A program made the translations under genes and the position numbers. From an uncultured Actinomycetota bacterium (GTDB taxonomy: Bacteria; Actinomycetota; Actinomycetes; JAFAQI01): a stretch of 64,000 bases of DNA. The notes below the pieces were generated by a model that was not told where the DNA came from, made no database searches, and saw only the letters and a list, made by a program, of their open reading frames with translations. Location: contig CAVYQE010000001.1 of assembly GCA_963770565.1 (NCBI GenBank), positions 576,001 through 640,000 of the forward strand. The letters are read 5' to 3'. Positions 1-64,000 of this stretch are shown in pieces; within the stretch, counting starts at the first letter, position 1, and each line of letters starts with the position of its first letter.

Positions 1-118
1 CCTGCGGCCTTGGCAGCGGCACAGCTGCACCGCTGCCGGCGTTCTCGGTCGCTTGCGGGCGTCAGCCCGCGGCGCTCCCTGCGGCCTTGGCAGCGGCACA
101 GCTGCACCGCTGCCGGCG
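1..118. repeat. Two identical 41-bp palindromic direct repeats (1-41, 78-118) separated by 36 bp; possibly truncated by the window edge
   Basis: CCTGCGGCCTTGGCAGCGGCACAGCTGCACCGCTGCCGGCG occurs twice; internal inverted repeat GGCAGCGG...CCGCTGCC. Confidence 0.85.
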
Positions 119-128
119 CCGGAGCGAG

Positions 129-193
129 CTGTTGATCATGGCGAAACGAGCGTTTTTCGTCGCGGAAATGGCGCTTTTCGCCATGATCAACAG
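129..193. repeat. Palindromic REP-like element or terminator downstream of the nuoD paralog
   Basis: Perfect 18-bp arms CTGTTGATCATGGCGAAA (129-146) / TTTCGCCATGATCAACAG (176-193). Confidence 0.8.
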
Positions 194-204
194 GTGGTGG
201 GGGG

Positions 205-1371
205 CTATTTGTCGAGGTCGCCGATCACGAAGAACAGGCTGGTGAGGATCGGCACCAGGTCGCCGACGTGGGCGCCGGCAAGCAGCTCGGGCAGCACCTG
301 GACGTTGTTGAACGATGCGCTGCGCAGCTTCAGTCGCCACGGCGTCCGTTCACCGCGCGAGACCAGGTAGTAGCCGTTGATCCCCAACGGGTTCTCGGTC
401 CAGGCGTAGGTGGCGCCCTCGGGGGCCTTGACGACCTTCGGCAGCCGCAGGTTGATCGGACCGGGCGGCAGTTGCTCGAGGACCGCCGTGCAGTGCTCGG
501 CGATGTCCAGGCTGATCGCGACCTGTTCGAGCAGGCACTCGAGCCGGGCCAGCACGTCCCCCTCCACCCTGACCGGGATCCGGAGCACGCCGGGCGGTAG
601 GTCGGCGTACGCCAGGTAGGGGTCGTCGCGCCGCAGGTCGAGATCGAGCCCGCTGGCTCGCGCGATCGGGCCTGAGACGCCGAATCCCTCCGCGACGGAT
701 CGATCGAGCCGGCCGAGGCCCCGGGCGCGCGCCCGCACCGTCTCATCGCCGCGCACCACGGGCTCGAGGTCGCGCTGAACCCCGGCACGTACCTCGGCGA
801 CCGCCGATCCGACCCGTTCCAGCCAACCCGCAGGCAGATCCTGCTTCAGGCCGCCGACCTGGTTGAACATGTAGTGCATCCGGCCGCCGCAGAACTCCTC
901 CATCACGGTCTGGATCACCTCGCGCCCGGCGAAGGCGCTCGCGATCGGCGAGACCGCGGCTGAGTCGTACGGGTAACACCCGAGGAACATCAGGTGGCTC
1001 AGCACCCGGTTGAGCTCCGCGAGCAGCGTCCTGGTCCAGGTCGCCCGAACCGGGACCTCCATGCCGAGCATCCGCTCGACCGCGAGCACGATGCCCAGTT
1101 CGTTGCTGAACGCCGACAGCCAGTCGTGCCGGTTGGCCAGCACGAGGATCTGGCGGTAGTCGCGGGCTTCGAACAGCTTCTCGGCGCCGCGATGCATGTA
1201 GCCGACGATCGGGGTGGCCCGCGCGATGGTCTCGCCGTCGAGGACGAGGGCGAGCCGGAGGATTCCGTGCGCGGCCGGATGTTGCGGCGCGATGTTGAGT
1301 ACGACGTCGGACTCGGCGAACTCACCGGTCGAGACGGTGACCTCTCGGCTGCCGGCCCGCGCGCTGCTCAC
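205..1371 (-). CDS. nuoD: Stand-alone NADH-quinone oxidoreductase subunit D paralog (NuoD2-like)
   Basis: [39 protein letters not shown]-terminal GDLDK; no NiFe-binding CxxC motifs. Confidence 0.9.
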
Positions 1372-1398
1372 GCGGGCGATCCTTGCAAACCCGCGCGA

Positions 1399-2169
1399 TC
1401 AGTCGCGCCGCGGTGTCCATCGGAAGTGCCGGACCGCGAACACCGTGCCCACCACTCCCCAGATCAGCAGCGATCCCAGCTGGTGCGGCGACCACGCGCT
1501 GCCGGTCGTTCGCGGGTCGAAGGCCTTGAACATCGCGACGATGAACGGCCGCAGCGGAAGCCAAGCGGCGACCTTGGCCAAGCCGCCGTTGATCGGGAAG
1601 TACGTACCCGAGATGAAGACCAGCACGAAGTAGGGCAGGTTCACGATCGCCGGACCGGCGTCCATGTTCGGGATGAGCGACGACGCGGCAATGCCCAACG
1701 CGCAGAACACGAGAGCCGCGAGCGCGATGGTGACGATCAGCGGCAGGATGTGCGACGCCGGCAGCGACACGCCGTACACGAGGATCGCGAACACGATGCA
1801 CGCCAACGAAAGCAGCGTCGCGACGACAACCGCGTTGCCGATGATGCCCCCGATGAACGCCCACGATGGCAGCGGGGTGCCGCGCATCCGCTTGAGAATG
1901 CCGAACTCGCGCTGGCGCACCAAGGTCAGCGAGATGCTCAGGAAGCACGCACTCATCACACCGTAGGCAAGGACGCTCGGCGTGTAGTACTGCGCGAGCT
2001 TGACGCCCGGAAGAACGCTTTGGTCGTGCCCACCGCCGGCCAACCCGACCAGGATGAAGAAGAACACCAGCGGGAAGGCGAAGGTGAAGAACGCCGCACC
2101 CGGGTTACGCCAGTAGCTCTTCTGCTCGTACCGGATCTGCGTTGCCACGAGGGCGATGTCGCTGCTCAT
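1399..2169 (-). CDS. ABC-2 type exporter permease
   Basis: About six hydrophobic segments, REFGILKRMRGTPL motif; start overlaps the ATPase stop. Confidence 0.9.
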   Translation of the reverse strand: MSSDIALVATQIRYEQKSYWRNPGAAFFTFAFPLVFFFILVGLAGGGHDQSVLPGVKLAQYYTPSVLAYGVMSACFLSISLTLVRQREFGILKRMRGTPLPSWAFIGGIIGNAVVVATLLSLACIVFAILVYGVSLPASHILPLIVTIALAALVFCALGIAASSLIPNMDAGPAIVNLPYFVLVFISGTYFPINGGLAKVAAWLPLRPFIVAMFKAFDPRTTGSAWSPHQLGSLLIWGVVGTVFAVRHFRWTPRRD

Positions 2170-3104
2170 CGATGTGCTCCAGTGGTCTGCGGGTCGCTCG
2201 GCTCGGTCAGCAGTTCGTGACCGACGAGCGAGAGGTAGATGTCCTCGAGGCTCGGGCGGGTCGACACCAGGCCCTCGAGCGGTACGCCGTTGTCGATGGA
2301 CCATCCGGTCAGCTCGTGGAGGACCCGGATGTCGTCGTCGCTGGTCAGCGTGCAGAAGCCGTGCACGTCGAGGGTGGTGGCGACCGGCAGCAGGGCCGGG
2401 TCGACTCCGTCGGGAAGGCGGAACCTGATGTGCGCGGCGGCGGTGTCGCGGCCACCGAGTGCGTCGGGCGTGCCCTCGGCGACGACCTGGCCGCTACCGA
2501 TCACCACGATGTTGTCGGCGAGCTCTTGCGCTTCGTCCATGTAGTGCGTGGTCAGCATGATCGTCGTACCGAGGGTGCGCAGATCCCTGACCATGTCCCA
2601 CGCACCGCGGCGGGCGGAGGGATCGAAGCCGGTGGTGGGCTCATCGAGGAAGAGCAGCCGCGGGTTGCCGATGATCCCGTACGCCACGTCGAGGCGGCGC
2701 TGCTGTCCGCCGGAGAGCTTGTTGACCCGCGAGTCCGCCTTCTCGCCCAGGCCGACCAACTCGATCACCTCGTCGACCGGGCGGGGTCGCGGGTAGAAGC
2801 CGGCGGTCCGCGAGAGCGTCTCGCGCACGGTGAGATATGGGTCGACGGCGGTGCCTTGCAACACGATGCCGATCCCTTCGCGCCACGACCGATCGCCGTG
2901 CTGCGGGTCGTTGCCGAGCACCTCGACGCGTCCTGAGTCGCGCTTGAGATAGCCCTCGAGCACCTCGAGCGTGGTGGTCTTACCGGCACCGTTCGGGCCG
3001 AGCAGGGCGACACATGCGCCTTCGTCGACTGCGAAGCTCACTCCGCGTACGGCGAGGGTTGTGCCGTAGCTCTTGTGCAAATCGTCGACGACGATTGCAG
3101 TCAT
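2166..3104 (-). CDS. ABC exporter ATP-binding protein
   Basis: Walker A GPNGAGKT, LSGGQ signature, LFLDEPT, TTH. Confidence 0.95.
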   Translation of the reverse strand: MTAIVVDDLHKSYGTTLAVRGVSFAVDEGACVALLGPNGAGKTTTLEVLEGYLKRDSGRVEVLGNDPQHGDRSWREGIGIVLQGTAVDPYLTVRETLSRTAGFYPRPRPVDEVIELVGLGEKADSRVNKLSGGQQRRLDVAYGIIGNPRLLFLDEPTTGFDPSARRGAWDMVRDLRTLGTTIMLTTHYMDEAQELADNIVVIGSGQVVAEGTPDALGGRDTAAAHIRFRLPDGVDPALLPVATTLDVHGFCTLTSDDDIRVLHELTGWSIDNGVPLEGLVSTRPSLEDIYLSLVGHELLTEPSDPQTTGAHR

Positions 3105-3179
3105 CTCATCGGCCTTTCGTCGACTTCGGGTCCGGTTGCGTTCCCGACGTTACGTGCCCACGGAGAGCCCGGTCGTCAC

Positions 3180-3219
3180 ATCACGGGTGGATCACGGGTG
3201 GAGAGTGGTCTCAACCCGT
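3180..3219. promoter_or_regulatory. Candidate response-regulator operator between the divergent ABC exporter and two-component genes
   Basis: Tandem ATCACGGGTGG x2 (3180-3201) overlapping the inverted repeat ACGGGTGGAGA-N4-TCTCAACCCGT (3194-3219). Confidence 0.55.
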
Positions 3220-3302
3220 AGACCGATTCGCTGGCGCCGTCCGGCGTCTACCTTCGTGGTGTGACCGACCAGTGTCGAAGCGCCGCCCCCACCGTGCGTG
3301 GG

Positions 3303-4466
3303 ATGGGCGACTTCCTCCCGCCGTGGATGCGGGTCGGTTTACGGCAGGCCGTCACGCTGATCACCTTGGCGCAGACCCTGGCTGCCTTCGGCCGGCTCTC
3401 GACCCAGCAGCGGGTGCTCGCGATCGGGCTGGAAGTGGTGCTCGCCGCGTGCTGGGGAATGATCGCGCACCGGCGCCGCGGCGACTGGCTGAACATCCTC
3501 GCGCTGATCGCTCTGGTCGGGCTCGGCGGTTGGTTGCATGTCATCACCGGCAACGGACAGGTCTTCGTCGTCAGCTACGCCGTGCTGTTCGTTGCGCCGG
3601 TCTGGTATCCGATGCCGCGCGCGTTGCTGCCGGCCGGCTGCGGTGTGGTGGCGGTGACGCTGTCCACGATGTTCGTCGGCACTCGCGACATCGCTGGAGG
3701 GATCGGCAACGGCGTGGGTGCGGCGTTCTTTGGCCTGGCCGCATTGTTCTTCGGGCAGGTGCGCGACTCGGCCGAGCGCAATGCGCAGCTCGTCGACGAG
3801 CTCAGGCAGAGCCGTGACGCACAGGAGCGCAGCGCGGTGGTGGCGGAGCGCGCGCGCCTGGCGCGCGAACTGCACGATGTGCTCGCGCACACGTTGTCGA
3901 GCCTCTCGTTGCATCTCGAATCGACCCGCGCGCTTGCTGCATCGCGCGACGTGGATCCGGAGGTGCGCAGCCGGATCGAGCGCGCGGTCGCACTTGCGCG
4001 GAGCGGTCTCGAGGAGGCCCGCGATGCGGTGGGCACGTTGCGCGATGACGCGCTTCCCGGGCCGGAACGGATCCCGCTGCTGGTCGGCGAATTCGAGCGG
4101 GCCACATCGGTCGCTTCCAGCTTCGAACAGGTCGGAGAGCCGGCCGCGCTTGCCCCGGACGCGAGCGTTGCGTTGTTCCGCGGCGCGCAGGAGGCGCTGA
4201 CGAACGTCGGCAAGCATGCAGCGGCAACCCGGGTCGACGTCCGGCTCGAGTGGGGTGAGTCGCTGGTCACCCTGCGGGTGATCGACGAAGGCGGCAGCGA
4301 TGCCGGGGTGGCGCTGCCCGGCGGCGGCAACGGGCTACGCGGCATGCGGGAGCGGGCGGAGCTCGCCGGCGGGCAGATGGATGCCGGCCCGACCTCCCGC
4401 GGCTTCGCGGTCGAGCTCCGGCTGCCGGTCGTGCGAGCCGCCTCGGTGCACGAGGTGCCGGCGTGA
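3303..4466 (+). CDS. Membrane sensor histidine kinase (HisKA_3 / DesK-like)
   Basis: TM helices, ERARLARELHDVLAH H-box, QEALTNVGKHA N-box, GNGLRGMRER; start could be 3261. Confidence 0.93.
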   Translation: MGDFLPPWMRVGLRQAVTLITLAQTLAAFGRLSTQQRVLAIGLEVVLAACWGMIAHRRRGDWLNILALIALVGLGGWLHVITGNGQVFVVSYAVLFVAPVWYPMPRALLPAGCGVVAVTLSTMFVGTRDIAGGIGNGVGAAFFGLAALFFGQVRDSAERNAQLVDELRQSRDAQERSAVVAERARLARELHDVLAHTLSSLSLHLESTRALAASRDVDPEVRSRIERAVALARSGLEEARDAVGTLRDDALPGPERIPLLVGEFERATSVASSFEQVGEPAALAPDASVALFRGAQEALTNVGKHAAATRVDVRLEWGESLVTLRVIDEGGSDAGVALPGGGNGLRGMRERAELAGGQMDAGPTSRGFAVELRLPVVRAASVHEVPA

Positions 4467-5137
4467 GCGAGTACGTCGATGGGGTGATCCGGGTCGTGAT
4501 CGCCGACGACCAGACGCTGGTCCGCGAAGGGCTCGCGCTGATGCTCGGGCTGGTCGACGGCATCGAAGTGGTGGGCATCGGTGTGGACGGCGAGCAGGCG
4601 GTCTCGCTGGTCGCGGCGAGCTCGCCCCACGTCGCGCTGCTCGATCTGCGGATGCCGCGCGTCGACGGCGTGGAGGCCACCCGCCGGATCCGCGCGGACT
4701 GTCCCGGCGTCGAGGTGGTCGTCCTCACGACGTACGCCGACGACGAGTCGGTGATGGCGGCGCTTCGCGCCGGCGCCCGCGGGTACCTCACGAAGGACGC
4801 GAGCTCGGAGGAGATCGAACGCGCCATCCGCGATGCGACGCAGGGCCGCACCCGGCTCGACCACGCGGTCCAGGAGCGCCTGGTCGAGCTGGTGACATCG
4901 GGACCGACCACAGCGCAGGCCGACGCGATTCCACCCGGCGGCTCGCTCACCGAGCGCGAGACCGAGGTGCTGCAGTTGATGGCGGAGGGCCTTAACAACC
5001 GCCAGATCGCGGCTCGGTTGTTCGTGACCGAGGCGACCGTGAAGACCCACGTGAACAACGTGTTCGGCAAGCTCGACGTGAACGACCGAGCCGCCGCCGT
5101 TGCCTGGGCCTTTCGCGCCGGCGTGGCCTCGCTGTAG
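4463..5137 (+). CDS. NarL/LuxR-family response regulator
   Basis: ADDQ, LLDLRMP receiver, LTERETEVL...ATVKTHV HTH. Confidence 0.95.
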   Translation: MSEYVDGVIRVVIADDQTLVREGLALMLGLVDGIEVVGIGVDGEQAVSLVAASSPHVALLDLRMPRVDGVEATRRIRADCPGVEVVVLTTYADDESVMAALRAGARGYLTKDASSEEIERAIRDATQGRTRLDHAVQERLVELVTSGPTTAQADAIPPGGSLTERETEVLQLMAEGLNNRQIAARLFVTEATVKTHVNNVFGKLDVNDRAAAVAWAFRAGVASL

Positions 5138-5207
5138 CCAGCGCGGGCGTGGCGGCCGATTCGCTGTCGAAGAGCGCAGCGAGGTGGCCATGATCTTGCT
5201 CGCGACC

Positions 5208-6152
5208 TCACAGCGGCGGCTCGATGCCGACGCAGTGGACGAGCCAGGTGAAGTCGCCCAGGCCGCTCGGGTCGAGCAGCTCAGCGGCTTGGCCGGCGGC
5301 CGCCAGCCCGTCCAGGTAGCCGGCCGGGTCGCCGTCGTACCTCGGCTGCCGGCCGAGGACTCCGAGCGACTGCAGGGCGGCTCGCTGGCTCAGCACGACG
5401 TCACCGTCCGCGCGCAGCGACTCGAACAGCACGTGGGCGGTGAGGTCGCGCCGGCCGTCGGGGATCGCCGCCACCTGGCGGCCGTCGCGGTAGCCGGCCA
5501 GCGTGCCGCCGGTGTCCCGCGACGGGTTGGCCGCGTAGTCGATGCCGACCGCCGCGCCACGGGTCAGCCTGGACGTCAGCGCGTGCCACAGGTCGTCCCG
5601 CGGCCAGCCGATCTCGGCGCGATCGCCGAGCTCGGGGGTCGGCCACCACGCCCCCAGCCATTGTGCGTCCCGCCCGGCCACCAGCTCACCGGCCTGCTCC
5701 TGCCCCGCCGGTGAGACCGTCACCAAACGGACGCCATCCGGGTCGCGGACCGCGACATCGACCGGTACGACGTCGAGGAGCTCGACGGCAACGATCAACC
5801 CGACGACTGCGTCGGGCGGTTCGGGCTGCCACTCGACGCGTTCGGACAGGTCAGGCGGTCGCGGGGCGGGATCGACGCCGACCAGCGACCAGCTCGGCGG
5901 GGCCAGCTCGGCGAGTCCGGTCAGCAACTCGCCGCCACCCGCGCCGACGTCAACCACGCTGAACGCCGCGGTGGAGCCGAGCGCGTCCGCCACCCGGACG
6001 GCGAGCCGGTGGATGGCGGCGGCCCACGGCGCAGCCTGGCCGGCGGTCCGGAAGTGCCGGCCCGGCGCGCCGGCGGTCAGGTAGAAGCCGCCCTCGCCGT
6101 AGAGGGCCTCCGACATCGCAGTGCGCCAGGTCCGCGGGCGGGGGTCGGCCAC
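5208..6152 (-). CDS. SAM-dependent methyltransferase, MidA/NDUFAF7-like
   Basis: MSEALYGEGGFY...HFRT, VVDVGAGGGEL SAM motif, ELLDVVP, IDY, DLTAHV, GLGDF; start chosen at the GTG preceded by a TACCGT -10 box (ORF is open to 6203). Confidence 0.82.
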   Translation of the reverse strand: MADPRPRTWRTAMSEALYGEGGFYLTAGAPGRHFRTAGQAAPWAAAIHRLAVRVADALGSTAAFSVVDVGAGGGELLTGLAELAPPSWSLVGVDPAPRPPDLSERVEWQPEPPDAVVGLIVAVELLDVVPVDVAVRDPDGVRLVTVSPAGQEQAGELVAGRDAQWLGAWWPTPELGDRAEIGWPRDDLWHALTSRLTRGAAVGIDYAANPSRDTGGTLAGYRDGRQVAAIPDGRRDLTAHVLFESLRADGDVVLSQRAALQSLGVLGRQPRYDGDPAGYLDGLAAAGQAAELLDPSGLGDFTWLVHCVGIEPPL

Positions 6153-6220
6153 GATCGAGACGGTACGACGTACCCTCGTGCCGTCCGGTACCCCGCCTGT
6201 CACGAGGACTGGAACGACGA

Positions 6221-7123
6221 ATGAGCGTGCTACCTCCGGCCGAGCGGCCGGCCCGGCTTGCGGTCGGCGTGATCGGTGCCGGCCGGGTTGGCGCCGTGCT
6301 CGGGGCCGCGCTGGTCAGGGCCGGCCACCGGGTGGCCGCGGTTGCGGCCGTCTCCGAGCCGAGTCGGGCCCGCGCGGCGCTGCTGTTGCCAGGCGCGCCG
6401 ATCAAGCCGGTCGACGAGGTGGCGGCAGCGGCCGAGCTACTGGTGCTGGCCGTGCCCGACGATGCCCTCGCCGGTCTGGTCACCGGGCTGGCGAACGCGG
6501 CCGCGGTCGGCGCCGGGACGCTCGTCGCCCACACCAGCGGCGCGCACGGGATCGAGGTGCTCGAGCCGCTGACGGTGCGAGGCGCCTTGCCGCTGGCGCT
6601 GCATCCGGTCATGACCTTCACCGGTACCGAGGTCGACCTCCAGCGCCTCGATGGCGCCTGCTTCGGGGTCACCACGACCGAGCGGCTGCGTCCGGTCGCC
6701 GAGGCGCTTGTGATCGAGATGGGCTCGGAGCCGGTGTGGATCGCCGAGGAGCTGCGGACCACGTATCACGCCGGGCTCGCCTTCGGCGCGAACAACCTCG
6801 TGACCCTGGTCGCCGAAGCGGCGGACGTGTTGTCCCGAGCGGGCGTCGAACACCCCCAACGGATGCTTGGACCGCTGCTCGGGGCGGCGCTCGACAATGC
6901 GCTTCGCCGCGGCGATCGGGCGTTGACCGGACCGGTTGCGCGCGGCGACGCCGGGACGGTTGCGGCCCATCTCGCCGCGATCAGGTCGATGGCGCCCGAG
7001 GCCATCGCGGCGTACGTCGAGATGTCGCGGCTGACCGCGCTACGCGCGCTGGCGGCCGGAACCTTGAGCGCCGAGGACGCGAGCGCGTTGCTGGACGTGC
7101 TCGCCGCGCCGGAGCCGACGTGA
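6221..7123 (+). CDS. Rossmann-like + DUF2520 oxidoreductase (PanG-like ketopantoate reductase)
   Basis: GAGRVG, HTSGAHG, LHPVMTF, YHAGL, LTGPVARGD; directly upstream of panC. Confidence 0.85.
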   Translation: MSVLPPAERPARLAVGVIGAGRVGAVLGAALVRAGHRVAAVAAVSEPSRARAALLLPGAPIKPVDEVAAAAELLVLAVPDDALAGLVTGLANAAAVGAGTLVAHTSGAHGIEVLEPLTVRGALPLALHPVMTFTGTEVDLQRLDGACFGVTTTERLRPVAEALVIEMGSEPVWIAEELRTTYHAGLAFGANNLVTLVAEAADVLSRAGVEHPQRMLGPLLGAALDNALRRGDRALTGPVARGDAGTVAAHLAAIRSMAPEAIAAYVEMSRLTALRALAAGTLSAEDASALLDVLAAPEPT

Positions 7124-7977
7124 GTGCGCTGCTCGTGGTCACGACCCGCGCCGAGCTTGCGGCGGCGCGCGAGGCGATGGCCGGGCGGGTCGCGGTCGTG
7201 ATGACGATGGGCGCGATCCATGCGGGTCATCGCCGTTTGATGCAGGTCGCTCGTGCGCAGGCCGACAGTGTGCTCGTCACGATCTTCGTGAACCCGCTCC
7301 AGTTCGGCGCAGGCGAGGACTTCCAGCGCTATCCCCGCGACCTCGAAGCCGACTTGGCCTCCTGCGCGGAGGAGGGGGTCGACGTCGCCTTCACCCCCGA
7401 CGAGACGGTGATGTATCCGCCCGGCGCGGGGCTGGTCCATCGTGAGGCGGGTCCGCTCGGCGCACAGTTCGAAGGGACGATCCGGCCGGGGCACTTCGAC
7501 GGTGTCCTTACCGCCGTGGCGGAGTTGCTGACGCTGACGAAACCGGACCTTGCCGTCTTCGGCGAGAAGGACGCACAACAGCTCGAGCTGATCAGGCGGC
7601 TCGTCGCCGAGCTCGACGAGCCGGTCGAGATCCAGTCGGTCGAGACGGTTCGTGAGCCCGACGGCCTGGCCTTGTCGAGCCGCAACCAATACCTCAACGG
7701 CGACGAACGTGAGGCCGCCCGGTCCCTGTCGCAGGCGCTTCGTGCCGGCGCCGCCAATGCCGGTGGCGGAGTGGCGGCTGCGCTTTCCGCGGCGCGGGCC
7801 GTGCTCGACGCGCAGCCGTTGATCGATGTCGACTACCTCGCGGCGGTCGACGACCGGACCTGGCACGAACCCGATGCCACCACCGAACGGCTGCGACTTC
7901 TCGTGGCGGGCCGGATCGGGAGCACCCGCTTGATCGACAATGTGGTGGTCGACCGATCCGCCGCCGGAGGAGCCTGA
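7120..7977 (+). CDS. panC: Pantoate--beta-alanine ligase
   Basis: TMGAIHAGH, FVNPLQF, RPGHFDGV, FGEKDAQQ, GLALSSRN, TRLIDN. Confidence 0.96.
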   Translation: MSALLVVTTRAELAAAREAMAGRVAVVMTMGAIHAGHRRLMQVARAQADSVLVTIFVNPLQFGAGEDFQRYPRDLEADLASCAEEGVDVAFTPDETVMYPPGAGLVHREAGPLGAQFEGTIRPGHFDGVLTAVAELLTLTKPDLAVFGEKDAQQLELIRRLVAELDEPVEIQSVETVREPDGLALSSRNQYLNGDEREAARSLSQALRAGAANAGGGVAAALSAARAVLDAQPLIDVDYLAAVDDRTWHEPDATTERLRLLVAGRIGSTRLIDNVVVDRSAAGGA

Positions 7978-7980
7978 GCC

Positions 7981-8739
7981 ATGCTTCTGACCATCGATGT
8001 CGGCAACACCAACACCGTCATCGGGCACTTCGACGGCGATCGCCTCGTCGAGTCGTGGCGGATCAAGACCGACACTCGCGCCACCGCCGACGAGCTGGCC
8101 CTGTTGTTGCGGGGCTTGCTCGTCGACAGCGAGAAGCCCGACGGGATCGCGGCCTGCTCGACCGTGCCGGCCGTGTTGCACGAGCTTCGTGGCGTCTTCT
8201 CGCGTTACTACTCGACGGTGCCGGCGGTGATCGTCGAGCCCGGGGTGAAGACCGGCGTACCGCTGTTGTACGACAACCCGCGCGAGGTCGGCGCCGATCG
8301 GATCGTGAACACCCTGGCTGCCTACCACCTGTTCGGCGGGCCGGCGATCGTCGTGGACTTCGGGACCTCGACCAACTTCGACGTAGTCAGCGACAAGGGC
8401 GAGTTTCTCGGGGGCGCGATTGCTCCCGGGATCGAGCTGTCGATCGACGCCCTCGCGGCCCGCGGCGCCCGGCTCTTCAAGGTCGAGCTGGCCCGGCCGC
8501 GGTCGGTCATCGGCAAGAGCACGGTCGAAGCGCTGCAGTCCGGGCTGATCTACGGTTTCGCCGGTCAGATCGATGGCCTGGTTCGCCGGATCAGCGAGGA
8601 GCTCGCCGCCGACCCGGTCGTGGTGGCGACCGGTGGTCTTGCCGCGCTGGTGATCGACGAGTGCGAGACCGTGACCGAGTACGAGCCCGACCTCACCCTG
8701 ATCGGCCTGCGCCTGGTCTTCGACCGGAACCAGACCTGA
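7981..8739 (+). CDS. coaX: Type III pantothenate kinase
   Basis: IDVGNTN, EVGADR, VDFGTST, GGAIAPG. Confidence 0.96.
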
Positions 8740-8767
8740 CCCCCGCGACGCACCTCCCCGCGTTCCA

Positions 8768-8846
8768 AGCCATGTCGCATTGCCCCGCACTTCGTGGGGG
8801 CAATGCGACAGCACCCCCCGGAAACGCGTTGCAATGTGACATCGCT
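8768..8846. repeat. Three-arm palindromic REP-like element (family copy 1)
   Basis: TGTCGCATTGCCCC (8773-8786) / GGGGCAATGCGACA (8797-8810) plus a third arm GCAATGTGACAT (8831-8842); homologous to 33385-33469. Confidence 0.85.
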
Positions 8847-8866
8847 TAGTCGGTAGCCTGCGGCAC

Positions 8867-10354
8867 ATGGTTGGGCGGGGATCCGAGGAGCGTTCCGAGC
8901 AGGAGGCGGTACGCCTGGCGAAACTGCAGCGATTGCAGGCCGACGGCGTCGATGCGTACCCGGTCGGAGTTCCCCGTACGACGACCAACGCGGCATTGCG
9001 GGCTCGCTTCCCCGACCTTGCTCCTGACACCGCGACCGGTGAGCACGTTTCGGTGGTCGGGCGGGTGATGTTGAAGCGGGACGGCGGCAAGCTGTGTTTT
9101 GCCACCTTGCGGGACGGATCCGGCGAGGTGCAGGTCATGTTGTCCGTCGACCGGCTCGGCGCGGACCGGCTCGGCGACTGGAAGCGCGACATCGACCTCG
9201 GTGATCACGTCAGTGTCGACGGTGAGGTGATCGCGAGCCGCAGTGGTGAGCTCTCGGTGCTCGCCGACTCCTGGACGCTCGCGAGCAAGGCGCTGCGGCC
9301 GCTGCCGGAGAAGTGGCGCGGGCTGGCCGACCAGGAGGCTCGAGTCCGCCGGCGCTACCTCGACCTGCTGGTCAACCCGGACAGCCGGCGCTTCGTCGAG
9401 GCCCGTGCGACGGTGCTCCACTCGATCCGCCAGACCTTGAACGAGCGCGGGTTCCTCGAGGTCGAGACGCCGATGTTGCAGGTCATGCACGGCGGCGCGT
9501 CGGCGCGCCCGTTCGCGACCCATCTCAACGCCTTGGGCGAGCAGCGATTCCTGCGGATCGCGATCGAGCTGTGGTTGAAGCGGATGGTGGTCGGCGGATT
9601 CGAGCGGGTCTTCGAGATCGGCCGCAACTTCCGCAACGAAGGCGTCGACACCACGCACAGCCCGGAATTCACCATGCTCGAGGTGTACGAAGCCTTCGGC
9701 GACTACGACACGATGGCCGACCTCACCCGCGCGATCGTGCTCGATGCCGCCCGCGCCCTCGGCTCGACCGTGGTGCCGCGAACCGATGGCGGCGAGCTCG
9801 AGCTCGACCAGCCGTGGCGACGGCTGCCGATCTTCGAGGCAGTGAGCCAAGCGACCGGCGCATCGATCACACCGGACACCTCGATCGAAGATCTTCGCCG
9901 GATCTGCGGCGACCGTGAGATCGGCCTGCAGCCGGGGTGGAACGCCGGCGAGATCGTGCTCGAGATCTACGAGCAACTGGTCGAGCACACCTTGATCGAG
10001 CCGACCTTCGTTATGGACTATCCGGCCTCGGTGCGCCCACTCGCGCGACCACATCGTGACGATCCGCGACTGGCCGAGGCGTGGGACCTGGTGATCAACG
10101 GGGTCGAGCTGGCCCCGGCGTACTCCGAGCTGGTGGACCCGGTGGAGCAACGTCGCCGGCTGACCGAGCAGTCGGCCAAGGCCGCGGGTGGCGATCCGGA
10201 AGCGATGCAGCTGGACGAGGATTTCCTTCGCGCCCTCGAATACGGCGCACCGCCGATGGGCGGAATGGGTCTCGGTGTCGATCGACTGCTGATGTTGCTG
10301 ACCGGTGGAAACATTCGCGACGTGATCATCTTCCCGATGGTGCGCGGCGAATAG
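8867..10354 (+). CDS. lysS: Lysine--tRNA ligase (class II)
   Basis: RRRYLDL, EVETPML, FRNEG, HSPEFTMLE, GMGLGVDRL. Confidence 0.97.
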   Translation: MVGRGSEERSEQEAVRLAKLQRLQADGVDAYPVGVPRTTTNAALRARFPDLAPDTATGEHVSVVGRVMLKRDGGKLCFATLRDGSGEVQVMLSVDRLGADRLGDWKRDIDLGDHVSVDGEVIASRSGELSVLADSWTLASKALRPLPEKWRGLADQEARVRRRYLDLLVNPDSRRFVEARATVLHSIRQTLNERGFLEVETPMLQVMHGGASARPFATHLNALGEQRFLRIAIELWLKRMVVGGFERVFEIGRNFRNEGVDTTHSPEFTMLEVYEAFGDYDTMADLTRAIVLDAARALGSTVVPRTDGGELELDQPWRRLPIFEAVSQATGASITPDTSIEDLRRICGDREIGLQPGWNAGEIVLEIYEQLVEHTLIEPTFVMDYPASVRPLARPHRDDPRLAEAWDLVINGVELAPAYSELVDPVEQRRRLTEQSAKAAGGDPEAMQLDEDFLRALEYGAPPMGGMGLGVDRLLMLLTGGNIRDVIIFPMVRGE

Positions 10355-10445
10355 TCGCGAGCGCTTTACCCCTTACCGCTTTTCGGCGGGTGAAATTCGC
10401 TGCGCTAATGTGGGCGGAAACGTACTCGGGTGAGGGGAATTCACA

Positions 10446-10787
10446 ATGGCGCAGCGATTCCAGGTTCTGTTGGTTTGCGACCTGCACGGTGATGACACCG
10501 CAGGAGTCGAGACCGTGCGATTCGCTGTCGATGGTGCGGCGTACGAAATCGACGTCTGCGAGCGCCACGGCGCAAAGCTGCGCGAAGCATTCGCTCCGTA
10601 CGTCGCCGCCGGCCGCAGGGCCGGGCGGGCAGCGGGCGGCCCAGCGCGGCGCCGCGGCCAGCGTTCGGCAGGTGGCGTCGACTCCTCGGCCGTGCGCGCC
10701 TGGGCTCGTTCGCACAACATCAAGGTGAGCGAGCGGGGCCGGATCAGCGCCGACGTGCTCGCGCGCTACGCCGCGTCGAAGAAGTAG
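10446..10787 (+). CDS. lsr2: Nucleoid-associated protein Lsr2
   Basis: ETVRFAVDGAAYEID, VRAWARS, SERGRI AT-hook-like motif. Confidence 0.95.
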   Translation: MAQRFQVLLVCDLHGDDTAGVETVRFAVDGAAYEIDVCERHGAKLREAFAPYVAAGRRAGRAAGGPARRRGQRSAGGVDSSAVRAWARSHNIKVSERGRISADVLARYAASKK

Positions 10788-10834
10788 CGATTGCACCCGT
10801 CTGGCCGAAACAAGATTCCGCCAGCGGCTGAACC

Positions 10835-10861
10835 GGAATGGCATCCGGGCCGATGAGGTTG
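10835..10861 (+). promoter_or_regulatory. SigR/SigH-type ECF promoter upstream of clpC1
   Basis: GGAAT-N18-GTTG, matching the actinobacterial SigR/SigH consensus. Confidence 0.7.
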
Positions 10862-10971
10862 TATCTCGCGTAGCGGGTTCCGGATCGCGACCCATGTCTG
10901 AGTCGCGCCCGGGCTAGCATGCGGGTGAGGACAAGCGGGTTCCCCCGCGCCGCTTCGGCCGAGGAGCAGGC

Positions 10972-13502
<2,531 letters not shown>

Positions 13503-13506
<4 letters not shown>

Positions 13507-14168
13507 CCAGCCGCTTCGAGGGCAGCCCGCATCCGGTCGACGTGGTCACTGAACACGCCGTCGAGCCCGATCGCAAGCGACCGGTCGAGCGATGACCGCC
13601 GCTGCGCGTCGTACCCGAATGCCTGCATCCCCAGCGCGTGCACCTCGTCGACGAGCGGTCGGGTCCACCACAGCCACCGCGCGTTGACCGCTTCGGCACC
13701 GGCGGCGCGGGCCCGTGCGAGCACAGTCCGCCGCCGGCGGGAGCGGATCTCGTTGCCACGGATGGTCACCGCGCGATGGCCGGCCGCAAGGTGCTCGATG
13801 TACGCCGGATCCGATGCAACTACCCACAGCCGGGCGTCGGCGGCGTACTCCGCGGCCACGGCAGCGACCGAATCGGCGATGCCCTCGGACTTGACGTCGA
13901 TCGCGAGGTCGAAGTCGATGCCGCAGCGTTCGTAGAGCTCGGCGAGGGTCGGGATGTGCGCGGGGAGATCCGCGCGCCCCGCGGTTGCGATCGGGTCGCG
14001 GCGGTCCAAGCCGGCCAGGCCGTCGTGATCGAGGACGACCAACCCGTCGCGGGTGAGCCAGGCGTCTGTCTCGAGCCCTGGCGCGCCTTTGGCGAGCGCG
14101 GTCTCGAACGAGACCAGCGTGTTGTCAGGCCCGTGCGAGCCGCCCCGATGTGCGAACCCGTACCTCAT
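13503..14168 (-). CDS. Glycerophosphodiester phosphodiesterase family protein
   Basis: [20 protein letters not shown]...HD, DGVFSD. Confidence 0.88.
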
Positions 14169-15052
14169 GCCGGCAACCGGTATCGGCCCGGTCCGGCGGG
14201 CTGGACCAGCCCGTCGGCCAGCAGTCCGGCCAGTGCCCGCTCGCGCTGGACGTCGTCGTCCCACACGGCGTCGAGCTCGAGCCGCGGTACTGCGCCGGTG
14301 GCATCTCGGAGGACCGCCAGCAACCGGCCGCGCACCTGGCGGTCGGTCCCCGCATAGGTCTGCACCGGGCGGGTCCGGCCACCCTCCGGCCGGCCGGCCC
14401 GATACCACGCACAGGTCGAGCTGGTCGGGCATTGACCGCACGCCGGTGCGCGGGCGGTGCAGACCAGCGCGCCGAGCTCCATCACCGCGACGCTGTAGGC
14501 CGCCGGGTCCGCCAGCGGCACCCGGGCGAGGGCCGCCTCGCGTTCGGCCGTGGTCGGCGCGGAGGTCCTCGCGTCGGCCACGCCATCGAAGACCCGGGCG
14601 TAGACCCGCCGCACGTTGGTGTCGAGGACGGCATGGCGAGCGCCGAAGCCGAAGGTCGCGACCGCCGCCGCGGTGTAGGACCCGATGCCCGGAAGCGCTT
14701 GCAGCTCCTCGAGGCCGGCGGGTACGGCGCCGCCGTGGCGGTCGACGATCGCGACCGCGGCTTCGTGCAGTCGAAGTGCGCGGCGGGGGTAGCCGAGCCG
14801 CCCCCATGCGCGGACCGCCTCGCCAGGTGAGTCCGCGGCCAGGGCGGCCGGCGTCGGCCAACGCGCCAGCCACTGTTCCCAGCTCGGGATCACCCGCGTC
14901 GCCGGCGTCTGCTGGAGCATCACCTCGCTGACCAGGACGCCCCACGGGCTCACCCCCGCGGCCCGCCAGGGCAGGTCGCGGGCGTTCGCGGCGTACCAGG
15001 CGGTGACGGTGGCGGTGAACGACGATGCCATGACGGTCGGAGAGTCTGTCAC
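14165..15052 (-). CDS. mutY: A/G-specific adenine glycosylase
   Basis: RDLPWR, VSEVMLQQT, LGYPRRA, HhH LPGIGSYTA, DTNVRR, Cx6Cx2Cx5C Fe-S motif. Confidence 0.95.
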   Translation of the reverse strand: MTDSPTVMASSFTATVTAWYAANARDLPWRAAGVSPWGVLVSEVMLQQTPATRVIPSWEQWLARWPTPAALAADSPGEAVRAWGRLGYPRRALRLHEAAVAIVDRHGGAVPAGLEELQALPGIGSYTAAAVATFGFGARHAVLDTNVRRVYARVFDGVADARTSAPTTAEREAALARVPLADPAAYSVAVMELGALVCTARAPACGQCPTSSTCAWYRAGRPEGGRTRPVQTYAGTDRQVRGRLLAVLRDATGAVPRLELDAVWDDDVQRERALAGLLADGLVQPAGPGRYRLPA

Positions 15053-15096
15053 GAGGACGCCGGGGATTGGCCGGGCTGGACCTTACGATCAAGATC

Positions 15097-15690
15097 GTGA
15101 GCACCGTGCTCTGGCCGGTAGGTCCGCACGAGCCGCGGGTCTACTGGATCCGGCGCGGGGTGCTTCTGGTCGTCATCGTGGCCATCGTCGTCGTGCTGGT
15201 CAACCTGCTCTCGGGCGGCGGGTCCAAGAAGCCAACGACCGGGCACCACTCCTCGCCGACCCCGTCGACCTCGACCTCACCGCCGTCGACCCCGCCCGCT
15301 GTGGCGGCCTGCAATCCGAGCGTGATCACGCTCGTGCTGTCGACCAGCGCGTCCGGTTACACCTCGGGGGAGTCCGCCACGTTGATCGGTTCGTTCAGCA
15401 ACCCGTCGACCTCACCGTGCCGGCTGACCTCGACGCCGTCGAACGAAGCCTGGACGATCACCTCCGGTAGCGACCACATCTGGACCACGAAGGGCTGCCC
15501 GAGCACGCTGCCGGCGAAGACGATCAAGATCAAGGCGGGCGGGACGAAGACGATCACGACCGTCTGGGACGGTCACCGGCTCGATACCGGGTGCGCCGCG
15601 GGCAGCGCGGCGCTTCCGGGTGAGTACGTGTTGCACGCGACGCTGGACGGCATCAAGGGCAAGCCCGCGGTGTTCCACGTCACGTCGTAG
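15097..15690 (+). CDS. Conserved membrane-anchored hypothetical protein
   Basis: PVGP...VYWIRR N-terminus, one TM, S/T/P linker, Cys-containing beta domain; usual neighbour of disA/mutY. Confidence 0.8.
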   Translation: MSTVLWPVGPHEPRVYWIRRGVLLVVIVAIVVVLVNLLSGGGSKKPTTGHHSSPTPSTSTSPPSTPPAVAACNPSVITLVLSTSASGYTSGESATLIGSFSNPSTSPCRLTSTPSNEAWTITSGSDHIWTTKGCPSTLPAKTIKIKAGGTKTITTVWDGHRLDTGCAAGSAALPGEYVLHATLDGIKGKPAVFHVTS

Positions 15691-15734
15691 CACGCGAATT
15701 GTTCTGAACCGGGCGGATTCGGGCGGGCTGCCCG

Positions 15735-15763
15735 CTCAAGCACCTTCGGTTCAGCGACGACAC
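15735..15763 (+). promoter_or_regulatory. Possible sigma28 (FliA/WhiG)-type promoter for the che genes
   Basis: CTCAAG-N15-GACGACAC just before the cheB GTG, with no RBS; imperfect match to a GCCGA -10. Confidence 0.35.
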
Positions 15764-15770
15764 CTCAACA

Positions 15771-16979
15771 GTGAGCGCGCAGCCGGAGAGCCCAGCTCCG
15801 GTCTCCATCGTGGTCGTTGACGACTCCGCGACCCAACGACGCTTCATTCGTACCGCGTTGTCCGCGGACCCGACCCTCGAGGTGGTCGGCGAGGCCCGGA
15901 CCGGCCGTGACGCGGTTGCCCTCGTCGAGCGGCTGCGCCCGTCCGTCGTCCTGATGGACCTGCACCTGCCGGTGATGGACGGCATCCAGGCGATCGAGCG
16001 GATCATGGCCACCCGGCCGACCCCGATCGTGGTCTACTCCTCGTTCGTCGACGGGATGGACCGCGACAACGCCGCCTCGGCGTACTCGGCCGGTGCCGTC
16101 GATGTGATCGCCAAGCCCGGCCCGCACGACAGCGGCCGGCTCGAGGCGTACGCCGAAGTGCTCTGCCAGCGGCTGAAGGTGGCCGGCCGGGTCCGGGTGA
16201 TCACCCACCCGCGCGGTCGGCTCGGCATGTCGGGTACGGCGCTGACCACGCTGAGGCTCGACGCGCCACCGGGGAGTACGGGCGAGGGGCGCGGCCGGGC
16301 CCGTGAGGCCGGCCAGCCGCGAGGATCGCACTCGCGCCGGGCGTCCGCGCCACCACGACGGATCGACCCGGCCGAACTGCGCGAGGTCAAGGTGCTGGCG
16401 ATCGGTGCGTCGACCGGCGGCCCGCAGGCGCTCGCGATGCTGCTGTCCGGACTCTCGCCCGACACGACGGCCGCGATCGTCGTGGTCCAGCACATGGCGG
16501 ACGGCTTCATGGAGGGGTTGGCGTCCTGGCTGAACGACGTCTGCCCGCTCCCGGTCGAACTCGGCGCGAACGGCAAGCGGATGGTGCCCGGCACCGTGAC
16601 GATCGCTCCGAGCGGCCTGAACCTCGTCGTCCACGACCGGTTGCGACTGACCACGCACGACCCTGAGCCGGGGCAGTACCACGTCCCTGGCATCGACGCG
16701 ACGTTCTCCTCGGTAGCGCAGGCCTATGGCGCGGCCGCGGTCGGGGTGTTGCTGACCGGGATGGGGCGTGACGGCGCGCGCGGGCTCAAGCGGATGCGGG
16801 ACCACGGCGCGTTGACCCTCGTGCAGGACGAGTCGACCAGCGCGGTGTACGGAATGCCGGCCGCGGCGATGTCCGCCGGCGCGGTCGACGTCCAGCTGCC
16901 GCTACCTGAGATCTGCTCGGCGGTCTATCGGTTGTTGGAGACCGGGTCACTGGCCACGGACGAGGATGGCTCGGGATGA
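15771..16979 (+). CDS. cheB: Chemotaxis protein-glutamate methylesterase with receiver domain
   Basis: Receiver (VVDD, LMDLHLP, KP) plus GASTGG, VQHM, LTGMGRDGA catalytic motifs. Confidence 0.94.
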   Translation: MSAQPESPAPVSIVVVDDSATQRRFIRTALSADPTLEVVGEARTGRDAVALVERLRPSVVLMDLHLPVMDGIQAIERIMATRPTPIVVYSSFVDGMDRDNAASAYSAGAVDVIAKPGPHDSGRLEAYAEVLCQRLKVAGRVRVITHPRGRLGMSGTALTTLRLDAPPGSTGEGRGRAREAGQPRGSHSRRASAPPRRIDPAELREVKVLAIGASTGGPQALAMLLSGLSPDTTAAIVVVQHMADGFMEGLASWLNDVCPLPVELGANGKRMVPGTVTIAPSGLNLVVHDRLRLTTHDPEPGQYHVPGIDATFSSVAQAYGAAAVGVLLTGMGRDGARGLKRMRDHGALTLVQDESTSAVYGMPAAAMSAGAVDVQLPLPEICSAVYRLLETGSLATDEDGSG

Positions 16980-18433
16980 CCCGCGTCGTACTGAGCGACT
17001 ACGAGTTCGCCTCGATCGCGAGCCTGCTGCACGACGCGGCCGGCCTCACCTTCGACGAGTCGCGGCGCGACTCGCTCACCTTCAGCGTCGCCGAGCGGAT
17101 GAACGTCACCGGCGCCCCCGACGTGGCGGCGTACCTCGCGATCCTCATCGACCCCGACGGGGCGTCGGAGCGGCAGGCGCTCATCGACGAGGTGACGATC
17201 CCGGAGACCCACTTCTTCCGCAATCCGCCGCAGGTTCGCGCGCTGCGGACGTACGTGCTGCCGGAACTGCTGCGGCAGGCGGCCGCGGGCCGGCGGTTGC
17301 GGATCTGGAGTGCCGGGTGCTCGACCGGCGAGGAGGCCTACACGGTCGCGATCCTGATCCGTGAGCTGCTCCCGCCGAACGCCGACTGGGACGTCAAGGT
17401 GATCGCGACGGACGTGTCGAAGCGGGCGCTCGCGACCGCCGGCGCAGCGCACTACTCGGAGCGCTCGTTCGTCATGACCGACCCGCTCGATCTCGCCCGC
17501 TGGTTCGTCCTCGACACCGAGAGCGGCTGCTGGGTCGTCCGCGACGAGGTCCGGGAGCTGGTCGAGTTCCGCCACCACAACCTGGTGACCGACCACCCGC
17601 CGTTCGAGCTCGATCAGGCCGACCTGATCCTCTGCCGGAACGTGACGATCTACTTCGACCGCGAGACCACCCGGCGGCTGATGAAGCGGCTGCACAACCG
17701 GCTCCGCGACGGCGGCTACCTGTTCCTCGGGCACGCCGAGACGCTGTGGCAGATCAGCGACGACTTCTCGCTGGTGTCGCTGGGCGATGCCTTTGTCTAC
17801 CGCCGGCTCGAGCAGCCCACCGAGGGCGAGAAGCGGCGCTGGGTGCTGCGTGACCGCCGGACCGAGGACGAGCTCCGTCCGACCCGGGCCGACCGTCGCC
17901 GCGGCGACGCCGACCGGCGCGGGCGTGCCTCGCGCGAGGTTCCGGCGCCGCGTCGCTCCGAGGCCGAACTGCTGCTGTCCGACGTCGAACCGGTCCCGCC
18001 CTCGCCGACCCGTGACCCGCTCGACGCGGTCCGGGTAGCGATTGCCCAAGGCCGGTACGCCGAGGCCGCCGACCTGGCCGGCGAAGTCGTCGCGGCCACG
18101 CCGCTGTGGGCGCAGGCGCACTATCTACAGGGCGTTGCGCTCACCAACCTCGGCCGGGATGCCGATGCTCTGGTCGTGCTGCGAAAGGCCGTCTACCTCG
18201 ACCCCGACCATGGCTTCGCCCATTTCCTGCTCGGCGGTGCGCTCGATCGCCTCGACGAGCCGGTCGCGGCGTCGCGGTCGTACCGGGCCGCCGCGAACAC
18301 GCTCGGCCGGCGCCCGATGGACGGTGTGGCCGCCGAGCTCGGTGGCCGGAGCGTGGTCGAGCTCGCCGACCTCTGCGACCAGCTGGCCCGCCGCGCCGAT
18401 GCGGCATCCAAGGCCCAGGAGCGCTCGCCGTGA
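16976..18433 (+). CDS. cheR: Chemotaxis methyltransferase CheR with C-terminal TPR repeats
   Basis: TIPETHFFR, WSAGCSTGEEAY, DLILCRNVTIYF, GHAE; TPR-like AHYLQGVAL...RKAVYLDP. Confidence 0.93.
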   Translation: MTRVVLSDYEFASIASLLHDAAGLTFDESRRDSLTFSVAERMNVTGAPDVAAYLAILIDPDGASERQALIDEVTIPETHFFRNPPQVRALRTYVLPELLRQAAAGRRLRIWSAGCSTGEEAYTVAILIRELLPPNADWDVKVIATDVSKRALATAGAAHYSERSFVMTDPLDLARWFVLDTESGCWVVRDEVRELVEFRHHNLVTDHPPFELDQADLILCRNVTIYFDRETTRRLMKRLHNRLRDGGYLFLGHAETLWQISDDFSLVSLGDAFVYRRLEQPTEGEKRRWVLRDRRTEDELRPTRADRRRGDADRRGRASREVPAPRRSEAELLLSDVEPVPPSPTRDPLDAVRVAIAQGRYAEAADLAGEVVAATPLWAQAHYLQGVALTNLGRDADALVVLRKAVYLDPDHGFAHFLLGGALDRLDEPVAASRSYRAAANTLGRRPMDGVAAELGGRSVVELADLCDQLARRADAASKAQERSP

Positions 18434-18885
18434 CCCCCGGATACGTGATGTTCCGGGTCGCTGATCAGGCCTTCGCGCTCTCGCTCAGCGACACCCGCGA
18501 GATCGTACGACTGCACGGGCTCGAGCATCTGCCCGGCACCCGGCCGCCGATGGCCGGCGTCATCACCTTGCGTGGCAACCCGCTGCCGGTGCTCGATCTT
18601 CGCGGTCCGGACGCGCCCGACGACCGCGGCGACGTCCTGGTGATGGAGGTCGCGGGTGATCCGGTCGGCGTGGCCGTCGACGAGGTCATCGCGGTGCTGT
18701 CCGCGAAGGACCTGCCGGCTGCCGCGGAGCCGCCGGCCAAGACCTTGCCGTCGTACGTGATCGGGCTTCGTCGTAGCGCGAGTGGGCCGGTGCTTCTCGT
18801 CGACCTGCAGCGCATGCTCGACGTCACCGCCGAGGGCTGGGCCGACACCCTGCCCGGTGGTAGCTCTTCGGTCCTCGCGTCCTGA
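18430..18885 (+). CDS. cheW: Chemotaxis adaptor CheW
   Basis: FRVADQAFAL...REIV, GVITLRGNPLPVLDLR, VGVAVDEV. Confidence 0.9.
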   Translation: MTPGYVMFRVADQAFALSLSDTREIVRLHGLEHLPGTRPPMAGVITLRGNPLPVLDLRGPDAPDDRGDVLVMEVAGDPVGVAVDEVIAVLSAKDLPAAAEPPAKTLPSYVIGLRRSASGPVLLVDLQRMLDVTAEGWADTLPGGSSSVLAS

Positions 18886-18900
18886 CCGCTTCGCGGAAGC

Positions 18901-19992
18901 TCAGACGTAGCGTTCGAGGATCGACGACTCGGCCAGCCGCGACAGGCCCTCCCGCACCGAGCGAGCCCGGGTGTCGCCGACGCCTTCGACGAGCTGCAGG
19001 TCGTCGATCGAGGCGGCAAGCAGCTTCTGCAGCCCGCCGAAGTGCTCGACCAGGCGGTCGACGACCGCGGGTGGCAGCCGCGGGACCCGGGCCAGCAGCC
19101 GGTAGCCGCGCGGCGAGACGGCGTTGTCGAGTACGTCGGAGCTCGCACCGAAACCGCACACCCGGGCGATGACGGCGAGGTCGAGCAGGTCGGTGGCCGA
19201 GACGTTGTCGAGGTCGGCCCGGACGTCGGCCACGGTGCGAGGCTTGCGGCCGTGCTGGGTCGGCAGGTAGTCGCGCACGATCAGGTCGCGCTCCTGCGTG
19301 ACGCCGGCCATCAGCTCGTCGAGCTGCAGCGACAGCAAGCGGCCGTCGGTGCCGAGCTCGACGACGTACCCCTCGATCTCCGAGGCGATCCGCAGCACCA
19401 TCTCGAGCCGCTGCGTCACCGCGACCGCGTCGCGGACCGTGACCAGGTCTTCGATCTCGAGTGCCGACAGCGTGCCGTTGACCTCGTCGAGGCGCATCTT
19501 GTAGCGCTCGAGCGTGGCGAGCGCCTGGTTGGCACGGGACAGGATTGCCGCGGAGTTGTCCAGGACGTAACGGCGACCTTCGACGTACAGCGCGATGATC
19601 TGCATCGACTGGCTCACGCTGACCACGGGGTATCCGGTCTGCTTTGCCACTCGCTCCGCGGTGCGGTGCCGGGTGCCGGACTCGTCGGTCGGGATGGTGG
19701 GGTCAGGCACCAGGTGGGTCGCCGCCCACACGATCTTGGTCAACGAGTCGTCGAGCACGACCGCGCCGTCCATCTTGGCCAGTTCGCGCAGCCGGGTGGA
19801 CGACAGCTCCACGTCGAGCGGGAACCCGCCGGTGCACAGCGACTCGACCGTCTTGTCGTAGCCGAACACGATCAGCGCACCGGTGTGACCGCGCAGGATC
19901 CGCTCAAGGCCGTCGCGAAGCGCGGTCCCGGGAGCGATCTGGGCGAGAGTTGCGCGCAGCTGTTCGCCGTCGGGTCGGTCGGAGGTTGCCAC
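18901..19992 (-). CDS. disA: DNA integrity scanning diadenylate cyclase
   Basis: [16 protein letters not shown] and RHR catalytic motifs, C-terminal HhH. Confidence 0.97.
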
Positions 19993-20069
19993 CGGACTCC
20001 TCGTCGCGCGCTCGATGAAGGCGACTTTGAGTCTACGGGCGACTGCGGTCCGCTCTGGTCACCGTGCGG

Positions 20070-21476
20070 TCACGATGGCGCCGGGCTTGCGGGTACGACA
20101 TCGCGGCGTGCAGACGAGCTGAGCCGGGCCACTGCGCGCACGGCCTCCGCGAGGTCGGCGGCCTCGATGACGTCGAGCTGGCTGTGGGTGCTGCCGCAGT
20201 TGCGTGGCACGAGCACGGTGGTGAAGCCGAGCCGGGCGGCTTCGGCCAGCCGGGCGCGGACGGCCGAGACCGGGCGGAGCTCACCCGCTAGGCCGACCTC
20301 GCCGATCGCCACCAGCCCCGGGCTGAGGGCTTTGTCGCGTAGCGATCCGGCGATCGCCAGCGCAAGGGCAAGATCGGCCGCGGGCTCCGCGAGGCGTACG
20401 CCCCCGACGGTCGCCGCGTAGACCTCGCGACGGGACAGCTTGAGTCCCAGCCGGCGCTCGAGCACCGCGAGCAGCATCGCGATCCGCTGCCCGTCGAGAC
20501 CGCTGGTCGCGCGCCGCGGGGTCATCGGCTGCTCCTCACCGACCAGTGCCTGGACCTCGGTCAACAGCGCGCGCCGACCCTCCATCGTGACCGTCACGCA
20601 GGTGCCGGGAACCGGAGCCGTGCCGTGGGCGAGGAACAGCCCGGATGGGTCGGGCAGGCCGACGATGCCTTCGTCGCTCAGGTCGAAGCAGCCGACCTCG
20701 TCGGCCGGCCCGAAGCGGTTCTTCACCGTTCGCACCAGGCGCAGCCGCGAGTGCCGGTCGCCTTCGAACGACAGCACCGTGTCGACCAGGTGCTCGAGCG
20801 TGCGCGGTCCCGCGATCGCGCCGTCCTTGGTGACGTGCCCGACGAGCAGCACCGCGATGCCGCGCGACTTCGCCACCCGGATCAGCGCAGTCGCGACCTC
20901 ACGGACCTGCGCCACCCCGCCGGCCGACCCGTCGATGCCGGCGGACGCGATGGTCTGCACCGAATCGACGATCAGGACAGCGGGTTGCACTGCGTCGACG
21001 TGACCCAGCACCGCCGACAGGTCGGTCTCGGCGGCGAGGTAGAGGTGGTCGGCGAGTGCCTTGATCCGGCCGGCCCGCATCCGGACCTGCGCCGCGGACT
21101 CCTCGCCGGTGATCAGCAGGCAGGTCGAGCCGCCGGCGGCGATCCGGGCGGCGGCGCTGACCAGCAGCGTGGACTTGCCGACGCCAGGCTCGCCGGCGAC
21201 CAGGACCACTGATCCGGGCACCAGCCCGCCACCGAGAACCCGATCGAGCTCAGGCTCGCCGGTGGGCCGGTGCTGGGCGTCGTGCGCGGGAACGTCCGCG
21301 ATCGGCAGTGCGGCGGTCGTCACCGGCCCGGCAACCACGGTCAGCCCGGGCCGCGCGCCGACCTCGAGCACGCTGCCCCAGGCCTGGCACTCCGGGCACC
21401 GGCCGACCCACTTCGCCACCTCGAGCCCGCATTCCTCGCACCGATATGCCGGCCGGGTCGCGGCCTTGGTCGCCAT
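20070..21476 (-). CDS. radA: DNA repair protein RadA/Sms
   Basis: C4 zinc finger, GEPGVGKST, KNRFG, Lon-like C-terminus. Confidence 0.97.
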   Translation of the reverse strand: MATKAATRPAYRCEECGLEVAKWVGRCPECQAWGSVLEVGARPGLTVVAGPVTTAALPIADVPAHDAQHRPTGEPELDRVLGGGLVPGSVVLVAGEPGVGKSTLLVSAAARIAAGGSTCLLITGEESAAQVRMRAGRIKALADHLYLAAETDLSAVLGHVDAVQPAVLIVDSVQTIASAGIDGSAGGVAQVREVATALIRVAKSRGIAVLLVGHVTKDGAIAGPRTLEHLVDTVLSFEGDRHSRLRLVRTVKNRFGPADEVGCFDLSDEGIVGLPDPSGLFLAHGTAPVPGTCVTVTMEGRRALLTEVQALVGEEQPMTPRRATSGLDGQRIAMLLAVLERRLGLKLSRREVYAATVGGVRLAEPAADLALALAIAGSLRDKALSPGLVAIGEVGLAGELRPVSAVRARLAEAARLGFTTVLVPRNCGSTHSQLDVIEAADLAEAVRAVARLSSSARRDVVPASPAPS

Positions 21477-21584
21477 GGGGTGACGCTAGATCCGGCGTAC
21501 GACGGTTTGCCATCGCGACGCGCCGCTGTGGACGACCGTCCTGGACAGGCACTTCGGCTCGTGCCCTGCCGGCCCAGCCGAGGC

Positions 21585-22032
21585 TCATGCTCGGTAGTGC
21601 TTTCGAGCTTTACGTTGCGCCTTCTTGTGTTTCGCGCTCGGTTGCAGCGCACCGATCTGCTGCACACGGTTGCCGCTCCTTGGGCAGACCCAGCAGGCGT
21701 TACCGTCAATGACATCGGCCTTGAGCGGGTGGGTTCGAGGATGCTCGGGGCATTCCGGCCACACGGCGGGCAAGCCAATTCCTGGCAGACCCTCGACGAC
21801 CCGTTCCTCAAGCTGGTCCGCCAGACTAGCGATCTGCTTCTCTGGGTCCTCGCCAGCGAGGACCCAGATACCGCACCCGTTTCCACCGGGCCACCACGAT
21901 CGCGGCAACCTGGCTGTCATTCCCTGCCGAATCCTCCGCCTCGATTCGCGGAACCAAGGCGCTGGTCAATGACAGGTCCCGCATCACCGGGATCAGCGCT
22001 TCGGCCAGTTCCGCCGGCACGGCCTCGGTCAC
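21585..22032 (-). pseudogene. Hypothetical Cys/His (putative metal-binding) protein split by a 1-nt frameshift near 21895
   Basis: ORF 21826-22032 (MTEAVPAELAEAL...VAAI) joins ORF 21585-21920 (WPGGNG...LADQLEE...WPECPEHPRTHPL...WVCP) if one base is removed. Confidence 0.55.
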
Positions 22033-22129
22033 CGGCGCATCCTCACACGAGCCTCACCAGCGTGCGAGTACGAGCGGCACCTCGCGTGCGGGCGCCGCCT
22101 TGCGGCTCTTGAGGAGCAGACTGGCTGTC

Positions 22130-22303
22130 ATGCCCCCGCCTTACACGTCCGACGACTTCGCCCAGCACCTCGATCGAGCGCGAGAAGCCCTGGCTGAGGC
22201 TGCCGCAGCGTCAGATCATGAGAGCTCCCTCCTCGTCGCCGAGGCGCAAGCGCACGCAACCGTCGCGCAGACGATCGCGATCTGGCTGCAGCACAGCAAC
22301 TAG
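22130..22303 (+). CDS. Small hypothetical helical protein (57 aa)
   Basis: Ala-rich ORF with GAGGAG upstream; no recognisable family. Confidence 0.5.
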   Translation: MPPPYTSDDFAQHLDRAREALAEAAAASDHESSLLVAEAQAHATVAQTIAIWLQHSN

Positions 22304-22428
22304 GGGACCGACCCCGCTCGTCCGAGAACGAAGCCTCTGCAGCCTTCAAGCGCTGCCGTCCATCGCCTCTTGGGCAAGCGGTTGGGCGCAATGATCTTGG
22401 GTTCGGGCGAGGTTTCGTAGCGCCTGGC

Positions 22429-22941
22429 TCACTTAGCCTTCAGTTCGCCGCTTGCCTTACAGACGGTCAATGCGTCGCGGGCGGCTGGCCAAGGGTTGCT
22501 GTCCGTACGCAGACGCACCCCGTAATACTCCGCAACTCCATCGGTAGCGGATCCGTCGAACAGTGCGCCCCCCGCCCGTCTCACCAGGCCCATCACGGTG
22601 CCGGCTGAGGAGTGGTCGTGTATGCGGGCGGTACTCGCCTGCCGTAGCAGGAGACACCCCGTCTCGACACTCATACCTTGGACGCCAGTCGCCTCAAATC
22701 TTTGGTGTGCAACGTCACTCGTCACCGGCCCGGTCCCCGCTGAAGGCGCCAGACTGAGGTGAGTCACCGACTGCTGCACCGCAGGATGGGCGCCACAGCC
22801 TGCGAGCACGACTACGGTTCCGAGGAGCAGGACGCATCCAGCGGCTCTAGGCTGAGCAGCGCCCCACCGCCCACGACTCCTTCGAGCACCTCGCGCTGTC
22901 ATGGGGACAATATCGGCGCGCCACCACCCAGTCTGAGCCAT
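22429..22941 (-). CDS. Putative lipoprotein
   Basis: Hydrophobic stretch ending in the lipobox VLAGC; atypical codon usage; start uncertain. Confidence 0.45.
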   Translation of the reverse strand: MAQTGWWRADIVPMTARGARRSRGRWGAAQPRAAGCVLLLGTVVVLAGCGAHPAVQQSVTHLSLAPSAGTGPVTSDVAHQRFEATGVQGMSVETGCLLLRQASTARIHDHSSAGTVMGLVRRAGGALFDGSATDGVAEYYGVRLRTDSNPWPAARDALTVCKASGELKAK

Positions 22942-23280
22942 CGACCAGGGGCAATCCTGTGACGCTCAGCCGACCAGTTCGCCGAAGGGCAAACCTGCTC
23001 CTACCTGGCGCTTGCAAGCGGCACGTACGCACGCTTCCAGATCTTCGTGTTCGCGACCACTTCTACGGCGTAGCGAAAACCGGTAACGAAGGCGAAGATC
23101 AGCGGCGGACTCTAACGGCTCTGCGCGGTTCGTGAACTGTACGGAGTAGGCGTACTGGTAGCGGTTCGCAAACTGTTGGCGTACGCCGGCTACGCGCGGT
23201 TCACCCGCGCCCGCACCGAGAGGGCATCTCCTGTGGTCGGCCATGGCCCCACCGGTCGGCCATCCATGTACGCGGTCGGG

Positions 23281-24015
23281 TCAGGCCGGGTCGGCGGGGT
23301 GGACCGCGACCCGCGACTTCAGGGCCTGCTCGCACAGCTCGACCAGGACGTCGTACGCCGGCTGACCGATCAGCGCGATCAGCTCGGCCTGGTAGCCGAG
23401 ATAGAGCGGCTCGGCCGCGACGTGCGCCTCGGTGGCGCCGGTGCACCACCAGTCGAGGTCGTGGCCTCCGGCACCCCACCCGCGCCGGTCGTACTCGCCG
23501 ATGATCGTGATCAGCACCTCGGTGCCGTCGGGTCGGGTGACCCGCTCGTAGCTGCGCCGGACCGGCAGCTGCCAGCAGACGTCGGGCTTGGTCTCGAGCG
23601 GGTGCCGGCCGGTGTTGAGGGCATGCAGGTGCAACGCACACCCCGCACCGGCTGAGAAGCCGGGCCGGTTCAAGAAGATGCACGCGCCGTTGTGCCGGCG
23701 GGTGCGCCGGTTGCCGTCCTCCACCTCGCTGATGCCGAGCTTCTGGCCCTGCTTGCGGTACTGCCACTCGTCGGCGGTGAGCTCTTTCGCGAACCGCCGG
23801 ACCCGCTTCTCATCCGCTTTGTCGGAGTAGTAGGCGCCGTGCGAGCAGCAGCCGTCGTCGGGTCGCTTGGCCAGGATTCCCTTGCAGCCGCTGCCATAGA
23901 TGCAGGTCCAGCGCGACAGCAACCAGGTCAGATCGCAGCGCAGAAGCTGCTCGCTGTCGATCGGATCCACGAACTCGATCCACTGTCGGGGGAAGTTCAG
24001 GTCGACCTCGGGCAC
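23281..24015 (-). CDS. Conserved Cys-rich protein (putative Fe-S/Zn cluster, DUF3109/YkgJ-like)
   Basis: [40 protein letters not shown]. Confidence 0.85.
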
Positions 24016-24049
24016 CCGCCAACTGTAGTGACCTGCATACCCTCGGGCG

Positions 24050-24862
24050 GTGGCAGTCGTGCAGGTCCCCGACGCGAAGGTCGTGCTCTCGACCGCATCG
24101 GTCTATCCCGAGACGACCGCGACGGCCTTCGAGCTCGCCGCCCGGCTCGGTTACGACGGCATCGAAGTCATGGTGTGGACCGACCCGATCAGCCAGGACA
24201 TCGAGGCGCTGCGCCGGCTGTCGGACTACCACGGCATCGCCATACATGCGATCCATGCGCCGTGCCTCATCGTGACCCAGCGGGTGTGGGGAACTGAGCC
24301 CTGGGCGAAGCTGGTCCGCGCCCGCGAGGCCGCCGAGACCCTCGGTGCGTCGACCGTCGTCGTCCACCCGCCGTTCCGTTGGCAGCGCGAATACGCCCGC
24401 GACTTCATCACCGGCATCGAGCGGATGGCGGGGGAGACCGATGTCCGTTTCGCGGTCGAGAACATGTTCCCGCTGCGGGCGCGCGGCCGCTCGGTCGTGC
24501 CGTACTCGCCCGACTACGACCCGAGCGAGACCGAGTTCCGGCACTTCACCCTCGACCTCTCGCACACCTCCGTGGCGCAGAACGACGCCCTCGCGATGGC
24601 CGAGCGGATGGGTGACCGACTCGCCCACGTCCACATCGCCGACGGGATTGGTACGGCGCGCGACGAGCACCTCGTTCCCGGCCGGGGCGACCAGCCGTGT
24701 GCGCAACTGCTCGAGAGCCTCGCCGCACGTGGTTTCGAGGGTCACGTCGTCGTCGAGATCAATACCCGCCGGGCCGACAGCCGGGCCGAGCGCGAGGCCG
24801 ACCTGGCCGAGGCGCTCGCCTATACCCGGTTGCACCTGGCTGCCCCGGCCGCCCGGACATGA
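24050..24862 (+). CDS. Sugar phosphate isomerase/epimerase (AP endonuclease 2 TIM barrel)
   Basis: [39 protein letters not shown]. Confidence 0.9.
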
Positions 24863-25623
24863 GTGACGTCGACGACTTCGGCCGGCGATTCGGCCGGGTC
24901 GCCGATCTCTACGACGAGGCGCGGCCGAGTTATCCGGACGAGTTGTTCGACGCGCTCGACGACGCGATCGGCGGCATCGCCGGCACGGCGATCGTCGATC
25001 TCGCGGCCGGAACCGGCGTGCAGACCCGTGCGCTCGAAGCGCGCGGAGCGAGGATCGTCGCTGTCGACGCCGACCTCACGATGCTCCAGCGGCTTCGGTC
25101 ACGAAGCCCCGACGTGCCGGTCGTGGTCGGCCGGTCCGAGTGGCTGCCGTTGCGCGATGCCGTCGCCGACGTCGTGACGTGTGCGACCGCCTGGCACTGG
25201 CTACCGACAGACCGGACGGTCGCCGAAGTCGCGCGGGTGTTGCGACCAGATGGACACCTTGCGCTGTGGTGGGCGGTGAACCTGTGGGGTGACGGCATCG
25301 ACTGGGAGGAGGCGCAGAGCGCAGTCTTCGACCGTTGGGATCGGTTGTGTGGCCCTGGCCCCGACCGGCCCGGCGCCCGTCCGAGCGATGCCGCCGACGA
25401 CCTGCGCGCCCGCGGCATCGAGGTCGTCGTCCGCCATGAGTTCACCTGGACCCGGCCGGTCACCCGCGCGGAGCACCTGCGCACCATCGCGACCTACTCT
25501 TCGCAGCTGGCCCGGCCCGAGGACCAGCGCCGCGCGCTGCTCGCCGAGATCGATGCGGTGCTCGCGCCCTGGCCGGTCATCGCCCAGCGCTTCTGGGGCC
25601 CGCTCATCGTCGCTCGGTTCTGA
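24859..25623 (+). CDS. Class I SAM-dependent methyltransferase
   Basis: [30 protein letters not shown]; ATGA overlap with the upstream gene. Confidence 0.9.
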
Positions 25624-25648
25624 GCGGCCGCGCCGTACGCTCTGGGCT

Positions 25649-26581
25649 GTGTTGCAGTCGGGAATGCGGGCGGTGCTGCTGACCGCGTCGCGACGCAAGA
25701 GCGTGCGGCGGGTCGTCGAGCACGCACCGATCTCCCGGCAGGTGGTTCGCCGGTTCGTCGCCGGCGCTTCGGTCGAGGACGCCGTCCGCGCCACCCGAGG
25801 GTTGGTCGACTCCGGCTTGTGTGTCTCGCTCGACCATCTCGGCGAGGACACCACCGAGATCGCGCAGGCGAAGGCGACGACCGAGGCATATCTGACGTTG
25901 CTCGAGCACCTGGTCGAGTCCGGGCTCGCGGCCAAGACCGAGGTTTCGGTCAAGCTCTCGGCGGTCGGGCAGGCGCTCGACCGGTCCCTGTCGGTCGACA
26001 ACGCGAGCCAGATCTGCGCCGCCGCGAAGGCCGCCGCTACGACGGTGACCGTCGACATGGAGGACCACACGACCACCGACTCCACCCTCGACATCGTGCG
26101 GGAGCTGCGGTCGGACTTCCCGTCGGTCGGCGCGGTGCTGCAGTCGTACCTGCACCGCACCGAAGCCGACTGCCAGGACCTTGCCGGCACCGGGTCCCGG
26201 GTCCGGCTCTGCAAGGGCGCCTACAACGAGCCGGAGTCGGTGGCGTATCAGCGGCGCGAGGACGTGGACGATTCGTACCTCCGCTGCCTGCGAATCCTGG
26301 TCGAGGGGTACGGCTACCCGATGATCGCCACCCACGACCCGGCGCTGGTGGAGGCTGCGGAGTCGCTGCTCGCCGAGGTCGGTCGCGCCGACGACACGTA
26401 TGAGTTCCAGATGCTCTACGGGATCCGGCCGGACGAGCAGCAGCGGCTCGCGCAAGCCGGCCGCACCGTCCGGGTGTACGTCCCCTACGGCGACGAGTGG
26501 TACGAGTACCTCATGCGGCGCCTGGCCGAGCGGCCGGCGAACGTGAAGTTCTTCCTCAGGGCGCTGGCCAGCCGCGACTGA
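25649..26581 (+). CDS. Monofunctional proline dehydrogenase
   Basis: RRFVAG, DHLGE, SVKLS, VDME, RLCKGAY, IATHD, EFQMLYG, RRLAERPAN. Confidence 0.95.
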   Translation: MLQSGMRAVLLTASRRKSVRRVVEHAPISRQVVRRFVAGASVEDAVRATRGLVDSGLCVSLDHLGEDTTEIAQAKATTEAYLTLLEHLVESGLAAKTEVSVKLSAVGQALDRSLSVDNASQICAAAKAAATTVTVDMEDHTTTDSTLDIVRELRSDFPSVGAVLQSYLHRTEADCQDLAGTGSRVRLCKGAYNEPESVAYQRREDVDDSYLRCLRILVEGYGYPMIATHDPALVEAAESLLAEVGRADDTYEFQMLYGIRPDEQQRLAQAGRTVRVYVPYGDEWYEYLMRRLAERPANVKFFLRALASRD

Positions 26582-26615
26582 GCGCCGCGCGACGCGGACG
26601 TGCGACGATCGATAC

Positions 26616-27425
26616 ATGGGTGAAACCGTTGCGGTGCTCGGCGCCGGCAAGATGGGCGAGGCCTTGCTGTCAGCGATGGTGAGATCGGGTCGACCGGCAT
26701 CGAGCCTGCTGTTCACCGAGCGGCATCCCGAGCGGGCCGCCGAGATCGGTGGCCGACTGGGCATCGAGTCGGTCAGCACGGTGGTCGCGGCGGAGCGGGC
26801 CGACACGCTGTTGGTGGCGGTCAAGCCGCAGGAGATCGGGCCGCTGCTTGATGACCTGTCCCCGGTGGTCACGCCGCGCAACCTGGTCATCTCGATCGCG
26901 GCCGGCATCCCGACCACGACGATTGAGAAGCGGCTGGCTGAAGGCACGCCGGTCGTGCGAGTCATGAGCAACACCCCGGTCTTCGTCGACGAGGCGATGA
27001 GCGCAATCTCCGCCGGCACCCACGCCGGTGAGGATCACCTGCAGCGCACCGAGGACCTGCTGCGCCCGGTCGGCAAGGTGATCAGGCTGCCCGAGTCGCA
27101 GCTCGACGCGGTGACGGCGCTGTCGGGCAGCGGTCCGGCGTACTTCTTCTTCCTGGTCGAGGCGATGATCGACGCCGGCATCCTGCTCGGCCTGCCGCGG
27201 GCGATCGCCGCCGAGCTCATCGTGCAGACCGCGTACGGATCTGCGGTGATGCTCCGCGACTCCGGCGAGCATCCGGTGCAGTTGCGCGAGGCGGTCACCA
27301 GCCCGGGCGGTACGACGATCGCGGCGATCCGGGAGCTGGAGAACCACGGGGTGCGTGCGGCCCTGCTTTCCGCGCTCGAGGCCGCGCGGGACCGCTCGCG
27401 AGAGCTAGCCGCGGGGGCGGGCTAG
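26616..27425 (+). CDS. proC: Pyrroline-5-carboxylate reductase
   Basis: GAGKMG, AVKP, SIAAG, RVMSN, SGSGPAY, VTSPGGTT. Confidence 0.97.
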   Translation: MGETVAVLGAGKMGEALLSAMVRSGRPASSLLFTERHPERAAEIGGRLGIESVSTVVAAERADTLLVAVKPQEIGPLLDDLSPVVTPRNLVISIAAGIPTTTIEKRLAEGTPVVRVMSNTPVFVDEAMSAISAGTHAGEDHLQRTEDLLRPVGKVIRLPESQLDAVTALSGSGPAYFFFLVEAMIDAGILLGLPRAIAAELIVQTAYGSAVMLRDSGEHPVQLREAVTSPGGTTIAAIRELENHGVRAALLSALEAARDRSRELAAGAG

Positions 27426-27427
27426 CG

Positions 27428-27588
27428 AGTGTCCCTTCAACCGACGTTCGCCCCGCTGCGCGTCGTTCAGGCGGCGACCGGCGGCGTTCTCGTCGGCCCC
27501 GATGGCGCTGCCATCGCGACCTCCTCGGCCTTGCCGCTCATCCACCTGAACGTCGCTCGCGACGGACAACGTCGGTTGAAGGGGCACT
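27428..27588. repeat. 161-bp imperfect palindrome (MITE/REPIN-like)
   Basis: 21-bp terminal arms AGTGTCCCTTCAACCGACGTT / AACGTCGGTTGAAGGGGCACT (1 mismatch), inner CGTTCAGG/CCTGAACG, central GATGGC-GCT-GCCATC. Confidence 0.8.
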
Positions 27589-27589
27589 A

Positions 27590-28672
27590 GTGGGTTGTTC
27601 CGTTGCCGCGCCCTGGGACCCCCGGCTGCTCGGCTACGACTTCGGACCGTCTCATCCGCTGGCGCCGGTCCGGGTCGAGCTCACGATGGCGCTAGCCACT
27701 GAACTCGGGGTCGTCGACCGGCTCGATGTGGCTGAGTTCGACGCCGCTCCCGATGAGATGTTGCGGCTGGTCCACACGGCCGGCTACATCGAGGCGGTCC
27801 GCCGGGCCGGGGACACGCTGCGGCCTGATCCGGCCCACGGGCTCGGCACGGCGGACGACCCGGTGTTCGAGGCGATGCACGAGGCGAGTGCGCTGGTGGC
27901 CGGCTCGACGCTCGCGGCGGCTCGGGCGGTCTTCGAGGGCTCGCACGAGCACGGCGTCAGCGTGTCCGGCGGACTGCATCACGCGATGCCCGACCGGGCC
28001 TCGGGCTTCTGCGTCTACAACGATCCGGCCATTGCGATCGCCTGGCTGCTGAGCCAGGGGGTCGAGCGGGTCGCGTACGTCGACATCGACGTGCATCACG
28101 GCGACGGAGTGCAGGCGATCTTCTGGGACGACCCGCGGGTGTTGACGATCAGCCTGCACGAGTCGGGACGAACACTGTTCCCCGGCACCGGGGACCCGTC
28201 CGAGGTCGGTGGCCCGAACGCGCGCGGTAGCGCGATCAACGTTGCCTTCCAGGCCGGCACCGGAGACGTCGCGTGGCACGCGGCGTTCGACGCGGTCGTG
28301 CCGGACGCCATTCGCGCGTTTGCCCCGACCTACCTGGTGTCACAGCACGGCTGCGACACGCACGCCCTCGACCCGCTCGCGAACCTGCTGCTGACCGTCG
28401 ACGGGCAGCGGTCGGCGCATCTGAAGCTCCACGACCTCGGCCACGAGGTCTGTGAGGGCCGCTGGCTTGCGGTCGGCGGTGGCGGGTATGAGCTGGTGCA
28501 GGTGGTGCCGCGGACCTGGACCCACCTGCTGGCGATCGCGAGCGGGGAACCGATCGACCCGCACACCGACACCCCGATGGCGTGGCGGGACTTCGTCAAA
28601 CGGCGGACCGGCGAGACCGCGCCAACCAGGATGACCGACCGTCCGCCGCCTACCGACCAGGAGGCATCGTGA
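27590..28672 (+). CDS. acuC: Acetoin utilization protein AcuC (histone deacetylase family)
   Basis: YDFGPSHPL, GGLHHA, GFCVYND, DIDVHHGDG, GGGGY. Confidence 0.92.
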   Translation: MGCSVAAPWDPRLLGYDFGPSHPLAPVRVELTMALATELGVVDRLDVAEFDAAPDEMLRLVHTAGYIEAVRRAGDTLRPDPAHGLGTADDPVFEAMHEASALVAGSTLAAARAVFEGSHEHGVSVSGGLHHAMPDRASGFCVYNDPAIAIAWLLSQGVERVAYVDIDVHHGDGVQAIFWDDPRVLTISLHESGRTLFPGTGDPSEVGGPNARGSAINVAFQAGTGDVAWHAAFDAVVPDAIRAFAPTYLVSQHGCDTHALDPLANLLLTVDGQRSAHLKLHDLGHEVCEGRWLAVGGGGYELVQVVPRTWTHLLAIASGEPIDPHTDTPMAWRDFVKRRTGETAPTRMTDRPPPTDQEAS

Positions 28673-29839
28673 GGGTGCCCGTACGCCGCGGGATGGTCTG
28701 CATGGTCGCGCTTGCGGCGACTGCTCTGTTGGCGGCCGCCTGCGGGTCGAGCCCGGGCCAGGCGAAGGGTGCCTCGGCCGCGCCCCGTGCGGGCGGCGCG
28801 TCACCGATCGAGTCCGGCGCGGTCGTGGCGGAGAGCTCGTCGGCGGCTGCGGCGAGGACCAAAGCCTCGGGTACGTCGTCGACGGTCGTGCGGATCTCGG
28901 CGGTCGGCGACACCATGCTCGGCGACACCCCCAACCTGCCACCCGACCCGCGCGACTACCTCGACTCGGTGCGACAACGCCCTGAAGGGGCGGGCGCAGA
29001 TCGTCTTCGGCAACCTCGAGGGGACGCTGACCGACGTGAGCAGCGGCAAGTGCGGCGGCCACAACGGCGGCGACTGCTTTGCCTTCCGCGACCCGCCGCA
29101 CTACGCGCGCTACCTCGCCGCCGACGGGTTCACCCTGCTCAACGACGCCAACAACCACTCGCACGACTTCGGCCAGGCCGGGCTCGACCAGACGATTCAC
29201 GCGATTCACAAGTTTGGGATGAAGCAGACCGGCCTGCCGGGCGAGATCACGGTGGTCAAGGCCGGACCGGTGAAGGTCGCGTTCGTCGCCTTTGCGCCGT
29301 ACCCCAACACCGCCGACCTGCTCGACCTGTCCGCGGCGTCCGCGCTGATCCACCAGGCCCGCAGCGAGGCCCGGATCGTCGTGGTCTACATGCATGCCGG
29401 CGCCGAGGGTTCCGACGCCGATCACGTGACCGGGCACGAGGAGTTCTACGTCGGAGAGGATCGGGGCAACCCGGAGAAGTTCGCGCACATGGCGATTCGC
29501 AGCGGCGCCAGCCTGGTGATCGCGAGTGGCCCGCACGTGGTGCGCGGGATGGAGTTCTACCACCACCACCTCATCGCCTACAGCCTGGGAAACTTCGCGA
29601 ACTTCCACAACTTCGGCGGCGGCGGGATCCTCTCCGAGTCGGCGATCCTGCACGTGTCACTGACCTCGACCGGCGTGTTCGCCTCGGCTCAGCTGATCCC
29701 GGTCGAGCTGGACGGCGCCGGTCATCCCACCCTCGGCGGTGGAACAGTCGGGCTGATCCGGCGGCTGTCGAAGGAGGACTTCGGCGCTGCCCGTGCGCAT
29801 TTCAGTACCAAGGGTGACATCTCGGCCCCGACCGGCTGA
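28669..29839 (+). pseudogene. CapA-family (poly-gamma-glutamate/metallophosphatase) lipoprotein with a frameshift near 28972
   Basis: RBS AGGAGG, lipobox LAAAC and AVGDTMLG in one frame; GNLEG, ANNHSHD, MHAGAE, GPHV, YSLGNF in the +1 frame. Confidence 0.8.
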
Positions 29840-29872
29840 AGGCGGCATTCGGGGCCGCAGGGCGAACCATGA

Positions 29873-29934
29873 TCACTCGATCGGGTGAAGTCTCACCCGC
29901 ATCAGTGACGCGATGCTGCCACAGCCGATACAGT
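29873..29934 (+). promoter_or_regulatory. Palindromic operator(s) and a sigma70-like promoter upstream of the xis-like HTH gene
   Basis: CGGGTGA-AGTC-TCACCCG (29882-29899) overlapping TCAC-N8-GTGA; GTGACG-N18-TACAGT. Confidence 0.45.
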
Positions 29935-30008
29935 CCTCACAACACGTATGCGGTGTGTGCGCCGGAGGGGAAGCCGGCGCGCCGTGCACGTGGGAGGGCG
30001 GTTGTTCC

Positions 30009-30272
30009 ATGGCTGCGGACCCTGGTGGTGCGGCAAGCGGTGCCGGCGGTGCCGCGACCGCGAATCCCGGTGGTCGCGAGGCGGAGCGGCTCGGTGAACT
30101 GCGGTTTTTGACCGTCGCCGAGGTCGCCAGCTTGATGCGCGTGTCGAAGATGACGGTCTACCGGCTGGTCAACGCCGCGACCCTGCCGGCCGTGCGGGTC
30201 GGGCGCTCGGTGCGGGTGCCTGAGCAGGCCGTGCACGACTACCTGCAGCACTCCTTCGTCGAAGCCGGCTGA
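30009..30272 (+). CDS. Excisionase-family HTH DNA-binding protein (BdtA/Rv0500A-like)
   Basis: FLTVAEVASLMRVSKMTVYRLV...AVRVGRS. Confidence 0.92.
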   Translation: MAADPGGAASGAGGAATANPGGREAERLGELRFLTVAEVASLMRVSKMTVYRLVNAATLPAVRVGRSVRVPEQAVHDYLQHSFVEAG

Positions 30273-30338
30273 CCCGGTCGCGAGCGGGCCGCTAACCTGT
30301 TGCCCAGGTTTCGCTGACAGCTGTCGGAAAGGCTCCTC

Positions 30339-30437
30339 GTGGGTTCGGTCATCAAGAAGCGTCGTAAGCGCATGGCGAAGAAGAAGCATCGCAAGCTGCT
30401 GAAGAAGACGCGCGTCCAGCGGCGTAACAAGAAGTAG
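30339..30437 (+). CDS. 30S ribosomal protein bS22 (AURKAIP1/COX24 family), 32 aa
   Basis: Translated by hand: [32 protein letters not shown]; GAAAGG RBS; not in the ORF track. Confidence 0.95.
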
Positions 30438-30452
30438 CGGGAGGGCCGCTCG

Positions 30453-31313
30453 ATGGCTGAGTCGAAGCAACGGCGCTACGACTGGCTGACCTTCACCTCG
30501 GACTACGGCCTGGACGACGTCTTCGTCGGCGTCTGCAAGGGCGTGGTGGCCCAGATCGCCCCGCACGCGCGGGTGCTCGACGTCTCGCACCTGGTGACCG
30601 CGCAGGACGTCGCCCAGGGGGCGACCAGCCTCGCCGCGGCGATTCCCTACCTCCCGGTGGCCGTCAACCTCGCCCTCGTCGATCCGATGCACGGCGCCAC
30701 CGCGCGGGGCGTGGTGGTCGAGACCGGCGACGGGTCGCTGCTGGTGGGCCCCGACAACGGCATCCTGTCGCTCGCCTGGGACGCCCGAGGCGGGATCGTC
30801 CGCGTGGTCGAGATCTCCAACCCGGAGCTGTGCCGGGAGACGATCCACCGAACTTTCCGCGGCCGCGACATCTTCGCGCCGGTTGCCGCCCACCTCGCCA
30901 ACGGGCACGACCTCGCCGACGTGGGGCCCGCGATCGACCCGGACACCCTGGTTCGGCTCCCGGTGCGCGGCGTCATCGTCGACGACGACCACGTCCACGG
31001 CGAGGTCAGCCTGGTCGACCACTTCGGCAACGTCTCGCTGAACGTCTGCCGGGCCGACCTCGAGGCGGCTGGGATGACCTTCGGTGACACCGTCGAGGTG
31101 CGCTGCAACGGGCGCGCGCTGAACGTCCCGTTCACGGCGACGTACGGCGATGTCGCGCGCGGCCGGCTCACCCTCTGTGAGGACTCCTTCCGCGCGATCA
31201 TGCTCGCGGTCAACGCCGGGCACGCCAGTCGCGAGCTGCGGGTCTCCCGCGGTGAGCCGGTGGTGATCGCCCGGCTGCCGCAGCAATCCGCGCGGGCCGG
31301 CTCGCTCAACTGA
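30453..31313 (+). CDS. SAM hydrolase / halogenase family protein (DUF62)
   Basis: FTSDYG, VDP, VGPDNG, TFRGRDIFAPVAAHL, VDHFGN, TYGDV. Confidence 0.9.
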   Translation: MAESKQRRYDWLTFTSDYGLDDVFVGVCKGVVAQIAPHARVLDVSHLVTAQDVAQGATSLAAAIPYLPVAVNLALVDPMHGATARGVVVETGDGSLLVGPDNGILSLAWDARGGIVRVVEISNPELCRETIHRTFRGRDIFAPVAAHLANGHDLADVGPAIDPDTLVRLPVRGVIVDDDHVHGEVSLVDHFGNVSLNVCRADLEAAGMTFGDTVEVRCNGRALNVPFTATYGDVARGRLTLCEDSFRAIMLAVNAGHASRELRVSRGEPVVIARLPQQSARAGSLN

Positions 31314-31384
31314 GCTGCGCCCGGCGGCCGGTTGCGGCCGGCGGGACCGGGTGACGGGCTGAGGATCGGCATTACCATCGCGCT

Positions 31385-32422
31385 GTGAGCACTCGCGTCG
31401 TCATGGTGACCGGGGTCTCCCGTTACCAGGGCGGCCTGCTGGCGGCGCGACTGTCCGAGGACGACTCGATCGAACGGGTGATCGGGGTCGATGTCGAGCC
31501 GCCGAAGAACGATGTCGGCCGGACCGAGTTCGTTCGGGCCGACATCCGCAACCCGATCATCGCGAAGGTCATCGCGTCGGCGAAGGTCGACACGGTCGTC
31601 CACCTGAGCGTGATCGCGACGCCGTTCGGCGCCGGTGGCCGGACCGCGATGAAGGAGATCAACGTCATCGGCACCATGCAGCTGCTCGCCGCCTGCCAGA
31701 AGGCGCCGAGCGTGCGGAAGCTCGTGGTGAAGTCGACGACCGCGGTCTACGGCTCGTCCTCGCGCGACCCGGCGTTGTTCACCGAGGACATGGAACCCCG
31801 GGCGCTGCCACGGTCCGGCTACGCCAAGGACTCGGTCGAGGTCGAGGGCTATGTGCGAGGTCTCGGGCGCCGCCGGCCGGACATCGACGTGACGTTGCTC
31901 CGCTTCGCAAACTTCATCGGCCCCAACATCGACACCCCGCTGACCCGCTACTTCTCGCTGCCGGTGGTGCCGACCGTGTTCGGCTTCGACCCGCGGCTTC
32001 AGCTGCTCCACGAGGACGACGGCATGGAGGTGCTGCGGCGAGCTGTGGTCGAGGACCACCGCGGCACGTTCAACGTCGCTGCCGACGGGGTGTTGTTGCT
32101 CTCGCAGGCGATCCGGCGCTCCGGACGTACATCGGTGCAGTTCCCGTCCCGCGCGGTGACCGTGGTCGGCTCGGCGTTCCGGCGTACCGGTCTGGTGGAC
32201 TTCTCACCGGAGCAGCTGCAGTTCCTGCTGTACGGGCGCGGCGTGGCGACCAAACGGTTGGCCGAGGACTTCGGCTACACGACCCGCTACACGACGGTGG
32301 AGGCCTTCGACGACTTCGTGTCCGGCAGCGGCCTGCGGCCGGTGATCGACCCGGTCCGGATCGAGGCGGCCGAGGAGCGGCTCGGCGGTTTGCTCGAGCG
32401 ACTGAGCCCGGCCCATGTCTGA
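31385..32422 (+). CDS. NAD-dependent epimerase/dehydratase family protein
   Basis: MVTGVS, KEINVIGTMQLLAAC, GFDPRLQLLHEDD. Confidence 0.9.
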   Translation: MSTRVVMVTGVSRYQGGLLAARLSEDDSIERVIGVDVEPPKNDVGRTEFVRADIRNPIIAKVIASAKVDTVVHLSVIATPFGAGGRTAMKEINVIGTMQLLAACQKAPSVRKLVVKSTTAVYGSSSRDPALFTEDMEPRALPRSGYAKDSVEVEGYVRGLGRRRPDIDVTLLRFANFIGPNIDTPLTRYFSLPVVPTVFGFDPRLQLLHEDDGMEVLRRAVVEDHRGTFNVAADGVLLLSQAIRRSGRTSVQFPSRAVTVVGSAFRRTGLVDFSPEQLQFLLYGRGVATKRLAEDFGYTTRYTTVEAFDDFVSGSGLRPVIDPVRIEAAEERLGGLLERLSPAHV

Positions 32423-33377
32423 CGCGCGGGTCATCCCGCTGGACGGCGGTGACGGGCCGACCGGGCGTCGCCGCAAGCCGCGTGCGGCTGAGCCGCCACC
32501 CGGGCCCGAGGAGCCGGTCGAGGTCGCCGCCGAGGCGCCGGACTGGGAGCGCACGATCGCGGGCGCGATGGCGTTCCTGCGTCGCCGGATCACCGGCGAC
32601 TACGAGGTCGACGACTTCGGCTTCGACACCGACCTGACCGACAACGTTCTGCTGCCGCTGATGCGGCCGCTGTACGACAAGTGGTTCCGGGTCGAGATCA
32701 ACGGGATCGAGAACGTCCCGGTCGTGGGCGGCGCGTTGATCGTCGCGAACCACTCCGGCACGATCCCGGTCGACGCGGCGATGACGCAGCTGGCGCTCTA
32801 CGACCACCATCCGGCGCACCGCCACCTGCGGATGCTCGCCGCCGACCTGGTCTTCACGCTGCCGGTTGTGGCGCCGATGGCCCGCAAGGCCGGGGCGACC
32901 CTGGCCTGCAACGAGGACGCCGAGCGACTGCTGGGTGCGGGCGAGCTGGTCGGCGTGTGGCCCGAGGGCTTCAAGGGCATCGGCAAGCCGTTCAGCGAGC
33001 GCTACAAGCTGCAGCGCTTCGGCCGCGGTGGCTTCGTGTCGGCGGCGTTGCGGTCCGGCGTACCGATCATTCCCTGCTCGATCGTCGGCGCGGAGGAGAT
33101 CTACCCGCTGATCGGCAACATCCCGGCGCTGGCGCGCGCGTTCGGGCTGCCCTACATCCCGATCACGCCGTTCTTCCCGCTGCTCGGGCCGCTCGGCCTG
33201 TTGCCGCTGCCGTCGAAGTGGATCATCGAGTTCGGCGAGCCGATCGAGACCGACAAGATCGGCTCCGGCGGCGCGGACGACCCGATGCTCGTGTTCAACC
33301 TGACCGACCAGATCCGCGAGACCATCCAGCAGACCCTTTACAAGCTCCTTCTCGCCCGACGCAGCGTCTTCTTCTGA
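32415..33377 (+). CDS. Lysophospholipid acyltransferase family protein
   Basis: ANHSGTIPVD (HxxxxD), WPEG, FGRGGF. Confidence 0.92.
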   Translation: MSDARVIPLDGGDGPTGRRRKPRAAEPPPGPEEPVEVAAEAPDWERTIAGAMAFLRRRITGDYEVDDFGFDTDLTDNVLLPLMRPLYDKWFRVEINGIENVPVVGGALIVANHSGTIPVDAAMTQLALYDHHPAHRHLRMLAADLVFTLPVVAPMARKAGATLACNEDAERLLGAGELVGVWPEGFKGIGKPFSERYKLQRFGRGGFVSAALRSGVPIIPCSIVGAEEIYPLIGNIPALARAFGLPYIPITPFFPLLGPLGLLPLPSKWIIEFGEPIETDKIGSGGADDPMLVFNLTDQIRETIQQTLYKLLLARRSVFF

Positions 33378-33384
33378 CCGCCTG

Positions 33385-33469
33385 CCGAGCAATGTCACAT
33401 TGCCCCCCACTCCGTGGGGGCAATGTGACACCACCCCCACGAACAGCGGGGCAATGTGACATTGCTCGG
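33385..33469. repeat. Three-arm palindromic REP-like element (family copy 2), between convergent genes
   Basis: Perfect 22-bp arms CCGAGCAATGTCACATTGCCCC / GGGGCAATGTGACATTGCTCGG, with an extra internal arm ending at 33430. Confidence 0.88.
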
Positions 33470-34372
33470 TCAGGATCTGAGGGCGCGGCGGACTGAGGCG
33501 ATTGCGCTGTTGTGGCGGCGGTGCATGGCGAGGCCGACCGCGATTCCGCCGGCGATCGCTCCCGCACCTGCAGCAGCCGGTACGCCGATCTTTGCCGCCT
33601 TGCGTCCGGTGCGGAAGTCCCGCACATCCCACCCGCGCTCGCGGGCGATCCGCTTGAGCTGAGCATCGGGGTTCACCGCTACCGGGTGGCCGACGGTCGT
33701 GAGCATCGGCAGGTCGTTGGCGCTGTCGGAGTACGCCGAGCACTGCGCGAGGTCGAGGCCCTCCTTCGCGGCCAGCGCGATGATCGCCTCGGCCTTGGCC
33801 GGGCCGTGCAACGGCTCACCGACCAGCCGGCCGGTGTAGATCCCGCCCTTGATCTCCGACACGGTGCCGAGCGCGCCGGTCAGCCCCAGCCGGCGGGCGA
33901 GCAGGGAGGCGAGCTCGGCCGGCGCAGCGGTCACCAGCCAGACCCGCTGCCCGGCATCGAGATGCAGCTGGGCAAGGGCGCGGGTGCCGGACCAGATCTT
34001 GTCCGCGATCAGCTCGTCGTAGATGTCCTCGGCGAGCGTGGTGACCTCGACGACCGAGTGACCGGCGATGAACCCGAGCGCGGCCTGCTTCGCCTCCTCC
34101 ATGTGCTCGAGGTCCTCGGTCCCGCTGAGGCGGAACGCCACCTGCTTCCAGGCGAACGCGGCCAGGTCACGCCAGGTGAAGAAGTCGCGCGCCGCCAGCC
34201 CGCGGGCGAAGTGGTAGATCGACGCGCCCTGCAGCATCGTGTTGTCGACGTCGAAGAAGCCGGCCGCGTGCGGATCGACCGGGATCGCGAGGCTCGCCTC
34301 GACCTCGGCAACCGCCGCCGAGGCCATGCCCGCCTCGACGGCGCTGCGCCGCGATCGCGACCTGGCGGCCAT
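33470..34372 (-). CDS. HAD-IB family hydrolase (SerB1-like)
   Basis: [32 protein letters not shown]; GAGGAG RBS before the ATG at 34372. Confidence 0.92.
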
Positions 34373-34426
34373 GCTCCTCAGCCTAGTGTCCGGCACATCG
34401 CCGAGAGCTCTGGTTAGGGTCGAGGG

Positions 34427-36412
34427 GTGCCCGCCGCGACCCCGCCGAGCCGGTTGCCGGCCGGTCGCAGCCCGGCCGCCCGGCGCAGCGCCGCGTCCGC
34501 GGTCGCCGCTCGGGAGTCCCGCTCGCGCCAGGAACGCCGCCGCCGCCGTCAGGTGCTGATCTGGTTCGTCGTCGCCGTACTGGTGGCCGTGGGCACCTTC
34601 GTTTCGGGCCTGGTCGCCGCGCCGCTTAACTACAACTTCCAGCCGGTGCCGCCCAAGTCGGTGCTTCTGCTCGACTCGGCCGGCCAGCCGTTCGCCACCA
34701 TTCGCTCGCCGCAGGTCGAGGACCCGGTGCGGGGATCGCAGATCCCGCTCGTGATGCGACAGGCGATCGTCGCGGCCGAGGACCAGCGGTTCTACTCGAG
34801 CGTCGGGATCGACCCGGTCGCGATCGCCCGGGCGGCGTGGCGCGACATCACCGGCCATCAGATCCAGGGCGGGTCGACGATCACCCAGCAGTACGTGAAG
34901 AACGTCTACACCGGCAGCCAGCGCACGCCGTTGCGCAAGCTGCGCGAGGCGTCCTTGGCGATCCGGCTCGAGCAGCACCTCACCAAGGACGAGATCCTCA
35001 CCCGATACCTCAACACCCTGTACCTGGGCAACGGCACGGCCGGAGTGGAGGCGGCGAGCCGGTTCTACTTCGGCGTCCCGGTCTCCTCGCTCGGGCTTAA
35101 CACCGCGACCGGCAAGCAGGACCCGTCGCTGGCGCTGGCCCGAGCGGCCACCCTGGCCGGCATCGCGCCCGCGCCGTCGGACTGGAACCCGCTGCAGGAT
35201 CCCCAGCAGGCGCGGGCCCGCGAGCTCTACGTGCTCAACCGGATGCAGGTGTCCGGCTACATCAACTCCGAGCAGGCCGGCGACGCGTACGGTACGTCGC
35301 TCCCGCCGATCGTCGCCGCCGCCGAGCCCGAGGCGCAGACCATCGCGCCGGAGTTCCGCGACCTCATCGCTCAACAGCTTCAGCACTACGGGGACTCGAC
35401 GCTGTTCACCTCGGGCGGCATGCAGGTACGGACCACCCTCGACCTGAGCCTCCAGCAGGCGGCCACTGAGGCGCTCAGCGAGGTGCTGCCCAAGCAGCAC
35501 GGGCTCAACGCGGTGGTCGTGGCCGTCGACCCACGTAACGGCGATCTCCGCGCGCTCGCCGAGCACAAGGCGGGCGGATACGTCCAGAACGGCGAGGACC
35601 TGGCCGACCCGCCGGTGGCCGACATCACCCGCTCCTCCGGCTCGACGATCAAGCCGTTCACGCTGGCGGTGGCGCTGGAGCACGGGCATGCCCTGGATGA
35701 GACGGTCCAGGCGCCCGAATGCGTCCAGATCACCGCCGGCTACCGGCCGTGCAATGCCGAGGGTGGCGCCGGCACCTACACGCTCCAGACCGCGCTCGAG
35801 CAGTCCATCAACACCGTCTACGCGCCGCTCGCCGTTGACGTCGGGCTGAACCGCGTCGTGGCCTTCGCCAAGCGGGCCGGGATGGTGGTGGGTCGGCTCG
35901 ACAGCGGTCGGTCCTGCGGGGCCCGCAAGGGCTCGATCTGCCCGTCGTACGCGCTGGGGATCCCGGTCAGCCCGCTGTCCGAAGCGGATGCCTACGGGTC
36001 GTTCGTGGATCAGGGCGTCCACCATGCGGTGCGCAGCATTCTGGCGGTGCGGACGCCGGCCCAGGGCGAGTTGTTCCGGGCCGCGCCGCTGCCGGCCGGC
36101 AAGCGGGTGATGCCGGCGAAGATCGCCGACGACGTGACCACGGCGATGCAGGGTGTCGTGGACTCCGGCACCGGGATGGCCGCCCGTCAACCGTTCCCGG
36201 TCTACGGCAAGACCGGGACGACCGACCACTTCACCGATGCCTGGTTCACCGGGTGCACCCGCACGCTGTGCATCACGATCTGGATGGGCGACACGAATCC
36301 GCGTGAGCTGCGGGACGCGAGCGGTGCGCCGGTGTACGGCGGGACGCTGCCGGCGAAGCTGTTCGCGCAGACCTTTGCCGACTATCGGGCGGTGCAGAGC
36401 GGGCAGTCCTAG
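34427..36412 (+). CDS. Class A penicillin-binding protein (transglycosylase/transpeptidase)
   Basis: [25 protein letters not shown]; SxxK (STIK), SxN (SIN), KTGT. Confidence 0.94.
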
Positions 36413-36474
36413 CCGGCCTCGGCGGCGTTCCGGACCAGGTTCCGGGCGCTTGCAAGTGTGAAACACTTTGCGGT

Positions 36475-37992
36475 ATGGCCGCCCGCAACCTCGCTGATCT
36501 GGTGCGGGATGCGGCCGAGGCCAACCCGGACAAGATCGCGCTGATCGACGGCGAGGTCACGGTCACCTGGGCCGAGCTCGACGCCCTGGTCGCCCGAGCC
36601 GCGAACGGGTTGCGCGCGGCCGGCTGCGAGGTGGGAGACCGGGTCGGGATCCTGCTTCCCAACTGCATCGAGTTCGCGACCGCGTACTTCGGGACGTTGC
36701 GCGCGGGCTTCGTCGCCGTACCGTTCAACACCGCCTACACCCCGCACGAGCTGCGATTCCAGCTAGCGGATGCGTCGGTGCGGCTGGTGGTCACCGACAC
36801 CGCCCACCTGAGTCAGCTCGGCGATCTCACCGAGGACTCGCTCGTGGTGGTCGGAGCCGAGTCGGGCTCGTGGCAGCAGCTGCTCGATGCCGGCGACGCC
36901 GGACCGGCGGCCGGTGACCCGGTCGGCGGCGAGGACCTTGCGCTGCTGCTCTACACCTCCGGTACTTCGGGCCGCCCGCGCGGCGCGATGCTGAGCCATC
37001 GCGCGCTGCTGGCCAACCTCGACCAACTGCACGCGATCGAGCCACCGGTCGCGACGCCCGACGATCGGGTGCTGTTGGTGCTGCCGCTCTTCCACGTTTA
37101 CGGGCTCAACTCCGGGCTCGGCCTGGTCGCGCGGATCGGCGCGACCGGGGTGCTGGCCCGCCGGTTCGACCCGATCGAGACGCTGGCGCTCGTCCACGAC
37201 CAGCAGGTCAGCTGCATCGTCGGCGCCCCCCCGATGTACGTCGCGTGGGCGGCGCTCCCGAAGCTCGGCGAGGGTCTGAGCTCAGTGCGCCTGGCGCTGT
37301 CGGGTGCGGCGCCACTGCCCCCGGCCGTGGTCGCAGCCATTCTCGAGGCCAGCGGACATCACGTCTTCGAGGGTTACGGCCTGACCGAGACGGCTCCGGT
37401 GCTGACCACGACGCTGTGCAGCCCGGTCGCAAAGGCCGGCAGCGTCGGACGACCGGTTCCAGGTGTCGAGGTCAAGATCCTCGACGACGCCGAGGAGGAG
37501 GTCGACGAGCACGATCCCGGTGAGTTGATCGTGCGTGGCGACAACCTGTTCTCCGGCTACTGGCCGGACGCCGAGGGCGGCCCGGACGCCGAGGGCTGGT
37601 TCCGGACCGGCGACATCGCCTACGCCGACGCCGAGGGCGACCTGTATCTCGTGGACCGGGCTCGCGAGCTGATCCTCGTTAGCGGTTTCAACGTCTATCC
37701 GCGCGAGGTGGAAGATGCGCTCGCCGACCACGAGGCGGTCGACGAGGTGGCGGTGATCGGCGTCCCGCACCTCTACACCGGCGAGACCGTGAAGGCGCTC
37801 GTGGTGCTGAAGCCGGGCGCGATCGCGACCGAGGACGAGTTGATCGGGTACGCCGCGTCACGACTCGCGCGGTTCAAGTGCCCGACCGTCGTCGAGTTCG
37901 TCGCGTCGCTGCCGCACTCGCTCACCGGCAAGGTGTCGAAGGGCAGGCTGCGGGCGGACGCGGCTGCCAAGTCGGCCGCCAGCAGCGAGTGA
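36475..37992 (+). CDS. Long-chain acyl-CoA ligase (AMP-binding)
   Basis: [37 protein letters not shown]. Confidence 0.93.
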
Positions 37993-38237
37993 GCGAGCCG
38001 GCCCCGCGCGTCGTCGTACTCGTCACGCCCGGTTGCCACTTGTGCGCGGACGCGTGCGCGGCCGTCGGCGCGGTCTGTGCCGAACTCTCGATCGGCTGGT
38101 CGTCGCGCGAGCTCAGCGAGCTCGACGAGGCAAGCCAGGCCCGGTGGCGCGAGTACGTGCCGGTGGTTCTGGTGGACGGCGACGTCCACGACATCTTCCG
38201 GGTCGACGCCGACCGGCTGCGCGCCGCCCTGCACTGA
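37989..38237 (+). CDS. Glutaredoxin-like protein (DUF836)
   Basis: PGCHLC, VPVVLVDG; usual neighbour of rex. Confidence 0.88.
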   Translation: MSEPAPRVVVLVTPGCHLCADACAAVGAVCAELSIGWSSRELSELDEASQARWREYVPVVLVDGDVHDIFRVDADRLRAALH

Positions 38238-38292
38238 CCCACGCATGGCCCATCAGTGGGGCCATAGCCCCACCCATGGGCCATTGGTGGGG
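38238..38292. repeat. About two degenerate copies of the 31-bp unit found at 46636, between convergent genes
   Basis: CACGCATGGCCCATCAGTGGGGC matches the reverse complement of the VNTR unit with 1 mismatch. Confidence 0.8.
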
Positions 38293-38297
38293 TTCGG

Positions 38298-39503
38298 CTA
38301 GTCGCCGACGCTGACGGCCTCGGCCTGGGCGAGCCACTCGCGCTGGGTGGCGAGCGCGGCCTCGGTCTCGGCGACCAGCTTGCCGTCCCCGGCCGCCTGG
38401 GCCCGGCCCAATCGGGCCTCGAGCTTGCCGACCGACTCCCTCAATCGCAGCACCAGCGTCGACTCGGTCACCTGCACCTTGCGGCCGGCCGCAGTGGCGT
38501 CGCGGATCCGCCGCTCGATCTGCTCGAGCTGGTCCTCGAGAGAGTCCTTGGCGTCGCGCGGGACGTGCCCGACCTTCTCCCAGCGGTCGTGGATCGTGCG
38601 CAGTCGCTTGCGGGCGCCGTCGGGGTCGGCGCCGGCGTCGAGCGACTCGGCCTCGGTGAGCAGCGCCTGCTTGGCCTCGAGGTTGGCCTTCAGCTCGGAG
38701 TCGCGCGCGGCGAAGACCTCGGACCGGCGGGTGAAGAAGGCGTCCTGAGCGGTCTTGAACCGCTGCCACAACTCCTGCTCCACCTCCCGGGCGGCTCGTC
38801 CGGAGGCCTTCCATTCGGTCATCAGCTCGCGGAACCGCTTCGCGGTCGGAGCCCACTCGGTCGACCCGGCGAGCTTCTCGGCTTCGTTCGCCAGCTTCGT
38901 CTTGTGCTCGGCGGCCACGCCGCGCTGCTGATCGACCTCGGCGAAGTGGGTCCGGCGGCGGGAGTCGAACTGCCGGCGCGCCTTGGACAGCTGGTCCCAG
39001 AGCGTCGCGTCGGTCCGCCGGTCGACGCCGCGGATTCCCTTCCACTCCTCGACGATTGCGCGATAGCGCTCGCCGCTCGCGCGCCAGCTGTCGCTGGTCG
39101 ACAGCTTCTCCGCCTCGGCCACCAAGGCCCGCTTTTGATCAGCCGCCGCGGTTGCGGCCGCGGCCCGCTCAGCCGCCTTCGCCGCCTGGCGTTCGGCGAT
39201 CGTGACCAGTACGGCGTCGAGGCGCTGCACCAGGCTGTCGAGGTCGCCGAGCGCGGCGGCCGACGGCACGACCTCGCGCAGCTTCCGGGCCGCGGTGCCG
39301 ACGGCCGACGGATCGCTCGCGGGGGACTGCGCCCGCCCTTCGAGCAGGGTGACCTCGGCGGCTAGCTCGGTGTAGCGACGGGCATAGAACTCGATGCCGT
39401 CGTCCGGGCTCCCGGCGTGCCACGAGCCGATGACCCGTTCGCCATCGGCGGTGCGCACGTACACCGTGCCGTCATCGTCGATGCGGCCCCATTCGCTGCT
39501 CAT
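38298..39503 (-). CDS. DUF349 domain protein
   Basis: WGRIDDDGTVYVRT, repeated W..WK..G...LW..F helical units. Confidence 0.9.
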   Translation of the reverse strand: MSSEWGRIDDDGTVYVRTADGERVIGSWHAGSPDDGIEFYARRYTELAAEVTLLEGRAQSPASDPSAVGTAARKLREVVPSAAALGDLDSLVQRLDAVLVTIAERQAAKAAERAAAATAAADQKRALVAEAEKLSTSDSWRASGERYRAIVEEWKGIRGVDRRTDATLWDQLSKARRQFDSRRRTHFAEVDQQRGVAAEHKTKLANEAEKLAGSTEWAPTAKRFRELMTEWKASGRAAREVEQELWQRFKTAQDAFFTRRSEVFAARDSELKANLEAKQALLTEAESLDAGADPDGARKRLRTIHDRWEKVGHVPRDAKDSLEDQLEQIERRIRDATAAGRKVQVTESTLVLRLRESVGKLEARLGRAQAAGDGKLVAETEAALATQREWLAQAEAVSVGD

Positions 39504-39631
39504 CGTGACGAATCCTCACATGTGACGGCCTTGAACGGTAGGCCACCGGTGTCTCCGCAGGTAACGCCCGGCGGGTCGCAGCGCGTACCGCGGTTGCCGG
39601 TCGATGCCGGCTTCACAACCGCACAACCGTT

Positions 39632-39649
39632 TTGTGCACATCTTCACAA
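39632..39649. promoter_or_regulatory. Rex operator (ROP) upstream of the rex-hem operon
   Basis: TTGTGCACATCTTCACAA versus consensus TTGTGAANNNNTTCACAA. Confidence 0.85.
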
Positions 39650-39697
39650 GCGGGTTACAGTCGGTTCAGGACGCTGACGCGATGGTTGGGAGCCAGG

Positions 39698-40444
39698 ATG
39701 ACGACGGCTGACCCGACCTCGAACGGATCCGGGCTCGCCTCGGTCGATGCGTCGGCCCCCGGATCCAACGGAACCGCCCCGCGCGGGCGCTCGCGGCGGC
39801 GCGGCGGCATCTCCGAGGCGACCGTGGCCCGACTGCCGGTTTACCTGCGGGTGCTGAGCTCGCTCGCTGAGGGCGGCGTCGGCACCATCTCCTCCGACCT
39901 GCTGGCCCGGGCCGCGGGCGTCGGGCCGGCCAAGCTGCGCAAGGACCTGTCCCACCTCGGCTCCTACGGGACGCGAGGCGTCGGGTACGACGTCGATTTC
40001 CTCGTCTACCAGATCTCCCGCGCGTTGGGGCTCACCCAGCACTACAGCGTCGTGATCGTCGGGGTCGGCAACCTCGGTCAGGCGCTGGCCGGCTACGGGG
40101 GGTTCGGGACCCGCGGATTCCGGGTCGCGGCGCTGGTCGACGCCGACCGGGGCAGGGTCGGTGAGGTGATTGCCGGGGTCGAGGTCCGCCACGTCGACGA
40201 GCTCGAGGCGATCCTCGCCGAGCAGGAGGTCTCGATCGGTGTGATCGCCACTCCCGCCTCCGCGGCGCAGGACGTGTGCGACCGGTTGATCGGCGCCGGG
40301 GTCACCAGCGTGCTCAACTTCGCTCCGGTCGTGCTCTCGGTCCCCGACGGGGTCGACCTGCGCAAAGTCGACCTCTCGATCGAGCTGCAGATCCTGGCCT
40401 TCCACGAGCAGCGCAAGTCCGTCGTCGGGCCGGAGAACTCATGA
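39698..40444 (+). CDS. rex: Redox-sensing transcriptional repressor Rex
   Basis: ATVARLPVYLR, LRKDLS, YGTRGVGY, GVGNLG, LNFAP. Confidence 0.96.
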   Translation: MTTADPTSNGSGLASVDASAPGSNGTAPRGRSRRRGGISEATVARLPVYLRVLSSLAEGGVGTISSDLLARAAGVGPAKLRKDLSHLGSYGTRGVGYDVDFLVYQISRALGLTQHYSVVIVGVGNLGQALAGYGGFGTRGFRVAALVDADRGRVGEVIAGVEVRHVDELEAILAEQEVSIGVIATPASAAQDVCDRLIGAGVTSVLNFAPVVLSVPDGVDLRKVDLSIELQILAFHEQRKSVVGPENS

Positions 40445-40530
40445 GCGAGTACCGAAGCGAAGCGGAGGTGGCTCGCTCCAACGTCATTTGCGTTTCCGCA
40501 TTGGTGCGCCCCGTTGGGAGGCATCAATGA
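40441..40530 (+). repeat. MIRU-like hairpin insert carrying a 29-codon ORF that bridges rex and hemA
   Basis: ATGA at both ends (40441-40444, 40527-40530); GAGCGAG/CTCGCTC stem; ORF MSEYRSEAEVARSNVICVSALVRPVGRHQ. Confidence 0.6.
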
Positions 40531-41849
40531 GCCTGTTGGCGATCGGGCTGTCGCACCGCTCGACTCCGGTCGATCTGCTCGAGCGGGTCGTGATCGACAC
40601 GGATGCGATCGCGAAGCTGCTGGCCGACCTGGTCGGATCGGAGCACGTCGACGAAGCGCTCGTGCTCGCCACCTGCAACCGGCTGGAAGTGCATGCCGAG
40701 GTCCGCAAGTTCCACGGCGGGGTGCAGGAGATCAGCGAGCGGCTCGCGGCGCACACCGGCGTCGACCTGGAGACGCTGACCGAGCATCTCTACGTCCACT
40801 ACGAGGACCGCGCGGTTCAGCACCTGTTCGCGGTCGCGGCCGGACTCGACTCGATGGTGATCGGTGAGCAACAGATCCTCGGCCAACTGCGGGCAGCCCT
40901 CAACCTCGGCCGGACCGAGCACACCGTGCTGCGGTCGCTCGGCACGGTGGTCGACCACGCGCTGCGGGTCGGCAAGCGAGCCCACTCCGAGACCGGCATC
41001 GACCAGGCCGGGCGCTCGCTCGTGTCGGTCGGAGTCGACCTGGCCGAGCGCTCGCTCGACGGTCTGGCCGGGCGGAGCGCGGTGGTGGTCGGGGCGGGTG
41101 CGATGAGCTCGCTGGCCGCGACCGAGCTGCACACCCGGGGGATCGAGACACTGACGATCGTCAACCGGACGCCCGACCACGCCAAGCGGCTCGCCGCCCA
41201 GGTCGGCGGCACGGCCGCACCCATGTCGGCGCTCAGCGAGGTGCTGCGCGAGGCGGATGTCGTGATCTCGTGTACGGGCGCGGTCGGCACCATCGTCGGT
41301 GTGGACGGGCTGGACGATCGTGGTGGTCGGCCGGTGTTCGTCCTCGACCTGGCGATGCCGAGAGACGTGGACCCGGCGGTGGCTGCGCTGCCCGGCGTCA
41401 CGGTCGCCGATCTCGACTCGCTCGGCGCCAACCTCGACACCGCCGCGATCGAAGCCGACATCGAGGCGGTGCGCCGGATCGTGACCGACGCGGTCGGCGC
41501 CTACCTTGCCAAGCAGCGGGCCGACCGGGTGGCACCGACCGTCGTGGCCCTCCGGGCCCGCGCCCAACAGGTGGTCGACGCCGAGCTCACCCGGCTGCTC
41601 GGCCGGCTCCCGGACGCTGACGAGCGGCTTACCCGCGAGCTGCGATCGACGGTGGAGCGGGTGGTCGAGAAGCTGTTGCACGCGCCGACCGTGCGGGTCA
41701 AGGAGCTGGCCGAGGCGCCGGGCGGGGACTCGTACGCCGAGGCGCTGCGTGAGCTGTTCGCGCTCGATCCGGCCGCGACTGAGGCGGTCACACGCGCCGA
41801 CGTAGTCGTCGAGGAGACCGCGCGGCCCGAGACCGGGCCGGGCCAGTGA
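40527..41849 (+). CDS. hemA: Glutamyl-tRNA reductase
   Basis: GLSHR, TCNRLE, GLDSMVIGEQQILGQ, GAGAM, DLAMPRD, KLLHAPT. Confidence 0.97.
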   Translation: MSLLAIGLSHRSTPVDLLERVVIDTDAIAKLLADLVGSEHVDEALVLATCNRLEVHAEVRKFHGGVQEISERLAAHTGVDLETLTEHLYVHYEDRAVQHLFAVAAGLDSMVIGEQQILGQLRAALNLGRTEHTVLRSLGTVVDHALRVGKRAHSETGIDQAGRSLVSVGVDLAERSLDGLAGRSAVVVGAGAMSSLAATELHTRGIETLTIVNRTPDHAKRLAAQVGGTAAPMSALSEVLREADVVISCTGAVGTIVGVDGLDDRGGRPVFVLDLAMPRDVDPAVAALPGVTVADLDSLGANLDTAAIEADIEAVRRIVTDAVGAYLAKQRADRVAPTVVALRARAQQVVDAELTRLLGRLPDADERLTRELRSTVERVVEKLLHAPTVRVKELAEAPGGDSYAEALRELFALDPAATEAVTRADVVVEETARPETGPGQ

Positions 41850-42787
41850 CCGCCGTGGCGGTGGGCACCGTGCGGCTGGGCACCCGCCGCTCTGCCCTCG
41901 CGCTCGCCCAGGCCGGTGCGGTGGCCGACGCGTTGCGGATGACCGGCCACGAGATCGAGCTGGTCGAGGTCGTGACCGAGGGCGACCGCTCGACCGAAGC
42001 GCTCAGTCAGCTTGGCGGCACCGGCGTGTTCGTCACCGAGCTCCGCCAGCGGCTGTTGGCGGGGGAGATCGACGTCGCCGTGCACTCACTCAAGGACCTG
42101 CCGACCGCGGGGCCGGACGGCATCGTGCTGGCGGCGATCCCGCCGCGGGCCGATCCGCGGGACGCGTTGGTCGCGCGCGACGGCCTCGGGCTCACCGAGC
42201 TGCCCGCCGGTGCGACGGTCGCGACCGGCTCGCCGCGCCGCGCCGCCCAGCTGCGTGCGCTCGGGCTCGGCCTGGAGGTCGTCCCGATCCGGGGCAACGT
42301 CGACACCAGGCTGCGCCGGGTGACCTCCGCCGACGTCGACGCGGTCGTCCTCGCCGCCGCCGGGCTGCAGCGGCTCGGCCGGCTCGATGAGGCGACCGAG
42401 ATCCTCGACCCCGGCCAGATGCTGCCGGCCCCGGGCCAGGGCGCGCTGGCGGTCGAGTGCCGCGCCGACGACCTGGCTCGACGGGATTGGCTCAGTGCGA
42501 CCCTCGATGACGAGACGACGCGAGCGGCGGTGACCGCCGAGCGTGCCCTGCTCGCTGCGCTGGAGGCTGGCTGCAGCGCCCCGGTCGGGGCGCTGGCCGA
42601 TGTCTCGACAGCAGACGCCGGGCCTGATGAGATCTACTTGCGCGCCGTTGTCGCCGCAGTCGATGGCGCCCGCACGATCCGACTTTCCATCACCGGGCCG
42701 AGCAACGACGCTCCGGGGCTCGGGCACCAACTGGCACGGGACCTGCTCGATGCAGGCGCGGCCGATCTGATGGACGGTGCCGCATGA
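41846..42787 (+). CDS. hemC: Hydroxymethylbilane synthase
   Basis: GTRRSALALAQ, AVHSLKD, RGNVDTR, PAPGQG, GCSAP. Confidence 0.97.
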   Translation: MTAVAVGTVRLGTRRSALALAQAGAVADALRMTGHEIELVEVVTEGDRSTEALSQLGGTGVFVTELRQRLLAGEIDVAVHSLKDLPTAGPDGIVLAAIPPRADPRDALVARDGLGLTELPAGATVATGSPRRAAQLRALGLGLEVVPIRGNVDTRLRRVTSADVDAVVLAAAGLQRLGRLDEATEILDPGQMLPAPGQGALAVECRADDLARRDWLSATLDDETTRAAVTAERALLAALEAGCSAPVGALADVSTADAGPDEIYLRAVVAAVDGARTIRLSITGPSNDAPGLGHQLARDLLDAGAADLMDGAA

Positions 42788-42818
42788 ACCTGCAACCCGC
42801 AATGATCGGAGACACAGC

Positions 42819-44396
42819 GTGACCAACAGCCGGACCAAGCCCAAGCCGGGCACCGTGACCTTCATCGGGGCCGGTCCGGGCGATCCGGGCTTGCTGACGG
42901 TCCGGGCGGTGGAGGTGCTGGCCGCAGCGGACGTGGTGGCGCTGCCCCGCCCGCACCTCGACGCCGTTCTTGCCTTCTGCGACCCGGCGGTCGAGATCAT
43001 CGACACCCGTTGCACCGACGTGGCGGCGAGCAAGCCGGTGATCGCCGCGGCCAGGGCCGGCAAGCAGGTGGCCCGGGTGTTCGCCGGCGACCCGACCGTC
43101 CTGTGCGCCTTCGCCGAGGAGGCCGACGCCTGCGCGAAGGCCAAGCTGGACTTCGAGCTGGTGCCCGGGGTCAGTGCGGCGCTCGCGGTTCCGGCGTACG
43201 CCGGGGTGCCGGTGACCGACAAGCGGATCCGGACCGTGCACGTCGTGGACGTCTCCTCGGAGGGCCCCGAGCCGGACTGGTCGGCAGCGAGCGCGCCCGG
43301 CCAGACCTTGGTGCTGATGAACTGCGACGGCGCGGTCGGCAAGGTCGCCGCTGCCCTGGTCGAGCACGGCCGCCGCGGCGACACCCCGATCTCGGTCACC
43401 GTGGCCGGTACGACGACCAGCCAGCGCACCGTGGTCTCCACCCTCGACACGGTCGAGCGCGACACCGCGACGCTCAGTGGGCCGGCGGTTGCCGTGGTCG
43501 GGGACGTGGTCAAGCTGCGCGACCGGCTGTCCTGGTGGGAGGCCAAGCCGCTGTTCGGCTGGAAGGTGCTCGTCCCGCGGACCAAGGAGCAGGCGGCGGC
43601 GCTGTCCGACCAGCTGGTCTCCTACGGCGCGGTGCCGGTCGAGGTCCCGACCATCGCGGTCGAGCCGCCGCGGACGCCGCAGGCGGTCGACCGCGCGATT
43701 CGCGGTCTGGTCACCGGGCGCTACGCCTGGGTTGCGCTGACCTCGGTCAACGCGGCCCGGGCGATCCGCGAGAAGATCGAGGAGCTCGGCCTGGACGCGC
43801 GCGCCCTCGCCGGGGTCAAGATCGCCTGCGTTGGCGACCAGACCGCGGCGGCGATGGTCGCCTGGGGGGTCCGGCCCGACCTGGTGCCGAGTGAGCAGCA
43901 GTCGAGTGAGGGCCTGCTCGCCGACTGGCCGGACTACGAGCCGGGGTACGACGCGCTGGACCGGGTGCTGCTGCCGCGCGCCGACATCGCGACCGAGACC
44001 CTCTCGGCCGGGCTGATCGACCGTGGCTGGCAGGTCGACGACGTGACCGCCTACCGCACCGTGCGGGCCGCGCCCCCGCCGGCCGAGACCCGCGAGGCGA
44101 TCAAGACCGGCGGCTTCGACGCGGTGCTGTTCACCTCGTCCTCGACCGTGCGCAACCTGGTCGGCATCGCCGGCAAGCCGCACACCTCGAGCATCATCGC
44201 GGTGATCGGACCGCAGACCGCGAAAACCGCGGAGGAGCTCGGCCTGCGGGTCGACGTCCACGCCGACTCGCCGTCGGTCGCCGCGCTGGCCGAAGGTCTT
44301 GCGCGGTTCGGGCGCGACCGTCGCGAGGCCGGTGAGCTGCTGCCTCCGGGCAAGGCCAACCGGGCCAGGATCACGCGGGCCAAGAAGTCGAAATGA
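42819..44396 (+). CDS. hemD: Uroporphyrinogen-III methyltransferase/synthase fusion
   Basis: GAGPGDPGLLT methylase domain; PLFGWKVLVPR, LPRADIA, AYRT, FTSSSTV synthase domain. Confidence 0.93.
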   Translation: MTNSRTKPKPGTVTFIGAGPGDPGLLTVRAVEVLAAADVVALPRPHLDAVLAFCDPAVEIIDTRCTDVAASKPVIAAARAGKQVARVFAGDPTVLCAFAEEADACAKAKLDFELVPGVSAALAVPAYAGVPVTDKRIRTVHVVDVSSEGPEPDWSAASAPGQTLVLMNCDGAVGKVAAALVEHGRRGDTPISVTVAGTTTSQRTVVSTLDTVERDTATLSGPAVAVVGDVVKLRDRLSWWEAKPLFGWKVLVPRTKEQAAALSDQLVSYGAVPVEVPTIAVEPPRTPQAVDRAIRGLVTGRYAWVALTSVNAARAIREKIEELGLDARALAGVKIACVGDQTAAAMVAWGVRPDLVPSEQQSSEGLLADWPDYEPGYDALDRVLLPRADIATETLSAGLIDRGWQVDDVTAYRTVRAAPPPAETREAIKTGGFDAVLFTSSSTVRNLVGIAGKPHTSSIIAVIGPQTAKTAEELGLRVDVHADSPSVAALAEGLARFGRDRREAGELLPPGKANRARITRAKKSK

Positions 44397-45385
44397 CGGT
44401 CTCCGGCGGCCGATACCCGATCTCGCGACCGAGGCGGTTGCGGCGCACGCCGGCGCTGCGCCGGCTCGCCGCGCAGGTGTCGGTGTCGCCGGGTGACCTT
44501 GTGCTGCCGTTGTTCGTCAAGGAGTCGGTGGTCGAGCCGACCCCGATCCCGTCGATGCCCGGCGTGGTTCAGCACTCCCGCGACTCGGTGCGCAAGGCGG
44601 CGAGCGAAGCGGCGCAAGCGGGTGTGGGCGGGCTGATGCTGTTCGGGATCCCGGCGGTCAAGGATGCCCGCGGCAGCGGAGCCGACGACCCGGACGGTGT
44701 CGTGCAGCAGGCGCTTCGCGATCTCGTCAGCGAGGTCGGCGACGCGGTCGTAGTGATGAGCGATCTGTGCCTGGACGAATACACCGACCACGGCCACTGC
44801 GGCGTGCTCACTGAATCCGGCGCGCTGGACAACGACGCGACGCTCGAACGCTATGCGTCGATCGCCGTTGCTCAGGCCGAGGCGGGAGCGCACGTGGTCG
44901 GGCCGAGCGGGATGATGGACGGTCAGGTTGGCGCGATCAGAAACGCGTTGGACAGCAACGGTTTTACCGATGTCGCCATCCTTGCCTACTCGGTGAAGTA
45001 CGCCTCGGCGATGTACGGGCCGTTCCGGGATGCGGCCGAGTGCGCACCGCAGTTCGGCGACCGCGCGTCGTACCAGCAGGACCCGGCGCGGCTGGCCGAC
45101 GAGGCGGTTCGCGAGGCATTGCTCGACATCGCCGAAGGTGCCGACATGGTGATGGTCAAGCCGGCGATCGGCTACCTCGATGTCGTCCGCGCAGTTGCCG
45201 AGGCCGTTGACGTTCCGGTGGCGGCCTACAACGTGTCCGGTGAGTACTCCATGCTCGAGGCGGCGGCCGCGAACGGCTGGATCGACCGGGAGCGGGCGAT
45301 CGGCGAGATGCTGGCGTCGGTCAAGCGAGCCGGGGCCGGCATCGTGCTCACCTACTGGGCGGCAGAAGTCGCGGCTCGCCTCTAG
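44393..45385 (+). CDS. hemB: Porphobilinogen synthase
   Basis: RPRRLR, DLCLDEYTDHGHCG, SGMMDG, YGPFRDA, MVKP, AYNVSGEY. Confidence 0.97.
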   Translation: MTVSGGRYPISRPRRLRRTPALRRLAAQVSVSPGDLVLPLFVKESVVEPTPIPSMPGVVQHSRDSVRKAASEAAQAGVGGLMLFGIPAVKDARGSGADDPDGVVQQALRDLVSEVGDAVVVMSDLCLDEYTDHGHCGVLTESGALDNDATLERYASIAVAQAEAGAHVVGPSGMMDGQVGAIRNALDSNGFTDVAILAYSVKYASAMYGPFRDAAECAPQFGDRASYQQDPARLADEAVREALLDIAEGADMVMVKPAIGYLDVVRAVAEAVDVPVAAYNVSGEYSMLEAAAANGWIDRERAIGEMLASVKRAGAGIVLTYWAAEVAARL

Positions 45386-46617
45386 TCGATGAGTGCCTGG
45401 TAGACCAGCTGGCGCAGCTGCGGTCGCAGCGGATACGTGCTCGACGGCAAGAGCTGGGTCATGAACACGACCGCGAGGTCCTCGCTCGGGTCGACCCAGA
45501 ACGCGGTGCTGGCCATGCCGCCCCAGTACGCCTCGCCGGCACTGGTCAGCACCTTCGCCGCGACCGGGTCGTCCGTCACGGCCAGCCCGAGTCCGAAGCC
45601 GACCCCGTCGTACCGGGTCTCCGCCGAGATCGGCCGGCCGAAGGAAGCCAGGTCCGCGCCGCCGGGCAGGTGGTTGCGGCTCATGTAGCGAATGGTCCGC
45701 GGTGACAGCAACCGCTCGCCCTCGAGCTGCCCGCCGCCGAGCAGCAGGTGGCAGAACCGGATGTAGTCGTTGCTGGTCGACACCAGGCCACCGCCGCCGG
45801 AGAGCCACTTCGGAGGATGCTTGAACGGCTCGCCGAGCACGTCGTAGCGGACCTTCTCGGTCAGGGCGGGCGCGATCGCGTAGAGCGCTGCGAGCCGATC
45901 ATGATCTTCCGGCCCGACCTCGAAGCCGGTGTCGTTCATCGCGAGCGGATCGAAGACCCGCCATTGCAGGAACTCGTCGAGGGGTTGGCCGGACCAGATC
46001 TCGACCAGCCGGCCGAGCACGTCGGTCGCCACTGAGTAGAGCCACTCCGACCCCGGCTCGAACGCCAGCGGCAGCGCGGCCCAGGCCGCGACGCAGCCGG
46101 CCAGGTCGAGGGCGTGCGTCGACCCGAGATCGAACCCGGCGTTGCGGTAGATCTCGTCCGTGACGTGCACGCGGTGGAAGGCGTACGTCAGCCCGGCGGT
46201 GTGCGTCAACAGGTGCCAAACCCGGATCGGCTCGGTCGCCGGCACGGTCACGGGCTTGTTCGCCGGGCCGCCCAGATAGACCCGCGGTGCCGCGAACTCG
46301 GGCAGCCAGCGGCTGATCGGGTCGGTCAGCTCGAAGCTGCCCTGCTCGTACAGCATCATCGCGGCGACCGAGGTGATCGGCTTGGTCATCGAGTAGATCC
46401 GCCACAGGGTGTCGGTGTCGACCGGACGACCGGCTTCGATGTCCGCACTCCCGTACGACCTCAGATGCGCGATCCGGCCGCGTCGGCTGATCGTCAGCTG
46501 GTAGCCCGGCAGCCGGCCGTCGTCGACGTAGGCAGCGAAGTGCCGGTCGATCCGACCCAGCCGGGCAGCGTCGATCCCGACCTCGCCGGGGTCGACGTTG
46601 ATACCGAAGTCCGTCAT
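45382..46617 (-). CDS. Serine hydrolase, beta-lactamase/class C esterase family
   Basis: YSMTK (SxxK), LLTHTAG, WLYS, SGGGGL, WGG. Confidence 0.92.
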   Translation of the reverse strand: MTDFGINVDPGEVGIDAARLGRIDRHFAAYVDDGRLPGYQLTISRRGRIAHLRSYGSADIEAGRPVDTDTLWRIYSMTKPITSVAAMMLYEQGSFELTDPISRWLPEFAAPRVYLGGPANKPVTVPATEPIRVWHLLTHTAGLTYAFHRVHVTDEIYRNAGFDLGSTHALDLAGCVAAWAALPLAFEPGSEWLYSVATDVLGRLVEIWSGQPLDEFLQWRVFDPLAMNDTGFEVGPEDHDRLAALYAIAPALTEKVRYDVLGEPFKHPPKWLSGGGGLVSTSNDYIRFCHLLLGGGQLEGERLLSPRTIRYMSRNHLPGGADLASFGRPISAETRYDGVGFGLGLAVTDDPVAAKVLTSAGEAYWGGMASTAFWVDPSEDLAVVFMTQLLPSSTYPLRPQLRQLVYQALID

Positions 46618-46635
46618 GGCTGCAGCCTCGCACGC

Positions 46636-46787
46636 GCCCCACCGATGGGCCATGCGTGTGGCTATAGCCCCACCGATGGGCCATGCGTGTGGCTATAGCC
46701 CCACCGATGGGCCATGCGTGTGGCTATAGCCCCACCGATGGGCCATGCGTGTGGCTATAGCCCCACCGATGGGCCATGCGTGTGGCT
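46636..46787. repeat. Perfect tandem repeat (VNTR), 31 bp x 4.9
   Basis: Unit GCCCCACCGATGGGCCATGCGTGTGGCTATA starts at 46636, 46667, 46698, 46729, 46760; no spacers. Confidence 0.97.
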
Positions 46788-46794
46788 TGCGAGG

Positions 46795-48126
46795 ATGGTG
46801 GTCGTGCCCACCGACCCGGCTCCCGCTTCCACGGCGCTGTTCGCGCGCGCCCAGGCGGTGACGCCGGGCGGCGTGAACTCCCCGGTACGCGCTTTCCGGG
46901 CGGTTGGCGGCGTGCCGAGGTTCATGGTGCGCGGCAACGGCCCATACCTCTACGACGCCGACGATCGGGAGTACGTCGATCTGGTCTGCTCGTGGGGCCC
47001 GACCATCCTCGGGCACGCGCATCCCGCCGTGGTCGAGGCCGCGCAGCGAGCGGCCGCGGCCGGGTTGTCGTTCGGGGCCCCGACGCCGGGCGAGGTCGAG
47101 CTGGCGGAGGAGATCGTGGGCCTGGTCGGGCCGGTCGAGCAGGTGCGGCTGGTCAACTCGGGCACCGAGGCGACGATGAGCGCGGTCCGGCTGGCCAGAG
47201 GGGTCACCCGCCGGACAAAAGTGGTGAAGTTCGCCGGCTGCTACCACGGTCACGTCGACGCGCTGCTGGCCAGCGCCGGAAGCGGGGTCGCGACCTTCGC
47301 CCTGCCCGACTCGCCCGGGGTGACCGGCGCGACCGCGGCAGAGACGATCGTGTTGCCCTACAACGACATCGAAGCGGTCGAGTCGGCGTTCGCCGAGTCG
47401 GGCGCGGAGATCGCCTGCCTCATCACCGAGGCGGCGGCTGCGAACATGGGGGTCGTTGCACCGCAGCCGGGGTTCAACCAGCGGCTGCGTGATCTGACCG
47501 CTGCGCACGGCGCGTTGCTGATCCTCGACGAGGTGATGACCGGCTTTCGGGTCAGCCGGGCCGGCTGGTTCGGGCTCGAGGGCGTGCCGGCCGACCTGTT
47601 CACCTTCGGCAAGGTGATGAGCGGCGGGCTGCCGGCCGCCGCCTTCGGCGGCCGGGCCGACGTGATGGGCCAGCTCGCCCCGGCCGGTCCGGTCTACCAA
47701 GCCGGCACGCTGTCCGGAAACCCGGTGGCGGTCGCGGCTGGTCTCGCGCAGCTGCGGCACTGCACCGACGACGTCTACGCCCGTGTCGATGCGACCGCTG
47801 CCACGGTTGCCGATCTCGTCGCAACCGCGTTGCGCGAGGCCGGGGTCGCGCACCGGATCAACACTGCCGGAAGCCTCTTCTCGGTGTTCTTCCTCGACGG
47901 CGAGGTGGTCGACTTCGACACCGCCCGCAAGACGTCCGTTAGCCGCTACGCCGCGTTCTTCCATTCGATGCTCGACGCCGGCGTCTACCTGCCGCCGTCG
48001 GCGTTCGAGGCCTGGTTCGTCGGGGCGAGTCACGACGATGCCGCGATCGATCGAATCGCCGCCGCACTGCCGGCCGCGGCCCGGGCCGCAGCCGCCGCTG
48101 TCAGCAACCCAGCCGGGACAGGATGA
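46795..48126 (+). CDS. hemL: Glutamate-1-semialdehyde 2,1-aminomutase
   Basis: [43 protein letters not shown]; start may be GTG 46804. Confidence 0.97.
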
Positions 48127-48130
48127 GCGA

Positions 48131-48763
48131 GTGATCGAGACCGTTGTCCACCTCGTCCGTCACGGCGAGGTCCACAACCCCGACGGCGTGCTCTACGGCC
48201 GGCTGCCCGGCTACCGGCTCTCGATCGCCGGCGAGGAGATGGCCGTCCTGGTGGCGAAGGCGGTCCGCGACCGCGATGTCACCGTGGTCCGGTCGTCGCC
48301 GCTCGAGCGCGCGGTCCAGACCGCCGTACCCATCGCGGCCGAGTTCGGGCTCGTCTCGACCACGGACGACCGGTTGATCGAGAGCGACAACATCTTCGAG
48401 GGCAAGACGTTCGGGGTGGGGGACGGCTCGCTCAAGAACCCGTCCGTGTGGCGCTACCTGTGGAATCCATTCCGGCCGTCCTGGGGCGAGCCGTACGCCG
48501 AGGTCGCCGAGCGGGTCCTTGCCGCGGTCGCCGATGCGCGCACGGCGGCCGCAGGCCACGAGGCCGTGCTGGTGAGCCATCAGCTGCCGATCGAGGTCAC
48601 TCGCCGCAAGGTCGAAGGGGTCCACCTCTGGCATCGGCCGGACCGCCGGCGGTGCGCGCTGGCGTCGATCACCTCGCTGGTCTACGACTCGGACCGGCTG
48701 GTCCGGGTCGACTACTCTGAGCCGGCCGGGGACAGCGGCCGCCACCGGGTCGGTGGCGCGTAA
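48131..48763 (+). CDS. Histidine phosphatase family protein
   Basis: RHGE, SSPLERA, VSHQ. Confidence 0.92.
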   Translation: MIETVVHLVRHGEVHNPDGVLYGRLPGYRLSIAGEEMAVLVAKAVRDRDVTVVRSSPLERAVQTAVPIAAEFGLVSTTDDRLIESDNIFEGKTFGVGDGSLKNPSVWRYLWNPFRPSWGEPYAEVAERVLAAVADARTAAAGHEAVLVSHQLPIEVTRRKVEGVHLWHRPDRRRCALASITSLVYDSDRLVRVDYSEPAGDSGRHRVGGA

Positions 48764-48777
48764 TCCAACAAGCCACA

Positions 48778-49371
48778 ATGGTTGCAATGCCTCGCAATGT
48801 CGCTTTCTTCGTCGCCGCGCTCGCGGTGCTCCTCGGCGTCGCCGGATGTGCGGGCACCGGCAACGTCAACACCTCGGTGAGCGACAGCCTCGGCTTCCAA
48901 TACGGCGGTGGCGGCGCCTACATCTACAACGCCGACCATCGCCAGATGGTCGGCGACGTCACCGGTAAGACGCTGCAAGGACAGTCGCTCGACCTGGCCA
49001 GCTACCGCGGGAAGTACGTCGTCGTCAACTTCTGGTCCTATGCCTGTACGCCTTGTCACGTCGAGGAGGACGCATTCGAGGCGGTGTCGCAGGAGTACGC
49101 CGCGAAGGGCGTGCAGTTCGTCGGGGTCGACGAGCGCGACAACAACGTCGCAGCGGCGATGAGCTTCGAACGGCAGTACCACGTCACCTATCCGAGCCTG
49201 TTCGACCGAACCGGTGCTTACACCCTGGACTTCCCGGGTGCGCCGCCGTCGACCACCCCGTTCACGATCATCCTGGATCCGCAAGGCCGGATCGCCGCCA
49301 AGGTGGCCGGCTCGTTAGACCTCACCCACCTGCAGGAGCTGTTGCAGAAGGTCCGGTCGGAGTCGACATGA
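48778..49371 (+). CDS. TlpA/ResA thiol-disulfide reductase lipoprotein
   Basis: Lipobox VAGC, VVNFW..CTPC, YPS. Confidence 0.9.
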   Translation: MVAMPRNVAFFVAALAVLLGVAGCAGTGNVNTSVSDSLGFQYGGGGAYIYNADHRQMVGDVTGKTLQGQSLDLASYRGKYVVVNFWSYACTPCHVEEDAFEAVSQEYAAKGVQFVGVDERDNNVAAAMSFERQYHVTYPSLFDRTGAYTLDFPGAPPSTTPFTIILDPQGRIAAKVAGSLDLTHLQELLQKVRSEST

Positions 49372-50243
49372 CGCCCGACGTGATTGCGGGTGCAGCCCAG
49401 TTCGTCGGCGCCGACGCCGCGACCACCTTTCAGCATGCGGCGTCCGGCTCGCTGATCCTCGCCGTGCCGGTCGCGGCCCTCGCCGGGCTGGTCTCGTTCG
49501 CGTCGCCGTGCGTGCTGCCGCTCGTGCCGGCGTACCTGTCCTACATCACCGGCATGTCCGCGGCCGATCTGGCCGCCGCGCGGCCGCCGGTCAGCGACGG
49601 CCCCGGCGCCTCCGTCGCGACCGAGGCGCTGCGCGCCTCGACAACGGGCGGCCAGCATCGCCGCGGCCGGGTCCTGCTCGGGTCGGTGTTGTTCGTCGCC
49701 GGCTTCTCCTCGGTCTTCATCCTGGTCGGCGCACTCTTCGGATACGCCGGTGCGCATCTCGACGCCCACGAGGTCGCGGTCGACCGGATCGCCGGTGCGG
49801 TGGCGATCGTGATGGGCGCGGCGTTCATGGGCTGGATCCCGGGCTTCCAGCGCGAATGGCGCTTCCACCGGTTGCCGGCCGTGGGTCTCGCCGGTGCGCC
49901 GCTGCTCGGGATCGCGTTCGGGGTCGGCTGGACGCCGTGCACCGGGCCGACGCTCGGAGTGGTGCTGGGCCTGGCCGGCGACCCGAGCACGGGGACTGCG
50001 GCGCGCGGCGCGCTGCTCACGGCGGTGTACTGCCTGGGTCTCGGCTTGCCGTTCATCGTGGCCGGCTTGGCCTTCCGTCGTGCGCTGGGCGCGTTCGACG
50101 TGATCAAGCGGCATTACGCCTGGGTGGTGCGGGGCGGCGGACTCTTGCTGATCACGGTCGGCATCCTGCTGGTGACCGGCGAATGGACGACCCTGTCGAC
50201 CGACCTGCGTGAGGCGCTTCCCAGCTACACGGCGCCGGTCTGA
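49368..50243 (+). CDS. ccdA: Cytochrome c biogenesis protein CcdA
   Basis: SFASPCVLPL, GWTPCTGP, YCLGLGLPF. Confidence 0.93.
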   Translation: MTPDVIAGAAQFVGADAATTFQHAASGSLILAVPVAALAGLVSFASPCVLPLVPAYLSYITGMSAADLAAARPPVSDGPGASVATEALRASTTGGQHRRGRVLLGSVLFVAGFSSVFILVGALFGYAGAHLDAHEVAVDRIAGAVAIVMGAAFMGWIPGFQREWRFHRLPAVGLAGAPLLGIAFGVGWTPCTGPTLGVVLGLAGDPSTGTAARGALLTAVYCLGLGLPFIVAGLAFRRALGAFDVIKRHYAWVVRGGGLLLITVGILLVTGEWTTLSTDLREALPSYTAPV

Positions 50244-50248
50244 TCGCG

Positions 50249-51859
50249 ATGACCGAGACGCTGCTCGACGACGACCCCGCAACCCCGCTGTCGACCCAGC
50301 CAGAGGCACCCACCCGGCCGGCCGGCCGCGGCCCGATTCCCGCCCTCCGCCAGTTCTGGCGCCAGCTCACCAGCATGCGCACCGCGTTGCTGCTGCTCAC
50401 GTTGCTCGCCCTGGCCGCGATTCCGGGCACCGTGATCCCGCAGCGCGGGCTCGATCCGGTGAAGGTCAACACGTTCCTGGCGGCGCACCCCCATCTCGGC
50501 CCGTTCATGGACAAGCTGTCGCTGTTCGACGTCTTCGCCTCGCCGTGGTTCGCCGCGATCTACCTCCTGCTCGCGATCTCGCTGATCGGCTGCCTCGTGC
50601 CGCGGATCCGGCTGCACGCCAAGGCGATGCGCCGCCGGCCACCCAACGCACCGCGATATCTGCTCCGGATGCCGGCATCGACGCAATGGGAGACCGACGA
50701 GACGCCGTCGGAGTTCACCACCCGGGTGCATGAGCTGCTCCGACGCAGCCACTGGCGGGCCGACATCCGGCCGGAGCCGGACGGGGCGGTCAGCCTCGCG
50801 GCCGAGAAGGGCTATCTGCGGGAGACCGGCAACCTGGTCTTTCACGTCGCGCTGCTCGTGTTGCTGATCGGGATCGCGCTCAGCGGCCTCTACGGCTACA
50901 AGGGCACCGTGCTGGTGACGAAGGGGGCCGGCTTCGCCAACACCCGCGAGGCCTACGACGTGTTCCAGCCGTCGCGCTTGTTCTCGGACTCCCAGCTTGC
51001 GCCGTTCTCTTTCACCCTGCAGCGCTTCTCCGCGTCGTACCAGTCGAACGGCGAGCCGACCGCGTTCAACGCCTACATCCACTACAAGAGCTCGCTGAAT
51101 GCGCCGGCAAGGCCCTACGACATCCAGGTCAACCATCCGCTGAACCTGCCTGGCGCGAAGGTCTTCCTGGTCGGACATGGCTACTCGTTGCGGATCAAGA
51201 TCACCAACCGCGACGGGGTGACTGAGTACGACGGGCAAGCCCCGTTCCTCCCCGACAACAGCCAGTTCGCATCACATGGCGTGGTCAAGGTGCCGGCGCT
51301 CGGTGCCGGTGGCGGCCAGCTCGGCCTGACCGGCGAGTTCTACCCGACCGGAGCGGTCGCGGCCGGGGGCGGTCTCGTATCGGCCTTCCCGGGGCCGGAC
51401 AACCCGGTGCTGTCGCTGGCCGCGTGGAAGGGCAACCTCGGTCTCAACAGCGGCGTCCCGCAGTCGGATTACTCGCTGCCGGTGAGCGGCCTGAAGAGAA
51501 TCGGCATCACTCAGCTCACCCCGGGCCAGAGCTGGAAGCTGCCCGACGGCGCGACCGTCACCTTCGAAGGCATCGACCAGTGGGCGACGTTCCAGGTCGC
51601 CCACGAACCGGGCAAGCGGACCGTTCTGGTCGCTGCCGTTCTCATCATCGCCGGCTTGCTCGGGTCGCTCCGGGTCCGCCGCCGGCGGTTCTGGGTGCGG
51701 GCCGTCCCGGCGTCGGACGAGGTCGAAGGCGGGCGTACGGTAGTGACCGCGGCAGGGCTGGCCCGCAGCGATGTCGGCGGGTTCGTCGACGAGCTCGACG
51801 ATCTGGTCGCGCAGATCGGTCGGCCCCCGAACGGGGCACCAGAGACCGAGAGGGACTGA
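50249..51859 (+). CDS. resB: Cytochrome c biogenesis protein ResB
   Basis: WRQLTSMRTAL, SLIGC, GNLVFH, VNHPL. Confidence 0.93.
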   Translation: MTETLLDDDPATPLSTQPEAPTRPAGRGPIPALRQFWRQLTSMRTALLLLTLLALAAIPGTVIPQRGLDPVKVNTFLAAHPHLGPFMDKLSLFDVFASPWFAAIYLLLAISLIGCLVPRIRLHAKAMRRRPPNAPRYLLRMPASTQWETDETPSEFTTRVHELLRRSHWRADIRPEPDGAVSLAAEKGYLRETGNLVFHVALLVLLIGIALSGLYGYKGTVLVTKGAGFANTREAYDVFQPSRLFSDSQLAPFSFTLQRFSASYQSNGEPTAFNAYIHYKSSLNAPARPYDIQVNHPLNLPGAKVFLVGHGYSLRIKITNRDGVTEYDGQAPFLPDNSQFASHGVVKVPALGAGGGQLGLTGEFYPTGAVAAGGGLVSAFPGPDNPVLSLAAWKGNLGLNSGVPQSDYSLPVSGLKRIGITQLTPGQSWKLPDGATVTFEGIDQWATFQVAHEPGKRTVLVAAVLIIAGLLGSLRVRRRRFWVRAVPASDEVEGGRTVVTAAGLARSDVGGFVDELDDLVAQIGRPPNGAPETERD

Positions 51860-51860
51860 C

Positions 51861-52943
51861 GTGGCACCCAACCTTCCACTGGCACACGTCTCGGACGTGC
51901 TGCTCACCTGGGCGGTGTTCTGCTACGCCTTCGCGATGCTCGGCTATGCCGCCGAGTTCGCGGCCACCCGCCGATCCGCCGCTCGCGAGCACAGTGCCGC
52001 CGAGTCGCCGCGCGGGCTGACCTCCCGCCGGTTCGGCGAAGGTGCGGTGGCGCTCACGGCAATCGGTTTCGGCTTTCACGTCGCGTCCGTGACGACCCGA
52101 GGGCTCGCCGTCCACCGGGTGCCGTGGGGGAACATGTACGAGTTCTCGTGCATGGTCACTCTGGTCGCGGTCGGGATCTTCTTGATCCTGCTCATGAGTC
52201 AACCGCTGCGACGGACCGCAGCGATCCTGACCCGACGTCCGTCGGCGCACACGATGAGCTGGCACTCGAAGGAGTCGGTGCGGTTTCTGGGCGCCTTCCT
52301 GATGGCTCCGGTGGTGCTCTACCTCGGGCTGGCCGGCACCGTGCTGTACGCCGCACCCGGACCGCTGGTGCCGGCCCTGGACTCGTACTGGATCAAGATC
52401 CACGTCGTCGCGGCGATCACCGCGACCGGCGCGTTCATGGTGTCCGGCGTCGTGACCGTGCTCTACCTTCTCAAGGAACGATGGGAGCGCGGCCAGCCGC
52501 CGTTGCGGCTCGCGGTGTTGCGCCGGATCCAGTCACCGCTGCGTCCGCACCGGGTGAGTGTTGGTCCGGGCACCGCGGCGGTCGCCGAGATGAACGCGGC
52601 ACGAAGCGGGCTGATGCAGTCGCTGCCGTCGGCCGCGGCGCTCGACCGGCTGGCCTACCGGATCATCACCTTCGCCTTCCCGGTGTGGACGTTCGCGATC
52701 ATCGCCGGCGCGATCTGGGCTGAGCAGGCGTGGAGTCGTTACTGGGGCTGGGATCCGAAGGAGACCTGGTCGTTCATCACCTGGCTCGGCTATGCCGCCT
52801 ACCTGCACGCGCGGGCCACCGCGGGATGGCGCGGCCGCCGCGCGGCCACGCTGTCGCTGATCGCGTTCGGGTGCCTGATGGTCGACTACTACGTCGTCAA
52901 CACGGTGATCACCGGCCTGCACTCGTACGCCGGCATTTCCTGA
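51861..52943 (+). CDS. ccsB: Cytochrome c biogenesis protein CcsB/ResC
   Basis: PWGNMYEF, WIKIH, WWD domain GAIWA...YWGWDPKETW, GLHSY. Confidence 0.93.
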   Translation: MAPNLPLAHVSDVLLTWAVFCYAFAMLGYAAEFAATRRSAAREHSAAESPRGLTSRRFGEGAVALTAIGFGFHVASVTTRGLAVHRVPWGNMYEFSCMVTLVAVGIFLILLMSQPLRRTAAILTRRPSAHTMSWHSKESVRFLGAFLMAPVVLYLGLAGTVLYAAPGPLVPALDSYWIKIHVVAAITATGAFMVSGVVTVLYLLKERWERGQPPLRLAVLRRIQSPLRPHRVSVGPGTAAVAEMNAARSGLMQSLPSAAALDRLAYRIITFAFPVWTFAIIAGAIWAEQAWSRYWGWDPKETWSFITWLGYAAYLHARATAGWRGRRAATLSLIAFGCLMVDYYVVNTVITGLHSYAGIS

Positions 52944-52997
52944 CCAGCGCCCGGCCCGACCCGGTCCGATCTGCGCGCTGACCGCGCGCCCGCCTCG

Positions 52998-53237
52998 CTA
53001 CGCCCGAGCGCTCGGTTGATCCTCGCTCGCCTGTCGAGGCGAAGGCGTGGCAGCCTTCGACCCGTCCTGGCGTAACAGATCTCGGATCTCGGACTCGCGA
53101 AAGCGGCGATGCCCACCTGGGGTGCGGATGCTGTTGATGCGGCCCGCAGCGGCCCAGCGCGTCACCGTCTTCGGGTCGACCCGAAACAGACTGGCTACTT
53201 CCCCAGGGGTCAGCAACCTATCCCGGGACTCAACCAC
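52998..53237 (-). CDS. bldC: BldC-family transcriptional regulator
   Basis: LLTPGEVASLFRVDPKTVTRWA...IRTPGGHRRF; GGAGG RBS. Confidence 0.92.
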   Translation of the reverse strand: MVESRDRLLTPGEVASLFRVDPKTVTRWAAAGRINSIRTPGGHRRFRESEIRDLLRQDGSKAATPSPRQASEDQPSARA

Positions 53238-53368
53238 GACGTACCCCCTCCACTGCGCGTCGGCATGACGCGCTCGGTCAGTGTGACGGTCGGACCGCGC
53301 CGTTGTCAGGCACCGGGCCGAATCGTTTCCAATCGAGGGCTCTGGGTCGCCCGTCGTACGCTGACTTT

Positions 53369-53734
53369 ATGGCAGAACGCGCTGGTGTGCATCACGGTGC
53401 CGGCCGAGCTGTGTTGACTTACAACGTTTACCGTCTTGGTCTGCTTGCGGTATGTCTCGGTATCGGTTGGCTGATCGGCCTGCCCGCCCTGGTGCTCATT
53501 GTCAGTGCACTGTTTGTTTCAGGTGTCCTCAGCTGGTTCCTGCTGCGGCGCCAGCGCGAGGCGATGGGGGTGGCGGTCGAGGCGACCGTCGCCCGCGGCC
53601 AGGCCAAGATGGCCGCGCGTACCGCCGCCGAAGATGGGTACGTCGATGCCGTGGAGGCTGCCCAGCAGGCGCAGCACGAGGTGGCGGATCCCCGCGACCA
53701 GGCTGCGGCCCGCGGTGACCAACCCGCATCGTGA
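53369..53734 (+). CDS. DUF4229-like membrane protein
   Basis: Two TM helices, Y..YRL, SWFLLRRQR; start uncertain. Confidence 0.75.
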   Translation: MAERAGVHHGAGRAVLTYNVYRLGLLAVCLGIGWLIGLPALVLIVSALFVSGVLSWFLLRRQREAMGVAVEATVARGQAKMAARTAAEDGYVDAVEAAQQAQHEVADPRDQAAARGDQPAS

Positions 53735-54129
53735 GATCGAGGGCGTACCGGGATCGCGTGCTCGTGGTCGACGACGCCGTCAACCTGCGCGAGCTGCTGA
53801 CCCTCCTGCTCGAGTCGGAGGACGACTTCGAGGTCATTGGCACCGCTTCGGACGGCAAGCAGGCGCTCGCCGCCGCGGAATCGTTGCAGCCCGACATCGT
53901 CTTGCTCGACCTGGCGATGCCGGTCATGGACGGCATGCAGGCACTGCCCGGGCTGCGGCGCTGCCTTCCGAGCGCGCTGATCGTGATCTTCTCCGGCTTC
54001 GAACAGGCTGCCCTCCTCGACGAAGCGATGGCGGCCGGCGCGAACGCCTACCTGGAGAAGGGCGCGAGCGTGACGCAGATGGTCGACCTGCTCAGGCAGC
54101 TGCGCGGCCGGCCGGTGCCCACCGAGTGA
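53731..54129 (+). CDS. Single-domain response regulator (receiver only)
   Basis: VVDD, LLDLAMPVMDG, FS, YLEK; no output domain. Confidence 0.9.
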   Translation: MRSRAYRDRVLVVDDAVNLRELLTLLLESEDDFEVIGTASDGKQALAAAESLQPDIVLLDLAMPVMDGMQALPGLRRCLPSALIVIFSGFEQAALLDEAMAAGANAYLEKGASVTQMVDLLRQLRGRPVPTE

Positions 54130-54176
54130 GCGGCCCCGAGGCATCCACCGGTCAGGTGCGCGGCAAGGATGGCGCC

Positions 54177-54878
54177 ATGGCCCGTGCTCACCTCGACCGG
54201 CAGCCGCAGGAAGTCGCGCGGATGTTCGACGCGGTGGCCGATCGCTACGACCGGATGAATGCGGTCATGACCTTCGGCCAGGAACGTCGCTGGCGCGGGG
54301 TGGTCGGGCGAACCCTCGACGTGCAGCCCGGCGACCGGGTGCTGGATCTCGCGGCCGGCACCGGCGCGAGCTCGGTGCCGATCGAGGCGCTCGGTGCCCG
54401 CACGGTCGCCTGCGACTTCTCCCTGGGCATGCTCGAGGTCGGTCGCCGCGAGCACCCTCAGCTGGAGTTCGTGGCCGGAGACGCGCTCGCGCTGCCGTTC
54501 CGGGACGGTGCCTTCGACGCTGTCACGATCTCCTTCGGGCTGCGCAATGTCGCCGACGTGGACGCCGCCTTGCGCGAGCTGGCCCGGGTTACCCGGCCGG
54601 GCGGGCGGCTGGTCGTCCTGGAGACCAGCGCCCCGCTGCGCCAGCCGCTTCGGGCCGGGCACGAGGTCTACGTCAACCACCTGCTGCCCCGGCTGGCCCG
54701 CCTGGTGGCGAGCAACGGCGAGGCGTACGAATACCTGGCCGAATCGGTCGGCGAATGGCCGTCGCCTTCGGTGCTGTCGCAACGCCTCACCGCCGCCGGA
54801 TGGTCCTCGGTGGGTTGGCGGCAGCTGCTGCTGGGTGCGGTCGCCCTGCATCGCGCGACCCGGGGAAGCGGACACTAG
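54177..54878 (+). CDS. menG: Demethylmenaquinone methyltransferase
   Basis: MFDAVADRYDRMN, LDLAAGTG, ISFGLRNV, YEYLAES. Confidence 0.93.
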   Translation: MARAHLDRQPQEVARMFDAVADRYDRMNAVMTFGQERRWRGVVGRTLDVQPGDRVLDLAAGTGASSVPIEALGARTVACDFSLGMLEVGRREHPQLEFVAGDALALPFRDGAFDAVTISFGLRNVADVDAALRELARVTRPGGRLVVLETSAPLRQPLRAGHEVYVNHLLPRLARLVASNGEAYEYLAESVGEWPSPSVLSQRLTAAGWSSVGWRQLLLGAVALHRATRGSGH

Positions 54879-54896
54879 AATCAGGGCCGAGCCCGC

Positions 54897-54914
54897 ATGT
54901 GAACGCTTTCACGA
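54897..54914. promoter_or_regulatory. Rex operator upstream of menJ-nuo
   Basis: ATGTGAACGCTTTCACGA, close to TTGTGAANNNNTTCACAA. Confidence 0.75.
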
Positions 54915-54924
54915 GCAGGAGACG

Positions 54925-56193
54925 ATGAGTACGACCGCCCCCGAGTATGACGCTGACGTGGTCGTCGTCGGTGCCGGTCCGGGCGGCTCGACCGCGGCGT
55001 ACTGGCTGGCGCAGGCCGGGCTCGAGGTCATTGTCGCGGAGAAGTCGCAGTTCCCGCGCGAGAAGGTCTGCGGGGACGGGCTCACCCCCCGCGCGGTCAA
55101 GCAGCTGATCGCGATGGGGATCGAGACCAACCCGGCGAACGGCTGGATCGCCAACCACGGGCTGCGGATCCTCGGCGGTGGCATGCGGGTCGAGATCCCC
55201 TGGCCGGACCTGGCCAGCTACCCGTCCTACGGGCTGGTCCGGCCGAGGCAGGACTTCGACGAGGTGCTGGCGCACGCTGCGCAGAAGGCGGGCGCGCAGC
55301 TGCACGAGCTCACCACGGTGGTCGCTCCGATTCGCGAGGAGCGCACCGGACGGGTCACCGGGGTCACGGCCAAGGACGGCCGGACCTTCCGCGCTCCGCT
55401 GACCCTCGTGGCGGACGGCAACAGCTCACGGTTCTCCCTGTCCCTCGATCGGCAGCGGCGCGAGGACCGGCCGATGGGCGTGGCCTACCGCCGCTACTTC
55501 CGCAGCCCGCGCCACGACGACGACTGGCTCGAGTCGTGGCTCGAGCTGTGGGACGGCGCGACCGGTCAGAGCCGGCTGCTGCCGGGCTACGGCTGGATCT
55601 TCGGCGTCGGCGACGGCACCAGCAACGTGGGGCTCGGCATCCTGAACACCTCCGACGCCTTCGGCAAGACCGACTACCGCGCCATGCTGGACAGCTGGCT
55701 CGCCTCGCTGCCCGAGGAGTGGGGCTTCGTCGAGGACAACGCCACCGGGCCGGTGCGCGGCGCCGCGCTGCCGATGGCCTTCAACCGCAAGCCGCACTAC
55801 GCCGACGGCGCGCTGCTGGTGGGTGATGCCGGCGGCATGGTCAACCCGATGAACGGCGAGGGCATCGCCTACGCGATGGAGTCCGGTCGGCTTGCGGCCG
55901 AGATCGTGGCCCAGGCGCTGGCCGAGCCGGCCGGGGCGCGCCGCGAGCGGGTGCTGGCGGGCTACCCGAAGGCGCTCGAGGACACCTACGGCGGCTACTA
56001 CACGATCGGCCGGATATTCGTGAAGGCGATCGGGCATCCCTCGGTGATGAAGCTGTGCACCCGGCACGGCCTGCCGCACCCCACGCTCATGCGGTTCTGC
56101 CTGAAGCTGCTCGCCAACCTGGCCGAACCCCAGGGCGGCGATGCGATGGACCGGATCATCTCGGGTCTGAACCGGCTGACCCCAGCCGCGTGA
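54925..56193 (+). CDS. menJ: Geranylgeranyl reductase family (menaquinone reductase MenJ-like)
   Basis: GAGPGG, PREKVCGDG, GYGWIF, GDAGG..NP..GEGI; lies between menG and nuoA. Confidence 0.85.
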   Translation: MSTTAPEYDADVVVVGAGPGGSTAAYWLAQAGLEVIVAEKSQFPREKVCGDGLTPRAVKQLIAMGIETNPANGWIANHGLRILGGGMRVEIPWPDLASYPSYGLVRPRQDFDEVLAHAAQKAGAQLHELTTVVAPIREERTGRVTGVTAKDGRTFRAPLTLVADGNSSRFSLSLDRQRREDRPMGVAYRRYFRSPRHDDDWLESWLELWDGATGQSRLLPGYGWIFGVGDGTSNVGLGILNTSDAFGKTDYRAMLDSWLASLPEEWGFVEDNATGPVRGAALPMAFNRKPHYADGALLVGDAGGMVNPMNGEGIAYAMESGRLAAEIVAQALAEPAGARRERVLAGYPKALEDTYGGYYTIGRIFVKAIGHPSVMKLCTRHGLPHPTLMRFCLKLLANLAEPQGGDAMDRIISGLNRLTPAA

Positions 56194-56264
56194 TCTGCGG
56201 GTGAGGGCGCCACCTAGACTTTCGACGGTTTGACACCCAGGACATCAGCGAAGGAGAGGACACC

Positions 56265-56615
56265 ATGATCCCGATCCTGATTCTGGCGATCCTCGGTGGC
56301 GGATTCGCGGTGTTCTCGGTAATTGCCGGCTCGGTGTCGGGTCCCAAGCGGTTCAACCGGGCCAAGCTCGAGTCGTACGAATGTGGCATCGAACCGACCG
56401 CCCAGGCCTTCCGCGGCCACCGGCTGCCGGTGAAGTACTACACGACCGCAATGCTGTTCATCGTCTTCGACATCGAGATCGTGTTCATCTATCCCTGGGC
56501 GGTCCACTTCAACAGCCTCGGGGTGTTCGGCCTGGTCGAGATGACGCTGTTCATCGGTGCGGTGTTCGTCGTGTACTTCTACGTCTGGCGCCGCGGTGGT
56601 CTTGAGTGGGACTGA
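56265..56615 (+). CDS. nuoA: NADH-quinone oxidoreductase subunit A
   Basis: YECGIE, FIVFDIE, GGLEWD. Confidence 0.96.
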   Translation: MIPILILAILGGGFAVFSVIAGSVSGPKRFNRAKLESYECGIEPTAQAFRGHRLPVKYYTTAMLFIVFDIEIVFIYPWAVHFNSLGVFGLVEMTLFIGAVFVVYFYVWRRGGLEWD

Positions 56616-56621
56616 CCTGAG

Positions 56622-57227
56622 ATGGGCATCGAGGAAAAGATTCCCGACGGGATCCTGCTGACCACCGTCGCCAAGGTCCTGAACATCGCCCGGAAGAACT
56701 CCGTCTGGCCGGCGCAGTTCGGCCTGGCCTGCTGCGCGATCGAGATGATGGCGGTCGGCGGTCCTCGGTTCGACATCGCGCGGTTCGGGATGGAGCGCTT
56801 CAGCGCCTCGCCCCGCCAGGCCGACCTGATGATCGTGGCCGGCCGGGTCTCGCAGAAGATGGCGCCGGTGCTTCGACAGATCTACGACCAGATGCCCGAG
56901 CCCAAGTGGGTGCTGGCGATGGGGGTCTGCGCGAGCAGCGGCGGGATGTTCAACAACTACGCGATCGTGCAGGGCGTCGACCACATCGTGCCGGTCGACA
57001 TGTACCTGCCCGGTTGCCCACCGCGCCCGGAGATGCTGCTCGACGCGATCCTCAAGCTGCACGACAAGATCCGGACCGGCCCGATCAGCGGCAAGCCCGA
57101 GCACACCACCATCGGCAACTCGCCGTACGTCAAGCCGATCGAGCGTGACACCCGGGCGTCGAAGGGGCTGGCGGTCGACGCCGAGATCCCCGCGTTCACC
57201 TCGCCGCTCCCCGGAGCCGGCTCGTGA
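56622..57227 (+). CDS. nuoB: NADH-quinone oxidoreductase subunit B
   Basis: [24 protein letters not shown]. Confidence 0.97.
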
Positions 57228-57919
57228 CCGAGCCGACGGACCCGGCCGGCGAGCAGGACCTCGAGCCGACCGGCACCGGTGGGCGCCGCCACGACATCTT
57301 CGGCGCGTCGGGCTTCGGCGACACCTCCGGCTTCGGGGGTCTGGTGGCCCGCCCGCCGCAGCTGGTCTCGACCCCACGCCCGTACGGCGAGTGGTTCGAC
57401 GAGGCCACCGATGCGCTCCAGGCGGCCTATCCCGCCTTCGGCGACGCGATCGAGCGGGTCGTGGTGCACCGCGGCGAGCTCACGCTGCACATCAAGCGGG
57501 ACGCGCTGGTCGAGATCGCCCGGACCCTGCGCGACGATCCCGGGCTGCGGTTCGAGATGTGCGCGAGCATCTCGGGGGTCGACTACCTCGCCGACCCGAC
57601 CGGCCGGCGGCTCCACGCGGTCTACCACCTGCTGTCAATGACCTATCGGCGCCGGCTGCGGCTCGAGGTCTCGGTCACCGCCGAGGACCCGCACGTCCCG
57701 AGCCTGACCGAGGTCTACCCCACCGCGAACTGGCACGAGCGCGAGACCTGGGACTTCTTCGGCATCGTCTTCGACGGCCACCCGGGGCTGACCAGGATCG
57801 AGATGCCAGACGACTGGCCGGGGCACCCGCAACGCAAGGACTACCCGCTCGGCGGCATCCCGGTCGAATACAAGGGCGCCACCGTGCCACCTCCGGACGA
57901 ACGGAGGTCCTACGCGTGA
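57224..57919 (+). CDS. nuoC: NADH-quinone oxidoreductase subunit C
   Basis: [17 protein letters not shown]. Confidence 0.96.
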
Positions 57920-59280
57920 CCAACACGACCGACGAGAGCTCCGCGACGACCTACAACGACAACGACCCGTACGCCGGCGCCGAGCCCGAGGGCGAGGGCC
58001 GGGTGTTCACGGTCGGCGGTGGCGACTGGGAGGACGTGGTCGCCTCGATCGACCCGACCGAGAGCGAACGGATCGTCGTCAACATGGGCCCGCAGCACCC
58101 GTCGACGCACGGCGTCCTCCGGTTGGTGCTCGAGCTCGAAGGCGAGACGGTGATGGAGGCCCGGCCGGTCATCGGCTATCTGCACACCGGCATCGAGAAG
58201 AACATGGAGTTCCGGAACTGGACCCAGGCGGTCACGTTCATCACCCGCTGCGACTACCTCGCGCCGATGTTCAACGAGGCGACCTACTGCCTCGGGGTCG
58301 AGCGCCTGCTGGACATCGAGGACCAGATCCCGCAGCGGGTCCTGGTCCTGCGGGTGCTCGTCCTGGAGCTGCAGCGGATCTCCTCACACCTGGTCTGGCT
58401 CGGCACCGGCGGCCTCGAGCTCGGCGCGCTCACCGCGATGCTGCTCGCGTTCCGCGAGCGCGAGGAGATCAGCCGGATCTTCGAGATGATCACCGGCCTT
58501 CGGATGAACCACGCCTACATCCGGCCAGGCGGCGTGGCCCAGGACATCCCGCCGGGAGCGGTCGACGCGATCCGGCAGTTCGTTCCGGTCATGCGCAGCC
58601 GGATCGACGAGTACGAAGACCTGCTCTCGGCGAACCCGATCTGGATCGCCCGGACGCAAGGGGTCGGCTACCTCGACACCGAGGCCTGCATGCAGCTCGG
58701 CGTTACCGGGCCGCTGCTGCGCGCGTCCGGACTCGCCTGGGACCTGCGCCGCGAGATGCCGTGCCTCGGTTACGACACGTACGAGTTCGACGTCGTGACC
58801 GAAACCGCCGGCGACTGCTACGCGCGATACAAGGTGCGGCTCGACGAGATGCGGCAGTCGCTGCGGATCATCGAGCAGGCGCTCGACCGGTTGCGGCCGG
58901 GCCCGACGATGGTGGCGGACAAGAAGATCGCCTGGCCGGCGCAGCTCGCGCTCGGCGCCGACGGCCTCGGCAACTCCCTCGACCACATCCGCACCATCAT
59001 GGGCACCTCGATGGAGGCGCTGATCCATCACTTCAAGCTGGTGACCGAGGGGTTCCGGGTGCCGGCCGGGCAGGCCTACGTACCGGTCGAGTCGCCGCGC
59101 GGCGAGCTCGGTGCCCACGTCGTGTCCGACGGCGGCACCCGGCCGTACCGCGTCCACCTGCGCGACCCGAGCTTCGTCAATCTGCAGGCGGTGCCGGCGA
59201 TCACCGAGGGCGGGATGGTGTCCGACGTGGTCGCCAGCGTGGCCAGCATCGATCCGGTCATGGGCGGAGTTGACCGCTGA
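57916..59280 (+). CDS. nuoD: NADH-quinone oxidoreductase subunit D (operon copy)
   Basis: [38 protein letters not shown]. Confidence 0.97.
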
Positions 59281-59963
59281 TGTCGTTCCGCGAGACCGAT
59301 CGGCCCGGCTCGGCGCCCGCCTCGACCGGGCTGTCCGAAGAGACCCGTCGGCGCGCGCCGGAGATCGTCGCCCGCTACCCCAAGCCGCGCTCTGCCTTGC
59401 TGCCGTTGCTGCACCTCGTGCAGAGTGACCAGGGGTATGTCAGCCCGGAGGGCATCGCGCTGTGCGCGGAGGTGCTCGGGCTGACCAAGGCCGAGGTCAG
59501 CGCGGTGTCGACGTTCTACACGATGTACAAGCGCAAGCCGGTCGGTGACTACCACGTCGGGGTCTGCACCAACACGCTGTGCGCGGTCATGGGCGGCGAT
59601 GCGATCTACGCCGCGTTGAAGGAGCACACCGGCATCACGACCCAGAACGGAGTCACTGACGACGGCAAGGTCTCGCTCGAGCACATCGAGTGCAACGCCG
59701 CCTGCGACTACGCCCCGGTCGTGATGGTCAACTGGGAGTTCTTCGACAACCAGACGCCGGCGTCGGCGCGCGAGCTGGTCGACTCGCTCCGTGCGGGTGA
59801 GCCGGTCACGCCGACCCGCGGCGCGTCGTCCGTGTGCACCTGGCGCGAGGCCGAGCGGGTGTTGGCCGGCTTCTACGACGGGCGCGCCGACGAGGGTGTC
59901 GCCGCCGGCCCGGCCAGCCTCGAGGGCCTCAACCTCGCCAAGGCCAACGAGGAGACAGCGTGA
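59280..59963 (+). CDS. nuoE: NADH-quinone oxidoreductase subunit E
   Basis: TFYTMY, CTNTLC, ECNAAC. Confidence 0.96.
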   Translation: MSFRETDRPGSAPASTGLSEETRRRAPEIVARYPKPRSALLPLLHLVQSDQGYVSPEGIALCAEVLGLTKAEVSAVSTFYTMYKRKPVGDYHVGVCTNTLCAVMGGDAIYAALKEHTGITTQNGVTDDGKVSLEHIECNAACDYAPVVMVNWEFFDNQTPASARELVDSLRAGEPVTPTRGASSVCTWREAERVLAGFYDGRADEGVAAGPASLEGLNLAKANEETA

Positions 59964-61261
59964 AGCTGACTCCGGTGCTCAGCGCCAACTGGGGCGACGA
60001 GCGGCCGTGGACTCTCGAGGGCTACGGCGGCGACTACCTGGCTGCCCGCAAGGCGGTCACGACCATGGATCCCGACGCGGTGATCACCATGGTCAAGGAC
60101 TCGGGGCTGCGCGGTCGCGGCGGCGCGGGCTTCCCGACCGGCGGCAAGTGGGGCTTCATCCCGCAGGGCGACGGCAAGCCGCACTACCTCGTCGTCAACG
60201 CGGACGAGTCCGAGCCGGGCACCTGCAAGGACATCCCGCTGATGCTCGCCAACCCGCACTCGCTGGTCGAAGGCATCGTGATCACCTGCTTCGCGATCCG
60301 GTCGAACCTGGCCTTCATCTACGTGCGTGGCGAGGTCCTGCACGTCGTACGACGGGTGCAGGCGGCGGTTGCGGAGGCATACACCGCGGGGCTGCTCGGG
60401 AAGGACATCTTCGGCACCGGATTCGACCTCGACGTGGTCGTCCATGCCGGCGCGGGCGCCTACATCTGCGGCGAGGAGACCGCGCTGCTCGACTCGCTCG
60501 AGGGCTATCGCGGCCAGCCCCGGCTGCGGCCGCCGTTCCCGGCGATCGCCGGTCTCTACGCGAGCCCGACCGTGGTCAACAACGTCGAGTCGATCGCCAG
60601 CGTGCCGCCGATCATCGACCGCGGCGTCGAGTGGTTCCGCACCTTCGGCCGGGAGAAGTCACCCGGTTTCACGTTGTATTCGCTGTCCGGCCATGTCACC
60701 CGACCCGGCCAGTACGAAGCGCCGCTCGGCGTCACGCTGCGCGAGCTGCTCGAGCTGGCCGGTGGCGTCCGCGAGGGGCACGAGCTGAAGTTCTGGACGC
60801 CGGGTGGGTCGTCGACCCCGCTGCTCACCGCGGAGCACCTCGACTCACCGCTCGACTACGAGGGCATGACCGAGGCCGGCTCGATGCTCGGCACCAAGGC
60901 GTTGCAGATCTTCGACGACACCACCTGCGTCGTTCGCGCGGTGCTGCGCTGGACCGAGTTCTACGCGCACGAGTCGTGCGGCAAGTGCACGCCGTGTCGT
61001 GAGGGCACCTTCTGGATGGTCCAGATCCTCGAGCGGCTCGAGGCCGGCGATGCCGATGCCAGTGACGTCGACACGCTGCTCGATGCCTGCGACAACATCT
61101 TCGGCCGGGCGTTCTGCGCACTCGCCGACGGCGCGGTCAGCCCGATCGTCTCCTCCGTGCAGTACTTCCGCGACGAGTACGTCGCGCACTGGGAGCAGGA
61201 CGGCTGCCCGTTCGACCCCGACGCCTCGACGCTGTTCGCCTCCGCGGGAGCGAAGAGATGA
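59960..61261 (+). CDS. nuoF: NADH-quinone oxidoreductase subunit F
   Basis: [30 protein letters not shown]. Confidence 0.97.
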
Positions 61262-63678
61262 CCGCCGAAATGGTCGACCCGACGGTTGCGCCGGTCGAGC
61301 TGATCAACGCGACGATCGACGGCATCCCGATCCGGGTCCCGAAGGACACCTTGATCATCCGGGCCGCCGAGCTGGTCGGGATCGACGTGCCGCGATTCTG
61401 CGACCACCCGCTGCTCGACCCGATCGGCGCCTGCCGGCAGTGCATCGTCGAGGTCGAGGGCCAGCGCAAGCCGGTCGCCTCGTGCACCGTGACGGTCACC
61501 GAAGGCATGGCGATCAAGACCCAGCTGACCTCGCCGGTCGCGTCGAAAGCGCAAGAGGGCAACCTCGAGTTCCTGCTGCTCAACCACCCGCTGGACTGTC
61601 CGGTCTGCGACAAGGGCGGCGAGTGCCCGCTGCAGAACCAGACCTTGTCGAACGGCGCCGCCGAGAGCCGGTTCAAGGACGTCAAGCGGACGTTTGAGAA
61701 GCCGATCGAGATCTCCTCGCAGGTCTTGCTCGACCGCGAGCGGTGCGTGCTCTGCGCCCGCTGCACCCGGTTCTCGCAGCAGATCGCCGGTGACCCGTTC
61801 ATCGAGCTGTTCGAACGCGGCGCACTCGAGCAGGTGGCGATCTTCGAAGGCGAGCCGTTCTCGTCGTACTTCTCGGGCAACACCGTGCAGATCTGCCCGG
61901 TCGGCGCACTGACCGGCACGCAGTACCGCTTCCAGGCCCGCCCGTTCGACCTGGTCTCGACTCCGTCGGTGTGCGAGCACTGCGCGTCCGGCTGCCAGCA
62001 GCGCACGGACTGGCGGCGCGGCAAGGTGCTCCGGCGGCTCGCCGGCGAGGACCCGGCGGTCAACGAGGAGTGGAACTGCGACAAGGGCAGATGGGCGTTC
62101 TCGTACGCGACCAGCGGCGACCGGCTCACGACCCCGTTGGTCCGCGACAACGACGGCTATCTGGTCGAGGCGTCCTGGAGTGAGGCGCTCGCGCGGGCCG
62201 CGGCCGGCTTGTCGCAGTGGCGCGGGAAGACCGGCGTCCTGACCGGCGGCCGGCTCACCCTCGAGGACGCCTACTCGTACTCGAAGTTCGCGCGGGTCGT
62301 GCTCGAGACCAACGACATCGACTTCCGCGCGCGGCCGCACTCGGCCGAGGAGCAGGAGTTCCTCGCCGCCGCAATCGCCGGCCGCTACCTCGACACGACG
62401 TACGCCGACCTCGACGCGGCACCCGCCGTCGTCCTGGCCGGCATCGAGGTCGAGGAGGAGTCGCCGATCGTATTCCTCCGGCTGCGAAAGGCGGTCGGCA
62501 AGAACGGGACGTCGGTCTTCGCGGTCGCGCCGTTCGCGACCGGCGCCCTGACCAAGCTCGACGGCACGTTGCTCTCCGCCCAGCCGGGTGGCGAGGCCGA
62601 TGTGCTCGCCGCGCTCGGCCGCGGAGCGGGTTCGGGCGCGACCGGCGCTGCGGCGGCCGCGCTGCGCAAGCCCGGAGCGGTGCTGGTCCTCGGCGAGCGG
62701 CTGGCGACCTCTGCGGGCGCGCTCAGCGCGGCCGTGGCACTGGCCGGCGAGACCGGCGCGCGACTGGCGTGGATCCCCCGTCGGGCCGGCGACCGTGGCG
62801 CGCTGGAGGCCGGATGCCTGCCGAACCTGCTGCCCGGCGGCCGGCCGGTGAGTGATCAGGCCGCGCGCGACCAGGTCGCCGCGATCTGGTCGGCGACCGT
62901 CCCGAGCGGGCCCGGGCGCGACGGCGATGCCATCGTCAAGGCGGCCGCCACCGGCGAGCTCGCACTGGTGGTCGCCGGCGTCGACCCGGGTGATGTCGCC
63001 GATCCAGCGCTGGCCCTGCGGGCGCTCGAGTCGGCGCCGTTCGTGGTGAGCTTCGAGATCCGTGAGTCGGCCGTGACCGATCGCGCGGACGTGGTCTTCC
63101 CGGTCGCGCCGGTGGTCGAGAAGTCGGGCAGCTACCTCGACTGGGAGGCCAGGGTCCGGCCGTTCGACGCGACGCTTGAGGCCAGCGGCGCGCTCGGAGA
63201 CGGCCGGGTGCTGGACCGACTCGCCACCGAGATGGGCGTTGACCTCGGCGCTGCCGAGCCGCGCAATGTGCGCGCGGAGATCGCCCGGCTGGGGGCCTGG
63301 AACGGGGCCCGGCCGGCCGCACCGTCGTACTCGTCCGGGCCGCTTGCGAGCCCGGGAGCCGGCGAGGCCCGGCTGGCGACCTGGCACCTCCTGCTCGACG
63401 AGGGCCGGCTCCAGGAGCACGAGCCGCACCTGGCCGGCACCCGCAAGCCCTCGGTTGCGCGGCTCAGCGCGGCGACCGCGGCGTCGGTGGGCGTTGCCGC
63501 GGGTGCCGACGTGACGGTCAGCACCGACCGCGGCCAGATCGTGCTTCCGGTCGAGATCACCGACCTGCCCGACCAGGTGGTCTGGCTGCCCACCTGCTCG
63601 CCCGGCTCGCACGTGTACTCCGCCCTCGGCTCCGGGTCCGGGGCGATCGTCCGGCTGGCCGCGGCGGGTGGATCGTGA
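61258..63678 (+). CDS. nuoG: NADH-quinone oxidoreductase subunit G
   Basis: [33 protein letters not shown]. Confidence 0.97.
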
Positions 63679-64000
63679 TGCGAATCCTGGCGGCCGCGCC
63701 ACCGGGCGGCACCGGTCTCGGCGTCTTCGGCAACGACCCGTGGTGGCTCACCCTCTGCAAGTGCATCGTGGTGTTCGTCTTCCTGGTCGTCACCACGCTG
63801 CTGATGATCTGGGCCGAGCGCCGGGTGATCGGCCGGATGCAGGCGCGCCAGGGTCCGAACCGGGTCGGCCCGTTCGGCGTCGTGCAGGGTCTCGCCGACG
63901 GCATCAAGCTGGCGTTGAAGGAAGACCTGATCCCGGCGATGGTCGACAAGCCGCTCTACATCCTGGCGCCGGTCGTCGCGTGCGCGCCGGCGTTCTTGTC
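63678..64000 (+). CDS. nuoH: NADH-quinone oxidoreductase subunit H (5' part, truncated by the window end)
   Basis: Translated by hand: [35 protein letters not shown]. Confidence 0.93.

Follow-up and report, generated by a model that had tools for sequence, protein, structure and literature searches.

A MidA-family methyltransferase linked to a second NuoD paralogue, and a putative Q-module without a membrane arm, in an actinomycete

We find that an actinomycete genome encodes, at one locus, a methyltransferase of the MidA/NDUFAF7 family and a spare paralogue of complex I subunit D (NuoD2), and as judged from sequence, the two most likely form an enzyme–substrate pair of the NDUFAF7–NDUFS2 kind. 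In the mechanism that we propose, MidA would use SAM to methylate Arg61 of NuoD2, a residue expected to lie in the second shell of the partner B subunit's N2-type Fe–S cluster; the modification would help NuoD2 to dock onto that subunit. The partner is predicted to be NuoB2, not the NuoB of the nuo operon, and B2, C2, D2, and I2 together would make up a second Q-module. The module belongs, in most actinomycetes, to a complex I-like nuo2 enzyme with its own membrane arm (A2, H2, J2–N2) and no NADH module (E, F, G), whereas here it may exist as a soluble or peripherally attached Fe–S protein without a canonical quinone site, because the membrane genes are absent from this genome (94.9% complete) and the quinone-pocket loops have relaxed. 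We regard this explanation as a whole, pair and soluble or peripheral second Q-module together, as moderately probable. The more specific proposal that the Q-module (NuoB2, C2, D2, I2), once freed from its membrane arm, is a free-standing three-cluster Fe–S protein whose assembly still needs arginine methylation by MidA is offered as a tentative and rather doubtful one.

Results and Discussion

NuoD2 and the operon NuoD

The window is the whole stretch of DNA that was analysed (64,000 nucleotides), and its relevant features are collected in Table 1. The host is a soil actinomycete. Among the sequencing runs listed for it, at least 20 are of DNA and none is of RNA.

Table 1. Coordinates of the features discussed, numbered from the first letter of the window
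Feature	Position	Strand	Basis or correspondence
NuoD2, stand-alone paralogue of complex I subunit D, 388 aa	205..1371	−	PF00346
Trp84 codon of NuoD2, TGG	1120..1122	−	Aligns with quinone-site Tyr87 of Thermus Nqo4
Arg61 codon of NuoD2, CGC	1189..1191	−	NDUFS2 Arg85 / Yarrowia R121 / Thermus Nqo4 Thr64 (PMC3750175, PMC8042128)
ABC-2 type permease, insertion between MidA and NuoD2	1399..2169	−	PF01061
ABC transporter ATPase, insertion	2166..3104	−	PF00005, synteny
HisKA_3 histidine kinase, insertion, opposite strand	3261..4466	+	PF07730
LuxR-type response regulator, insertion	4463..5137	+	PF00072, PF00196
MidA/NDUFAF7-family SAM-dependent methyltransferase, 331 aa	5208..6203	−	PF02636 and predicted fold
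DUF2520 Rossmann protein, panC (GTG at 7120), coaX	6221..8739	+	Pfam, synteny in relatives
Operon NuoB (Arg75 codon 56844-56846)	56622..57227	+	Arg75 = Thermus Nqo6 Arg83
Operon NuoD, 454 aa, HTG	57916..59280	+	Pfam/NCBIfam; quinone-site Tyr kept

NuoD2 matches PF00346 in two stretches (3.8e-55) and is not found inside the nuo operon between nuoC and nuoE; on one side it borders an ABC permease and on the other the window ends, while in relatives, it comes after MidA. It scores below all of the NCBIfam NuoD equivalog cut-offs (343 vs. 522 for NF008974, 315.5 vs. 360 for NF004739, and 320 vs. 459 for TIGR01962), and the operon NuoD passes NF004739 and TIGR01962 with scores of 570.9 and 562.6, respectively. 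A protein homologue search with NuoD2 returned only close relatives, annotated as NuoD.

The HRGAEK motif of NuoD2 carries Arg61, which is invariant in the alignment of 19/19 orthologues. Trp84, equally invariant (19/19), was placed at the position of the Thermus tyrosine by ungapped alignment to chain 2fug_4 (offset +3, codon checked). Of the quinone-site residues, NuoD2 therefore keeps His35 (Thermus H38) but has Trp for Tyr (Y87), and alignments to PDB structures reveal that a segment of 24–37 aa of NuoD is missing. The PDB matches of NuoD2 are to complex I (1e-66) and, more weakly, to MbhL (1e-37) and HycE (1e-36). In the large subunit of group 4 [NiFe]-hydrogenases, N- and C-terminal cysteine pairs bind the Ni–Fe center; NuoD2 has no N-terminal CxxC, and its C-terminus (FFVIGDLDK) has no Cys, so we reject this assignment.

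A preliminary description of this DNA had set the Arg codon of NuoD2 against a Thr codon in the operon copy (ACC, 58186-58188), and reading of both codons bears this out. Its count of two NuoD genes is correct for the window, but a profile search of the whole genome detects four PF00346 genes, along with a single PF02636 gene. The two further NuoD-like paralogues (contigs C2 and C11) both have the HRG arginine; we considered them as MidA targets and rejected them, since paralogues of this type are present in only 3/41 relatives (G000, G017, G036) and thus do not track with MidA.

The methyltransferase belongs to the MidA family

On the basis of HMM and predicted fold, we assign the methyltransferase gene to the MidA/NDUFAF7 family, as had been suggested earlier. 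Its product scores 64 bits with PF02636 (Methyltransf_28, COG1565), for which the cut-off is 23.3 (E 1.9e-17), with the best stretch covering only profile positions 75–235 of 249, and no NCBIfam model matches it. In the control genomes, PF02636 has a match in Caulobacter and none in E. coli. When the AF2 model (pLDDT 87.9, pTM 0.86) was compared to the PDB with Foldseek, ranks 1–6 were all MidA/COG1565 proteins (4g67, 4f3n, 1zkd, 5ztz, 5zu0; TMq 0.70–0.76), and other methyltransferases reached a TMq of 0.39 at most. Two of these best matches, 5ztz and 5zu0, are Dictyostelium MidA. Among 17 orthologues, there is no variation at D85, G89, E141/L143/D144, D222/Y223, and T255/A256; we take D85/G89 to be SAM-binding motif I, with NE.LD, DY, and TAHV as further family motifs, and the conserved motif stretches also align to 4f3n.

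Prediction of a MidA–NuoD2 complex supported the pair weakly, with a median ipSAE of 0.38 (0.38, 0.34, 0.48), compared to 0.00 for the best of three controls, with contact agreement between runs of at least 0% and a partner pLDDT of at least 81; the pass mark for such predictions is reached by 116/157 solved complexes and 2/215 mismatched pairs, and scores of 0.60 or lower comprise only 18 of the 157 solved complexes together with both passing mismatches.

A second Q-module that has lost its membrane arm

The preliminary description viewed NuoD2 as an orphan forming a two-gene module with the methyltransferase outside any complex I-like set, and this view has to be abandoned. A nuoB2–nuoC2–nuoI2 cluster is located ~75 kb from NuoD2, outside the window (G000:C1:651984-653457), and relatives have a full nuo2 set (A2, B2, C2, H2–N2) without D, E, F, or G, frequently beside a 2-oxoacid:ferredoxin oxidoreductase. 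NuoB2 is present in 31/32 NuoD2-positive genomes. In the genome studied here, the locus consists of AtuA, B2, C2, I2, CorA, and DUF520, and the three nuo2 genes are intact, with matches to PF01058, PF00329, and Fer4 and with all Fe–S cysteine motifs kept. We did not find the nuo2 membrane arm (A2, H2, J2–N2) in this genome: of its three PF00146 matches, none is H2, and a NuoH2 query reaches only the operon NuoH (44% identity). In this genome and four sister genera, all nuo2 membrane genes have been deleted in place.

The loss of the membrane genes is also what would be seen if B2–C2–I2, NuoD2, and MidA were functionless, decaying leftovers of a lost nuo2 complex in this lineage. Several observations are in keeping with decay. 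The reduced lineages have longer NuoD2 branches in a quick IQ-TREE tree with five rows of unlike composition and several long branches, and the quinone-pocket loops have drifted, with pairwise identities of 0.23–0.32 without the membrane arm versus 0.83–0.86 with the full set. Furthermore, G163, a complete genome of the same class, has a divergent NuoD2-like gene and has lost MidA, while G035 keeps B2–C2–I2 without D2 or MidA. We nevertheless consider decay unlikely, as the five genes are intact, and their flanks conserved, in genomes from five genera, every Fe–S ligand motif is retained, and NuoD2 residues 56–85 are 100% identical among six reduced-type orthologues. The three deletions took exactly the membrane genes and korAB, sparing the three hydrophilic genes. 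The dN/dS ratios (0.20–0.34 for D2, B2, C2, and I2, and 0.38–0.49 for MidA) are similar to that of panC (0.30–0.34), and B2, C2, and I2 have been kept by purifying selection.

A retained Q-module, as we propose, would resemble an intermediate that arises while mitochondrial complex I is being assembled, where NDUFS2, S3, S7, and S8 form the Q-module. The same four subunits (D, C, B, and I) are represented here, but unlike in mitochondria, they seem to be the end product, as the genome encodes no membrane arm dedicated to them. The reduced form thereby raises the question of whether a membrane arm is needed for a Q-module to work, which bears on the evolution of complex I from soluble modules. 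If our reading is true, the free-standing module would descend from complex I as a soluble protein and would have taken on a new, non-quinone function.

The closest described counterpart is the streptomycete nuo2 system (nuoA2, B2, H2–N2; PMC3765725, PMC8388888). NuoD2 is orthologous to the separate nuoD2 of streptomycetes, with Streptomyces loci (64–69% identity) among the 80 related NuoD2 loci, and NuoB2 is likewise orthologous; in contrast to the streptomycete set, only B2–C2–I2 is found here, without A2, H2, or J2–N2. The accessible portions of PMC3765725 and PMC8388888 mention neither a methyltransferase nor a function for nuoD2.

Co-occurrence and synteny of MidA and NuoD2

Among 41 related genomes, MidA and NuoD2 are both present in the same 32 and both absent from the same 9, where a NuoD2 orthologue was defined by at least 50% identity over the full length and MidA by a PF02636 match. 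In a phylum-wide sample (301 genomes, each at least 90% complete), both genes are present in 95 genomes, MidA alone in 6, a NuoD2-like gene alone in 52, and neither in 148; because the genomes are related, such counts exceed the number of independent events. In 26/32 genomes, MidA is upstream of NuoD2 on the same contig and strand. Five of the 16 gaps measured are −13, −4, −4, 9, and 13 bp, and we expect the genes to be often translationally coupled.

The linkage extends to 80 named actinomycete loci. The two genes are no more than 10 kb apart in 74 of them, where MidA is upstream of NuoD2 and on its strand (49 loci), downstream in convergent orientation (22), or upstream in divergent orientation (3). 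In the remaining six, MidA was not found, five of these being contig ends or short contigs. Adjacency has thus outlasted an inversion and is seen in three orientations and across several classes of the phylum. In one family (f24), both genes are present in 21/21 genomes; in the four compared, they are either 1.1 Mb apart or split between contigs. These data agree with the co-occurrence and synteny that had been anticipated for Actinomycetes, and the synteny comparison likewise recovers the neighbourhood of panC noted before, with DUF2520–panC–coaX as the conserved divergent neighbour of the MidA–NuoD2 operon. We found no description of this linkage in actinomycetes in the literature searched; a 2018 Cell Reports work on proteobacterial MidA origin was outside its scope.

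The constancy of panC also lends itself to a different reading, in which MidA acts on some other protein, or on DNA, and lies near NuoD2 simply because gene order has been inherited. DUF2520–panC adjoins MidA in every locus compared, and some of the synteny could therefore stem from conservation of this part of the chromosome. In the phylum sample, 52/147 genomes with a NuoD2-like gene do without MidA, which makes MidA dispensable for this protein type, and six have MidA without a high-scoring NuoD2-like match. In addition, Wolbachia MidA expressed in E. coli methylated DNA, as described in a 2025 paper according to which the function of prokaryotic MidA had been inferred in silico only (PMC12455994). 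Against this, the presence and absence of the two genes agree in 41/41 relatives, their adjacency recurs in three orientations and several classes, and their stop and start codons overlap in some loci. A NuoD2-like gene accompanies MidA in 95/101 MidA-positive genomes, with four of the other six still giving matches at 1e-91 to 1e-96, and the only substrate demonstrated for the family, according to PMC3829151, is a NuoD homologue. Taken with these points, action on another substrate seems to us quite improbable.

The pairing of MidA with NuoD2 cannot be read from the arginine itself, which had been proposed as the mark of a MidA substrate. The HRG arginine is kept in 20/20 sampled NuoD2-like proteins of MidA-less genomes; this excludes HRG as a predictor of MidA and renders the arginine alone uninformative on methylation.

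Two forms of the arginine switch in one genome

An inter-subunit arginine switch between the D and B subunits has been described (PMC8042128). In all 21 operon pairs that we examined, NuoB has AGR and NuoD has HTG, with Arg75 of the operon NuoB equated to Nqo6 R83 by ungapped alignment to chain 2fug_6 (offset +8, codon checked). NuoB2 has Thr at this position, in an [S/A]GT motif shared by all 26 NuoB2 loci. By sequence, the NuoD2 (Arg) and NuoB2 (Thr) pair would correspond to the mitochondrial form of the switch and the operon pair (Thr and Arg) to the Thermus form. Unlike in Thermus thermophilus, whose Nqo4/Nqo6 pair (PMC8042128) resembles the operon pair, the opposite pair is thus also present, and both solutions would coexist in one cell.

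As its NuoD has Thr, the housekeeping complex I cannot be a substrate of arginine methylation; the earlier statement that the operon copy lacks the target arginine holds in 21/21 operons, in all of which the quinone-site Tyr is kept. According to PMC3750175, Nqo4 of Paracoccus carries the dimethyl-Arg but E. coli NuoCD does not.

It is very unlikely that NuoD2, matured by MidA, swaps into the canonical Nuo1 complex as an alternative D subunit under some condition: the operon's membrane arm is the sole one available to it in a genome without nuoH2 or nuoA2, and the His35 loop and overall fold are kept, but Arg61 and Arg75 of the operon NuoB would fill the same space (PMC8042128), dedicated B2, C2, and I2 exist and co-occur with NuoD2, Tyr87 has become Trp with the 24–37 aa segment gone, and drift of the quinone-site loops in lineages without the nuo2 membrane arm would be unexpected in a protein fitting NuoH1.

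The proposed MidA–NuoD2 pair is most similar to NDUFAF7–NDUFS2 Arg85 and to Paracoccus denitrificans Nqo4, with a methyltransferase of the same family by HMM and fold, an HRG arginine by cluster N2, and Thr in the partner B subunit. It differs in that the presumed substrate is a paralogue outside the nuo operon with Trp for Tyr and a missing segment, that the housekeeping complex I has Thr, and that the two genes are physically linked, no such linkage being known for the mitochondrial and alphaproteobacterial pairs. How and why the arginine by cluster N2 is dimethylated is a standing question, and an actinomycete operon with a methylase and one dedicated substrate would provide a simple genetic system for the role of the mark. 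The cell's own housekeeping complex I, since it uses the Thr/Arg arrangement, would not confound such a test. If the pair is as proposed, this would be the first case in bacteria of an NDUFAF7 step tied to its substrate at the level of the genes.

Lineage-specific genes inserted between MidA and NuoD2

The methyltransferase was originally placed on the same strand as NuoD2 and upstream of it. This stands, but the distance here is 3.8 kb, with four genes in between, two on the same strand and two on the opposite one. The stop codon of the ABC-2 permease is 27 bp ahead of the NuoD2 start. In most relatives, this permease is absent between MidA and NuoD2, and among 20 loci compared, a histidine kinase is found between them only in this genome (G000), G001, and G021.

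Genomic context and identity of MidA

The source genome (G000; 70% G+C, 4.43 Mb in 11 contigs, completeness 94.9%) carries two NuoD genes in the window, one stand-alone (NuoD2) and one in the nuo operon. A protein homologue search places the closest relatives of NuoD2 in metagenome bins labeled Frankiaceae or Mycobacteriales. The two codons on which the preliminary description separated the copies are exact: CGC (Arg) at 1189-1191 and ACC (Thr) at 58186-58188. Beyond the features tabulated here, the window holds housekeeping genes (clpC, disA, radA, haem synthesis, cytochrome c biogenesis, and Rex). At 15771-18433, a CheB methylesterase gene adjoins that of a CheR methyltransferase with TPR repeats, with no chemotaxis cluster nearby within the window. 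A 618-aa ORF at 6121-7977 is a high-G+C artefact, the true panC start being the GTG at 7120 (4-bp overlap with the DUF2520 stop), and many long antisense ORFs within window positions 1-10 kb are of the same type.

Features of the NuoD2-MidA region, the nuo operon, and the partner cluster (window positions unless a contig of the source genome, G000, is given)
Feature	Position	Strand	Remarks
NuoD2	205-1371	-	388 aa, PF00346 at 3.8e-55
ABC-2 permease	1399-2169	-	between NuoD2 and MidA
ABC ATPase	2166-3104	-	between NuoD2 and MidA
HisKA_3 kinase	3261-4466	+	between NuoD2 and MidA
LuxR regulator	4463-5137	+	between NuoD2 and MidA
MidA (PF02636 methyltransferase)	5208-6203	-	331 aa
DUF2520, panC, coaX			divergent from the methyltransferase gene
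nuo operon	starts 56265		
Operon NuoD	57916-59280	+	
NuoB2-NuoC2-NuoI2 cluster	G000:C1:651984-653457		4 kb past nuoN, outside the window

The methyltransferase is a member of the MidA family, as had been proposed from the sequence, with an HMM score of 64 bits against the Pfam cut-off of 23.3; NCBIfam has no model for it. Its sequence-only PDB match is weak (4f3n, 1.4e-4). The best six PDB matches of an AlphaFold2 model based on 17 orthologues (mean pLDDT 87.9) are all COG1565/MidA proteins, among them 4g67, 4f3n, 1zkd, and the two Dictyostelium MidA structures 5ztz and 5zu0 (TMq 0.70-0.76), and those that follow are generic methyltransferases with TMq of at most 0.39. The SAM motif and three more family motifs are invariant among the orthologues.

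Co-occurrence and linkage of MidA and NuoD2

Co-occurrence and synteny, which the preliminary description put forward as tests of an enzyme-substrate pair, are both borne out among 41 relatives (the source genome included). When NuoD2 orthologues are taken as full-length proteins with 50-100% identity and at least 349 bits, NuoD2 is found in 32/41 genomes and PF02636 in 32/41, and the 32 genomes are identical. The 9/41 relatives with neither gene have completeness values of 84, 55, 69, 91, 96, 100, 100, 86, and 93%. MidA lies upstream on the same contig and strand in 26/32 genomes, and in the other 6/32 the two genes are split between contigs. Five of the 16 measured pairs have gaps of -13, -4, -4, 9, and 13 bp, that is, from a 13-bp overlap to a 13-bp gap. 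Synteny among the relatives indicates an ancestral layout of coaX-panC-DUF2520 divergent from MidA-NuoD2, with the ABC genes as a later insertion between MidA and NuoD2, as is the two-component system in three genomes.

At 80 named loci (Streptomyces, Kitasatospora, Actinomadura, Nonomuraea, Kribbella, Terrabacter, Actinoplanes, Acidothermaceae, and others), MidA precedes NuoD2 on the same strand in 49 (no more than 300 bp away in 19), follows it closely in convergent orientation in 22 (no more than 300 bp away in 20), and lies upstream in divergent orientation in 3; at the remaining 6, five of which are short contigs or contig ends, no MidA was found. The adjacency thus outlasts an inversion, which speaks for something beyond inherited gene order.

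Across the phylum, we searched 301 genomes of at least 90% completeness with an HMM built from the NuoD2 alignment, at a threshold of E <1e-99, and observed both genes in 95, a NuoD2-like gene only in 52, MidA only in 6, and neither in 148. A genome with MidA thus nearly always has a NuoD2-like gene as well, and the converse fails. Of the 20 NuoD2-like proteins sampled from MidA-less genomes, 19 group in one clade of a quick tree (support 97), which points to few losses. Some of the genomes counted are flagged as unpublished: two relatives, G032 and G040, and eleven from the phylum sample. The co-occurrence counts overstate the number of separate events because kin are not independent.

Partner subunits and the nuo2 gene set

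The claim that NuoD2 is an orphan fails, as the same genome holds a partner cluster encoding NuoB2 (161 aa), NuoC2 (191 aa), and a NuoI-like 2x[4Fe-4S] protein (NuoI2, 144 aa). All cysteine ligand motifs are present in this cluster, and it contains no gene for a D or membrane subunit. Five NuoB-type and three NuoH-type genes occur in the genome as a whole. A NuoB2 orthologue is present in 31/32 NuoD2-positive relatives, the single miss being a genome where nuoH2 starts 833 bp from a contig end, and also in 3/9 NuoD2-negative ones.

Five relatives (G031, G034, G026, G010, and G038) carry a full A2-B2-C2-H2-I2-J2-K2-L2-M2 set without D, E, F, and G, usually divergent from a 2-oxoacid:ferredoxin oxidoreductase. 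This set matches the nuo2 set described in streptomycetes, where nuoD2 likewise sits apart from the other nuo2 genes (PMC3765725, PMC8388888); the available excerpts of these two sources mention neither a function of nuoD2 nor a methylase. We found no description of the MidA-NuoD2 linkage in the literature on nuoD2, nuo2, and NDUFAF7/MidA, and a 2025 statement has prokaryotic MidA function as so far only inferred in silico (PMC12455994).

The oxidoreductase alpha subunit, which adjoins nuo2 in relatives, lies elsewhere in the source genome (C11:520021-521886; L224) and matches the G010 copy at 81% identity with one in-frame TGA. Clusters of NuoH-like, NuoD-like, and NuoB-like genes are also present outside the window, at G000:C2:148014-152760 and G000:C11:814567-819887 (L004, L005, L030, L033, L035, L036). 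Their NuoD-like proteins, 399 aa each and with the HRG arginine, form a distant outgroup in the tree, with similar paralogues in only 3/41 relatives, and the clusters resemble modules of the group 4 hydrogenase type or the Mbx type.

Subunit pairing read from the Arg/Thr switch

The best solved relatives of NuoD2 in PDB alignments are the complex I 49-kDa subunits and Thermus Nqo4 (~1e-66), with a break at residues 304-316, where those proteins are 24-37 residues longer; alignment to the shorter MbsL and MbhL is unbroken. NuoD2 falls below every NCBIfam NuoD equivalog cut-off; operon NuoD passes. NuoD2 and Nqo4 align without gaps from residue 22 onward (offset +3), such that His35 corresponds to H38, Arg61 to T64, and Trp84 to Y87, all three being invariant in 19 orthologues. 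NuoD2 hence retains the N2-adjacent arginine and is without the quinone-protonating tyrosine.

In an inter-subunit switch described in 2021, the dimethylated arginine of NDUFS2 is Thr in Thermus Nqo4 and Arg83 of Nqo6 fills that space, with Thr122 at the Arg83 position in Yarrowia NDUFS7 (PMC8042128). Operon NuoB aligns ungapped with Nqo6, its Arg75 corresponding to R83, whereas NuoB2 has Thr80 there, like the Paracoccus and bovine subunits. Across genomes, operon pairs have AGR in B and HTG plus Tyr in D (21/21), NuoB2 loci have [S/A]GT (26/26, in 24 genomes), and NuoD2 orthologues have HR (19/19). One cell thus has both a Thermus-type and a mitochondrial-type pair, and NuoD2 fits NuoB2 rather than operon NuoB. 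The use of the switch as a pairing test is new from this window.

Proposed methylation of NuoD2

NDUFAF7 dimethylates the corresponding NDUFS2 arginine during assembly (PMC3829151), and the mark is reported in Paracoccus Nqo4 and as absent from E. coli NuoCD (PMC3750175); the E. coli genome contains no PF02636 gene. In NDUFS2, the arginine is 3.7 A away from N2 and is described as required for the cluster and the S2-S7 contact (PMC8042128). MidA probably methylates Arg61 of NuoD2 before or during docking on NuoB2. The product would be a ferredoxin-fed enzyme without an NADH module in genomes where the nuo2 membrane genes are present (full-type), and an Fe-S module without a membrane arm in the source genome. 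Structure prediction lends weak support to a NuoD2-MidA complex: the median ipSAE is 0.38 (runs 0.38, 0.34, 0.48; best of three controls 0.00), a range (≤0.60) that holds only 18/157 solved complexes and both of the mismatched pairs that pass, the pass mark being reached by 116/157 solved complexes and 2/215 mismatched pairs. Partner pLDDT is 81 or higher, and the runs share at least 0% of contacts.

Several observations speak against this reading. No MidA is found in 52/147 NuoD2-like-positive genomes of the phylum sample, and a divergent NuoD2-like gene stands without MidA in one complete genome of the same class. In MidA-less genomes, 20/20 sampled NuoD2-like proteins retain the arginine, as in E. 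coli, where it is unmodified. Wolbachia MidA, moreover, is reported to have methylated DNA in E. coli (PMC12455994). A further point new from this window is a limit on the HRG motif, which is no predictor of MidA.

Reduced nuo2 loci

NuoH2 (at least 66% identity) occurs in 19/41 relatives and in 17/32 NuoD2-positive ones. Twelve NuoD2-positive genomes have only B2-C2-I2 at the locus (reduced-type): 10, from five genera of the source genome's family, in the order AtuA, B2, C2, I2, CorA, DUF520, and two more distant genomes with KorA, B2, C2, I2, DUF520; two of the twelve loci are incomplete (the G003 contig ends inside I2, and no AtuA was seen at the G017 locus). In three further genomes, the contig ends directly after C2. 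In a full-type member of the same family, the locus reads AtuA, KorA, A2 through L2-type genes, CorA, and DUF520, so the reduced form arose in place by deletions. These took korAB and every membrane gene and left the three hydrophilic genes, the membrane-gene absence being read from a draft genome. The retention in this lineage of a Q-module that lacks a membrane arm is likewise new from this window. Loss is partial in two same-class genomes that are small or divergent: G035 (L153; 93% complete) keeps KorA, B2, C2, I2, and DUF520, with NuoD2 and MidA not found, and G163 (L172; 100% complete) has a very long-branch NuoD2-like gene without MidA.

The surviving genes do not appear to be decaying. 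By NG86 against three relatives, which is rough at this divergence and G+C content, dN/dS is 0.20-0.28 for NuoD2, 0.20-0.30 for B2, 0.26-0.34 for C2, 0.21-0.27 for I2, and 0.38-0.49 for MidA, compared with 0.10-0.13 for operon NuoD and 0.30-0.34 for panC, and all Fe-S motifs are kept. Reduced-type NuoD2 branches are longer in the quick tree. Pairwise identity over NuoD2 residues 128-149 is 0.23-0.32 among six reduced-type sequences versus 0.83-0.86 among ten full-type ones, and the stretch around HRGAEK (residues 56-85) shows 100% identity among reduced-type orthologues. The NuoB2 loop from the tandem cysteines to SGT is rewritten or shortened in several reduced-type genomes. The relaxed parts are those facing the quinone tunnel.

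The AtuA-family gene is a conserved divergent neighbor of B2-C2-I2 in reduced-type genomes (L037:4212-5927, minus strand; L150, L194-L201). According to the title of a 2026 paper (PMC13399572), a fungal AtuA protein reportedly interacts with the 24-kDa complex I subunit, a parallel that may be coincidence. A DUF520 (YajQ-like) gene marks the distal end of the nuo2 or B2-C2-I2 locus in both reduced types and two full-type genomes (L037:8478-8972, minus strand; L149, L152, L153, L144, L148).
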